Source: Desulfobulbus sp. (lineage in GTDB: Bacteria > Desulfobacterota > Desulfobulbia > Desulfobulbales > Desulfobulbaceae). Taken from it: 26,312 nucleotides of DNA. The stretch's first letter is position 1. Every line of letters begins with the position of its first letter. Positions 1-26,312 of this stretch are shown here, in pieces. The translations under genes were made by a program, and so were the position numbers. Where the stretch lies: the NCBI GenBank assembly GCA_011051825.1, contig DRKH01000325.1, positions 1 to 26,312 of the forward strand, in the 5' to 3' direction. The notes under the pieces were generated by a model. It saw nothing but the letters and a program-made list of their open reading frames with translations. It had not been told where the DNA came from and searched no databases.

Positions 1-2067
1 ATTGCCAAACTGACCCTGCCTGAATACGTGGACAGTTTTGCCGTCCTCATCCGGCGGCTCATGGTCATGGAGAACATCAATGTCCTCTTCGGGCTGATCT
101 GCATGGGAGAACGAACCTATCTGATTGCCCGCAGCCGGATCCCGGAAGTCAATGTCGGTCGCATTGCCCGTGAGTTCGGCGGCGGCGGTCACGCCTCGGC
201 GGCCTCGGCCACTATTCGGAATATGACCGTATTCGAGGCCGAGGAACGGCTGATTCGCCTGCTGCACCAACACATCCGCCCCAGGGCCATAGCCGGGGAG
301 CTCATGTCCGCCCCGGTCCTGGCCGTTCCACCGGAAACCACCATTGACGAGGCCAACAACCTTTTGACCCGCTACAACATAACGGTCCTGCCGGTGGTTC
401 GCCGGATGCCGGGCGAACACGACCGAGACCAGCCATCGGAACTGCTGGGCATGATCTCAAGAAGGGTGGTGGAAAAGGCAAAATTCCACAAGCTCGGCCA
501 CCTTCCGGTTTCCGACTACATGACTACGGAAATCGCCACCCTGCCCGTCACCGCAACCCTGGCCGACATCCAGGAACTGATAATCGAACACCGGCAACGG
601 CTGATTCCGGTCATGAATGGAGAGGATATCCTCGGGGTTATCACCCGGACCGATCTGCTCAACCTGCTGGTCAATGATCCATCCCATCTCCCGAAAAATC
701 TGCTGCAGGAAGATGAACATCCGTCAGTGGAACGAACCCGGAACCTGAACCGACTGATAGTCGACAACCTGGACCGAGACATTGTTCTCCTGCTGAGAGA
801 CGTGGGAGAGACCGCCGCGGCCCTGGGCTATGACGCCTTTGTGGTGGGGGGCTTTGTCCGTGACCTGCTGCTGCAGATCGACAATCTGGATATCGACATC
901 GTTATTGAAGGCGACGGTATCCGCTTTGCCCGGAAACTGGCTGCCAGACGCAATGGTTCGGTACGGACCCATGAAAAATTTGCCACCGCAACCGTCATCC
1001 TGCCCGACGGCAAACGAATCGATGTGGCCACCGCCCGCCTGGAATACTATGAATACCCTGCGGCCATGCCCACCGTGGAGCTCTCCTCCATCAAGCTTGA
1101 CCTGTACCGAAGAGATTTTACCATCAACGCCATGGCCATCCACCTCAATCCGGACCGCTTCGGCACTCTGGTCGACTTCTTCAACAGCCAAAACGATCTC
1201 AAGGAACGACGGATCCAGGTTCTGCATAATTTGAGTTTTGTCGAGGATCCCACCCGCATATTTCGGGCGATCCGTTTTGAGCAGCGGCTGGATTTCCGCA
1301 TCACCCGCCATACGGAAAAATTGATCAAAAATGCAATCAGCATGAACCTGTTTGATCATTTCTCCGGAGTTCGTTTTTTCGGCGAACTCAAACAGATCCT
1401 GTCGGCGGACAACCCTCTGCCCGCCCTGCGGCGGATGAATGACTTTTCGCTCTTCCCCTTTCTCTGGCCCGACCTGCGTCCCAACCTGAAGATCGACCGA
1501 CGCTTTGTCCATGTCATGACCCAGGCTTCCCGGGCGGTTTCCTGGTTCCGGCTCCTGTACCTGCGTAAACCCTGTATGTTCTGGGCGGTCTATATCCTTG
1601 CCATCATGAGCCGTTCGCGGGTCAAAGAACTGATCAACTTCTGTACCCGGTTTGAAGTCCCGGACAAACAGACTAAAATGCTTCTTCGCCAGAAAACCGA
1701 GGGAGAACGGATTGCCGGCGAGATGCTCCGCCGTCCGTACATGAAGCCCAGTGAAATCTACTGGCTGCTGCTGGATCTGGAGAACGAAGGCCTGCTGTAT
1801 CTGATGACCATTGCGCGGAAAAAATACATTCAGAAGGCGGTCTCCCAGTTTGTGACCAGCCTCCGCGACACCACCCCGCTGGTCAGCGGCAGGGATCTGC
1901 AGAAACTCGGCTACCCCCCGGGACCGCAATTCCGCACCATGATGAACCATGTTCTCGAAGCCCAGCTGAACGGGACGATTCGAACAAAAAAAGAAGCGCT
2001 GGCCCTTGTCAAATCCAGCTATCATCCTTACCCGTCAAAGAAGAGCAAGAAACAGGGAGAGCGGTGA
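1..2067 (+). CDS. DHHA1-CBS-CBS-nucleotidyltransferase; tRNA nucleotidyltransferase (CCA/A-adding type), 5' partial
   Basis: The frame is open from base 1. It has a DHHA1 motif (FGGGGHASAASA), two CBS-like repeats and class II nucleotidyltransferase motifs (VVGGFVRDLL..DIDIV, RRDFTINAMA, EDPTRIFRAIRF). This architecture matches the A-adding enzymes of organisms with split CC/A activity. Confidence 0.9.
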   Translation: MAKLTLPEYVDSFAVLIRRLMVMENINVLFGLICMGERTYLIARSRIPEVNVGRIAREFGGGGHASAASATIRNMTVFEAEERLIRLLHQHIRPRAIAGELMSAPVLAVPPETTIDEANNLLTRYNITVLPVVRRMPGEHDRDQPSELLGMISRRVVEKAKFHKLGHLPVSDYMTTEIATLPVTATLADIQELIIEHRQRLIPVMNGEDILGVITRTDLLNLLVNDPSHLPKNLLQEDEHPSVERTRNLNRLIVDNLDRDIVLLLRDVGETAAALGYDAFVVGGFVRDLLLQIDNLDIDIVIEGDGIRFARKLAARRNGSVRTHEKFATATVILPDGKRIDVATARLEYYEYPAAMPTVELSSIKLDLYRRDFTINAMAIHLNPDRFGTLVDFFNSQNDLKERRIQVLHNLSFVEDPTRIFRAIRFEQRLDFRITRHTEKLIKNAISMNLFDHFSGVRFFGELKQILSADNPLPALRRMNDFSLFPFLWPDLRPNLKIDRRFVHVMTQASRAVSWFRLLYLRKPCMFWAVYILAIMSRSRVKELINFCTRFEVPDKQTKMLLRQKTEGERIAGEMLRRPYMKPSEIYWLLLDLENEGLLYLMTIARKKYIQKAVSQFVTSLRDTTPLVSGRDLQKLGYPPGPQFRTMMNHVLEAQLNGTIRTKKEALALVKSSYHPYPSKKSKKQGER

Positions 2068-2107
2068 AAAACTCATTTCACCCGCCTCCTCTTCAACGTA
2101 TATTTTT

Positions 2108-2315
2108 GTAACTGGTCACAGGATTTGTAACCATGTGTTTTTACCTATTTTAAATCCGTAAGTGTTCAGGGGTGCCGTAGATTCGTGCAGGCGTGACTGG
2201 CCGCAGGTAAGCGGAGCGTAGCGGAGACTCCGATAGCCCTTCTATGCGGGCGGTTACGACCGTGCGAAGAGGTAAGCGAGGGACGAGACTCCGTGCGGTG
2301 CCCCTGAACACTTAC
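2108..2315. mobile_element. IS66-like MITE copy E1 (208 bp)
   Basis: Flanked by an 8-bp direct repeat ATATTTTT (2100-2107, 2316-2323). Inner end GTAAGTGTTCAGGGG (2158-2172) is the exact reverse complement of 2301-2315. Outer end GTAACTGGTCACA is at 2108. Internal GTAAGCG units are shared with other copies. Confidence 0.8.
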
Positions 2316-2352
2316 ATATTTTTTTCAGATCTGAATTCCGGAGGTAAAAAAA

Positions 2353-2544
2353 ATGGCAAAACAAGTAGCGATAGATACCGATGAATGCATAGGCTGTGAG
2401 ACCTGTGTCGAACTGTGCCCGGAGGTATTCGCCTTTGACGAGGACGCTGAAAAGGCGCATGTGATCAAAGCAGAAGGCGGGGACGAAGACTGTATCGACG
2501 AAGCGGTCGGCTCCTGCCCGGCCGGCTGCATCTCCTATGAATAA
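2353..2544 (+). CDS. Single-cluster [4Fe-4S] ferredoxin
   Basis: CxxCxxCxxxCP (CIGCETCVELCP) plus a distal CP; acidic 63 aa; SD GGAGGT at 2340-2345. Confidence 0.95.
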   Translation: MAKQVAIDTDECIGCETCVELCPEVFAFDEDAEKAHVIKAEGGDEDCIDEAVGSCPAGCISYE

Positions 2545-2557
2545 TCTCAAGTAACTA

Positions 2558-2593
2558 TCTTCCCGGCATCCACCATCAGGAACGCCGGGAAGA
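2558..2593 (+). terminator. Hairpin after the ferredoxin gene (possible terminator or processing stem)
   Basis: Perfect 10-bp arms TCTTCCCGGC / GCCGGGAAGA with a 16-nt loop; no immediate U-tract. Confidence 0.45.
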
Positions 2594-2626
2594 CCACTCC
2601 CCTTTTTAATCTGACACCTGAATTTA

Positions 2627-3247
2627 ATGGATATTAATCACTTTATACAACAAATCATCATCCTGGCACCGCCGTTCCTGCTGGCCCTGACCTTTCACGA
2701 ACTGGCACATGGCTATGTGGCATGGAACCTGGGCGACCCAACGGCCAAGAATGCCGGACGCCTGACCATGAATCCACTCAAGCACCTGGATCCATTGGGG
2801 GTCATTGCCTTCATCATTATGAAAATCGGCTGGGCCAAGCCGGTGCCGATCAATCCCAACTATTTTAAAAATCCGCAAAAGGGTATGCTGCTGGTTGCCC
2901 TGGCCGGACCGGCGGCCAATGTCATACTGGCTGTTGCCAGTGCCATCCTGGTCAAAATTCTTTTAGCTGTGCCGATTATCCCCATGTTTGTCCTTAAACC
3001 CCTGGTCGGCATGCTGGTGGCAAGCGTCTGGATCAATATCATGCTGGCGGTCTTCAACTGTCTACCGATTCCCCCGCTGGACGGCTCCAAAGTCCTGATG
3101 GGGATTCTGCCTGCGCAGACGGCACGCAGTTATGCAAAGCTTGAGCCTTTTGGATTTATCCTGCTGCTGGTCCTCTTTTACACCGGCGTCATCTCCAAAG
3201 TCATTATGCCCGTTATCAACTTTGCCAACGGCCTGCTCCTGGGCTGA
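2627..3247 (+). CDS. Site-2 protease family (M50) membrane metalloprotease
   Basis: HELAH (HExxH), NCLPIPPLDG motif, several hydrophobic segments. Confidence 0.93.
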   Translation: MDINHFIQQIIILAPPFLLALTFHELAHGYVAWNLGDPTAKNAGRLTMNPLKHLDPLGVIAFIIMKIGWAKPVPINPNYFKNPQKGMLLVALAGPAANVILAVASAILVKILLAVPIIPMFVLKPLVGMLVASVWINIMLAVFNCLPIPPLDGSKVLMGILPAQTARSYAKLEPFGFILLLVLFYTGVISKVIMPVINFANGLLLG

Positions 3248-3281
3248 AAATACAAAATTTATCCACCACGATACCGGGAAG

Positions 3282-3453
3282 AATATCCCATCCACACTTT
3301 TCTTTTGAAACATCCTCCGACTCGTGGCCTTGAGATCGTTCGTATTGCAACACCGCCTGCATTGCCAGCTGTTTCACCCTGGCCCGGGCAACAGGATCAG
3401 CAGCCCATTGAGGAATATTTTTCCCGTTTCAGGTCAAGCAACCCCTGAGATAT
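3282..3453 (-). pseudogene. 3' remnant of an SNF2-type helicase with C-terminal DUF3883 (frameshifted, truncated)
   Basis: Minus strand translates as ISQGLLDLKREK, then after a frameshift NIPQWAADPVARARVKQLAMQAVLQYERSQGHESEDVSKEKCGWDI. This resembles the 'IPQGLL...ADPEARARVERLAMEAVM.YER..G....DVS.EKCGYDI' region I recall from helicase-DUF3883 proteins. No start codon; missed by the ORF track. Confidence 0.7.
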
Positions 3454-3521
3454 GTTGACTTTTGTTTCTGTACCGAAACTTGACAGCATTAAATAAATCT
3501 GTCCCCTTTTTCACTTCTTTT

Positions 3522-3791
3522 TCACTTTTTCGTCTTTTTTCGTCTGTGGCCGACAGCCAAGACCAAAATAACTATTTTTTCCTGTTGAACTTCACAGATC
3601 AGGCGATAATCACCGACACGATACTTCCACAGACCTGATAATGACCGGCGCAATGGATCGCCATACCTTTGCGGATCCTCAGCAGTTTCAATGCGTTTCT
3701 TGAGATATTTAAGAATGTCCCTTTGCGTTTGCTTTCCAAGCTTATCGAGTTGCCTCCTTGCTGTCTCAGAGAATTTAACCTGCCAGATCAA
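3522..3791 (-). CDS. RelE/ParE-family toxin (TTG start overlapping the antitoxin end)
   Basis: WQVKFSETARRQLDKL...LSGLWKYRVGDYRLICEVQQEKIVILVLAVGHR is typical of RelE/StbE. The C-terminus is atypical (see findings). Confidence 0.88.
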   Translation of the reverse strand: MIWQVKFSETARRQLDKLGKQTQRDILKYLKKRIETAEDPQRYGDPLRRSLSGLWKYRVGDYRLICEVQQEKIVILVLAVGHRRKKTKK

Positions 3792-4002
3792 GTTCTTTCT
3801 CCACTTCATCCAGAGTGTAAGTCTTTTCCTGGCCCTTGCGGATACGCTCAAGAGTTTTTTCGGCTAAATAGACTTCTTCCATTTCATCGAGTTGACCCAA
3901 GATTGCCTCTTTAATATAAAACGCTTTTGTCCTTCCTGTTGCGGCAGCAAGATCATTTAATCTTTGTTCTGCCTCTGCGGGTAATCGAACTGAAGTAGGC
4001 AT
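3775..4002 (-). CDS. RHH (CopG/RelB-like) antitoxin
   Basis: MPTSVRLPAEAEQRLNDLAAATGRTKAFYIKEAI ribbon-helix-helix pattern, acidic C-terminus ending TLDEVEKELDL, SD AGGAGG, directly upstream of the toxin. Confidence 0.88.
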   Translation of the reverse strand: MPTSVRLPAEAEQRLNDLAAATGRTKAFYIKEAILGQLDEMEEVYLAEKTLERIRKGQEKTYTLDEVEKELDLAG

Positions 4003-4025
4003 ATGAAGTTCCTCCTGACTAAATG

Positions 4026-4078
4026 TGTATTCATAGTATCGCTTGTATTTATTGTATTCACTCTAACGGGCGTGTCAA
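4026..4078 (-). promoter_or_regulatory. Sigma70-like promoter of the TA pair with putative RHH operator repeats
   Basis: Minus strand TTGACA (4078-4073), 16 nt, TACAAT (4056-4051). Three TGTATT direct repeats at 4026, 4044 and 4053 overlap the -10 and start region. Confidence 0.6.
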
Positions 4079-4079
4079 C

Positions 4080-4280
4080 TTATTCTTGTATATAATCAGG
4101 TTGGGGAGAGTTGGAGGTCAACTGCAAATTGGTTAAGGCACTTTCTTTAAATCGTCTGGCAAGATCCCTGTCCGGAACATCATGCCCGCCATGGCTTACT
4201 CGTTCTGCAACCCGCAAACGTGACATTTCCACATCTGGTAAGGCGAGATAGATCGCCACTGGCTCATATCCAAGCCCCAC
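4080..4280 (-). pseudogene. C-terminal fragment of a zeta-toxin-like/AAA_33 P-loop kinase
   Basis: GYEPVAIYLALPDVEMSRLRVAERVSHGGHDVP...RRF matches the lid region of zeta-like P-loop proteins. There is no Walker A and an in-frame stop lies immediately upstream. Confidence 0.75.
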
Positions 4281-4953
4281 TCACAAGAGTATTGGGTCGA
4301 ATTTGTGATTTCGACCAATGTTCGTTAACCGCCTGAATAAAAGCGGGACGAACTAATTTTGCGCGACTGACAAGCCGACCATCACGTTCATATCGAAGAT
4401 AAATCCCTTCGGCAGGCTCTGATGACAACTTGGAACATGCCAATAATTCTTCTAATTCAGGAAATGAAAAATGGCCGTTGGCAAGTAACGGGACAGCGGG
4501 GATACCTGCTTTTTTTAAGAGATTGTCCCTTTTCTTTACAGGCCAGAAGTTCCTCGTCTTCTTTTCGAGGACATCAAATCCTAAAAACCAGCTTGGAAGT
4601 TTGCTGTAAGAAACGGAATGCCTGGCATAGCACCATTCACCAAAAAGGATCAACCGATCCTCTAACGCATCAAAAAGAAGATCTGCTTTAACATGCAGCC
4701 AATCGGGCAGTTTTTTCCATTGACCAGTAAACGGTTTGTCGAGGTAACCGCCTCGGTTTTGTAGAAGAAGATTGCCCCCTTTATCAAAGGAAATCCCAAG
4801 ATTTGCCCCATCAATTTTTTCTTCAACAATGAGTTTGTGACGTAAAAATTCTTTCCGTTGTTCTTCATCCAAGACCTTATCTCCCCTGATAGACACTCCG
4901 GGAAGAACTGCCAAGTGAGGTGTAGACGGAAATTTAATAAAATTACGCACCAT
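4264..4953 (-). CDS. ATP-dependent RNA ligase family protein (adenylyltransferase domain only)
   Basis: N-terminal KFPSTPHL; motif I EEKIDGAN; QNRGG; III FGEW; IIIa FLGFDV; IV EGIYLR; V RAKLV. Confidence 0.9.
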   Translation of the reverse strand: MVRNFIKFPSTPHLAVLPGVSIRGDKVLDEEQRKEFLRHKLIVEEKIDGANLGISFDKGGNLLLQNRGGYLDKPFTGQWKKLPDWLHVKADLLFDALEDRLILFGEWCYARHSVSYSKLPSWFLGFDVLEKKTRNFWPVKKRDNLLKKAGIPAVPLLANGHFSFPELEELLACSKLSSEPAEGIYLRYERDGRLVSRAKLVRPAFIQAVNEHWSKSQIRPNTLVSGAWI

Positions 4954-5488
4954 CTTGAACCATCTTCTCCTGATATTTCTTTTTAACGTAATCCGGACAA
5001 AGGAAAATCACAGCAATCCCAACATCGTTTAAGGCATCTTTCCACCCCCACCACTTACTGTCAGTTGCCTGAAGAATAGGCGGTTTTTCAGGGTGGGCAT
5101 TAGCTACAGCGACAAATTTTCGATCAGAGATATCAAACTCTTGTAAATCATCGTGGTTAGGGAATTCTTCGTAGGAATCGTCTCTTTTGGTAATACTCAC
5201 TCGATCTTCATCCAACAAATAATATTGGTAATCATGAACCCATTTCATGAAGTGATCACCAATTCCAGGTTGACCACTCATGGAAAGTTGTTTCCGATAT
5301 TCATCGAAAATATCATTTTCATCATCTAAAATAAGCTTTCCACGGCCCGATGTCACATGCTCTACTGCCTTAATACATGCGTCAACACAATCCACAAGCT
5401 CATCAACAATATTCATTGGATCTTTGGCAAGATTGGCGACGACCGGAACGTTGGTATCAACAATACATTTTGAAGGCAGACTATTCAT
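4943..5488 (-). CDS. PIN-fold putative ribonuclease
   Basis: Acidic tetrad in PIN-like order: IVDTNV, FDEY, DISDRKFVAVA, ILQATDSK. 181 aa; overlaps both neighbours. Confidence 0.7.
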   Translation of the reverse strand: MNSLPSKCIVDTNVPVVANLAKDPMNIVDELVDCVDACIKAVEHVTSGRGKLILDDENDIFDEYRKQLSMSGQPGIGDHFMKWVHDYQYYLLDEDRVSITKRDDSYEEFPNHDDLQEFDISDRKFVAVANAHPEKPPILQATDSKWWGWKDALNDVGIAVIFLCPDYVKKKYQEKMVQDGA

Positions 5489-6905
5489 TGTTGACCGTAT
5501 CCACTTTATTTTTAATCATTGCCTTTCTTTTGAGCATAGCCGCTTTTGCCTGGGCTGTAATATCCCCCATCTCGTCACCGAAAAAATTTTCCGGCCAATT
5601 AGTGATATTACCAAAAAGATCAATCTGCAGTGGTTCTAATTTTGCTGGGGTTTTTGAGGCCATCGCAAAATAAGCAGATACATCTTTCCGAGATATTTCT
5701 TTAGGTTTTTTATTTTCTGCAATACGTCGTTGTAGTCTGCGGAGAAAATGTTCTGAATGGGTTTCGATGATAAGCTGAATATTTCTGTCTTTTCCATTTT
5801 CCCGAGAATTTATGACATCAATAAAAACATCAGCCAAAGCGGCCTGGGCACTGGGGTGCAGGTGTATCTCAGGTTGTTCAATGATGATAATAGAACCCTG
5901 CGGAGCATAAAAGCACTGTACCAGTACAGGTAAAACCTGTGAGATGCCAAAGCCGACATCAGGCAAGTCAACAAAATCATGTGATCCTGTTGTGCACACT
6001 TTAACCTCATATTCCTGGCGGGTTTCAGAAATTGGATTGACTTTAAATTTTTCAATCAATCCCATTTCCTTCAATTTTTCGGCGATGAGTTGCATAAATG
6101 GTTTTGCCTGACGTTTATAGCCCAAGCTGATTTTTCTCTCTTGAGCCGCCAGCATTGCAGCAACAGCATTTTCTCCGCCATAACCCACATCTTCGGGAAT
6201 AATTCCAGCCCAGGAATAAAGGCGTTCTGTTTTGGTTCGCAAAGGGCCAAGATAAAAAACTGACTGAAAAAGTTTTTCCTGTTCAAGGTTTAAGGTTTGG
6301 ACAAAATCTGCATTTTTGTAATAAGCAACTACTTCATCAGGAAATCCATAAAAACGAACCGTTGTTGAGGGATACCATACCCGGCCTGGGTTACGTTTAA
6401 GTTGATAGTCTTCGGCTATCACCTCATATTCAATCTTGGAACTTTCGCGACGATTCATACCAATAGATAACGAAATATTATTTCCTTTTAAGAGCGAATA
6501 GTTAAAGCTGTCCAGCACAACAGTATGGTGGTCTTCGCCTGTCATTCCAACGGTGGCGCTAAAGGACAATTGTTTCCCTTGGTATTGACTTCCCGACAAC
6601 GGATCCTTGAATTTAATATTTTTCCTTAAATCCCAAGTATATTCAAAGCTAATTTTGTTATCTTTGTTTCTGTGATAGACCATTTCCAGATAGGATCCTA
6701 ACTGGACAGCTGTATTTTTCCCGCCAGGATAAAATATCGCTTTTCGGTCTTGAGAATCGACTGTTTGCCGAAGCATCATCAACAATTGACCGATACTCGA
6801 TTTTCCGGAGCTATTGGTTCCAAAAAAGAGAGTAATCGGTGCCATTTTAATAGGATCCGTATCCTGCCAGTTTTTAAAATTTTTAATCCGCAGTTCTCTT
6901 AACAT
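5481..6905 (-). CDS. ABC-type ATPase, AAA_21/AbiEii-like with C-terminal DUF3696
   Basis: Walker A GTNSSGKS, signature GFGISQ, Walker B/D-loop IIIIEQPEIHLHP, H-loop IETHSEH, C-terminal IDLFGNITNWPENFF. Confidence 0.92.
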   Translation of the reverse strand: MLRELRIKNFKNWQDTDPIKMAPITLFFGTNSSGKSSIGQLLMMLRQTVDSQDRKAIFYPGGKNTAVQLGSYLEMVYHRNKDNKISFEYTWDLRKNIKFKDPLSGSQYQGKQLSFSATVGMTGEDHHTVVLDSFNYSLLKGNNISLSIGMNRRESSKIEYEVIAEDYQLKRNPGRVWYPSTTVRFYGFPDEVVAYYKNADFVQTLNLEQEKLFQSVFYLGPLRTKTERLYSWAGIIPEDVGYGGENAVAAMLAAQERKISLGYKRQAKPFMQLIAEKLKEMGLIEKFKVNPISETRQEYEVKVCTTGSHDFVDLPDVGFGISQVLPVLVQCFYAPQGSIIIIEQPEIHLHPSAQAALADVFIDVINSRENGKDRNIQLIIETHSEHFLRRLQRRIAENKKPKEISRKDVSAYFAMASKTPAKLEPLQIDLFGNITNWPENFFGDEMGDITAQAKAAMLKRKAMIKNKVDTVNNE

Positions 6906-6915
6906 GTTATCCGCC

Positions 6916-7198
6916 TTATTTTATCCCAACCCGTTCCTGAAAAGTCTTTTCACTGCTGTCCCCCGACACAGCAAAATCATATTCATGCAGGACTCTCCGC
7001 AGCTCTCTCAGTTGTCTGGCTACACCCTTGAGGTACTCAATGGTCTTTGTTTCCAGTTGAAAGCCGCAATATTCTTCATCATCCTTCTTTACAGGATTAT
7101 CCCAAGGGACTTCATTATATTATAACGATATCCTGTTCCAGCTGGTCTGCAAGGTAATTCAGATAAAATTCCTCGTGATTAACATGGCAGCCGCTCAT
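6916..7198 (-). pseudogene. Small hypothetical gene (about 93 aa) disrupted by a +1 frameshift
   Basis: SD AAGGAG then ATG at 7198: MSGCHVNHEEFYLNYLADQLEQDIV. The reading continues in another frame as YNEVPWDNPVKKDDEEYCGFQLETKTIEYLKGVARQLRELRRVLHEYDFAVSGDSSEKTFQERVGIK*. Span is 283 nt = 94 codons + 1. Confidence 0.7.
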
Positions 7199-7327
7199 TG
7201 TTTTTCTCCTTTAACTTGTGCACTTGGTTTCGTACAAGTCATGCATGCCACGATACAGACTTGTGCAGTGTACAAGTATACATGTCCCATGTCCGGGAAA
7301 TGGAAATGTGGCAAATAACCATTGTGT

Positions 7328-9934
7328 CTATGCCTGTCCTTTACGTGTCATCCGAAGGGCATGGCGATAAATATCCGGGATTCTATAGCGGGATACACCG
7401 TCATCATGTTCCTCATACACAGATAAAATACCCACCTCAAGAGCTAATGGAATAAGATCTGATTGTCTTTCCAGATCACTAGCTGCAACCGGAGTGCGGC
7501 CAATTCTTTTAAGATTGTCGAGTAATGGTTCCAGCTCTTTAAACTCTTCTTTTAAGGCGCCAAGAGCCTGTAAGGACACTTCAGATAAACATTCGATTAA
7601 TGCTCGGGGACGAATAAGAGCTCTGGTATATGGCGAGCGCGCATGTGCATTTTTCTCCCAGGGAACAGCCTCATGAAACAGTTGCAGAAGATAGCGCGGA
7701 GTGTGATCTTTATTTCCGTCAGCCAATCGGGTCCATACCCAATTACGGGTAAAGGTTGTCTTGCCCCCCTTCATCCGTTCACCAACCAGGATATTCCAAA
7801 CAAAAAATACGTCATTTTCCGTCCAGGTATCCACTGGCCTGTCAGGGCTGGGGGCTCCAGAAAAGTCTTTTAGGAATTGCTTAAGTTCTTTACACAACAA
7901 TGCCTGTTTCAGTGCAACCTTCAGATATGTGGCTTTGTCAGACCATTTAAGAACCACCGAGCGGCCATAAAGATGACTTTTATTTTCAAAGTGTAATCCT
8001 TTCCAGATATCTTCACGTAACAAAATCTTAAAATGCAGATTTTGTAATGCCTGCCCCTGATCCATCAAGAGATCAAATAGACCTTCTATAGCATGTGTTC
8101 GGCGTACTCTATCTTCCGACGCACTGTTAAATCCTGTATCTAATCCATCAAAAAGCAAAAAAGTATCGGCGGTTGTGGAGTTGTCCAAATGCCTTAGCCA
8201 ATCGTTCAGCTCCAGTGGAGCACGGGAAGTTTTTGCAGTTTTCTCAAAAGCTGAGATGATATCCAGCTCAGATTCAAATGAGCATGTTTTTAAATATTCC
8301 GGCGTATAATCAGCCACATCCAGAGAACGAACGGTGGCTATATTGACATACAGTATCCAAAAATGACGCCATGACAATTCACTCTCTCGAATTACTTTTT
8401 CAATTTCTCTAAATCCGTCAGCCGTAATGATCCAGCTTCTTTGTTTCTTAAGTGGGGCAGGTGCATGAACAATTACAGAATCACCCCGTTCTGTGCTTTC
8501 CGATATTCGCCGAAAGATAGCAGTCTTCCCAGATCCTTTTCGGCCAAGTACCAGTGGAATATTTGTCGAAACAGCATCTTTGACGACTGTTGTTTCTACA
8601 AAACTCTCTATAAAATAACCTTGAGCTTCTGCTGTCCCTGTTGCAAAAGAAAGATTTTGTAAAATATTATCCTTTTCATTTTCCAGTGATCTTGCCTGTT
8701 GCTCTTCATTTTCAGATGGTAAAAACCGTTCAATCCAGTTTGCGACTGGTTCAAAATTTTTCCAGATAGTCGAATCCTGTAAAATATAATTTGAAGAGGC
8801 GATTTCGTCACGATATCGAACAAAATGAGTTAGTTCCCTTTCATCAAGAATCTCGCTATCCTCTCTATCTTCATTAACGCCGGACAACCAATCAGAGATC
8901 CACTCAAAAGACTTTACTTCATATTTTTTTTGTAACTCAGGGACGTTCGGCAGTGGAGATACCAGGAAACGCGGTTCCGGAGCCAAAGCCTGTCCGGATA
9001 TTTTCCTGCCAGTTCGGGAAGTCAGCAATCCTTGAGTCAAGAGTTCAGTTCCTAAACGGGCCTGGGGATGAGGAAAGAATGTAACAATAGCGATATCAGC
9101 TAAATCAAAAAGAAGCGGCCCGTTTATATCTGTTATTCCCGTACGGGCATCAAGCAGGATAACATCCGGTTTGAAAGGTAATTTTTCTTTTATTCCGGTC
9201 AAAAACAGTTTCAGGGGGTTACGTTCTTCCCTGTACCAGGCATCCGGCATTATAAAACGCAGCTTGCGTGCATAGTCCGCAGTTGTCCGCCCGGCAGGAA
9301 TTAAATAAATATTATCTGATTCAGGGACAGGAATTAAATGAGATGCAAAATCAGGTTCCTCTCCCTGATCTAATTCAACCAACAGGGACACAACTCCCTG
9401 AGACGAAGTAACCTCATCTTCGCATTTAAATAATGCCGCAAGACCTGGTGCTTCCAAATCCATATCAACACAGACTACTTTACGACGGTTTGCAGAAAGA
9501 AGATGGGCTGTATAGGCAAGAGCTGTTGACCTCCCGACACCGCCACGTAAAGAATAAAATGTTGCCACAATGGGTGGATCAAGATCTTCATCAAGATCTG
9601 ACGGAAAGACTGTTTTTTCCGTACTTCCAAGAGTCCCTCGAGCCAATGCTTCAGGCCATAAGGGAAGGCTCTCAACCTCAATATCACCCGGCAGGGTTCC
9701 AATCCACTCTCTTTCTTCAGGGGTAACTAATTCAACCCACTCAAGCTCTTCATTCTTTATCCCTGCGAGTACAACCTGAATCCGTTCCTTTTGAGAAATA
9801 CCTTCAAACCCTTTCGCAATAACGGCAACTTGCCACCCGCCGTAAGGATCTTTTTGGATAATAATTTTTTCAGGTGCAATATCCGCTTTTTCCAGATTGT
9901 TTTTCAGTTGTTGTTGTATTTCATCTCTTTTCAT
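7328..9934 (-). CDS. Multi-domain NTPase (868 aa): small N-terminal alpha/beta domain + ParA/MinD-like ATPase + STAND-like P-loop ATPase
   Basis: The ATG overlaps the HEPN stop (ATGA). First NTPase: FYSLRGGVGRST, VDMDLEAPG, LLDARTG. Second NTPase: LGRKGSGKT, LLFDGLD, LLREDIW. C-terminal YRIPDIYR. Confidence 0.85.
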   Translation of the reverse strand: MKRDEIQQQLKNNLEKADIAPEKIIIQKDPYGGWQVAVIAKGFEGISQKERIQVVLAGIKNEELEWVELVTPEEREWIGTLPGDIEVESLPLWPEALARGTLGSTEKTVFPSDLDEDLDPPIVATFYSLRGGVGRSTALAYTAHLLSANRRKVVCVDMDLEAPGLAALFKCEDEVTSSQGVVSLLVELDQGEEPDFASHLIPVPESDNIYLIPAGRTTADYARKLRFIMPDAWYREERNPLKLFLTGIKEKLPFKPDVILLDARTGITDINGPLLFDLADIAIVTFFPHPQARLGTELLTQGLLTSRTGRKISGQALAPEPRFLVSPLPNVPELQKKYEVKSFEWISDWLSGVNEDREDSEILDERELTHFVRYRDEIASSNYILQDSTIWKNFEPVANWIERFLPSENEEQQARSLENEKDNILQNLSFATGTAEAQGYFIESFVETTVVKDAVSTNIPLVLGRKGSGKTAIFRRISESTERGDSVIVHAPAPLKKQRSWIITADGFREIEKVIRESELSWRHFWILYVNIATVRSLDVADYTPEYLKTCSFESELDIISAFEKTAKTSRAPLELNDWLRHLDNSTTADTFLLFDGLDTGFNSASEDRVRRTHAIEGLFDLLMDQGQALQNLHFKILLREDIWKGLHFENKSHLYGRSVVLKWSDKATYLKVALKQALLCKELKQFLKDFSGAPSPDRPVDTWTENDVFFVWNILVGERMKGGKTTFTRNWVWTRLADGNKDHTPRYLLQLFHEAVPWEKNAHARSPYTRALIRPRALIECLSEVSLQALGALKEEFKELEPLLDNLKRIGRTPVAASDLERQSDLIPLALEVGILSVYEEHDDGVSRYRIPDIYRHALRMTRKGQA

Positions 9935-10344
9935 CTGGGTCTCCTCTGGCGGCGAATTTGACTTGAAATCCATCCTGTAAGTTGCTTTGCAGCTTTTACA
10001 AGTTCGTCTGCAGGGTGAGTAAGTTCTTGATTGGTGTTTTGATATCGCAAGGCTGTATCCCAGTTATTGATAAAAAAAGCTTTTTCACCTGATTTATCTT
10101 TTAAATCAGCGCTCCTAAAACCTGCTGATCGCCATAATCCCTGCAGGTTATGTCCATCTTTTCCTCTGGTTGAAAAGGGACTGTTTGTCCTGCGTAAATA
10201 TGATTTCAGCATACATTCAACAGCATAACCTGCCATATAGACTGGCCCTATTGATTCACTACGACGTGGAAGCATGGCATCAGCATCGGCAGCCCGTTCC
10301 ATAGCTGTATCACGCCAATCGTGATATGTTTGTGGATCATTCAT
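9931..10344 (-). CDS. HEPN-domain protein (137 aa), putative RNase
   Basis: VYMAGYAVECMLK helix, Rx4H motif RGKDGH followed by NLQGL, and W...LRY. The ATG overlaps the upstream stump's stop (TAATG). Confidence 0.8.
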   Translation of the reverse strand: MNDPQTYHDWRDTAMERAADADAMLPRRSESIGPVYMAGYAVECMLKSYLRRTNSPFSTRGKDGHNLQGLWRSAGFRSADLKDKSGEKAFFINNWDTALRYQNTNQELTHPADELVKAAKQLTGWISSQIRRQRRPR

Positions 10345-10514
10345 TAAGCATCCCCCATTCGTGTTACTGTCTGGTCGTACCACATGGGCAGTTTTGGGTC
10401 TTCTTCGAGGATTTTGGGTAGTATTTTTTCGGCAATGGTGATGATGGTTTTGTAGTCTCTGCTCTGCCAGGCGTTTTTGAAATATTTCAATGCTTGCGCA
10501 GTTTGATTTCCTTG
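10344..10514 (-). pseudogene. 3' stump of a large DNA methyltransferase gene
   Basis: Translates as ...YFKNAWQSRDYKTIITIAEKILPKILEEDPKLPMWYDQTVTRMGDA*. This resembles the C-terminal 'GFKKAWQERDY.TII.VA.KIP..ILQEDPKLLMWYDQA.TR' tail I recall from large N6/N4 methylases. No start codon; missed by the ORF track. Confidence 0.7.
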
Positions 10515-10776
10515 CTACGTTTGATATCTCTGCTGTGCTTTCACGATGGCTTTAATTTAGCTCGACATGGCTACACCATTGCAACTTATTGTTCTTCTTG
10601 TAAAAAAAGAAAAGAGGTCAAGTCTGCTTTTGCCTGTTCTTGGCAAATATAAAAGTCAACATAGTTCTACTAACTGTTGACTTCGATTCAAGGTACACGC
10701 TTAAGATTGAAAAATCCAATCTTAAGCGATCCGGTATCGATCGTTCCTATGCACATTTCTACTTATTTTTAGACAT

Positions 10777-10807
10777 AAAAAAAGGGAACAGAAGATCTCT
10801 GTTCCCC
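10777..10807 (-). terminator. Rho-independent terminator of the FadL-family gene
   Basis: Minus strand GGGGAACAGA-GATCT-TCTGTTCCC followed by a T run. Confidence 0.8.
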
Positions 10808-10870
10808 GTGTACAAACCACAGCAGCACAACCTGCTGTTGAACCTTCAATGTGCCTTCAGCCTTTCTCCC

Positions 10871-12100
10871 TTACAACTTGTACGATACTCCGATGGTGGC
10901 CACATGGGCTCCGGAGCCGGTGAACTCACCGTTGACAATCGAGTTCTCCGCACTGCGATCATCTTTATCCACATAGAGATAGCCAATGCCGACTTCCAGC
11001 TGATCGGTTGCCTGATAGCGAACTCCCAGTGAATACAGGTATGACTCGGAATCGGGCAGATCAAAACCCAGGCTCGAATCCGGGACCGGGGTCTCATCAT
11101 AGGCAAAACCGGCCATCAGGATAAAGGATTTTTTTGTATCCCAGGTCAGACCGATACGATAGGTATCGCTGTCGTCCCAGTTCTTGATCTTGGGCTGATC
11201 AAAGGCCGCGATCAGGATCGGATTGCCCAGCGAAACCGGATACCTGAAATCCAGGTTGTCATATTCGGACCAGTAGACACGATCATACTCCAGCTCAACG
11301 GTAAATTGATCGGCAAAGGTATAGGATCCGGCCAGGGCCAGAACCGCCGGCATGGGAACCGAAACCGCTCCAGGACCGTTATAGGCCCCGGGTCCGGCAG
11401 AGGTCGCAAGCTGAGCATCTCCTTCCAGCCCCAGGTCCACTTTGGAGCGATAGGTCGCGCTGAGATTCATCTCCTTAATCGGACGGGCGCTGAGGGCCAG
11501 ATTGTAGCCCCATTCCCAGGTGTCGCCATCCATATAGCGGCTGGCCGTTATTCCGGGGGCAACCTGACCAGCACTTCGCACCTTGGCATCTGCATAAACG
11601 GCTCTTACGCCCGCTGCCACGGAAAAGATATCCGTAAAGGTATAGGATGCGGAAGTCGCGAGTTCATAGGTCTTCAGGGTGAACTCTTCGGCAAAGGTTC
11701 TCGGATAGAGCTGGGGCCACTGCTTGGAGAGCCCACTGGGATAGGTCAGGGAAAGACCGATCCGGAAATTATTATAGTCTGGAGAGACAGCAAAAAAAGT
11801 CGGCAGGACAAAGTTCTCCTCCTCGGACTTCCCGTCATACAATGAGGTTCGGTTATCGCTATAGGTAATGGATTTCAGATTGATCCACTCCAGGTTTCCC
11901 TCAAGATAGCCCCGATCCTCGAGCCAGCCCATGTTGGCCGGATTAAAATAGGCCGCATCGGCGCCGGGCGTATAGGCGATATTGGCTCCGGCCTTGGCAA
12001 CGGAGTTCACGGACTGCTCCGGAATACGATATCCGGCCCCATATGCCGTACCACTGACAACCAGGGACGCGACCGCAACAAGGACAATTTTCTTTTTCAT
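10871..12100 (-). CDS. fadL: OmpP1/FadL/TodX family outer-membrane long-chain fatty acid transporter
   Basis: Signal peptide, AGYRIPEQS...AGA..A...DA AYFNPA hatch motif, alternating beta strands, aromatic C-terminal strand; adjacent to an acyl-CoA synthetase. Confidence 0.88.
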   Translation of the reverse strand: MKKKIVLVAVASLVVSGTAYGAGYRIPEQSVNSVAKAGANIAYTPGADAAYFNPANMGWLEDRGYLEGNLEWINLKSITYSDNRTSLYDGKSEEENFVLPTFFAVSPDYNNFRIGLSLTYPSGLSKQWPQLYPRTFAEEFTLKTYELATSASYTFTDIFSVAAGVRAVYADAKVRSAGQVAPGITASRYMDGDTWEWGYNLALSARPIKEMNLSATYRSKVDLGLEGDAQLATSAGPGAYNGPGAVSVPMPAVLALAGSYTFADQFTVELEYDRVYWSEYDNLDFRYPVSLGNPILIAAFDQPKIKNWDDSDTYRIGLTWDTKKSFILMAGFAYDETPVPDSSLGFDLPDSESYLYSLGVRYQATDQLEVGIGYLYVDKDDRSAENSIVNGEFTGSGAHVATIGVSYKL

Positions 12101-12181
12101 CTCTTTTTTTCTCCCACTCTATTTGGTAGTTTGGTATGGCTGAAACGCAGATCGGCCATTCAGCCATATGCTTCATTAAAC

Positions 12182-12464
12182 GTAACCGTTCACCGGCACC
12201 CCACGGAGTCTGCGCTCGAAGTCTGCGCTCGAAGTCTGCGCTTATCTATCTATTTACCTCTCCGTCCGATCAAACCGGCTCACATAGGCCGGCTATCGGA
12301 GTCTCGTTCCTCGCTTACCCGGAGTCTCGTTCCTCGCTTACCCGGAGTCTCGTTCCTCGCTTACCCGGAGTCTCGTTCCTCGCTTACCTGAACAAATCCG
12401 GGGCACTGGTAAAGGATTACCACCTCAGGATTAGTGAACTATATTACTCTTGGTGAACGGTTAC
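12182..12464. mobile_element. IS66-like MITE copy E2 (283 bp)
   Basis: Perfect 13-bp terminal IR GTAACCGTTCACC / GGTGAACGGTTAC; perfect 8-bp direct repeat CATTAAAC (12174-12181, 12465-12472); inner end at 12408-12420. Confidence 0.88.
12297..12388. repeat. Tandem repeat 4 x 23 bp (CGGAGTCTCGTTCCTCGCTTACC) inside E2
   Basis: Four identical head-to-tail units with no spacers. Confidence 0.95.
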
Positions 12465-12521
12465 CATTAAACAAGCCGCCCGTTGCTTGACGGCAGCTGA
12501 AAAACACCCGGAAATACACCT

Positions 12522-14237
12522 CTACCCGGGCATGGTTTCCGCTGTATACAGATATCGTTTTATCTTGTGGGTCGCCGTTTTGATAAAGGGCTCCCGACGT
12601 TCAAGGATTCTCGACAACCTGGAGGTGGAAGGCAGTTGTTCATTAACTTCCGTTCTGATCAGTTCCAGTTGAGATGTAATATACACATGCCGCTGCTGCC
12701 TGCTCTGGCGGGCGGTTTCCTCATCAACAAGCTCATAGTCCGGATAGATCCAGGCCTCGAGCATACCCCTGTTTTCCACAACTAATGATTCCGTCACCAG
12801 GGGGTAGCGATTGAGTTTATGCTCGATAACTTCCGGATAGACATTCTCGCCGTTGGCAAGCACAATAACCGACTTGGAGCGTCCACGGATATGGAGGTTT
12901 TCCAGATCATCAAGAAAGCCAAGGTCACCGGTTTTCAACCAGCCGTCATCGGTAAAGGTTGCAATGGTCGCCTCCGGATCATTCCAGTAGCCCTGCATGA
13001 CATTGGGCCCTTTAACCTGAATTTCGCCGATACCTGTCTCGGCATCCGGATCGTTGATCCGCACTTGTACCCCGGGTACCGGCCTGCCGGCCGAACCTGG
13101 CCGGATGGTGTTATCGCCCTTGGGCCCGCCGGAAATAAGCGGGGCGGATTCGGTCATGCCGTAGCCGATCAGAAAGGGAAAACCGGCCTCGCGCAGAAAG
13201 GATTCAACTTCCGGATTCAGGGCTGCCCCGCCAATCCCCATGACCGCCAGCCGCCCGCCGAAGAACTGTTCGAGCTTTTTTCCTATCTTACGGTGGGTCA
13301 GGCGGCGGCCGATTGCAAAACGACAAAGCATGGAGAGCATACGGTTTTTCTCAATAATCGGCAGCACCCGCTTCTTGTAAATTTTTTCCATCACCAGTGG
13401 AACCACCAGCATGACATGGGGACGCTCAACCGCACAGAGCTTCTGCAGGACTGCCGGAGTCGGAGCCTTTCCCGCATAGGCTATCCGGGCACCCTTGATC
13501 AGAGGCATCAGAAACCCAACCGTGAATTCATAGGTATGGGCAACGGGCAGGACGGATAAAAAAACCGAACCCGGAGTAAGCACGATAACCGAAGCCGTTG
13601 CGTAGGCATTGGCACAGAGATTGGCATGACTGAGCATGACCGCCTTGGAAAACCCCGATGTTCCGGAGGTATAGAGGATAGAAGCCGGATCGTCACTGCC
13701 CACCTCCGGAAACTGCAGCTGCCCTCTGGCCAGATCCTGTGAAAAACGGGTTGCGGCGGCGGCCAGATATTCTGAGAACGTCTGCACCTTAAGCAGGCCG
13801 GCATCCTCAACATAGTCGTCAAGGGTGACAACGGTCGTCAGTTTCTTTTTTATATCGTAGATCTTGTCAATCTGGCGCTGGGTGAGGAATATACAGTCAC
13901 ACTCCATCTCAGTGAGGATATGATGGACATCGGCTTCGGGCAGATCCGGTAAAATCGGAACCGCCACCGCACCAAGCCTGACAATGGCCATATAGGCAGC
14001 ACACCAGTTATGGGAGTTTTCCGCCAGCAGGGCTACCCGGTCCCCCTGACCGACACCGCAGTCCCGAAGATGGGCGGCAAGCAGGAAGATGCGATCATGA
14101 AACTCGGCGTAGGTCAACGGTTTTTCCAGGGCCATGCCGATGGCGGCATGATCGCCAAACCGCTCACTGCTCTTGTCTATGAGTTGATTCAGGGTACCGG
14201 CCTGATGCTGCACTGCCGGCAGATTGCTCTCTGTCAT
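12522..14237 (-). CDS. Long-chain acyl-CoA synthetase (AMP-binding, FadD-like)
   Basis: YTSGTSGFSK AMP-binding loop, GYGMTES, TGDLG, GRSKSVIVLANGENVYPE. Confidence 0.92.
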   Translation of the reverse strand: MTESNLPAVQHQAGTLNQLIDKSSERFGDHAAIGMALEKPLTYAEFHDRIFLLAAHLRDCGVGQGDRVALLAENSHNWCAAYMAIVRLGAVAVPILPDLPEADVHHILTEMECDCIFLTQRQIDKIYDIKKKLTTVVTLDDYVEDAGLLKVQTFSEYLAAAATRFSQDLARGQLQFPEVGSDDPASILYTSGTSGFSKAVMLSHANLCANAYATASVIVLTPGSVFLSVLPVAHTYEFTVGFLMPLIKGARIAYAGKAPTPAVLQKLCAVERPHVMLVVPLVMEKIYKKRVLPIIEKNRMLSMLCRFAIGRRLTHRKIGKKLEQFFGGRLAVMGIGGAALNPEVESFLREAGFPFLIGYGMTESAPLISGGPKGDNTIRPGSAGRPVPGVQVRINDPDAETGIGEIQVKGPNVMQGYWNDPEATIATFTDDGWLKTGDLGFLDDLENLHIRGRSKSVIVLANGENVYPEVIEHKLNRYPLVTESLVVENRGMLEAWIYPDYELVDEETARQSRQQRHVYITSQLELIRTEVNEQLPSTSRLSRILERREPFIKTATHKIKRYLYTAETMPG

Positions 14238-14372
14238 ATCGTTATCTAAAAACAGGGGCCAGGGGTTAGCGATTTCGGGCGAGTTGTTTCGTTACCGTCC
14301 GGAGTCTCACAGATAAGCGTAGACTTCGGGCTCGCTACCTGCCGGTGCTTAAAACTACGGAGCTAGTGGTCT

Positions 14373-14397
14373 TGTTACACCGTTCTCCGGTGTAACA
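14373..14397. promoter_or_regulatory. Perfect palindrome upstream of the acyl-CoA synthetase (operator candidate)
   Basis: TGTTACACCG-TTCTC-CGGTGTAACA, 10-bp perfect arms, about 135 bp upstream of the start. Confidence 0.4.
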
Positions 14398-14565
14398 GAT
14401 CCGGGAAATACCTGGTCGGTGAACACGCTTCCTGTACCTGAAAGAGTGTATGAAAGAAAATAAACAGGTTCAAGGGCTAAAGTCAATTCTAATGCTCTTT
14501 CAAGTAGAATAACTGCAGTCATTCTCAGAAAAAAAAGGGAGGGGGCTGGTCCGAGGAGAGTCAAA

Positions 14566-14681
14566 GTAGGTGCTCAGGAGCACCGCACGGAGTCTCGTCC
14601 CCCGCTTACCCGGAGGCTCGCAGGCTCGCAGGCTCGCTTACCTCTTCGCACGGTCGCGACTGCCTGCATAGAGGGGCTATC
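14566..14681. mobile_element. Truncated copy of the IS66-like MITE family
   Basis: Reverse complement aligns with the right half of E1 (GATAGCCC..CTATGC..CGACCGTGCGAAGAGGTAAGCGAG..GAGACTCCGTGCGGTGC). Only one degenerate end is present. Confidence 0.8.
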
Positions 14682-14735
14682 CACTTAACGCAAGTTATTT
14701 AATCGGTTGGGTAAGCGAACTCATTCTCGGTTATT

Positions 14736-15000
14736 GTTGGGTTACGCGGCTTTTGCTTCTTGGTAACTGTTCAGGAGCACCCCACGGAGTCTACGCTCGA
14801 AGTCTGCGCTTATCTACCTCTCTGCACGGTCAGGCCTGATTCACATAGGAATCACTATAATTCACAGGCCTGACTGCACAGATATGGAGCACTCCTGAAC
14901 AGTTACAGGTGGTGGTAAGGCTAGTTCTCTGCCCCTACCTGAATAGTTACGCTTCTTGCAGTTAAAGATTGAAACGGCATGAAAACAAGCGTAACCCAAC
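14736..15000. repeat. REP-like inverted repeat GTTGGGTTACGC / GCGTAACCCAAC interrupted by MITE E3
   Basis: Perfect 12-bp arms at 14736-14747 and 14989-15000; the same motif family occurs at 17500 and 17616. Confidence 0.7.
14763..14950. mobile_element. IS66-like MITE copy E3 (188 bp)
   Basis: Ends GTAACTGTTCAGG / CCTGAATAGTTAC (1 mismatch); perfect 8-bp direct repeat GCTTCTTG (14755-14762, 14951-14958); inner end CTCCTGAACAGTTAC at 14892-14906. Confidence 0.88.
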
Positions 15001-15169
15001 AAATTCTGATACTATGCCCGCTAACCCCAACCTTGAGGCCATTGAATCCGACTTGCTCTTCAGGTGGATACCCCATCTGCATAAATCGTGCATCCATCTG
15101 CAGAGCTACAAATTCCCTTGATTGTACCTTTTTTTATTCTGATTTAACCGACGAGAAACGGTAAAGGCC

Positions 15170-15198
15170 TTGACAAGGACAAACACGCACTTTACAAA
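15170..15198 (+). promoter_or_regulatory. Sigma70-like promoter upstream of the DD-carboxypeptidase
   Basis: TTGACA-17 nt-TACAAA. Confidence 0.6.
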
Positions 15199-15225
15199 GG
15201 AAAGAAGAGAAGTAAGAATTACTTA

Positions 15226-15405
15226 GGGACTGACACGAAATAAGTGTGACGATCAGGCGCTCTGATTTGGGTTGGATCTGAACGGTTCAATTGAGCAAGA
15301 CCGCAGGCGTAGCAGTGCTGCGTTGAGGATTTTGCGATTGCGAATCGTTCAAATATGGCCCGAAGCAGAGATGGATAAGTGTTATAGTTATTTCGTGACA
15401 GTCCC
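15226..15405. mobile_element. Second MITE type, 180 bp, 18-bp TIR, TTA duplication
   Basis: GGGACTGACACGAAATAA / TTATTTCGTGACAGTCCC (17/18 match), flanked by TTA on both sides; no ORF inside. Confidence 0.7.
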
Positions 15406-15430
15406 TTACCGTGTCCTTTCCATTATATCT

Positions 15431-16453
15431 ATGAAACAGCTTTTTTCCACAGCTCGACTTTACGCACTGTTCTCCATTTTGTTTCTGATCTGCGCACTGC
15501 AGGTTCAGGCCGGCCAGATACCTGTTCTCAAGGACACGGCAAAGCATCGTCCCCAGGCAGCCACAACAGAGCCTGAAGACGCGCAGCGCATGGCGGCCTG
15601 GATCAGTCTGGGGGATCACAGCAGTATCGCGGCCGTGAAAAGACGGGTTCGCAGAACAAAGTCAACGGCAAGCCGTCTGCCCAACATCAAGAAACAGATA
15701 ACATCCAAAAGCGTCATCATCATGGACGCGGAAACCGGCGAAACAATTTTTGCCAAGGCCCCGGATAATCCGCGCCAACCTGCTTCAACCATCAAAGTGC
15801 TCACCGGGATGATCGCTATCAAATCCCTGGACAGTGACGAAAGAGTCAGTGTCAGTCGGCATGCCTCCGGCATGCCCAGGTCAAAAATCTATCTTGACAC
15901 AAGGAAACAGTATAAGGTCGATGATCTGATTAATGCGGTCCTGCTGGCGTCGGCCAACGATGCCTCCGTCGCCCTTGCCGAAAAAATTGCCGGCAGTGAA
16001 CAGGATTTCGCCCGGATGATGACCCTGCGGGCCAAGTTATGGGGAGCCAGGAACACTATCTGCCGCACGGCATCCGGCCTGACAGCCAAAGGGCAGCATT
16101 CAACGGCCCGGGATCTGGCCACAATTTTCCGTCATACCATGCAAAATCAAGAATTTGCCCGGCGCATGCAGAAGACGAAAGTCACGACCTCCTATGGAAA
16201 AACCCTGCGTAATCACAACAAGGCATTATGGCGGGTCAAAGGGGCTAACGGAGGGAAAACCGGGTATACGGCGGCAGCCAGACAAACCTACGTCGGAAAA
16301 TTTACCCGGGAAGAGGGATCCATTATTGTGGCCATCATGGGCAGTGAAACCATGTGGTCCGACCTGAAGAATCTGGTGGAATACGGTTTTAAACGAAAAC
16401 AGCAGATCGCCCGGGCCCGTATGGAAAATACCAGATTTGCCCAGGCCGACTGA
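15431..16453 (+). CDS. D-alanyl-D-alanine carboxypeptidase (peptidase S11)
   Basis: Signal peptide from ATG 15431; SxxK (STIK), SxN (SAN), KTG. The longer ORF start at 15272 lies inside the MITE. Confidence 0.9.
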   Translation: MKQLFSTARLYALFSILFLICALQVQAGQIPVLKDTAKHRPQAATTEPEDAQRMAAWISLGDHSSIAAVKRRVRRTKSTASRLPNIKKQITSKSVIIMDAETGETIFAKAPDNPRQPASTIKVLTGMIAIKSLDSDERVSVSRHASGMPRSKIYLDTRKQYKVDDLINAVLLASANDASVALAEKIAGSEQDFARMMTLRAKLWGARNTICRTASGLTAKGQHSTARDLATIFRHTMQNQEFARRMQKTKVTTSYGKTLRNHNKALWRVKGANGGKTGYTAAARQTYVGKFTREEGSIIVAIMGSETMWSDLKNLVEYGFKRKQQIARARMENTRFAQAD

Positions 16454-16510
16454 TCAGGCTCGCCAATCAGCCCGGTAACGATATTTCCGATTTCGATTCA
16501 GGGAAAAAAC

Positions 16511-16801
16511 GTAACCGTTCACCGGGATGTCATGCCCTTGGCATTACATCCAAATTGTAAACGTTTACCAGTGCGCCATATTCGTTCAGGTAAGCGAGCC
16601 TGCGAGACTCCGGGTAAGCGAGCCTGCGAGACTCCGGGTAAGCGAGCCTGCGAGACTCCGGGTAAGCGAGGAACAAAACTCCGATAGTCCGCTATGTGAA
16701 GAGATCTAATCGGACGAAGAGGCAGATAGATAGATAGATAAGCGCAGACTTCGAGCGCAGACTTCGAGCGTAGACTCCGTGGGGTGCTGGTGAACGTTTA
16801 G
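16511..16801. mobile_element. IS66-like MITE copy E4 (291 bp), inverted relative to E2
   Basis: End GTAACCGTTCACC at 16511; degenerate opposite end GGTGAACGTTTAG; colinear with the E2 reverse complement; flanks GAAAAAAC / GATAAAAA match 6/8. Confidence 0.85.
16589..16683. repeat. Tandem repeat 3 x 24 bp (GGTAAGCGAGCCTGCGAGACTCCG) plus one 23-bp variant inside E4
   Basis: Read directly from the sequence; it produces the spurious VSEPARLR ORF repeat. Confidence 0.95.
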
Positions 16802-16817
16802 GATAAAAACAAATGGT

Positions 16818-17192
16818 TCATGAAGCAATGCCAAGCTGTTGCTCGACAAGGGCAAGAATCGCCTCTCGCTTGAACGGCTTTTCCAGGGTTGCAATATCAC
16901 CAAGATACCCTGCCATGGTCAGATAGCGTTCTGCTTTGATCGCTCCGCCACCGGAGATGGCAAGAATCTTCATATCCGGGTAATCCCGAACCAGCTCCAT
17001 GATGAACTTCAAGCCGTCCTTGACCGGCATGATCATATCGGTGATAATCAAGTCAAAGGCATAACGGCCGACCAGCCGCATTCCCTCTTCACCGTTTTCC
17101 GCCACATGTACTTCATATCCTTCATGGGTCAACATCTGAGACAACATCGAGCGGATCTGCTCCTCATCGTCCACAACCAGTATCCGTTTCAA
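16818..17192 (-). CDS. Single-domain response regulator (CheY-like receiver)
   Basis: ILVVDD, DLIITDMIMP (phospho-Asp), AISG, EKPF. A TTG start at 17192 with SD AGGAGG is preferred over the ORF-track start. Confidence 0.9.
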   Translation of the reverse strand: MKRILVVDDEEQIRSMLSQMLTHEGYEVHVAENGEEGMRLVGRYAFDLIITDMIMPVKDGLKFIMELVRDYPDMKILAISGGGAIKAERYLTMAGYLGDIATLEKPFKREAILALVEQQLGIAS

Positions 17193-17382
17193 TGATTTCC
17201 TCCTCGCATTAGTCAGCTTCACATGCTCCTGTGAAAAAAAATCCCCCTGCAGGGACATCTTGTCAGCCACATCCTGTCAGCCCCTTATCTCCACAGTACA
17301 ATTTGGTAATCATCAATTCAACAGCTTTTTCGCATTTGTCCTCTTTTTCTCCTGAATCCGGGGACGGTCACATATTTATTGT

Positions 17383-17405
17383 GTAACTTTTCAGGAGCAC
17401 CCCAC
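17383..17405. repeat. Solitary end of the IS66-like MITE family
   Basis: GTAACTTTTCAGGAGCACCCCAC vs E3 GTAACTGTTCAGGAGCACCCCAC (22/23); no partner end found. Confidence 0.7.
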
Positions 17406-17476
17406 CAAATTTATGCGGTTGTTGATTTAATGTATTTTCGCCCGATCTCTGCGTTATAAAAAAAAGGGGGGGGGCT

Positions 17477-17656
17477 CCACTTCACTCTCCTTGGACACTG
17501 TTGGGTTAAGCGGCTTTCATGCTCCACGGTTATTGGGTTCGTTGACACCGAAAACCCTCAACACATTGAGTTTGCAAAAAATAAGCGAACCCAACACAAT
17601 GAAGAGGAAGCTGCTCGCTTAACCCAACGTATTTTGCATTTAGGAGAGCAAAGTGG
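17477..17656. repeat. About 180-bp REP/REPIN-like foldback
   Basis: Three nested inverted pairs: 17477-17490/17643-17656 (12/14), GTTGGGTTAAGCG 17500-17512/17616-17628 (13/13), TTGGGTTCG 17533-17541/17586-17594 (9/9). Confidence 0.75.
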
Positions 17657-17669
17657 ATTCCCCCTTACG

Positions 17670-17700
17670 AAAAAAAAATCAGACCCGGTCGGGGACCGGG
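17670..17700 (-). terminator. Rho-independent terminator of the DUF1566 gene
   Basis: CCCGGTC-loop-GACCGGG hairpin followed on the minus strand by TCTGA and a T run. Confidence 0.7.
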
Positions 17701-17720
17701 TGATCAAATTCAGCTTTTTT

Positions 17721-18656
17721 TCAGCGGCAGAAGCGGCCGAAACCGCCAGGAATCGTCCCTGAAGACCAGAACGCCCGGCCGTGCTTGAAATCTACAAACC
17801 AGTATCCGCCCGGTCTGCGGATGGCATCGACAAAGATAAACGGTTGTTCGGACGAAAAACAGGGATGCAGAAACAGATCTCTGTTCTTCTCCTGTTCCAT
17901 GAGGGACAGGGCCTCGGCCATGGACGGGAAACGCCAGTCGTTATAGCCGGCAAACTGTGCCGCATTGAGTCTTTCCAGCTCCCTGCGCATGGAACGATGA
18001 CTCATGATATCCGCTCCGCCCCGCTGCCACATGACACCGGTCACCTTGTCGGTTACGGTCCGGCCATCACCGTTGTCGACCAGGAAATTCTTAAAATTGC
18101 CTTCAGGGTTCCGCTCATGGTCGGTAAAATTGTATTTTTTGACCAGGGCAACCACATCCTCTTCGCTCATCTCAGCAGGACCCGAGGGCAGATCGACGCG
18201 TTCCAGATCAGCGGGCAGCGGTTCATCGGCCCCGGGCAGACCGGTCAAGCCCAGGCTTTCCCGTTCCTCTTCCTCAATGGGAACGACCTTGGATTCATCA
18301 CAGGTCTCAATGATATTTTCCAGCAGCCACGTTTTTACTTCCTCGTTGATACCATGGCTTCGTTCAAAGATCGCAACCTTGCCCTGATCATCGACACATT
18401 TTCGTACCATCTCAGGAGGCGCCAGTATTTCAGCCACAACGCGGGCATGCTTTACGCCGCGTTCCATCAGACAGAGCCTGGGGGTATCATCCCAGGCATC
18501 GATAAAGAAATAATAGATTCGTTCCTTACGTGAAATTTTACTGCGAACCTGCTCTTTCCCTCCCCAGGATTCAAAGGTGCCAAAGGTATACTCCGGACTC
18601 ATCTCCCAGTCGATGACAGGTTGATTCCCCAGCTTCAAAAGAGTAAACAGTCCCAT
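17721..18656 (-). CDS. DVU0772-like N-terminal domain fused to DUF1566 (Lcl C-terminal domain)
   Basis: N-term IDWEMSPE...YYFFIDAW; C-term DNGDGRTVTDKVTGVMWQ...DWRFPSMAEALSL, typical of DUF1566. Confidence 0.72.
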   Translation of the reverse strand: MGLFTLLKLGNQPVIDWEMSPEYTFGTFESWGGKEQVRSKISRKERIYYFFIDAWDDTPRLCLMERGVKHARVVAEILAPPEMVRKCVDDQGKVAIFERSHGINEEVKTWLLENIIETCDESKVVPIEEEERESLGLTGLPGADEPLPADLERVDLPSGPAEMSEEDVVALVKKYNFTDHERNPEGNFKNFLVDNGDGRTVTDKVTGVMWQRGGADIMSHRSMRRELERLNAAQFAGYNDWRFPSMAEALSLMEQEKNRDLFLHPCFSSEQPFIFVDAIRRPGGYWFVDFKHGRAFWSSGTIPGGFGRFCR

Positions 18657-18808
18657 AAAATCCTCCGTAATTTATTTTACAAAAAACAGAAATAGAGTAG
18701 TATTCCACTTTGGAACCTGAGCATTGAAATCACGGGGTTAAATAGCCTCTGACCTGTTACCCAAGACCTTCACCTTTCAGACCCAAGTCTTCTCCAAAGT
18801 CGAATGCG

Positions 18809-18837
18809 TTGACTTACTATAGAATGATACTTATTAC
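18809..18837 (+). promoter_or_regulatory. Sigma70-like promoter candidate for glgX
   Basis: TTGACT-17 nt-TATTAC, ending 15 bp before the ATG. Confidence 0.45.
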
Positions 18838-18852
18838 CACGTCAAGATAAAA

Positions 18853-20970
18853 ATGATTATTATTCAGCCCGGATCTCCGGAACCGCTTGGAGCGACAGTC
18901 ACTGCCCGGGGAATCAACTTCGCCCTTTTCTCCCGGCATGCCACCGATGTAACCCTTGTCATCGAGGAGGAAAACGGAAAAAAAACAGTGGCGCAGGAAT
19001 TCCCCCTCGACCCGGTTCTGAACAAGACCGGAGACATCTGGCACTGTCTGCTCTGCGGCTGTTCGCAATCCTTGCGATACGGCTATCGTATTGCCGGCCC
19101 GCATGACCCTGAAGGCAGCGGCCACTGGTATGATAAAAGCCTTATCCTGATTGATCCCTATGCCAAGGAACTTCGCTCCCCGACATGGGGAAAAAAGCGC
19201 AGCTGCCTGGGAACCAGACCCTGCGGCATGCTGCCGGACCAGGAATACGACTGGCAGGGGGATCGTCCCCTGAATCACCCGCTGCCCGATACCATCATCT
19301 ATGAAATGCATGTCCGCGGCCTGACCCGGCATCCGTCTTCCAAGACCGCCAGACCTGGAACCTTTACCGGGGTGACCGAAAAAATTCCCTACCTGCAGGA
19401 ACTGGGCATCACGGCTGTCGAGCTGATGCCGGTCACCGAATTTAATGAGAATGAAACCATTTTTACCAATCCCGACACCGGTGAACGGTTAAAAAACTAC
19501 TGGGGTTACAGTCCGCTTTCCTTTTTTGCCCCCAAAACCGGGTACAGCAGTGATCCCGACAATCCGCTCGACGAATTCCGGGATATGGTCCGAGCCCTGC
19601 ACAAGGCCGGGATTGAGGTCATTCTCGACATAGTCTATAACCATACCGCCGAAGGCGGAGCGGACGGGCCGACCACAAGCTTCCGCGGTATCGACAATAC
19701 CATTTACTACCTGCTTGATCCCTGGACCCGGGCCTATCTTAACTTTTCCGGCTGCGGCAACACCTGCAACTGCAATCATCCGGTTGTGCGGACGCTGATC
19801 ATGGATGCCCTGCGCTGGTGGGTTGTCAACATGCATGTGGACGGCTTTCGTTTTGATCTGGCCTCCATTCTCGGACGGGATCAGGAGGGACATGTCCTGA
19901 CCAACCCGCCGGTGGTGGAGATGATCGCCGAGGATCCGATTCTGGCAGACTCCAAGATTATTGCCGAGGCCTGGGACGCAGCCGGACTCTACCAGGTCGG
20001 CAGTTTTTCCGCCCACCGGCGATGGGCCGAATGGAACGGCAGGTTCCGGGACGATATCCGGGCCTTCATGTGCGGACATCCGGGCCTGGTTCCGGCCCTG
20101 GCAACCCGCATTGCCGGAAGTTCGGACCTCTATCAGCAGGACGGACGGCGTCCCTGCAACTCGATTAATTTCATCACCAGCCATGACGGTTTCACGCTGC
20201 AGGATCTGGTGAGTTACAACGAAAAACACAACCGAATGAACGGTGAGGGAAACCGGGACGGCGACAACAACAATCTGAGCTGGAACTCCGGTGCCGAAGG
20301 TGAGACCGACGACCCGAAGATCATCCGCTTACGCAATCGCAGGGTCCGGACCATGGCGGTCATTCTCTTTCTTTCCCAGGGCGTACCGATGATGGTTGCC
20401 GGCGATGAATTCGGACGCAGCCAGCAGGGCAACAATAATGCCTGGTGCCAGGACAATGAAATCAGCTGGCTCAACTGGGAACTCCTGCAGCGCCATGGCC
20501 ATCGGTTCCGCTTCTTTAAAAAACTTATTCACCTCAGGCGGGCCCACCCTATCTTCCGCCGCCATGATTTTTTTCTGGCCGAGGATACTGCGGGCGAACC
20601 GCTTCATCTGCAGGAGATCAGCTGGCAGGGGCTCAGGCCCGGCGAACAGAACTGGTCCCATGACTGCCATACGCTGGCCTTTACCCTCAACGGTTCCCAG
20701 CTGCCCGAGGGTGAAGACGATGACTTTTTCATCATGCTCAACGGCCACCGGACGAAAAAACAAATCTTTACCGTTTCAACGCCGCCCACCCTGCACACCA
20801 GGCGAAAATGGAAAAAAATAATAGATACCGGCAAACTGCCGCCCAATGATTTCCTGGATGCGGAACAGGCCGCTATCATCACCCCCGGTGAGCGGGTGCC
20901 CGTTGCCCCCATGGGCTGTGTCGTACTCCAGTCACAAAACGGCACCATCGCTGCCCGACAGACCCGCTGA
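18853..20970 (+). CDS. glgX: Glycogen debranching enzyme (isoamylase, GH13 with CBM48)
   Basis: PLGATVTARGINFALFS, IIYEMHVRG, NYWGYSP, ILDIVYNHTAEG, VDGFRFDLAS, IAEAWD, NFITSHDGFTL, NNAWCQDN. Confidence 0.96.
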   Translation: MIIIQPGSPEPLGATVTARGINFALFSRHATDVTLVIEEENGKKTVAQEFPLDPVLNKTGDIWHCLLCGCSQSLRYGYRIAGPHDPEGSGHWYDKSLILIDPYAKELRSPTWGKKRSCLGTRPCGMLPDQEYDWQGDRPLNHPLPDTIIYEMHVRGLTRHPSSKTARPGTFTGVTEKIPYLQELGITAVELMPVTEFNENETIFTNPDTGERLKNYWGYSPLSFFAPKTGYSSDPDNPLDEFRDMVRALHKAGIEVILDIVYNHTAEGGADGPTTSFRGIDNTIYYLLDPWTRAYLNFSGCGNTCNCNHPVVRTLIMDALRWWVVNMHVDGFRFDLASILGRDQEGHVLTNPPVVEMIAEDPILADSKIIAEAWDAAGLYQVGSFSAHRRWAEWNGRFRDDIRAFMCGHPGLVPALATRIAGSSDLYQQDGRRPCNSINFITSHDGFTLQDLVSYNEKHNRMNGEGNRDGDNNNLSWNSGAEGETDDPKIIRLRNRRVRTMAVILFLSQGVPMMVAGDEFGRSQQGNNNAWCQDNEISWLNWELLQRHGHRFRFFKKLIHLRRAHPIFRRHDFFLAEDTAGEPLHLQEISWQGLRPGEQNWSHDCHTLAFTLNGSQLPEGEDDDFFIMLNGHRTKKQIFTVSTPPTLHTRRKWKKIIDTGKLPPNDFLDAEQAAIITPGERVPVAPMGCVVLQSQNGTIAARQTR

Positions 20971-20978
20971 CCAGCCAT

Positions 20979-21521
20979 ATGACCGCTCAGAAAACCATAC
21001 TTATGCTTGGCGACTCACTTGTTGAATGGGGGGACTGGGATACCCTTCTCCCTGACTATAAGGTACTCAACCGTGGTGTTGCCGGAGAGGATGTCGAGGG
21101 CCTGTCGGTGCGGCTGGCCGATGAAGTTGCAGTTGTAGAACCGGTACAGCACATCCTGATCATGGCCGGGACCAACAACCTGCTTATGGGCAACCTCTTT
21201 TTCCCGGCCATATTCAGGACCATGCTGGTCAGACTGCAGCAGCTGCGCCCGGATCCGGCAATTACTGTCAACTCAATCCTGCCTATGGATATTCCCGGCC
21301 TGCCCGGAGAGACAATCGACCGGGTCAACCTGGAACTCCGAGGGACGACCGAAGACAGCGGCAGCACTTTTTTAGACATGGACGAGGCCTATGCCGCCCG
21401 TTGTCTACCCATCACTCACCCCTGTTTCATGGAAGACGGGGTCCACCTGAGCACCCGCGGTTACCAGGTATGGGCCGAAGAGATCAGCCGTCATCTGCAG
21501 GGCCTGGAAAGAGAGCCATGA
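20979..21521 (+). CDS. SGNH/GDSL-family hydrolase
   Basis: LGDSL block I, NRGVAG, GTNN, DGVHL. Confidence 0.9.
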   Translation: MTAQKTILMLGDSLVEWGDWDTLLPDYKVLNRGVAGEDVEGLSVRLADEVAVVEPVQHILIMAGTNNLLMGNLFFPAIFRTMLVRLQQLRPDPAITVNSILPMDIPGLPGETIDRVNLELRGTTEDSGSTFLDMDEAYAARCLPITHPCFMEDGVHLSTRGYQVWAEEISRHLQGLEREP

Positions 21522-21524
21522 GGC

Positions 21525-21553
21525 TTGACAGGCCGACTGCAACTTCTTATATG
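21525..21553 (+). promoter_or_regulatory. Sigma70-like promoter candidate
   Basis: TTGACA-17 nt-TATATG upstream of 21634. Confidence 0.55.
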
Positions 21554-21633
21554 TTTCAGCTGTTGCCATAAAAAATCCTTCTGCTTCAGCCGTTGAACAG
21601 AAGACAAACTCTTTTTATTCTTCGAGGTATATT

Positions 21634-22479
21634 ATGATACGTTCACGCCTGTCTACCTGTCTTGTTCTGGCCGCCCTCTGCACCACACCGATTCTCTTCC
21701 ATGCCCCGGATACCCATGCCGCGGAATCGGCACTGGATGGAAAAGCAATCAAAGGTGAAGTTATTGAAACCATGAACTCCGGCGGCTACACCTACATCCA
21801 GGTGAAAGCCCCTGAAGGAGACGTATGGATTGCCATGCCCCAGACCAAGGTCAAGAAGGGCCAGCAGGTTACCTGTGCCCCCGGTATGTCCATGACCAAT
21901 TTTCAATCCAAATCCCTGAACCGCACCTTTGATACCATTATCTTCTCTTCCGGCCTTGACAACGGAAGTCTGCCGGCCAATCCGCATGGAGGCAGCGCCG
22001 GAATGGCAGCAGCTCCGGCAGCCGGTGGTTCTTCCTTTGCCGCCGCCGTGCAGGCTGAACGAAAAACCGGCATGGGGGGAGGAGCAGGCATGGGCAGCGC
22101 CATGGCCGGCATGGCAGGGGCCAGCGGCAGCACCAGCAACATTGTCCCTTCCAAGGACATTTCGGTGGAAAAAGCACCGGGAGACAATGCCTATACCGTG
22201 GGTGAAATCTTTGAACAGGGTAAAAAGCTCAACGATAAAAAGGTTGTGGTTCGCGGCAAGGTCGTGAAGGTCTCCAAAATGATTATGGGCAAAAACTGGG
22301 TCCATATTCAGGACGGCACCGGCAACCCGATGAAGAACTCCCATGATCTCGTTGTGACCACCATGGACGAGCCCGCCCTGGACAGTGTTGTCATCGTCAA
22401 GGGTACCCTGCATGCAAACAAGGACTTTGGTGCCGGCTACAAGTATGACGTAATCATTGAGGATGCCTCCGTTAAATAG
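21634..22479 (+). CDS. Exported protein with two OB-fold-like domains (NrfJ-like)
   Basis: Signal peptide; GEVIETMNSGGYTYIQV..VWIA; Met/Gly/Ala-rich linker; VRGKVVKVS..IMGKNWVHIQDG..KDFGAGYKY. Confidence 0.7.
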   Translation: MIRSRLSTCLVLAALCTTPILFHAPDTHAAESALDGKAIKGEVIETMNSGGYTYIQVKAPEGDVWIAMPQTKVKKGQQVTCAPGMSMTNFQSKSLNRTFDTIIFSSGLDNGSLPANPHGGSAGMAAAPAAGGSSFAAAVQAERKTGMGGGAGMGSAMAGMAGASGSTSNIVPSKDISVEKAPGDNAYTVGEIFEQGKKLNDKKVVVRGKVVKVSKMIMGKNWVHIQDGTGNPMKNSHDLVVTTMDEPALDSVVIVKGTLHANKDFGAGYKYDVIIEDASVK

Positions 22480-22496
22480 CATCGTCTTTCCCAGCC

Positions 22497-23429
22497 ATGC
22501 ACCTGGTACTGGTCGGACCGGGAGCCCTGGGCTCGCTGTTTGCGGTCCGACTTGCCCCACACCTGCAGAAAGAGAGCGATGCTCTCTTTCTGCTTGACCA
22601 TAACAGCCGCCGTGCCCGCGATCTGACCCGAACCGGGTTCAGCCTGCAGCAGAACGACAGTCTTTTTCATGCACACGTGCAGGTTACCGCCGATCCCCAT
22701 GCAATCCCCGCCTGCGACGTACTGTTGCTCTGCGTCAAGGCCAACCATGTTGCCGAAGCCCTGCAACATGCAGCTCCACTCATTTCAAAAAACACCCTGG
22801 TCATCGGTATCCAGAACGGCATGGCCCATCTTGAGGCCCTGCTGAAAACGGCCGGGGTTGCCATTGCCGCGACCTCTTCTGCAGGTGCAACCTTGACCGG
22901 GCCCGGGCAAGTCCTCTTCGGAGGCACGGGCCTGACCCGATTTGGTGTATTGCACAGGGACACCCCTGTGCCGGAAGAACTGGAAAACGTTGTCGAGCTC
23001 TTTACCCGGGCCGGACTGCAGGCGGAACGTGTCGATGATATTTATGCCTTCCTGTGGGAGAAACTGTGTGTCAATGTGGGCATCAATGCGCTCACCGCCA
23101 TCCATGGGCAAAAAAACGGCTGGCTCCTGACCGCGGATACAACAAAAAAGACCATGAAGGCGGCTATTGCCGAGGCGGTTGCGGTTGCGGCGAAAAAAAA
23201 GATTTCCATCCCCACCGACCCGGTGGCCCTGACCTTTTCGGTCTGCGAAAAAACAAAAGAAAATGTCTCGTCCATGCTCCAGGATATTCGGCATAAACGT
23301 CCCACGGAAATCGAGGCCATCAACGGTTATATTGTCCGCGAGGGAAAAGAGCTGGCCATACCGACCCCGGTCAACAGCAAACTTGTTCAACAGGTACGGG
23401 AAGTCGAGCGATCCCAGCAGGTCACATAA
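22497..23429 (+). CDS. panE: 2-dehydropantoate 2-reductase
   Basis: GPGALG Rossmann motif, CVKA, IQNG, WEKLCVNVGIN, SSMLQD..RPTEIEAING. Confidence 0.92.
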   Translation: MHLVLVGPGALGSLFAVRLAPHLQKESDALFLLDHNSRRARDLTRTGFSLQQNDSLFHAHVQVTADPHAIPACDVLLLCVKANHVAEALQHAAPLISKNTLVIGIQNGMAHLEALLKTAGVAIAATSSAGATLTGPGQVLFGGTGLTRFGVLHRDTPVPEELENVVELFTRAGLQAERVDDIYAFLWEKLCVNVGINALTAIHGQKNGWLLTADTTKKTMKAAIAEAVAVAAKKKISIPTDPVALTFSVCEKTKENVSSMLQDIRHKRPTEIEAINGYIVREGKELAIPTPVNSKLVQQVREVERSQQVT

Positions 23430-24020
23430 GTGAATGATAAAAAAACATTAAAAAATATCGATCCGGCGGAACTCGGATTCGATTTTGACGGGGTTATTGC
23501 AGATACGGCCGAGGCCTTTCTTCGCCTTGCCTGCGATACATATGGCCACTGTAATATTCGGCTTGAAGATATTACCAGCTTTGAGGTCGAGGAGTGTCTG
23601 GATGTCGAGCCGACGATTGTCCGGTCGATTTTTATGGAAATCCTGCTCGATTCCATCGGAACCGGCCTGCAACCCATGCCGGGAGCCGTAGAGGTCCTCG
23701 GTGAGCTCTGTGAACGGGCAGAGGTTAAGGTGATTACGGCGCGCCCGCAGCCGGATCCCGTCCACGCCTGGCTGGAGACAGTCTTCCCCCCTTCCACCTG
23801 TTCCCGTATCCGGGTTATTGCCATGGGCAACCATGACGAAAAACCCCGGCACATTCAACGACTGGGATTGACCCATTTTATTGATGACCGGGCGGAAACC
23901 TGCACCCAGCTCGACAGTGCCGGAATCTGTTCCATCGTCTTCAGCCACCCCTGGAACGAAAACCGGCACACCCTGCCCACGGTCACCAGCTGGCAGGAAA
24001 TCCGGGCACTCTGTCTTTGA
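23430..24020 (+). CDS. HAD-superfamily 5'(3')-nucleotidase-like (NT5C type) hydrolase
   Basis: DFDGV motif I, ITAR, K, FIDD, PWN. Confidence 0.82.
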
Positions 24021-24133
24021 CCCGGGAAACCGCGGGAAACCGGGGACAGACCACAATTTTCATGATGACCATCAGTAATAAAAAAGAAAAACAGGGGATC
24101 GAAACCTGGCCCCTGTTTGTAAAGGTACCTTGC

Positions 24134-24556
24134 ATGCAATGCCCAAACTGCGGTTCAAAAATTCCAGTCTACAAAAATCCCACCCCCACGGTGGACATTA
24201 TCATTGAAATTAACGGCGGCGTTGTCCTGATTGAACGTAGGAACGAGCCCCATGGCTGGGCTCTGCCCGGTGGATTTGTCGATTACGGCGAGTCCTATGA
24301 GCAGGCCGCCGTGCGCGAGGCACATGAAGAAACCGGATTAGAGGTTAAGCTGGAGAGCCAGTTTCACACCTATTCCGATCCCAACCGTGATCCCCGCCAG
24401 CATACGGCCTCAACGGTGTTTATTGCCCGCGCACAAGGGCATCCGGTCGGGGCGGACGATGCCCTGCAGGCCGGAATATTTACCCGTGAGACCCTGCCGC
24501 CCCTGGTCTTTGATCATGCCGGGATTATTGACGATTATTTCAACAACCGGTATTAG
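24134..24556 (+). CDS. Nudix hydrolase with N-terminal CxxC
   Basis: MQCPNCG..YKNP; Nudix box [24 protein letters not shown]; start moved to ATG 24134. Confidence 0.9.
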
Positions 24557-24601
24557 CCCGCCAAAAGCGACGGGCAAGGCAGCCTGTCGGCCCCGGCGCT
24601 G

Positions 24602-24880
24602 TCATCTGTTTAATTTTCTGCCGGTGAAGAGACCGAGAACAACCCGGGTAAGCAGAGGCTGGAGGTATGGTATTGTTACGACTGCCGCCGTCTCAATGGC
24701 CAGGGCAGTGCCGGCCGCTTTCACCTTGCCCCGATTCAGATCATGCAGTGACCTGCTGATATTAATTCCAGGATCCGCCGCCCGCAGCCTGGCCTTGGCT
24801 TCGCCAAGAGAGAGTGCTTTTCGTGGCGTTTTTCCCTGGAGCAGGGTTTTGATATTATTTCGGGCCTGATGACGATCCAT
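24602..24880 (-). CDS. Hypothetical protein (92 aa), third gene of the ElaB/YqjD-type triad
   Basis: ATG with GGAGG SD; overlaps the upstream membrane-protein gene; hydrophobic C-terminal stretch. Confidence 0.6.
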   Translation of the reverse strand: MDRHQARNNIKTLLQGKTPRKALSLGEAKARLRAADPGINISRSLHDLNRGKVKAAGTALAIETAAVVTIPYLQPLLTRVVLGLFTGRKLNR

Positions 24881-25205
24881 TGCTTCCTCTCCCGCTTGCG
24901 GCCAACAGGAAGGCCAAGCTGGCAACCAACCAGAGCCCGCAGGTGATAAAGGGGGCTGCCAGCGGCGAGACAAACACCGCTGCCAGCAGATAAATGCCCC
25001 AGCTCAGAAATGCGAGCGCAGCCAGCAGACTGACAACAGCCGCACCGAGCAGGGCAATCGACCGGCCACTACGCAGGGCGGTATCCTCCAGGGCCTGCCG
25101 CTCCGAGGCCAGAAACAGGCTGACCGACTGCTGCAGGTTTTTCCCCTCCGCTTCGGCCAGTTCAAACAGGGCAATGGCAAAGTCGGAGATAGTGACCTTG
25201 CTCAT
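24855..25205 (-). CDS. YqjE/holin-III-like two-TM membrane protein
   Basis: Soluble helix then two hydrophobic helices; ATGA-coupled to the DUF883 gene. Confidence 0.7.
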   Translation of the reverse strand: MSKVTISDFAIALFELAEAEGKNLQQSVSLFLASERQALEDTALRSGRSIALLGAAVVSLLAALAFLSWGIYLLAAVFVSPLAAPFITCGLWLVASLAFLLAASGRGSNGSSSGPK

Positions 25206-25534
25206 CGACGGGAACCACCCATGAGCCTGCCGATGAGCACACCTACACCCACCGCTGCCAGCAGGGTACCTGCCGGGTATTTCTCCAGCTGTTCGCGGAC
25301 CACATCCAGTGCATCCTCGCCCTCGTCTTTCAGGTCTGCCAGCCGCTGCTTTATTTCAGCCAGGGACAGGCTGTCCAGGAGGTCATCCTTTTTTTCACCG
25401 ATCTTGTCTGCCGCATCGCCGACCCGTTGCCTGCCAAGATCGGTCAGAGCGCTGGTCAGGCCTTTAATGTCATTTTTCAACTCATCAAGATCTTTTTTAA
25501 TGTTGTCCAGTTCTTTGTTTGCTTCTGTAGTCAT
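25202..25534 (-). CDS. DUF883/ElaB/YqjD family tail-anchored protein
   Basis: Coiled-coil N-terminus; C-terminal EKYPAGTLLAAVGVGVLIGRLM followed by basic residues. Confidence 0.85.
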   Translation of the reverse strand: MTTEANKELDNIKKDLDELKNDIKGLTSALTDLGRQRVGDAADKIGEKKDDLLDSLSLAEIKQRLADLKDEGEDALDVVREQLEKYPAGTLLAAVGVGVLIGRLMGGSRR

Positions 25535-25599
25535 GGCGGATCTCCTGTTCAGTGATTGTTAACTCTCCCGGTTTTCAACATCTGCTGTAAAAACGCACC

Positions 25600-25832
25600 G
25601 TAAGTCATCACAGGCGGCGCATCTTCACACGGTCGCCCCTGGCTGCAGGTAAGCGGAGCGGAGACTCCGATAGCCCCTCTATGCGGACAGTCACGACTGT
25701 ACGAAGATGGATCACTTAGACAATACTCTGTCAAGGACAATGCAGTATAGCCGTTTTTTCATTGTTATGCTCATCAATCTTCTTGATTACATGCGAGGGC
25801 CGAGACTCCGTGCGGTGCCCCTGAGCGCTTAC
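25600..25832. mobile_element. Degenerate E1-type MITE with an 85-bp internal insertion
   Basis: Matches E1 at GCAGGTAAGCGGAGCG..GAGACTCCGATAGCCC.TCTATGCGG..CGAAGA and at GCGAGGG.CGAGACTCCGTGCGGTGCCCCTGA..CTTAC. No target duplication found. Confidence 0.78.
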
Positions 25833-25843
25833 CTTTGCATGGT

Positions 25844-26311
25844 TCATGGAACATTCCTGAGCATCTCCTGCGCCAGTCCCCGTAATTTTTCAAAAACCGC
25901 TTCCGTGGCCTTAACCTCAATTCTTGCCGGGGCGATCAGCAGGCTTGTTTTCCCTTTTTTGATGTACAGTTCAGCCACTATCCCGCCTTCAATACCATAT
26001 TGAGGATCGCCTTTGGTAACGGCCATGGCAGCCTGGCTCCCTAATCCGGGCACATCCTGCACCGTATAACCGTCACCGAGGTTTTCCATCATCGCATGGG
26101 CGGAAATACCGTCATCCCTGTGAACGGAAACGATAAGCCCGGAAAGACCGAATCCATCCAGGTAACTGCAGGTCGTATTCGGACCAATGGTCTGTTTTTT
26201 CATGGTCTTCAGCTTTGGGAAGACGGCATACACCTCTGCCGGAACAACCAGCGAACAGGGATCAATGCCCGGGTAGGTGGCAGCCCGGCCAACGATTGGC
26301 AGCAGAACACA
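25844..26311 (-). CDS. Hypothetical, probably exported protein; 5' end outside the window
   Basis: The frame is open to the window edge: ..CVLLPIVGRAATYPGIDPCSLVVPAEVYAVFP.., which looks like the end of a signal peptide. Confidence 0.65.
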   Translation of the reverse strand, partial: CVLLPIVGRAATYPGIDPCSLVVPAEVYAVFPKLKTMKKQTIGPNTTCSYLDGFGLSGLIVSVHRDDGISAHAMMENLGDGYTVQDVPGLGSQAAMAVTKGDPQYGIEGGIVAELYIKKGKTSLLIAPARIEVKATEAVFEKLRGLAQEMLRNVP

Positions 26312-26312
26312 A

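Follow-up and report, generated by a model that had tools for sequence, protein, structure and literature searches.

Three overlapping genes in Desulfobulbus sp. DNA (GCA_011051825.1, DRKH01000325.1:1-26312; these 26,312 nucleotides are the window) encode a three-gene variant of the anti-phage defence system HEC-03, in which the known pair of an ABC-type ATPase and a PIN-like nuclease is joined by a minimal ATP-dependent RNA ligase. We assign the ATPase and PIN genes to an HEC-03-type system with high confidence. For the ligase, co-inheritance with the pair is indicated by comparison of related loci, and a role in resealing RNA cut by the nuclease is put forward tentatively below.

An ORF listing recovered all three frames intact on the minus strand, at exactly the coordinates reported in a preliminary description of this DNA and with the same overlaps at both junctions, so that a real three-gene operon stands (Table 1). 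The strong family matches, intact ORFs and location in a low-GC island (GC 0.40-0.44 versus about 0.55) together mean that these are not chance ORFs. Promoter and terminator scans of the operon gave counts close to those for shuffled sequence and did not define its ends.

Table 1. Features of the HEC-03 locus and its surroundings, in window coordinates
Feature	Position	Strand	Remarks
ATPase, ABC-type (OLD/AAA_15-AAA_21) with C-terminal DUF3696 tail	5481..6905	-	474 aa; HEC-03 ATPase component
PIN-like nuclease	4943..5488	-	181 aa; HEC-03 effector component
Minimal ATP-dependent RNA ligase, nucleotidyltransferase module only	4264..4953	-	229 aa
ATPase stop/PIN start overlap	5481..5488	.	8 nt
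PIN stop/ligase start overlap	4943..4953	.	11 nt
Walker A/P-loop of ATPase, G29-TNSSGKS-S37, Lys35	6795..6821	-	GTNSSGKS = residues 29-36; from translation
DUF3696 C-terminal helical tail, ATPase residues 404-449	5559..5696	-	Pfam PF12476, 1e-09
First PIN active-site motif, D11-T-N-V	5447..5458	-	D11 is D in 122/127 cluster representatives
Ligase motif I, K46-I-D-G, with predicted adenylylated lysine	4807..4818	-	nearly invariant in 31 homologues
RelE/ParE gene	3522-3851		
HEPN gene	9931-10383		
Frameshifted remnant of 99-aa gene, no assigned function	6928..7198	-	blastx, two HSPs to L058:6308-6607; frames broken by stops
Stump of BREX PglX methyltransferase C-terminal end	10353..10481	-	blastx 77% identity, residues 771-813 of 815, L014:809-3256

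HEC-03 (Hma-embedded candidate 03) was described as a two-gene system of an ABC ATPase and a VapC-like PIN protein (Payne et al. 2024, bioRxiv 10.1101/2024.01.29.577857). The pair tested in that study, from Pseudomonas cichorii ATCC 10857, reduced plaquing with both genes required, and was toxic on over-expression with IPTG. The corresponding models in PADLOC-DB v2, PDLC04147 and PDLC04148, cover only the two published genes. A PADLOC run, as proposed in the preliminary description, matched both proteins over their full length: the ATPase to PDLC04148 (HEC-03B) at 2e-124, residues 1-464, and the PIN-like protein to PDLC04147 (HEC-03A) at 1e-32, profile positions 3-157 of 159. The naming is reversed between sources: in Payne et al. 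'A' stands for the ATPase and 'B' for the PIN-like protein, and in PADLOC the letters are exchanged. Gene layout agrees with the published system as well, a DUF3696-type ABC ATPase gene coming first, with the VapC-like PIN gene adjacent, co-directional and in an overlapping frame; other defence loci surround the pair, and the motifs GQP.(I/V)GD and D.SDRKF and the TD(S/T).W region are visible by eye in both.

Because HEC-03 is already a laboratory-validated two-gene system, the core is known and not new. The preliminary description had proposed a new system with no named counterpart, and for the ATPase and PIN genes this cannot be upheld: they are HEC-03, which is named, represented in PADLOC and experimentally defensive. 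The difference lies in gene number, since the published system has two genes whereas the locus here and most of its branch add the overlapping ligase. No mention of the ligase occurs in the text and supplements consulted of Payne et al. (bioRxiv 10.1101/2024.01.29.577857), and no description of the trio was found in the literature searched on RNA ligases, PIN proteins, ABC ATPases, DUF3696 and anti-phage defence. Within that literature, only the ligase as third partner is undescribed.

The ATPase matches Pfam AAA_15 (7e-27), AAA_21 (2e-19) and, in its tail, DUF3696. The PIN-like protein has no Pfam match. When its AlphaFold (AF2) model (pLDDT 79.6) was searched with VIA-align, the best 50 matches listed were PIN domains only, with VapC at Z 7.5, and residues D11, D55, E63, D119, D122 and D143 are at least 95% conserved among 127 divergent cluster representatives. 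The predicted fold and these acidic residues bear out the earlier reading of the middle protein as PIN-fold with an intact acidic site, and on that conservation the nuclease looks active. The top match of an exhaustive PIN search, P0245, was rejected as a 3796-aa repeat protein scoring via 42 weak stretches.

Other known systems share parts of this arrangement. The ATPase matches NsnB of Menshen (NsnABC) at 4e-61 in PADLOC, both carry a DUF3696 tail, and the Menshen effector also starts with a PIN-like domain (PMC12065111). However, the PIN-like domains of Menshen lack catalytic residues and are followed by a separate C-terminal nuclease (PMC12065111), whereas the PIN protein here stands alone with a conserved acidic site; Menshen has no ligase. 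The locus, for its part, lacks a gene for the ParB-DUF262 sensor NsnA, and no match to NsnA or NsnC was obtained with either the PIN protein or the ligase. Membership of Menshen was rejected for lack of NsnA and NsnC and because the PIN site is intact. PARIS (AriA-AriB), Septu (PtuA-PtuB), Gabija and OLD have in common with the locus the ATPase superfamily and a sensor-plus-nuclease logic, but their effectors are TOPRIM or HNH, not PIN, and none has a ligase. Matches of the ATPase to GajA and PtuA are partial; so is that to AriA (2e-28), and PARIS was rejected on this partial similarity and the absence of a TOPRIM gene from the operon. Although in its PIN fold and acidic active site the nuclease most resembles VapC toxins, VapBC was rejected because the gene upstream of PIN, its partner, encodes an ABC ATPase of 474 aa and not a small VapB-type DNA-binding antitoxin. 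PrrC/RloC, in which the ATPase is fused to an anticodon nuclease, was likewise rejected, the ATPase here ending in DUF3696 and the PIN protein being separate.

The ligase matches Pfam PF09414 (3e-33); it has no PADLOC match, and PADLOC has no ligase model. Motifs I (EEK46IDG), III (FGE106W), IIIa (FLGFD127), IV (E182G) and V (K199LV) are conserved in 31 homologues, and by these motifs the enzyme looks catalytically intact and is predicted to be active. Its nearest solved structures, by sequence (PDB, 3.5e-11) and by fold, are archaeal Rnl3 ligases (Pab1020, MthRnl and the Palaeococcus pacificus ligase), which give the best match for the nucleotidyltransferase core. These, however, are about 380 aa long with N-terminal, dimerisation and C-terminal domains, against 229 aa here, and the match covers chain residues about 88-251 only. 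Membership of Rnl3 was rejected because the flanking domains are absent and the TIGR01209 score, 44.7 bits, is below the cut-off of 136.9; Rnl2 and Rnl5 were rejected because 229 aa leaves no room for the C-terminal domain of Rnl2 or the N-terminal OB-like domain of Rnl5. The AlphaFold model of the ligase is poor (pLDDT 60.9, termini below 50) and served only for confirming the ligase fold; the top Foldseek matches are RNA ligases, and the fold matches to T4 Rnl2 and NgrRnl are to the core only.

Outside HEC-03, the closest relatives of the ligase are C-terminal modules of 2H-phosphoesterase, phosphatase, kinase and ligase proteins ('Swiss Army Knife' proteins) on large viral contigs, an architecture that is one of heal-and-seal RNA repair. 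Identity to these modules is 33-42% over the full length, termini included, and an N-terminal KFPxTxHL and a C-terminal HW...N motif are common to both. The conserved, poorly modelled termini were considered as HEC-03-specific partner-binding motifs, and this was rejected because the viral multi-domain modules have the same motifs. In heal-and-seal enzymes (viral, T4 Pnkp/Rnl1, fungal Trl1) the ligase is fused to or paired with kinase and phosphatase healing domains and acts against RNase attack, whereas the ligase here is a separate protein with no end-healing domains, and the operon that encodes it also encodes the RNase. Complex prediction for the ATPase, PIN protein and ligase, with the ligase as scored partner, gave a score of 0.00, which weighs neither way.

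Neighbourhood searches showed that the ligase is conserved beside ATPase-PIN homologues, as the preliminary description required: it is present in 73 of 79 assessable PIN-seeded loci, and the PIN gene in 70 of 77 assessable ligase-seeded loci. Both samples are biased, since the first consists of the 80 closest PIN relatives and the second was seeded with the ligase itself. We class the locus as a three-gene HEC-03 variant because a third, overlapping ligase gene is found both here and in those 73 related loci. The linkage extends across more than 15 phyla and includes conjugative plasmids of Aeromonas and Rhodococcus. Sources of the trio in culture include a pAsa9-like plasmid of Aeromonas salmonicida, Akkermansia glycaniphila Pyt (L075) and Desulfobulbus alkaliphilus DSM 24258 (L023). 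Among relatives, a 4-nt overlap is the commonest form of both junctions (ATGA at ATPase/PIN, 74/117; PIN/ligase, 58/117), and the overlap of the ligase with the pair is compatible with translational coupling. The three proteins diverge in step, their pairwise distances being correlated at r 0.78-0.89, and the dN/dS of the ligase, 0.09-0.22, is similar to that of the PIN gene. These sequence comparisons indicate that the ligase is co-inherited with the ATPase-PIN pair. Two findings named beforehand as able to overturn the preliminary description are open to computation, a ligase not conserved with the pair and a middle protein of another fold, and the analysis returned the opposite on both counts.

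Intact ATPase-PIN copies lacking the ligase also exist; on the tree some are single tips, dispersed, and others form two-gene lineages of greater depth. Because they do, the ligase cannot be an antitoxin that the pair must have; viability does not depend on it, nor does defence in P. cichorii. A replacement repair enzyme was sought downstream in the ligase-less loci and not found, the downstream genes being unrelated (encoding an FAD-binding protein, a Schlafen/AlbA_2 protein and a TOTE primase-helicase). Apparent recombination of the PIN gene is striking in two comparisons, L097 versus L098 and L076 versus L137. A PIN-specific recombination hot spot was nevertheless rejected: each of the three genes shows shuffling, at rates of 6-26% among close pairs, and we therefore claim only general mosaicism.

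In the window the trio lies near a RelE/ParE-RHH toxin-antitoxin pair and PDC-M28-like HEPN/NTPase genes, and a search of 12 genomes of the same genus did not find it. In relatives it is embedded in BREX, Dnd or type I restriction-modification loci, with a PglX end directly upstream of the ATPase gene in 30 of 104. The PglX stump in the window is a trace of this usual embedding site; the gene that it matches, L014:809-3256, clusters with L001:678-3680, which PADLOC scores as PglX/PglXI. The 99-aa gene, of which a remnant is left here, is found directly upstream of the ATPase in 10 of 104 related loci (about 10%) and has no Pfam or PADLOC match. The HEC-03 core, the low-GC island and the setting of the relatives support the anti-phage context proposed in the preliminary description. 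We read the locus as a horizontally acquired copy of a widespread three-gene form of HEC-03; taken as a whole, with the mechanism that follows, this reading we put at about an even chance.

To stop phages, many bacterial immune systems cleave the tRNA or rRNA of the cell that carries them. By analogy with PARIS, Septu and Menshen, with the effector held by ATPase tails, the ATPase would sense infection and release or activate the PIN nuclease; in Menshen, the DUF3696 tails are predicted to clamp the PIN-like domain, which is docked between two tails (PMC12065111). The nuclease would then cut RNA, probably tRNA or rRNA, and might leave 3'-OH/5'-P ends. The ligase could reseal these breaks, limiting leak damage or permitting recovery after the alarm. 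That it reseals PIN cuts at all we put at slightly short of an even chance; that it provides built-in damage reversal, with host tRNA or rRNA cuts resealed and arrest reversible rather than suicidal, we offer a little more tentatively.

Resealing depends on the ends. An ATP-dependent ligase cannot seal 5'-OH ends without a kinase and a phosphatase. The end chemistry of VapC-type cuts is disputed, and the 5'-P/3'-OH ends expected in the preliminary description are contradicted for the VapC toxins of M. tuberculosis by a paper from the Woychik laboratory, which states that they leave 5'-OH ends. The fusion of the ligase's viral relatives to exactly such kinase and phosphatase healing domains was counted against a resealing role, as was the lack of a ligase in the tested P. 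cichorii pair.

The ligase might instead be a second effector that circularises, mis-joins or 5'-adenylylates the PIN fragments, leaving damage beyond phage healing and sealing enzymes of the T4 Pnkp/Rnl1 type, much as RloC frustrates repair; this we consider unlikely. The kinship with Rnl3 among solved structures points this way, as does the naming of close homologues as 'ATP-dependent RNA circularization protein' in one source, and large phages encode related ligases, which makes a repair arms race plausible. The extra domains of Rnl3 are absent, however, so that circularising activity cannot be assumed, and the closest relatives outside HEC-03 belong to heal-and-seal architectures. That carriers of the ATPase-PIN pair do not need the ligase for viability fits an accessory effector and repair equally.

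Damage reversal by the ligase need not be specific to PIN: as a general RNA-repair accessory, it would mend damage from phages or from other resident RNase toxins. The RNase-type neighbours in the island (HEPN and RelE/ParE; Table 1) and the occurrence of the ligase clade in stand-alone repair proteins elsewhere are consistent with this, but cleavage by HEPN and RelE enzymes yields 2',3'-cyclic phosphate and 5'-OH termini, beyond the sealing capacity of this ligase by itself. Moreover, the linkage is specific to ATPase-PIN in both directions, with overlapping frames, whatever the surrounding genes, and we regard this general role as improbable. Marginally more improbable is action on DNA, in which the PIN protein would nick or trim like flap or 5'-nucleases and the ligase would seal, in surveillance of phage DNA. 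The PIN-like superfamily does include DNA flap nucleases, FEN1 is among the weak fold matches of the PIN-like protein, PF09414 includes nick-sealing enzymes such as T4 Rnl2 and NgrRnl, and systems that target DNA, such as BREX and Dnd, surround the trio; yet structurally the PIN-like protein is matched best by VapC-type RNases rather than FEN-type nucleases, the ligase relatives belong to RNA repair architectures, and Payne et al. (bioRxiv 10.1101/2024.01.29.577857) class the PIN protein as VapC-like. A hitch-hiking ligase functionally untied to the pair is very unlikely, for although it has been lost several times while the pair was kept, and persists beside deleted ATPase-PIN pairs in L106, L123, L172 and L147, its near-constant two-way linkage over many phyla, 4-nt overlaps, correlated divergence and purifying selection all speak against it.

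The RNA ligase occurs in this branch of HEC-03 at hundreds of loci, in more than 15 phyla and on conjugative plasmids. RefSeq labels the three genes separately ('DUF3696 protein / hypothetical / RNA ligase family protein') and the PADLOC models are two-gene models, and therefore the three genes go unrecognised as one unit. The role of the ligase bears on the end chemistry of a VapC-like PIN nuclease, and on whether RNA-cleaving defence is reversible by design or irreparable by phage repair enzymes. If damage reversal proves true, the locus would provide the first demonstrated case of an RNA ligase integral to a bacterial immune system, an RNA-level equivalent of DarG and other antitoxins that reverse damage.

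The ATPase, PIN-like and RNA ligase genes of the window are intact open reading frames overlapping by 8 nt (ATPase/PIN) and 11 nt (PIN/ligase), as the preliminary description had stated in every detail, and the trio is single-copy in the Desulfobulbus sp. genome. Pfam matches to AAA_15 (7e-27), AAA_21 (2e-19) and DUF3696 (1e-09) agree with the AAA_21/DUF3696 class first assigned and make the ATPase ABC-type; its translation includes the Walker A motif GTNSSGKS. The PIN-like protein had no Pfam match, and its proposed fold and acidic residues were borne out otherwise: the best 50 VIA-align rows for its AlphaFold model (pLDDT 79.6) were all PIN domains (VapC, Z 7.5), and D11 (DTNV), D55, E63, D119, D122 and D143 each reach 95% conservation or more among 127 divergent cluster representatives. 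The third protein is likewise the nucleotidyltransferase-motif ligase it was said to be, matching PF09414 RNA ligase (Pfam, 3e-33) with motifs I, III, IIIa, IV and V all conserved. Its 229 residues comprise the nucleotidyltransferase module only, and the closest solved structures, in sequence as in fold, are archaeal Rnl3 ligases.

The ATPase–PIN pair is already known. Both proteins match PADLOC models for HEC-03 at full length (2e-124 and 1e-32, respectively). HEC-03, found within Hma systems, consists of an ABC ATPase and a VapC-like PIN protein; as taken from Pseudomonas cichorii ATCC 10857 it lowered plaquing, with both genes needed, and was toxic under IPTG (Payne et al., bioRxiv 10.1101/2024.01.29.577857). 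Because of these matches and phage data, the core is a named, validated defence system and not the candidate new system of the preliminary description. The ligase matched no PADLOC model, even at E 0.1. The text and supplements of Payne et al. that were examined do not mention an RNA ligase, and the searchable literature, which excluded the 2016 Burroughs and Aravind survey, yielded no description of a ligase as third HEC-03 partner.

The preliminary description named a ligase not conserved beside ATPase–PIN homologues as grounds for refutation; searches from both directions clearly showed the opposite. Among the 80 closest loci in a PIN-seeded scan of one genome per species, the ligase lay directly 3′ of the PIN gene in 73 of 79 assessable cases (remnant in two, absent from four). 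These loci span Chlorobiota, Thermodesulfobacteriota, Planctomycetota, Chloroflexota, Verrucomicrobiota, Spirochaetota, Acidobacteriota, Nitrospirota, Synergistota and one candidate-phylum bacterium, among others. Conversely, among 80 ligase-seeded metagenome loci (47–83% identity), a PIN gene was directly 5′ of the ligase in 70 of 77 assessable cases, with the whole pair visible in 46 of the 70. Both gene boundaries most often take the form of a 4-nt overlap. Distances between homologues are correlated across the three proteins (pairwise, r 0.78–0.89, a figure inflated by relatedness), which shows co-inheritance, not contact, and dN/dS between close pairs is 0.09–0.22 for the ligase, 0.07–0.43 for the PIN protein and 0.05–0.20 for the ATPase. 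Aeromonas salmonicida and Rhodococcus aetherivorans also carry the trio on conjugative plasmids, where RefSeq labels its genes 'DUF3696 protein / hypothetical / RNA ligase family protein'. Three IMG/VR contigs classed as viral (L176–L178) each carry a complete trio, adjoining a phage-type integrase in L177, and the system may ride on prophages or satellites.

An exhaustive profile search placed 1325 clusters in the PIN family at E 0.001 or better, with divergent representatives in both three-gene (P0256, P0281) and two-gene (P0292, P0313, P0382) form. In the ATPase + PIN tree, whose locus samples are skewed to ligase carriers, ligase-less loci appear as scattered tips and a few deep branches, a pattern that fits several losses or, possibly, gains. 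Because ligase-less pairs have intact reading frames and a few loci retain a ligase beside a deleted pair, the ligase is a conserved accessory of one large HEC-03 branch, not an obligatory antitoxin. No substitute repair enzyme was found in the ligase-less loci. The operon is mosaic: loci L097 and L098 share ~94% DNA identity over flanks, ATPase and ligase genes and only 62–70% over the PIN gene, comparable swaps hit the other genes, and near-identical operons with one sharply different gene (L076 versus L137, L026 versus L049) show allele swapping by recombination.

In the window the trio occupies a low-GC island (0.40–0.44 versus ~0.55) between native flanks, namely the polymerase-family gene, M50 peptidase and FadL-like porin (see table); a search of 12 genomes from the same genus did not turn the trio up. 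A toxin–antitoxin pair lies on one side, with a strong promoter-like site nearby (4078–4051, 11/12 matches). On the other, directly upstream of the trio, the 881-aa protein combines a KGGVGR-variant ParA-like ATPase domain (NF047398, 1.6e-44; PDC-M28B, 5e-29) with a Sll1717-family P-loop ATPase domain (NF047389, 1.4e-34; PDC-M28C, 7e-13), and resembles a fused version of the PADLOC candidate PDC-M28. Related trios lie within BREX loci (methyltransferase gene PglX upstream; PglZ, BrxA and BrxH downstream) or adjoin Dnd or type I restriction-modification genes, and in 30 of 104 such loci the ATPase gene directly follows the PglX C-terminal end. The PglX stump in the window points to one of two events, removal of the cassette from a BREX locus or collapse of the BREX locus around it. 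A conserved 99-aa gene (MSGGHFD...YDYAVSGDSS) that matches nothing in Pfam or PADLOC precedes the ATPase gene, overlapping its start, in 10 of the 104 related loci (e.g., L001:6314-6613, L058:6308-6607) and may be an optional fourth component. The 66-aa ORF matches no family, has one weak relative among the loci compared (L079, 46% over 41 aa) and is probably a gene fragment.

Features of the window, and multi-domain ligase proteins of IMG/VR contigs
Feature	Position	Strand	Remarks
CCA-adding/poly(A) polymerase-family protein	28-2067	+	CBS and DHHA1 domains; housekeeping-looking, island border
M50 peptidase	2627-3247		native flank marker
RelE/ParE-family toxin	3522-3851	-	PF05016, 3e-17
RHH/DUF6290 antitoxin	3775-4002	-	partner of RelE/ParE toxin
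66-aa ORF	4080-4280	-	17-nt overlap with ligase stop
RNA ligase	4264-4953	-	229 aa, intact
PIN-like protein	4943-5488	-	181 aa, intact
ATPase	5481-6905	-	474 aa, intact
99-aa gene remnant	6928-7198	-	frameshift and stops
881-aa protein	7328-9973	-	two NTPase domains; upstream of trio
HEPN protein	9931-10383	-	Pfam HEPN, 0.004; PADLOC PDC-M28A, 3.5e-05; upstream of trio
PglX C-terminal stump	10353-10481	-	43 residues; 77% identity to L014
FadL-like porin	10871-12100		native flank marker
Multi-domain ligase protein	L181:2334-4754		low-GC IMG/VR contig
Multi-domain ligase protein	L182:4177-6693		low-GC IMG/VR contig
Multi-domain ligase protein	L183:4609-6684		low-GC IMG/VR contig
Multi-domain ligase protein	L179:5482-6690		low-GC IMG/VR contig

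The HEC-03 context is lost below ~45% ligase identity. The nearest relatives beyond it (33–42%) come from IMG/VR contigs, some labelled giant-virus bins, and are C-terminal modules behind 2H phosphoesterase, dual-specificity-type phosphatase and P-loop kinase domains, an arrangement of the heal-and-seal RNA repair type. Four such proteins of 400–840 aa have terminal modules 37–42% identical to the window ligase; L181 and L182 carry the 2H phosphoesterase, PTP-type phosphatase and P-loop kinase, L183 lacks the 2H domain and L179 has the kinase only. Because its N-terminal KFPxTxHL and C-terminal HW...N motifs are common to these modules, the 229-aa protein is the complete sealing module of the same clade. 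Pseudomonas aeruginosa plasmid pF051 (L232, 163878-172636) has a ligase homologue of 34% identity with another kind of AAA-family ATPase behind it and no PIN gene, possibly a separate ligase–kinase repair pair. These homologies support an RNA end-joining role; a difficulty is that the viral-contig ligases need healing domains, which are missing from the HEC-03 ligase.

For the trio, family membership, intact catalytic motifs, shared inheritance and a defence setting are observed. The proposed mechanism has the ATPase sensing infection and controlling the PIN nuclease; in Menshen (NsnABC), a related system, a PIN-like domain is predicted to sit clamped between paired DUF3696 tails (PMC12065111). 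The nuclease would cleave RNA, and the ligase would reseal the breaks. SMG6 and protein-only RNase P, metal-dependent PIN-like nucleases, make 3′-OH/5′-P ends. Since direct sealing would require such ends, and M. tuberculosis VapC toxins are stated to leave 5′-OH ends (PMC6459853), we give resealing of PIN-made breaks somewhat under an even chance. The ligase might instead be a second effector that locks in damage by circularising, mis-joining or adenylylating fragments, a reading we consider unlikely. General RNA repair unspecific to the PIN nuclease, as the repair-type relatives might suggest, is improbable beside the linkage in both seeded samples, and action on DNA slightly more improbable still. 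A mere hitch-hiking neighbour, which the ligase-less pairs might suggest, is very improbable given 73 of 79 loci.

Follow-up and report, generated by a model that had tools for sequence, protein, structure and literature searches.

The window analysed here is a stretch of 26,312 nucleotides from Desulfobulbus sp. On its reverse strand a small HEPN gene runs directly into a gene for an 868-aa protein with two NTPase domains. Its features are given below; HINPO stands for HEPN, inactive NTase, ParA and ORC/CDC6, a purely computational description by Li, Burroughs and Aravind (bioRxiv 22 Oct 2026, 10.64898/2026.10.19.760177).

3219 to 3428, minus strand: relic of an HmaA helicase at the other edge of the low-GC island (PADLOC HmaA, 2.6e-13, profile positions 1035-1079 of 1176)
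7328 to 9934, minus strand: three-domain protein of 868 aa, with an N-domain, an Arg-P-loop ParA-like NTPase and an ORC/Cdc6-like AAA+/winged helix (NCBIfam NF047398 and NF047389; PADLOC PDC-M28B/C)
7331 to 8638, minus strand: its C-domain, AAA+
7364 to 7483, minus strand: C-terminal helix and beta-hairpin, residues 818-857, read as a winged helix from the secondary structure of the model
8138 to 8158, minus strand: Walker B LLFDGLD, with D596 and D599 invariant in the alignment
8522 to 8545, minus strand: AAA+ Walker A GRKGSGKT, residues 464-471
8690 to 9571, minus strand: ParA/MinD-like NTPase, KGGVGR variant (NF047398), the 'ConB2' clade of the HINPO preprint
9527 to 9547, minus strand: deviant Walker A RGGVGRS, residues 130-136, in which R130 and R135 replace both lysines
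9638 to 9670, minus strand: linker motif LPLWPEALAR, with P91 and W93 invariant in the alignment and low pLDDT in the model
9695 to 9934, minus strand: N-terminal domain, residues 1-80, BolA-like here and an inactive Pol-beta nucleotidyltransferase according to the HINPO preprint
9931 to 9934, minus strand: ATGA overlap of the HEPN stop (TGA) with the ATG of the 868-aa ORF, read from the sequence
9931 to 10344, minus strand: HEPN protein of 137 aa, HEPN-T/PF05168 type (Pfam, PADLOC PDC-M28A, PDB profile, conserved position)
10045 to 10047, minus strand: codon of R100, part of the R100-Y101 pair
10150 to 10152, minus strand: codon of H65
10165 to 10167, minus strand: codon of R60, the Arg of an 'Rx4H' proposed earlier; not conserved
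10347 to 10514, minus strand: relic of a PglX-type methyltransferase (last ~45 residues) whose stop overlaps the HEPN start (PADLOC PglX, 4.5e-16, profile positions 874-918 of 919)

The HEPN ORF begins at the ATG at 10344, which the sequence shows to be preceded by a GGGGGA Shine-Dalgarno; a GGAG lies 7 nt upstream of the ATG of the 868-aa ORF. The ATGA overlap gives translational coupling of the two ORFs, as the original prediction had it, and a 4-nt overlap is also present in most related loci (about 54 of 80). A longer, 881-aa version starting at ATG 9973 is unlikely because every homologue aligns from M14 of that version, so ATG 9934 is preferred. No sigma-70-like promoter was found upstream of the HEPN gene in 10345-10780, and a search of sequencing runs for expression of the pair listed no RNA run.

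More than 1367 full-length homologues of the 868-aa protein, at about 50% identity, were found in Cyanobacteria, Desulfobacterota, Gammaproteobacteria, Myxococcota, Actinomycetota, Chloroflexota and other phyla. Their distribution is patchy, a pattern scan giving about 95 matches in 185,579 species genomes, and many carriers are filamentous or multicellular (Moorena, Symploca, Streptomyces, Frankia, Sorangium, Electrothrix). The pairing is conserved, a point on which the original prediction had been staked: of the 80 genomes carrying the large protein, 74 have the same HEPN immediately before the ATPase gene; three of the six remaining loci end at contig edges and one has a transposase gene in the place of the HEPN. 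The pair is a self-contained moving unit whose neighbours differ between genomes; across the 80 loci no third gene is conserved, and 108 of the 145 adjacent ORFs are singletons. Some lineages without the small N-domain, and some without the AAA+ part, still have the HEPN, so that no single three-part mechanism can apply family-wide. The ParA-like and AAA+ parts exist as separate genes in other genomes; in one split form (L082) a BolA-ParA gene is present, with neither AAA+ nor HEPN detected nearby.

Around the pair, the window drops to 42% GC (54-55% in the flanks), a low-GC island between the Hma and PglX relics where HEC-03, ParDE and other TA-like genes are neighbours; a minimal relative adjoins a type III CRISPR-Cas locus. 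The flanking genes in other genomes are mostly ordinary metabolic ones, and defence genes make up only a few of the 130 genes that adjoin the pair there. Defence or mobility matches near the 80 loci comprise ABC ATPases, PD-T4-6, NsnB, mad3/6, HEC-03B and three integrases, a tally that gives no rate.

The HEPN protein and its conserved residues

The family assignment comes mainly from the orthologues: Pfam HEPN matches 45 of 50 (best E 2.3e-9), the window's own copy scoring 18.3 bits, under the cut-off of 22. PADLOC PDC-M28A matches this copy weakly (3.7e-5), and its top PDB profile match is the HEPN protein 1wol (E 0.015). It is probably the 'PA-HEPN1' of the HINPO paper.

An intact Rx4H motif had been noted in the HEPN. 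The letters are present (R60-G-K-D-G-H65), but among 51 orthologues position 60 is R in 10, S in 19 and H in 7, and only 15 have an Arg at Rx4-6H spacing from H65. With R60 so poorly kept, this Rx4H is not the catalytic motif of the family and its occurrence here is coincidental; taken as a family, the 51 sequences have no conserved canonical Rx4-6H motif. H65 itself is kept in 49 of 51, and in the remaining two a His lies two residues away. Y36, E43, R100 and Y101 are invariant and K47 nearly so. We read R100 as the Arg of a degenerate Rx4-6H position that appears to have lost its His, and no His is conserved 4-6 residues after R100 in the 51 orthologues. An alternative HEPN active site has been described for AF0298/AbiV-type proteins (PMC3710099), and the conserved H65, R100 and E43 fit it as a predicted site. 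Since the canonical motif is absent, RNase activity of this HEPN is not assured.

Domains of the 868-aa protein

The first ~80 residues of the large protein carry the pattern GGWQVAVIAKGFEGISQKER...VELVTPEE, in which likenesses to both BolA and minimal nucleotidyltransferases had been noticed, without the GS/DxD catalytic residues. Both likenesses were recovered, the catalytic or ligand residues of either being absent, with BolA coming first and the nucleotidyltransferases second: BolA chains are the sole sequence-profile matches and the best structural ones, with nucleotidyltransferases about 2 Z units lower. The domain has the BolA fold (helix-strand-strand-helix-strand-helix) and the BolA signature around the second strand and second helix. 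The RHR of BolA reads E-R-I in the window (consensus E-R-R), R51 being kept and invariant and the His replaced, and the later H-A position reads E-W. The conserved His residues of BolA are ligands of an Fe-S cluster shared with glutaredoxin. No conserved GS...DxD was found in the folded N-domain. The domain looks more BolA-like than nucleotidyltransferase-like, which is at odds with the preprint.

This resemblance bears on a housekeeping or developmental role for the pair, for example in RNA processing or in the differentiation of filamentous or multicellular bacteria, with no part in conflict. BolA proteins are factors of stress and morphogenesis, many carriers are multicellular or filamentous, and most flanking genes elsewhere are ordinary metabolic ones. 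Such a role is nevertheless highly improbable in our judgement: the distribution is patchy and the neighbourhoods are variable, the window pair sits in a low-GC island with defence genes, a sister clade swaps HEPN for TIR as effector, and the His ligands of BolA are lost.

The prediction of two distinct P-loops, the first having Arg at both lysine positions, was confirmed (residues 130-136 and 464-471). The ParA-like domain scores 152.5 bits against the NCBIfam KGGVGR-variant ATPase model NF047398 (cut-off 90) and matches Pfam ParA, CbiA and AAA_31 as well as MinD models weakly. The deviant Walker A with both lysines, KGGxxK[ST], is absent, RGGVGRS standing in its place. R135 is invariant and R130 nearly so among the homologues; an Arg occupies the P-loop Lys position in 314 of 315 family proteins, as R..R in 211 and as K..R in 101. 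The ParA/MinD core is otherwise present, with the switch I Asp (D157, D159) and the Walker B Asp (D262), and D157, D159, E161-A-P-G (161-164) and D262 are invariant. Taken alone, this Arg-P-loop domain finds matches in 11,010 representative clusters. Lys-to-Arg mutants of P-loops may still bind ATP but hydrolyse it poorly. The Arg P-loop is thus possibly poor at hydrolysis, so that a switch built on it could differ from ParA in its working.

The C-domain scores 120 bits against the NCBIfam Sll1717-family P-loop ATPase model (NF047389; cut-off 75). All 20 homologues compared keep G464, R465, K466, G467, G469, K470 and T471 of its Walker A, and the Walker A, Walker B and switch residues are invariant across both NTPase domains. 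The LLFDGLD of Walker B appears to resemble the NACHT-type hhhhDGhD motif. A PDB sequence-profile search with the AAA+ domain gave only a P-loop-level match (E 0.028), and a fold search was therefore needed. The closest folds are SSO1545, PAB2304 and Cdc6/Orc1, not NLRs, and the alignments to SSO1545 and Cdc6/Orc1 reach the end of both chains. As modelled, the C-domain is an AAA+ of the ORC/Cdc6-STAND clade with a winged helix. The STAND-like NTPase of the original prediction may hold at the level of this clade; a repeat-type sensor like that of Avs proteins was not found.

Complex model and routes of action

The predicted complex of HEPN and ATPase has an ipSAE of 0.76 (runs 0.74-0.78), with 0.00 for the best control; in the calibration of the method, 58 of 80 solved complexes and 2 of 110 mismatched pairs scored this high. 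Between runs, at least 87% of the contacts recur, and the pLDDT of the partners is at least 85. In the model, the first and last helices of the HEPN dock on the last helix of the N-domain and on two ParA-specific loops. The interface leaves H65, R100 and E43 untouched, the H65/R100 face being free. Interface residues were not better conserved than the rest in either of the two proteins (0.56 versus 0.60 and 0.48 versus 0.49). The model supports docking of the HEPN on the N-terminal half of the large protein. Of the proposal that the small domain docks on and silences the HEPN, the model retains the docking, through the last N-domain helix; silencing is not borne out, for the interface lies off H65, R100 and E43 and lineages without the small domain keep the HEPN.

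So tight a modelled complex (0.76 against 0.00) also suits a toxin-antitoxin, or addiction, module, in which the HEPN RNase is a toxin, the ParA-like ATPase is an antitoxin that neutralises it through binding, phosphorylation or a conformational change that depends on nucleotide, and the pair stabilises the mobile island rather than sensing phage. This was proposed by Anantharaman et al. 2013 for a HEPN + ParA/Soj dyad (PMC3710099). The small gene precedes the large one and overlaps it by 4 nt, a TA-like order; the pair is mobile as one self-contained unit whose neighbours vary, and ParDE and other TA-like genes adjoin it in the window. However, 868 residues comprising a winged helix and a pair of conserved NTPase domains go far beyond what neutralisation needs, and the modelled contact leaves H65, R100 and E43 uncovered. 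Furthermore, the sister branch couples the same ATPase to TIR and to sensor-type fusions (TPR, FGE-like), a sensor-switch-effector pattern, and the HEPNs of the 2013 dyad (MAE_18760) have a conserved Rx4-6H, unlike the one here. We regard an addiction module as rather unlikely.

We favour membership of HINPO together with a scheme of sensor, switch and HEPN, which as a whole we consider more likely than not. The AAA+/winged-helix part would sense invader DNA or another infection cue. Sensing would make the ParA-like switch dimerise or multimerise in an ATP-dependent way, and this would activate the bound HEPN, probably by joining two copies. The HEPN would then cleave RNA through its alternative H65/R100/E43 site and halt the growth of the infected cell.

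The roles could also be reversed, the HEPN being an inert sensor or adaptor that binds RNA or nucleotides and the ParA-like protein the effector, multimerising on invader nucleic acid and blocking replication or packaging. DNA binding is a property of ORC/Cdc6-type AAA+ proteins and of winged helices. The fold match of the C-domain to DNA-binding ORC/Cdc6-type AAA+ proteins and the missing Rx4-6H agree with an inert HEPN; so does the HINPO paper, which holds ParA multimers as the primary effector across ParA systems and has one archaeal ParA system with HEPNs devoid of catalytic residues. Against it, orthologues across phyla keep Y36, E43, R100 and Y101 without exception and H65 in 49 of 51, which is the set proposed for the alternative active site, and the sister branch fills the same slot with TIR, an enzymatic effector. 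We consider an inert HEPN distinctly unlikely.

A more specific form of the favoured scheme is put forward tentatively, and we give it a low probability. The N-domain would be a BolA-derived adaptor and not a Pol-beta nucleotidyltransferase; with the two ParA-specific loops it would hold one HEPN per ATPase, H65/R100 exposed. An ATP-driven ParA sandwich dimer, licensed by the ORC/Cdc6-like DNA sensor, would pair the HEPNs into a composite RNase site, making the HEPN the primary, dimerisation-gated effector. If this were true, the same logic would hold for the TIR-bearing sister systems. Residue handles for the pair are H65, R100, R130, R135, K470, D596 and the W77 contact, next to the question of BolA versus nucleotidyltransferase.

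Comparison with known systems

HEPN-MNT (HepT-MntA) type VII toxin-antitoxin pairs have a nucleotidyltransferase partner with GSx(n)DxD and a DUF86 HEPN, whereas the HEPN here is from a different family. GSx(n)DxD is absent here and the partner does not look like an enzyme of the nucleotidyltransferase family, so we would not expect it to AMPylate the HEPN. Avs and other NLR-like STAND proteins have a C-terminal repeat sensor and a fused N-terminal effector; here the model ends in a winged helix and holds no repeats (TPR, LRR, WD40), and the effector is a separate protein with a ParA-like NTPase interposed.

The dyad of a MAE_18760-family HEPN with ParA/Soj, predicted as a toxin-antitoxin pair by Anantharaman et al. 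2013 (PMC3710099), is closer. It too joins a small HEPN gene to a gene for a SIMIBI NTPase proposed to control the HEPN. Its HEPN keeps Rx4-6H, whereas ours, of PF05168/AF0298 type, has an alternative His, and the dyad was described without the extra N-domain and AAA+ module found here. In the sister K-type ATPase branch (the TIR-ParA systems of the HINPO preprint, or TIR + KGGVGR-ATPase dyads), which belongs to the same Arg-P-loop family, the effector gene likewise abuts the ATPase start, and TIR proteins account for 68 of 76 upstream genes in this position. These dyads differ in their effector, a TIR (NADase-type fold) and not a HEPN, in a Lys at the first Walker A position (KGGVGR), and in C-terminal partners that are TPR, TIR, FGE-like or STAND, not the Sll1717-type AAA+.

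PDC-M28 is a PADLOC candidate, a cassette of three genes, A>>B>>C, selected on 'guilt by embedding' in BREX/DISARM/RM-I loci, a computational prediction for which no mechanism was proposed (Payne et al. 2024, bioRxiv 10.1101/2024.01.29.577857). Its models match here in order: A on the HEPN (3.7e-5), B on residues 123-283 (1e-28) and C on residues 454-822 (5.9e-13). B and C, separate genes in PDC-M28, form one 868-aa ORF without a stop here, so that the definition does not literally apply. PDC-M28 is embedded in defence loci, and the pair here is embedded in an eroded Hma locus.

HINPO is the nearest match. Its HEPN gene lies upstream of the ParA component, as here with the ATGA overlap; its ConB2 ParA replaces the Walker A Lys by Arg and has a PG motif behind sensor-1, corresponding to R135 and E161-A-P-G164; its small N-terminal domain is likewise fused to the ParA domain; its ORC-CDC6/STAND AAA+ is encoded separately or, 'in several cases', as part of the same protein, the arrangement seen here; and its carriers are enriched in multicellular bacteria, as are the homologues found here. 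On balance, we judge it likely that the HEPN + 868-aa pair is a fused-form HINPO member, equivalent to PDC-M28 with B and C joined; it is not new. The original prediction of a candidate new system thus gives way to two named ones, PDC-M28 and HINPO, with HEPN + ParA/Soj predicted already in 2013. From sequence, the HINPO/PDC-M28 type is a predicted anti-phage or anti-mobile-element module. Categorically the locus brings nothing new, yet as a compact and intact two-gene example it is fit for cloning; its family links the SIMIBI/ParA NTPase class, hardly studied in immunity, with either of two classic suicide effectors, HEPN or TIR. The HINPO authors place the N-domain in the Pol-beta nucleotidyltransferase superfamily, whereas BolA matches it best here. 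In their view ParA acts primarily by multimerising, with the HEPN serving only as a backup, and their archaeal ParA system has HEPNs without catalytic residues (10.64898/2026.10.19.760177); the alternative H65/R100 site and the docking interface are not described there.

The gene pair and its conservation

The pair consists of two reading frames on one strand:

9931-10344, minus strand: HEPN ORF, 137 aa, its ATG preceded by GGGGGA
7328-9934, minus strand: large ATPase ORF, 868 aa, with GGAG 7 nt upstream of its start

Direct reading of the sequence confirmed the predicted ATGA coupling, in which the TGA of the 137-aa ORF overlaps the ATG of the 868-aa ORF. An 881-aa reading of the large ORF is unlikely because the homologues without exception align from M14. 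The pair is single-copy in the 26.3-kb contig, which makes up the entire window and belongs to an 83%-complete MAG. For a housekeeping gene of the contig, the nearest named Desulfobulbales genera are Desulfolithobacter, Desulfobulbus and Desulfogranum (67-69%). DNA nearly identical to 7328-10344 was detected in hydrothermal vent metagenome runs of at least four studies and in one subsurface study (shares 0.33-0.88); the runs with the highest shares may stem from the source sample. No RNA dataset was among the runs listed as carrying this DNA.

Full-length homologues of the large protein, about 870 aa long and about 50% identical, number more than 1367. In 74 of the 80 species genomes carrying the large protein, the gene immediately upstream on that strand is a HEPN gene of the same family, and the 4-nt overlap is shared by about 54 of these 74 loci. 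Of the six remaining loci, three are truncated by contig ends, one carries a transposase gene in the HEPN position, and two are true absences. No third conserved gene was found by the pair in the 80 genomes.

The large ATPase and its HEPN partner

Two NTPase domains and two linker motifs were assigned in the large protein, the C-terminal half of which was taken as residues 421-868:

Residues 122-302: KGGVGR-motif variant AAA ATPase (NCBIfam, 152.5 bits, cut-off 90)
Residues 433-823: P-loop ATPase, Sll1717 family (NCBIfam, 120 bits, cut-off 75)
9638-9670, minus strand: invariant motif LPLWPEALAR in the linker that joins the small and ParA domains
9580-9600, minus strand: conserved acidic stretch SDLDEDL, after LPLWPEALAR

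The Pfam matches (ParA, CbiA and ORC-CDC6-like) were all weak. The motif SLRGGVGRST does not vary in 20 full-length homologues, and neither do D157/D159, E161-A-P-G, D262 or the second Walker A (GRKGxGKT) and Walker B (FDGLD) motifs. Arg replaces the P-loop Lys in 314 of the 315 family proteins collected (R..R in 211, K..R in 101).

The original prediction stated that the N-terminal domain resembles both BolA and nucleotidyltransferases, an apt description in the light of the profile and fold evidence. When a profile of 72 orthologous N-termini was searched against the PDB, all 12 hits were BolA chains (best E 1e-3), Pfam BolA was weakly reached by 15 of the 72 members, and several homologues are named BolA-like/IbaG in the JGI annotation. 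In the AF2 model (pLDDT about 90), residues 1-80 adopt the BolA order helix-strand-strand-helix-strand-helix, and the best nine Foldseek matches were all BolA proteins; the His ligands of BolA are replaced. The authors of the HINPO system (HEPN, inactive NTase, ParA, ORC/CDC6), in contrast, regard this domain on structural grounds as an inactive Pol-beta nucleotidyltransferase (Li, Burroughs, Aravind, bioRxiv 10.64898/2026.10.19.760177). The present analysis departs from theirs, and we consider BolA the more probable of the two assignments.

Pfam HEPN was matched by 45 of 50 orthologues (best 2.3e-9), the window's own copy falling slightly under the cut-off. The Rx4H motif (R60...H65) first proposed does not hold as a family feature: of 51 orthologues, only 10 carry R60, and 15 have an Arg with the spacing of Rx4-6H. 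Y36, E43, R100 and Y101 are invariant, as in effect is H65; K47, A14, R17, A21 and A119 are nearly so. AF0298-type HEPN-T proteins and AbiV retain the motif Arg and have lost the motif His, while a second conserved His in the helix 2-3 segment, together with an acidic residue of helix 2, may form an alternative active site (Anantharaman et al., PMC3710099). The pair's HEPN matches this residue pattern, and RNase activity is therefore plausible, not assured.

A complex was predicted from residues 1-420 of the large protein and the HEPN, each given as an alignment. The ipSAE was 0.76 (runs 0.74, 0.76 and 0.78) against 0.00 for the best control; when the prediction tool was calibrated, 58 of 80 solved complexes attained this mark, as did 2 of 110 mismatched pairs. 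Between runs, at least 87% of contacts agreed, with a partner pLDDT of at least 85. The HEPN contributes residues 12-22 of helix 1, residues 75-88 and residues 119-134 of its last helix to the interface, and the partner contributes E73-T80 of the small domain, centred on W77, and segments 177-194 and 220-236 of the ParA domain. Conservation of these surfaces did not exceed that of the remaining residues in either protein. The LPLWPEALAR and SDLDEDL motifs, modelled with low confidence, both lie outside the interface. The model supports docking of the HEPN on the N-terminal half of the large protein. Of the proposal that the small domain docks and silences the HEPN, the model thus bears out the docking part; silencing by occlusion is not apparent in it, and H65, R100, E43 and Y36 are all outside the interface.

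Architecture variants and the TIR swap

The variants include the following loci of other genomes and metagenomes:

L009, 130-1188: transposase gene in the HEPN position, upstream of the ATPase gene, in one cyanobacterial MAG
L084, 1-7254: minimal HEPN and BolA-ParA pair beside a type III CRISPR-Cas locus (Cmr2, Cmr3, Csx3, NE0113)
L092-L171 (metagenome loci), L089 4329-4997 and L090 3356-3994: loci of K-type Arg-P-loop ParA-like ATPases, mostly with a TIR gene abutting the ATPase start

In split forms, BolA-ParA is a gene of its own of about 420 aa, and minimal HEPN and BolA-ParA pairs exist with no AAA+ nearby. The HEPN gene is still upstream in forms devoid of the small N-domain. Since forms without the AAA+ or without the N-domain both keep HEPN and ParA, the constant core is the HEPN together with the Arg-P-loop ParA domain.

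A search with a ParA-like domain profile matched 11,010 representative clusters. The K-type sister branch shows fusions to TPR, TIR, FGE-like and tandem-ParA domains. In 76 of 79 metagenome loci of this branch the upstream gene abuts the ATPase start, and 68 of these 76 genes encode TIR proteins; two more examples came from assemblies. One TIR-associated K-type ATPase also bears a C-terminal TIR. HEPN and TIR in one slot are the signature of a putative effector-swapping immune switch.

Genomic island and relation to known systems

The pair is located in an island of 42% GC with flanks of 54-55% GC:

2152-2177 / 2296-2321: pair of 26-nt inverted repeats, 85% complementary and separated by 118 nt, immediately left of the island
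3219-3428, minus strand: HmaA helicase relic at the island edge (2.6e-13)
3522-4062 and 4083-4280, minus strand: ParE toxin (Pfam 3.4e-17) with an RHH antitoxin-like ORF upstream; kinase-like fragment
4264-6905, minus strand: HEC-03B ABC-type ATPase (2.2e-124), HEC-03A (1e-32) and small RNA ligase (Pfam RNA_ligase 2.9e-33)
10347-10514, minus strand: PglX-type methyltransferase relic (last 45 residues) at the island edge (4.5e-16)
10783-10807, minus strand: strong terminator-like hairpin (11 pairs and a T-run) after a FadL-like outer-membrane gene

The stop of the PglX-type methylase overlaps the HEPN start, and HEC-03A/B with the RNA ligase follow directly downstream of the pair inside the island, which also carries ParDE. 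Near ParE, a short fragment (...GGHDVP...) resembles the stump of a zeta-toxin-type kinase, with no PADLOC match. The hairpin delimits the island on the right, and no site resembling a promoter was detected from there to the HEPN start. Because PglX-type and HmaA relics bracket the island, the whole of it looks like cargo left in an eroded Hma defence locus, in which the pair is thus embedded; embedding is the logic behind the nomination of the PDC systems (Payne et al. 2024, bioRxiv 10.1101/2024.01.29.577857). In other genomes, the flanking genes are mostly ordinary.

The pair had been put forward as a candidate new system, a status it loses. It matches A, B and C of PADLOC PDC-M28, a predicted three-gene cassette (Payne et al. 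2024, bioRxiv 10.1101/2024.01.29.577857), with B and C fused here. A toxin-antitoxin dyad of HEPN and ParA/Soj was already predicted in 2013 (PMC3710099). HINPO names exactly this architecture, and its authors noted the fused form (preprint 22 Oct 2026, bioRxiv 10.64898/2026.10.19.760177). In their proposal, invader DNA is sensed by the ORC-CDC6 part, ParA forms multimers, and the HEPN serves as a backup effector (Li, Burroughs, Aravind, bioRxiv 10.64898/2026.10.19.760177). The TIR and K-type ATPase loci correspond to their TIR-ParA systems (Li, Burroughs, Aravind 2026 preprint). The pair is real and well conserved, and it belongs to a known, purely predicted kind, to which the present analysis adds the coincidental nature of Rx4H and the alternative H65/R100 site of the HEPN, the disagreement between BolA and nucleotidyltransferase, the modelled docking surface, the lineages without one or other accessory domain, and a count of the TIR swap.
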